Assembly (NCBI GenBank): GCA_054661495.1
Contig: BAAFSQ010000405.1
Coordinates: 1-7,628, forward strand
DNA: 7,628 nucleotides
DNA from: Zygophlyctis sp. KS116
Lineage: Eukaryota > Fungi > Chytridiomycota
Reading direction: 5' to 3'
The position numbers were made by a program, and so were the translations under genes. Under the pieces are notes generated by a model, which saw nothing but the letters and a program-made list of their open reading frames with translations, was not told the origin of the DNA and made no database searches. Below are positions 1-7,628 of the stretch, piece by piece. The first letter of the stretch is position 1. Every line of letters begins with the position of its first letter.

Positions 1-1713
1 CGGGATGGCATTTGAGTAGGTCGAGCCAAGTTTGTGAGAATCGGGACAGTTTTCCATTTGAGCCATGCACATAAACTAATATGATCAGACGGGAAATGTG
101 AAGATGGGAGTGAAGTTAAACTTGACAAATAGCTTGTCATTTCGAAATTATTTCCACATTCAATCGAGTCTGGTGATAAAATAAAGTCATCAGTAAAGTC
201 TAGACTGCCTTCAATCAGTGTACTAGAAGAAGATCCATTAAGATTATTAAGGGCTTTTGATGGTTGAAAAACATCACATAATACGTCTCTAACAGAAAGT
301 GTACCACTTGAATATAATATATGATCAATTACCCCTTGAAATTCAGGAGTTTTATTTGTGAATGGCAAGTCACGAGAATTATATGCAGAGGCAAGCTTTA
401 CACCTTGACGTTGATTAGCAAACATATTCATGTGTTTTCTCGCATCTTCAAGCCCTTGATGAGCAATATCAAAGAAAAAAGGAGATATACTTCTAGGAAT
501 TTCTAGCCCCGGTTCAACCGCTGTCTCTGTCGACATTTGCTGAAAAGACTGAACCTTTGGAGGAAATACTTTTCCTCTAATCAAATAATCAATAACCGGC
601 TCTCCGGGTTTAGAGTTGAAATCACCTGCAATCACTGTAGGTAAACATGAATCTTTGGACTCTAACCATTCCACCAAAATTGAAGCCTGCAAAAGTTTAA
701 TATCTGAATAATCTGGATCCCAATGTAAATGAGTAGTTGCAATCCGAACTTTCAAAGACTTTGCAAACCTATTTTGAAAAACACAGACTAGAGCTATATT
801 AGAAAACTGAGAAATTCTCTTTTTTAAATAGTCTGGCATATGAGAAGGAATCCTTTCATGATACGCAAAAGCCTGTACATTTAAGATGGAAAATCTAGAA
901 ATTTGATAAAAAATAGCACAACCATCTGCAGAATGATCTCTCTTCTTCTTTTGAAAATGCCCTTGATATCCCATTCTTTGCAGTTCAGATAAGAAATAAC
1001 CATTAAAATCCGATGCTTGCAACTCCTAATTCTTTAACCTCTTTAAAGTAATTACTTGTAGACAAATAAAATCTGGTGAATAGAAAATAATTTCATCTAG
1101 TATTTTCCTTCTTCTAATTTCCCAGTCTAAATGTATAGGATCCGTTAAATGAAATTTTTCCAAAGTCCCATAAAATGGAGCTAACAGATTATAAGACATT
1201 ACCATAAAATGCCTAGAATCTATTTGCCCTGTAGTCTTCTTCTTCCATTCTCTTCTTGGTAAAGTAATTGTCCCTATTTTCAATTCTAAAATTAGTACCT
1301 TGCATTCCATTATACAAACTTCTAGGAATCTTGATCACATTACACCCATCTTCTACATGTAGAGTATAAGGATCTTTAGAGTGATTAAATTCCAAAGGAT
1401 CAAAGGTTGACGATTGAATATTTTCCAATTTTAAATTTGCCAAAATTTCAGGAAAAGATCTAGATTCTGTGGGTGCTGAACCTACTCTCTGACTAGTACT
1501 ATCCTTCATTACAGAAATACAAGATGATCCACTCCTAACCAAAGTTTCAGAAATCTTCCGTTGTCCAGTGACCAAATTCGGAATTTTTACATTTGAAGCA
1601 AACCGTTCTCTTAAAAGTAGAAATTCCCTTGTATAAGAAATTTTATGAGACTCTTTAGACTTTTTGAGCGCATCAGAGAGTGCAGACTTTTGACTTGGAA
1701 TCGGCAGTTGCAT
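1..1713 (-). CDS. CCR4: CCR4/CNOT6-like EEP-family nuclease (deadenylase-like), LRR-less, 3' partial; exons 1713-1299, 1273-1056, 1025-<1
   Basis: The manually spliced translation shows the CCR4-type motif series: LPRREW, VMSYNLLA, DFICLQE (E supplied after intron 2), DGCAIFY, TTHLHWDPDYSDIKLLQ, IAGDFNS, FTNKTPEFQGVIDHILY and HFPSDHISL. Exon 3 is open from 1025 to the window edge with no stop, which is why the ORF track missed it. HWDP..D.KL.Q resembles CCR4/CNOT6 more than Angel or nocturnin. It may be a paralog rather than the CCR4 ortholog. Confidence 0.88.
1026..1055 (-). other. Spliceosomal intron, 30 nt (CCR4-like gene intron 2)
   Basis: GTAATTACTTTAAAGAGGTTAAAGAATTAG, phase 0. Removal joins ICLQ to ELQASDF, rebuilding the catalytic LQE motif. 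The terminal TAG is an in-frame stop if the intron is retained. Confidence 0.92.
1274..1298 (-). other. Spliceosomal intron, 25 nt (CCR4-like gene intron 1)
   Basis: GTACTAATTTTAGAATTGAAAATAG, phase 1. Removal joins ORF 1713..1213 (…YNGMQ) in frame to ORF 1310..1026 (GTITLPRREW…). Confidence 0.82.
1615..1644 (-). other. Canonical eIF4E-binding motif YxxxxLΦ (KISYTREFLL, aa 24-33) in the N-terminus of the CCR4-like protein
   Basis: Direct translation gives Y27-T-R-E-F-L32-L33, with a basic residue at -3 and R at +2. This pattern resembles 4E-BP (RIIYDRKFLL/M) and eIF4G (YDREFLL) motifs. It lies in an S/K-rich, probably disordered region. Confidence 0.6.
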
Positions 1714-1787
1714 TTAATACTTGACCCAGACCTAGATTGAACAAGAAATTTTTCTTGACTGAATTTGGACAAGAAATTTTTGTTGTA
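1714..1787. promoter_or_regulatory. 74-bp divergent intergenic region (putative bidirectional promoter) with two ACAAGAAATTTTT copies (1741-1753, 1769-1781)
   Basis: It lies between ATG 1713 (-) and the first in-frame ATG 1788 (+). It contains an exact 13-bp direct repeat, and the first copy is part of the dyad CAAGAAA-TT-TTTCTTG (1742-1757). The core AAATTTTT matches the RRPE-like AAAWTTTT. Confidence 0.5.
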
Positions 1788-4700
1788 ATGAGAGGTCGAA
1801 AGAAGGGATTCTTAAAGGCTCTAGAGTCTGGCAATGATATTTTTAGTAGAGATAATTTAATGCATTTAGATCCCACTAGTAGAAATTATACATTTCCATT
1901 TTGGGATTTTATACTGGGAAAAGATTTTAATCTTTATTTCCAACAGTACTGTAGGTCATTATCATGTATTTCAGTCTTTCAAGAGTCCGAAAGGTTGGAA
2001 AAGATGGAAAAGTTTTTGTTTTTTCTATTAGAAAATACAAAAGATTTGGAATGCATTCATGTGTTTTTAGACTCTTGTGGGAATTTAAGAGATTCTACAA
2101 GACTAGAATTACTGGAAAAATTATTGGAAATTTCAAGTTTGGATTTTAGGGTTTATAGTCGACTTATTGTATTGAATTTTGGGATTTTAGAAAAAGAATT
2201 ACTACAGGTTTTTCAAATTTTAGCATTTGTAAGTGTATTTTACTTTAATTTTAGGAATTTAAAAGTAATGATCTAGAGATTCCAAGAAATTCACGTGATT
2301 ATAGAATAGAATTAGGAATCAAGGTTGTGGATAATTTTGCAAATGCAAGAAAGTTGCATGAATTTTTATTAAAATATTTTGAAAATGATTCAACTTTTAG
2401 CGATATAATTACTAATCAAGAGGTTTTGGACGTGTATACTTTTATTGAAAATAATTTTAATAGTCTTGCACTTCATATATCAAAAGCTTCAAGCTCTATA
2501 AGTTGTCAGATTTTAAATGTTTGTGTTGGAATTTTAAATCAAATATGGGCAAGGAAAGAAAAAAGGAAAATTAGTCATATATCTACTATAATATTACTTA
2601 TAGTAAGGCATGCAAGGGTATCAACAGTTTCAAAAAAATCAGTCTTTGAATCTTGCATAGAATTTCATTCAAAGATTTTACTACCTTGTTTAGAGAAAAA
2701 GAAATTATCAAGTTTTGATGCTAATATTTTAGCAGTTTGGCATGGTTTTCTTGAAGCTTTTAATTTTTACTCTGAAGAATATCTTTCTTCAAAACTTGTT
2801 TTAGAGTTGATTTCACTAAACAAGAATGGGGATGGGCAAAACACTGTGGGAATCTGGCAAACTAAAATTGCGCTATTGTATCTGGATCATGTTGCAAGTA
2901 CTGTTCAAGATCCGTTTCAAGTAAAGGATTTATCCTTGATTATTTCAAGGTTGAGTCTGTTAAAGAATTTGAAACTTGTTGAAAATAAGGATCACATACT
3001 TTCAGTTCTGTGTCATTTGACTCTAATATGCAGACTTGGTTCTCCTGATCAAATAGAGGCGATTGTAAAATACATTCTAAAATTGATCAGAAGAAATGAT
3101 CCTATATCAGAGATATTACTTCGATCAGCAGTATTTTTTGAAATACCACAGATTCGTGATTGTTTTTTGGATCTTTGGTTTCATCAAATGAACAAGCAAC
3201 TCAAGAAACTTTCTTCTGGCATAGATTTCAAGAACCTTTTTAGTCAAGCTCAAAAAGACGATTTAAGCAATTTTACAAAAGAATCTAGCTTATTGTTTGA
3301 AAATAACATTGGTGATCCGGACTCTTTTTTTCAGAATGATTTACAATTAGATGGTCTCTTAGAAATGCTTACATGTTTAGAACGATTTCCAGCTCATTAT
3401 TTTTCAGATAGTGCAGAAAAGAAGATTGTTTCAGCTTTGATATTAATGGATAAAGTTGGTTCTATGATTCAAGATATGCCGAATCGTATTTCATGGTTAG
3501 GCCATACCAGAAGTCTTTTGGCATCTCACATCAAGAGGTGTCAACACCATTTGTTTTTTGTAAAACGTTTTTTAGCTAAAAAATAGTCTGGCTTCTCCTC
3601 ATATCTGGTCTATCTTTTAGAGACAGTCGATATGGTTGATTTTTCAGAAAACTTTAACCAGGAAGAGTCTGTCAGATGGGACACTATTACAATAGTACAG
3701 CTTATTATTGGGAAATTGTGCCCGCCAAAGTTTCAAAGTTCTTTATATAATTCAATACTTGATTATAGAAGCAAAAAGACCGCAAATACAGCTTACTGGG
3801 ACTATGCTCTATTTTCAACAATGTTTAAACTAATGTCGAAGAAAAGGTATCTATCAAAGATGAATGTTAAATAATAGTGGGAATGCGGATGCTTTAGCTT
3901 TGATTAACATTGATGAACTGTCAGTGAGAGTCCTTGACGAGACTTTTTCTGGGGGATTTGAAAGCAAGATTCAAATGATGGCAGTCGATGAAATTCTTAA
4001 AGTTCTGGAAAAGGCTGGTTTAAATGATACTATTAATCTCTGTTGTGAAAAACTCCAATCATATCATGGACTGTGCCCAGAAAAAAGTCCGTCGTGGTGT
4101 TATTCCTTTGAGCTCTTATGTAATTGGTTTAAATATATTCCTCAAAATATACATTTACAGATTTTAGAATCTGGCTGGGAAAACGTGGAGAGTCAATCAG
4201 TTAAAAGTGGAATAAATCGAATGATTGAGAACGCCAGTAACGATCAATCTATAGTTATCGCCGAAAATGTTATTTGCACAATTTCCAGAATTATTAAAGG
4301 ATTAAATAGTACTAAGAATGAAATAATTCCGGCTGAATCGGTAATTAGACCTTTAAAGATTTTTTTTGAAATGGATACGATGACAGGTAAATATCTTTTG
4401 ATTAGATTTACTATTTAGCTGGAGGAAAAATTATACTGAAGCAGTTGTCAGAATTTCTACATTCGTTTCTCATATTGTGTGCCCTCACACCAAATATCAA
4501 ATCCATTATCTCTATTTTAGACTTTTGCCATTGTTTGATTAGTAATAAGGTAAAATCTAGCTAAAATGATTTACTGATAGAATTTCACCCTTTCTTCCTT
4601 ACAAATTTGCAAAATTATGGAAATAATATCTGCTATAGGAGAATCTGATATTCGCTCTGATGTTCAAGAAGAAAAATCGGAATTGTTTGAACATATTTAT

Positions 4701-5274
4701 CTTGTCGCAAATGACATTGTAAGATACCAAAGAGAATCACTAGTAAACGTAATCCCTCACTTTATAAGTGTTCTTCAAGATCTTCTAAGGTAATATTTTA
4801 TATCAAATAACTTGAAGAGTTTTCCAGGAGAAGCCGGTATCTTACCCATATATGGCTAAGGAAGAAGCCCCGGCAAGATGTAGATTTGATATATTATGTC
4901 ACGGACGTTTACCATCACCTTCAAAGCTATCCTCTCTTTATTCCAATATTATTATGTCTATGACACAAAAACCAAGCAGGGAAGTATCCGATGAAACTTT
5001 GCTTACCTCTCAGACATCGCGTTATATCAAACCATTTTCAAAGCATGCACCATTTCTTATAATTGAATTTATCACCATTCAATCTTCCAAAAGAACATTC
5101 CAGCCTGATTGTAAAAAGAATCTCACAAACGGAATGTACTCACTACTTCATCTTTGCAGTAAGCACGGCCATGATTTTGTTTTGGCAACTCTAGATCCTC
5201 ACTCTGGTTCTCGTCCTTTATTTAAAAAGTTATTCTCTGAATGGGAAGCTGATCATAAATTTAATGGAGTTTAA
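1788..5274 (+). CDS. URB2: URB2/Npa2-like nucleolar pre-ribosomal-associated protein, ~1103 aa; exons 1788-2228, 2255-3559, 3587-3846, 3878-4386, 4419-4549, 4581-4789, 4818-5274
   Basis: Six short GT-AG introns join five track ORFs and two untracked exons into one frame of 3312 nt including the stop. The product is a large Leu-rich helical protein. Its C-terminus resembles the Urb2/Npa2 domain: LFEHIYLVANDIVRYQRESLVNVIPHFISVLQDLLRVF … KPFSKHAPFLIIEF … LTNGMYSLLHLCS … LD … RPLFKKLFSEWEADHKFNGV*. The start is the first in-frame ATG after TGA 1722-1724. Confidence 0.82.
2229..2254 (+). other. Spliceosomal intron, 26 nt (URB2 intron 1)
   Basis: GTAAGTGTATTTTACTTTAATTTTAG, phase 0. Removal joins …QILAF to EFKSNDLEI…, in frame with ORF 2327..3586. 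Confidence 0.88.
3560..3586 (+). other. Spliceosomal intron, 27 nt (URB2 intron 2)
   Basis: GTAAAACGTTTTTTAGCTAAAAAATAG, phase 0, with a GCTAA branch-like site. The terminal TAG is an in-frame stop if retained. The frame continues SGFSSYL… into ORF 3632..3874. Confidence 0.85.
3847..3877 (+). other. Spliceosomal intron, 31 nt (URB2 intron 3)
   Basis: GTATCTATCAAAGATGAATGTTAAATAATAG, phase 2 (AG|T = Ser). Removal joins ORF 3632 to the frame of ORF 3864 (SGNADAL…). Confidence 0.85.
4387..4418 (+). other. Spliceosomal intron, 32 nt (URB2 intron 4)
   Basis: GTAAATATCTTTTGATTAGATTTACTATTTAG, phase 1 (G|CT = Ala). Removal opens the exon AGGKIILKQLSEFLHSFL…CLISNK. Confidence 0.85.
4550..4580 (+). 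other. Spliceosomal intron, 31 nt (URB2 intron 5)
   Basis: GTAAAATCTAGCTAAAATGATTTACTGATAG, phase 0. The next exon NFTLSSLQICKIMEII…LQDLL is open and Urb2-like. Confidence 0.87.
4790..4817 (+). other. Spliceosomal intron, 28 nt (URB2 intron 6)
   Basis: GTAATATTTTATATCAAATAACTTGAAG, phase 2 (AG|A = Arg). Removal gives LLRVFQEKPVSYPYMAKEE…, in frame with ORF 4852..5274. The nearby AGs at 4819, 4827 and 4830 are out of frame. Confidence 0.82.
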
Positions 5275-5347
5275 ATGCGTTCATAACAAAATTTAGATTA
5301 TAGAAAATCATGCTTGAATAAGAAGAAAATAATTTTACTGAAAGAAT

Positions 5348-7009
5348 TTATTCATCTATTGCAAGAGCATTAAAGTAATTCCCCATGTTTGCGGCTACAT
5401 CAGCCATAGTCCATGAACTTCGATGTGGCAATTGGCTTCCTTCTTCAGTATAGCTTCCATCTGTCCAGCTTTCTAGAAGCTTACTGGCAATTCTTTCAGC
5501 ACCAACACGTCCACCTAGTAAGTTGGCCGCAGTAGGACCAAGAGTTAAAGATGCATAACCTCCCATTACATAAAATTCCAAGTCTTTATGTATTCTTAGA
5601 TTATCATCCAAAATAGGTAGACCATTAACAGAGCGTAAGTTATAACTTTCTGCAATGTCTTTGAACACAGGCTCTTGAAAAATGTCATAAACACTCCCAG
5701 TAGCCAACCAAATTTGATCACATTGATATTTCAAACCAGAATTATCACTCATTTTGTATTCCCAAATCCCTTCTTCAATATCTTTAGAGGAAGATATCCA
5801 TTCACAATTACTGATACCAGAGTTTTGACAAATTTGAAGAATTCCTGAATTCACATAATTTTCAAGTATTTTGGCATACTCAGGAGTAATACTCCCTCCA
5901 TTTCTTTCCTTTTGAATCATATGAAGCCGAGACTTGTGATTCCTTTCCATCCAAAATTTTGCTAACCATCTTCCAGAATTTCTACCCATCAGATCCAGTG
6001 AAAAATCAAATTGCCGCACCTTCAAAGAAGATCTCATAATCAACTTGACATTTGTAAATCCACGTTTAACAGCCTTATGAACCATTTGAGCAGCTGTAAG
6101 ACCTCCTCCAACAACTACAAGACTCGCATTTTGGTGACTAGACAATTTCCCTTGAAGAGACTTTGGAATAATTTCTAAATGACCATGAGACAAATGATCA
6201 ATTTCATCTAAAGAAAGACAATCAATAAAATCACTAGCATGAGATATACGAGAGAACGGGAAAGGATTTTTAATTTCCTTTACAAAATCTGGAATCTTTT
6301 TCATATTTGTGTTTCCAATTGCACAAACAAGAGCATCTGTATAGATTATAGTATCCTTTAAACATCCAGCCTCTCCACAAGAGTAAGTAATCTCAAATCC
6401 CTTTTCCTTTTTTTCAACTTTAGTACATATTCCTTGAACTACCATATCATACAAATTATATCTATGAATCAAATCTGTACAAAAATCTGAAAATAATTCC
6501 GTGCCAGGAGTATAAAATTGTTCCCTGTCAGCATGATTTAAATTCTTAAAACCTGTACATTTCTTCTTCTTTGAGCCCCCATGATGATTTTTACAATTAT
6601 CAACCAGATGAGTTATATCATGCAACTCATTAGCTCTACCTCTTGAATGAGCAAATGCTCTTAAAGCTTCCGGAGAGCCTGGATCCATATGAAAAAACAA
6701 TGGCGAGCGAAGATATTCAATATCATAAGCTTTAAAACTCTTATCCCATTTTGCCATCCATTCACCGTATTTATCAATCACCAGAATACGTCTATTAAGA
6801 TCATTCAGAAGCAAAGGCGCAATATTGTCCAATCCATTAGACTTGTGAGACTTTCCTGAATGCAAATGATGTAATCGATCATGTTCAGTATCTGATATTA
6901 CAGAGCTTGGCCATCGTTCCAACAAACGAGTCACCAGGGCCAGAGCGTTAGGACCGGCTCCAATTACAACTAGATCATAGTGAGTGCATTCAAAACAGTC
7001 TTGAGTCAT
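5348..7009 (-). CDS. FAD/NAD(P)H-dependent flavoprotein, 553 aa (class B monooxygenase / lysine-ornithine N-hydroxylase-related, LRSP-motif subfamily); substrate unknown
   Basis: This is an uninterrupted ORF. The first ATG is at 7009 (MTQDCF…), whereas the track start at 7039 is a GTG. Motifs: FAD Rossmann YDLVVIGAGPNAL, W..F..YDIEYLRSPLFFHMDP, a second Rossmann VVVGGGLTAAQ followed by LIMRS (Arg suggests NADPH), WLATG, GLPILDDNLR and YVMGGYASLTLGPTAANLLGGRVGAERI. Confidence 0.85.
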   Translation of the reverse strand: MTQDCFECTHYDLVVIGAGPNALALVTRLLERWPSSVISDTEHDRLHHLHSGKSHKSNGLDNIAPLLLNDLNRRILVIDKYGEWMAKWDKSFKAYDIEYLRSPLFFHMDPGSPEALRAFAHSRGRANELHDITHLVDNCKNHHGGSKKKKCTGFKNLNHADREQFYTPGTELFSDFCTDLIHRYNLYDMVVQGICTKVEKKEKGFEITYSCGEAGCLKDTIIYTDALVCAIGNTNMKKIPDFVKEIKNPFPFSRISHASDFIDCLSLDEIDHLSHGHLEIIPKSLQGKLSSHQNASLVVVGGGLTAAQMVHKAVKRGFTNVKLIMRSSLKVRQFDFSLDLMGRNSGRWLAKFWMERNHKSRLHMIQKERNGGSITPEYAKILENYVNSGILQICQNSGISNCEWISSSKDIEEGIWEYKMSDNSGLKYQCDQIWLATGSVYDIFQEPVFKDIAESYNLRSVNGLPILDDNLRIHKDLEFYVMGGYASLTLGPTAANLLGGRVGAERIASKLLESWTDGSYTEEGSQLPHRSSWTMADVAANMGNYFNALAIDE

Positions 7010-7032
7010 TTGTGTTGATCGTTTCACCCACA

Positions 7033-7123
7033 AAATCACTTACCCACGCAATTTTGATCCGCAGTGTAACAGATCAGCATCGCAAATCATAATCTATAAA
7101 TCACTTTAATCTCAAATCACTTT
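7033..7123. repeat. Three AAATCACTT copies (7033-7041, 7098-7106, 7114-7122) plus AAATCAT (7084-7090) upstream of the flavoprotein gene; candidate cis-element
   Basis: An exact 9-mer occurs three times in the 150-bp intergenic region, and 7084-7123 forms a degenerate tandem array. The function is inferred only. Confidence 0.5.
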
Positions 7124-7159
7124 GGCAATAGTCTCCATTGTCATAAACACGCGTAAAAA

Positions 7160-7628
7160 TTATTTCTTTTTTGCATACAGAATAAAGTAATGATTACAAA
7201 ACATGATCCATTCTTCTACTTCATCTAATCTCTCTATCCTATTCCATTTTTCCACCATTTCTTTTGGAACCAGATCTTCTAAAGCTTTATTCATATCCCA
7301 TGCTAAAACTTCAAATCCTAGAGTCTTGTATCGCTCTATTTGTGAGTCTAGAGTAGGAAATTCTGCTATTCCATAAAGTTTAATTCCTCTTTCACTTAAA
7401 TTCTGAATCATCATTTTCCCAAAAGAATCGTTTGGTAGTATCTAACTGTAAGTTTTTAAAATCATGTACTTGTTCATAGACTATAAATGCACAATCTTGA
7501 ATTAAATTTCTAAATTCTTGAATCAAACACGTACTTTTCTCCACTTCCAAGTAGATTAAAAGGCATTCAGAGAGTATTAGAGTAGGAATTAGAGTATTAA
7601 ATCCAAAATTTAACAATTTTCCTTTAAT
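7160..7628 (-). CDS. PPM1: Leucine carboxyl methyltransferase 1 (PP2A C-terminal methyltransferase), 5' partial; exons >7628-7470, 7441-7160
   Basis: The spliced translation reads …PTLILSECLLIYL…FIVYEQ|ILPNDSFGKMMIQNLSERGIKLYGI…PTLDSQIERY…GF…AWDM…IERLDEVEEWIMFCNHYFILYAKKK*. These are hallmark LCMT1/PPM1 motifs. There is no C-terminal kelch extension, so this is not PPM2/TYW4. Confidence 0.92.
7442..7469 (-). other. Spliceosomal intron, 28 nt (PPM1/LCMT1)
   Basis: GTACATGATTTTAAAAACTTACAGTTAG, phase 0. Removal restores the conserved YEQI.P.D.FG motif. Confidence 0.93.

Follow-up and report, generated by a model that had tools for sequence, protein, structure and literature searches.

The minus-strand gene at the start of the window (the whole 7,628-nucleotide stretch of Zygophlyctis sp. 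KS116 DNA analyzed here) encodes a CCR4-like EEP nuclease without a leucine-rich repeat (LRR), which belongs to a subfamily of chytrid and Mortierellales proteins and carries a candidate eIF4E-binding motif in its N-terminal region. If both activities suggested by these features are real, a single chain would combine cap-complex binding with poly(A) removal. An earlier note on this DNA had proposed such a protein; our results sustain much of that proposal at the level of this gene, and revise it at the level of the subfamily.

Gene structure and nuclease domain

The gene begins with an ATG at 1713, and removal of two GT-AG introns leaves a single minus-strand frame of 552 aa, open at the window edge. 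Exon 1 (1299..1713, aa 1-138) encodes a low-complexity region with short conserved blocks and no LRR, exon 2 (1056..1273) the start of the EEP domain (SYN, CLQ), and exon 3 (1..1025) the remainder of the nuclease, matched by Pfam PF03372 (E 9.1e-11) and running to the window edge. Both splice junctions align without gaps to the annotated chytrid proteins P0084 and P0090. Intron 1 (1274..1298, 25 nt) is missing from the ortholog P0142, whose N-terminus continues directly into the first 70 nuclease residues in one frame, while intron 2 (1026..1055, 30 nt) falls between LQ and E212, the same point at which homology to P0142 stops. Because P0142 reads through, the motif and the nuclease belong to a single reading frame, by homology rather than by RNA. 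This upholds the splice model of the earlier note, which had joined exon 1 to the nuclease across an intron at 1298-1274, and removes, again through homology and not RNA, the concern that exon 1 might not be spliced to the nuclease exons. The 25-nt length of intron 1 is not unusual for this genome, since candidate introns in the neighboring Urb2-like gene measure 27-32 nt. Two other gene models were rejected: that exon 1 is a separate gene, ruled out by the P0142 read-through, and that an LRR exon lies upstream, ruled out because none of the three minus-strand frames of 2300-1714 matches the LRR consensus. The 3' end of the gene is cut by the window, as its closest relatives (P0001, P0002, P0005 and P0006) extend beyond that point.

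The window also contains a multi-exon Urb2/Npa2-like gene (2255-5274, plus strand; Pfam PF10441, E 3.5e-22), divergent from the nuclease gene with about 540 nt between them; a frame of 563 aa that resembles FAD/NAD(P) oxidoreductases (5348-7039, minus strand; PF13434, E 5e-6); and fragments of a gene resembling leucine carboxyl methyltransferases (7160-7628, minus strand; PF04072, E 0.0014).

Six CCR4 motifs are present in the spliced protein (SYN 165, LQE 210, HWDP 312, GDFN 345, IDH 444 and PSDH 523), so that the intact CCR4/CNOT6-type catalytic set claimed earlier is found where it was said to be. Each of the ten EEP residues that PMC8216464 lists for human CCR4a has a counterpart (N167, E212, H310, D346, N348, T434, D445, S524, D525 and H526), as have the HWDP loop and N481. 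On the minus strand, the segment THLHWDP (714..734) supplies H310 and, by sequence, the CCR4 active-site loop named in PMC8216464; comparison with solved structures, together with sequence, assigns D346 and N348 to GDFN (615..626), T434, N435, F440 and D445 to the stretch from PFTNKT to FQGVIDH (321..365), and S524, D525 and H526 to PSDH (81..92). The best solved relatives of exon 3 were yeast Ccr4 and CNOT6L (E 6e-20 to 1e-18), whereas the Angel2, PDE12 and nocturnin structures matched with E values of 2e-13 or worse; the ortholog P0084 scored 121 bits against Ccr4/CNOT6L versus 84 bits against the Angel2/PDE12/nocturnin group. From these residues and similarities, we think it likely that the nuclease has deadenylase activity. 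Intact EEP residues are no proof of it, because Angel proteins keep them yet show no deadenylation, the activity of Angel1 being that of a phosphatase (10.1101/2022.04.28.489582).

An LRR-less subfamily in chytrids and Mortierellales

A search with exon 3 recovered 79 relatives of near length and 60 longer ones. Nearest were metagenome fragments with 58-75% identity, followed by proteins of named chytrids (Rhizoclosmatium, Polychytrium, Chytriomyces, Cladochytrium, Nowakowskiella and others) and then of Mortierellales, all of them LRR-less; LRR-bearing CCR4s ranked after these. In a nuclease tree of 45 rows, hand-chosen from 75 aligned of the 139 matches, the chytrid and Mortierellales proteins formed one clade with support of 100/99 and a long stem branch. 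The nuclease is therefore a member of an LRR-less chytrid and Mortierellales subfamily, and the clade is strongly supported. This subfamily lay outside both the clade of Angel rows (100/99) and that of Ngl-like rows (100/100), and nocturnin rows also stood apart. The Angel and nocturnin labels came partly from source names; those of the Ngl-like and PDE12-like rows were assigned by us from sequence signatures. The protein shares HWDP, PFTNxT and FxGxID with the LRR-bearing CCR4 rows and not with the Angel, Ngl-like, PDE12-like or nocturnin rows. Membership of the Angel or Ngl clades was therefore ruled out, both by the separate clades and by the differing active-site signatures.

In sequence the subfamily is most similar to Ccr4/CNOT6, and the tree weakly suggests nesting among the CCR4s: the best topology placed it among LRR-CCR4s at 64/87, and the AU test rejected neither a sister relation to Angel (p 0.23), nor one to the Ngl-like rows (p 0.19), nor a position outside a monophyletic LRR-CCR4 group (p 0.35). 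The EEP phylogeny called for earlier thus separates the protein from the Angel and Ngl clades but does not reject either as its sister, and the firm placement in CCR4 proper that the earlier note assumed has to be given up.

This bears on an explanation in which the protein binds eIF4E and is not a deadenylase. Like Angel1/2, it would then act on a different kind of 3' end, a 2',3'-cyclic phosphate for instance, or take part in quality control, and eIF4E would serve to localize it and not as the point of repression. The AU values and the long stem branch leave space for it, and Angel1, itself a phosphatase, binds eIF4E without a change in global translation (PMC3763552). We nevertheless judge it unlikely, given the active-site signatures shared with LRR-CCR4s, the Ccr4/CNOT6L structures as best solved matches, and the nesting among CCR4s in the best tree, weak as that is.

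No LRR was detected in the window protein, either as a Pfam domain or as a consensus match; a Pfam scan of exon 1 matched no family, and none of the 28 clade sequences scanned contained an LRR. Serine makes up 15% and lysine 7.9% of aa 1-140. The N-terminus had been described as about 145 aa, S/K-rich and LRR-free, which is right as to composition and the LRR, but only about aa 1-116 are linker-like, as aa 121-131 belong to a conserved, predicted beta-hairpin that precedes the nuclease. This pre-nuclease segment, EDGC-x-VIKIPR (1321..1353, minus strand; predicted strands 117-121 and 124-128), is invariant at 9/11 positions, aligns to P0080, P0084 and P0090, and is common to the chytrid clade.

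Our literature search, which covered titles and the beginnings of abstracts and few subscription papers, returned no description of an LRR-less chytrid/Mortierellales subfamily, to which the present results point; in the same scope, no CCR4-like nuclease was described as having an eIF4E motif in its N-terminus. A structure-atlas search with P0084 returned only generic EEP, CNOT6L and Angel2 clusters, and one with the P0142 N-terminus gave no usable match. Two members, P0100 (Chytridiales sp.) and P0101 (Nowakowskiella sp.), are second paralogs with altered HWDP and PSDH, and are likely pseudo-nucleases. LSQSVP-like repeats recur in disordered regions, namely the C-terminal tails of P0001, P0002, P0003, P0005 and P0006 and the N-termini of P0084, P0085 and P0087; at a guess, they are possibly kinase sites.

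The N-terminal motif and its predicted complex with eIF4E

The candidate canonical eIF4E-binding motif lies at 1600..1644 on the minus strand. The spliced translation confirms KISYTREFLL at aa 24-33 (nt 1644-1615), the position given in the earlier note, with the core YTREFLL at aa 27-33 (nt 1635-1615) one substitution from the YDREFLL of human eIF4G1 (PMC12102759). The extended consensus has R/K at +2 and +9 (PMC6061780); the window protein and its two close orthologs have R at +2 and E at +9, and Chaetomium eIF4G has R/K at neither position (PMC6061780). The motif match alone is not significant, because 5.6% of 20,000 shuffles of the N-terminus contained a strict match (2.0% for the form with a basic residue at -3), in line with published experience that the consensus matches too often by chance (PMC3763552); the support comes from conservation.

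Searches with exon 1 identified two other orthologous N-termini: P0141, with 2 matches among 19 candidates, the second a 99% copy, and P0142, with 3 matches in 1.84 billion. P0141 is tied to the nuclease fragment P0002 by shared source and not by DNA. Both close orthologs have the motif in place (2/2), as YSREFIL in P0141, with I at the motif's invariant L position, and YSREFLL in P0142, and these two with the window are the only sequences, close and related, that do. Five of the seven core positions are invariant in the three (Y0, R+2, E+3, F+4 and L+6). In the three-way alignment, 8/12 positions of aa 27-38 were invariant versus 6/70 in the linkers (Fisher p 3e-5, for blocks picked post hoc). 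Eleven residues after the core is an invariant IP (aa 44-45), part of a candidate non-canonical motif at 1567..1584 on the minus strand, in the downstream place that the non-canonical motif IPGVTS/T occupies in human 4E-BPs (PMC4164784). Two further minus-strand blocks are conserved in the three orthologs: KSALSDALK (aa 9-17, 1663..1689), invariant at 8/9 positions, and SFPE-x4-LKL (aa 86-96, 1426..1458), invariant at 7/11. A fold prediction from the shallow three-sequence alignment gave no folded domain (pTM 0.17, mean pLDDT 55), with predicted helices at aa 11-22, over KSALSDALK, and at aa 29-38; YxxxxL-phi at aa 27-33 falls in the predicted disordered region.

Conservation alone cannot single out eIF4E as the partner, because two other blocks (8/9 and 7/11) are conserved to the same degree as the motif (8/12). 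The blocks could dock other partners, such as CAF1, CAF40/NOT1, decapping factors or the nuclease itself, with the likeness to an eIF4E motif incidental, an explanation consistent with the shuffle frequencies, with the better conservation of KSALSDALK and with the I at an invariant L in P0141. Six short peptide stretches matched no Pfam eIF4E-binding family, and neither aa 8-47 nor the N-terminal alignment retrieved a relevant solved chain or any solved 4E-BP peptide. These results fit the same explanation, although short motifs often fall below profile thresholds. We hold it to be quite unlikely, since the five invariant core residues are those of eIF4G1, the invariant IP sits where a non-canonical motif would be expected, and predicted docking reproduces the canonical motif register.

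Docking used an eIF4E from a viral contig, L009, as a stand-in for the host protein. Its best solved relative was 6fbz (151 bits), which, from residue numbers matching PMC6061780, we take to be the Chaetomium protein. Residues 8-55 with this stand-in scored 0.77 versus 0.02 for the best control, with the wild-type motif only and no alignments used; at least 77% of contacts were common to the runs, and partner pLDDT was 60 or more. The score mark was reached by 51/78 solved versus 2/108 mismatched microbial pairs and, among eukaryotic pairs, by 39/65 without an older like complex (71/105 in all) versus 2/126 unrelated pairs; these calibration pairs excluded peptides and disordered chains. In the predicted complex, Y27, L32 and L33 touch the equivalents of V81 and L146, and aa 35-40 contact W85. 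The predicted interface spans HPL, V81, W85 and L146 and the lateral F57, V75, I76 and I91 (Chaetomium eIF4E numbering, via alignment), and includes I44, P45 and L47 at the lateral pocket. The modeling with eIF4E that had been proposed earlier thus places the peptide on both the canonical and the lateral faces. Because like complexes have already been solved, the pass is a measure of likeness to known eIF4E ligands rather than of binding, and the model may recall those complexes. Taking conservation and predicted docking together, we consider it probable, and slightly more so than the deadenylase activity, that the protein binds eIF4E.

The viral contigs L009 (646-1239, plus strand) and L019 (325-957, minus strand) encode eIF4E proteins in which the dorsal-face residues are intact and the N-terminus is fungal-like. 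Eukaryotic-type eIF4E sequences on L024, L027 and L028, short contigs of bacterial assemblies, are likely contamination.

Proposed mechanism and variation across the subfamily

In the mechanism that we propose, binding to eIF4E would be in two parts, Y27, L32 and L33 on the dorsal face and I44, P45 and L47 reaching the lateral pocket, and would hold the protein at the capped mRNP. The nuclease would trim poly(A) there without LRR-CAF1 docking, while the eIF4G site on eIF4E was occupied. By analogy with 4E-T, the product would be a silenced, deadenylated and still-capped message. The full stand-alone mechanism, an eIF4E-tethered deadenylase acting without LRR-CAF1 docking, has by our estimate a little under an even chance of being correct. 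Angel1 binds eIF4E yet failed to displace eIF4G in cells (PMC3763552).

A protein that has lost the LRR does not necessarily part from CAF1, because LRR-less homologs such as Angel2 and plant proteins may pair with CAF1-family proteins (PMC3870282). The protein might bind eIF4E and deadenylate as a component of CCR4-NOT, held there by a contact other than the LRR, and so be a built-in bridge of the 4E-T kind. Two conserved blocks and the hairpin ahead of the nuclease would be free to make such a contact, but this is very doubtful given that stable attachment of Ccr4 in yeast and vertebrates is described as requiring the LRR (PMC3870282).

The proposed stand-alone enzyme resembles several known systems in part. 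It shares with Ccr4, CNOT6 and CNOT6L the EEP catalytic set, the HWDP loop and the C-terminal PSDH, and differs in the missing LRR, the short-motif N-terminus, two nuclease insertions and a clade of its own. Vertebrate Angel1 is likewise an LRR-less CCR4-family EEP protein, and its YxxxxL-phi motif has been shown to bind eIF4E, but that motif is vertebrate-specific and sits in the C-terminal domain at Tyr506 rather than at the N-terminus (PMC3763552), which favors the convergent origin suggested earlier. If the motif functions as predicted, this would be a second, independent gain of an eIF4E motif in the CCR4 family. In 4E-BP1-3, eIF4G and yeast p20/Eap1 (PMC4164784, PMC6061780), too, a canonical motif lies near the N-terminus and, after a short linker, comes a non-canonical element that is hydrophobic. 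None of them has a nuclease, and the +9 residue is E in the window protein rather than R/K. Yeast Ngl1-3 and plant CCR4 homologs are LRR-less, and Ngl3 has been proposed to deadenylate independently of Ccr4-Not, but they fall in separate clades and the available text of PMC3870282 mentions no eIF4E motif in them. In 4E-T (and CUP), binding to eIF4E is linked with deadenylation and storage (PMC7263148); 4E-T itself lacks a nuclease and brings in CCR4-NOT, whereas the window protein has motif and nuclease in one chain. The window protein, if the mechanism holds, would provide a minimal system of two proteins for testing if tail removal is accelerated when the cap is held. To our knowledge, the cap is connected to the deadenylase in the systems studied by adaptors, 4E-T among them, through which CCR4-NOT is recruited.

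Conservation of the motif among orthologs, a check suggested by the earlier note, gave a divided answer: it is in place in 2/2 close orthologs, but the strict form is missing from 18/19 more distant chytrid-clade N-termini. Over the whole chytrid clade (26 rows, or 22 after removal of 4 without a usable N-terminus), strict matches numbered 3/22 versus 2.7 expected, found in the window protein and P0142 and, within an unrelated context, in P0093; in Mortierellales, where 26 of 30 rows were counted, they numbered 1/26 versus 2.1 expected. A clade-wide exchange of the LRR for an eIF4E motif was therefore ruled out, with the strict motif at or below chance in the subfamily. The swap proposed earlier does not survive, because the whole subfamily is LRR-less while the strict motif occurs in just 1/19 distant chytrid and 1/26 Mortierellales N-termini. 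Judged from these sequences, LRR loss is old and common to the whole subfamily, and the eIF4E motif is lineage-restricted, either confined to one subclade or repeatedly lost.

Other short motifs vary in the same region. The Polychytrium protein P0080 (aa 188-335) has a relaxed motif, YSMEFMM, followed by IPGIT, plus a TOS-like FDLDI; the elements together resemble a 4E-BP fused to a nuclease, which we treat as a lead, a relaxed match being expected in 40% of P0080 shuffles. PAM2-like matches occurred in 6/22 clade N-termini versus 0.01 expected, and loose TOS-like matches in 8/22 versus 0.21 expected (3/22 with a strict pattern), all with patterns tuned after inspection of the sequences. The TOS-like matches are likewise leads, and a TOS consensus match in LARP1 was not functional (10.1101/491274). 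A metagenome scan reduced 141 pattern matches to 3 loci, one of them in the clade (L001) and without an eIF4E motif; Pfam PAM2 on L001 was below threshold (E 0.054, 13.7 bits versus a cut-off of 20). The disordered region appears to be a lineage-variable recruiter across the subfamily, with an eIF4E motif here and PAM2-like matches in several relatives.

A broader proposal, which we put forward tentatively and regard as somewhat unlikely, is that early-diverging fungi keep a CCR4-like subfamily in which the LRR has been replaced by a disordered region that takes up lineage-specific closed-loop handles (PAM2-like and TOS-like elements in some lineages, an eIF4E motif in this one and perhaps also in Polychytrium). 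The window protein would then be a one-chain 4E-BP and deadenylase that silences and stores mRNA outside CCR4-NOT, for example in zoospores, when these are translationally quiet.

Two further conserved blocks were observed in the subfamily. MVDWV[VL]G is conserved in 12/22 clade N-termini (among P0083-P0098), with none expected from shuffles. In the Mortierellales proteins P0014 and P0103-P0123, a DSGYES block, which resembles a beta-TrCP degron, is invariant in 13/13 aligned N-termini.
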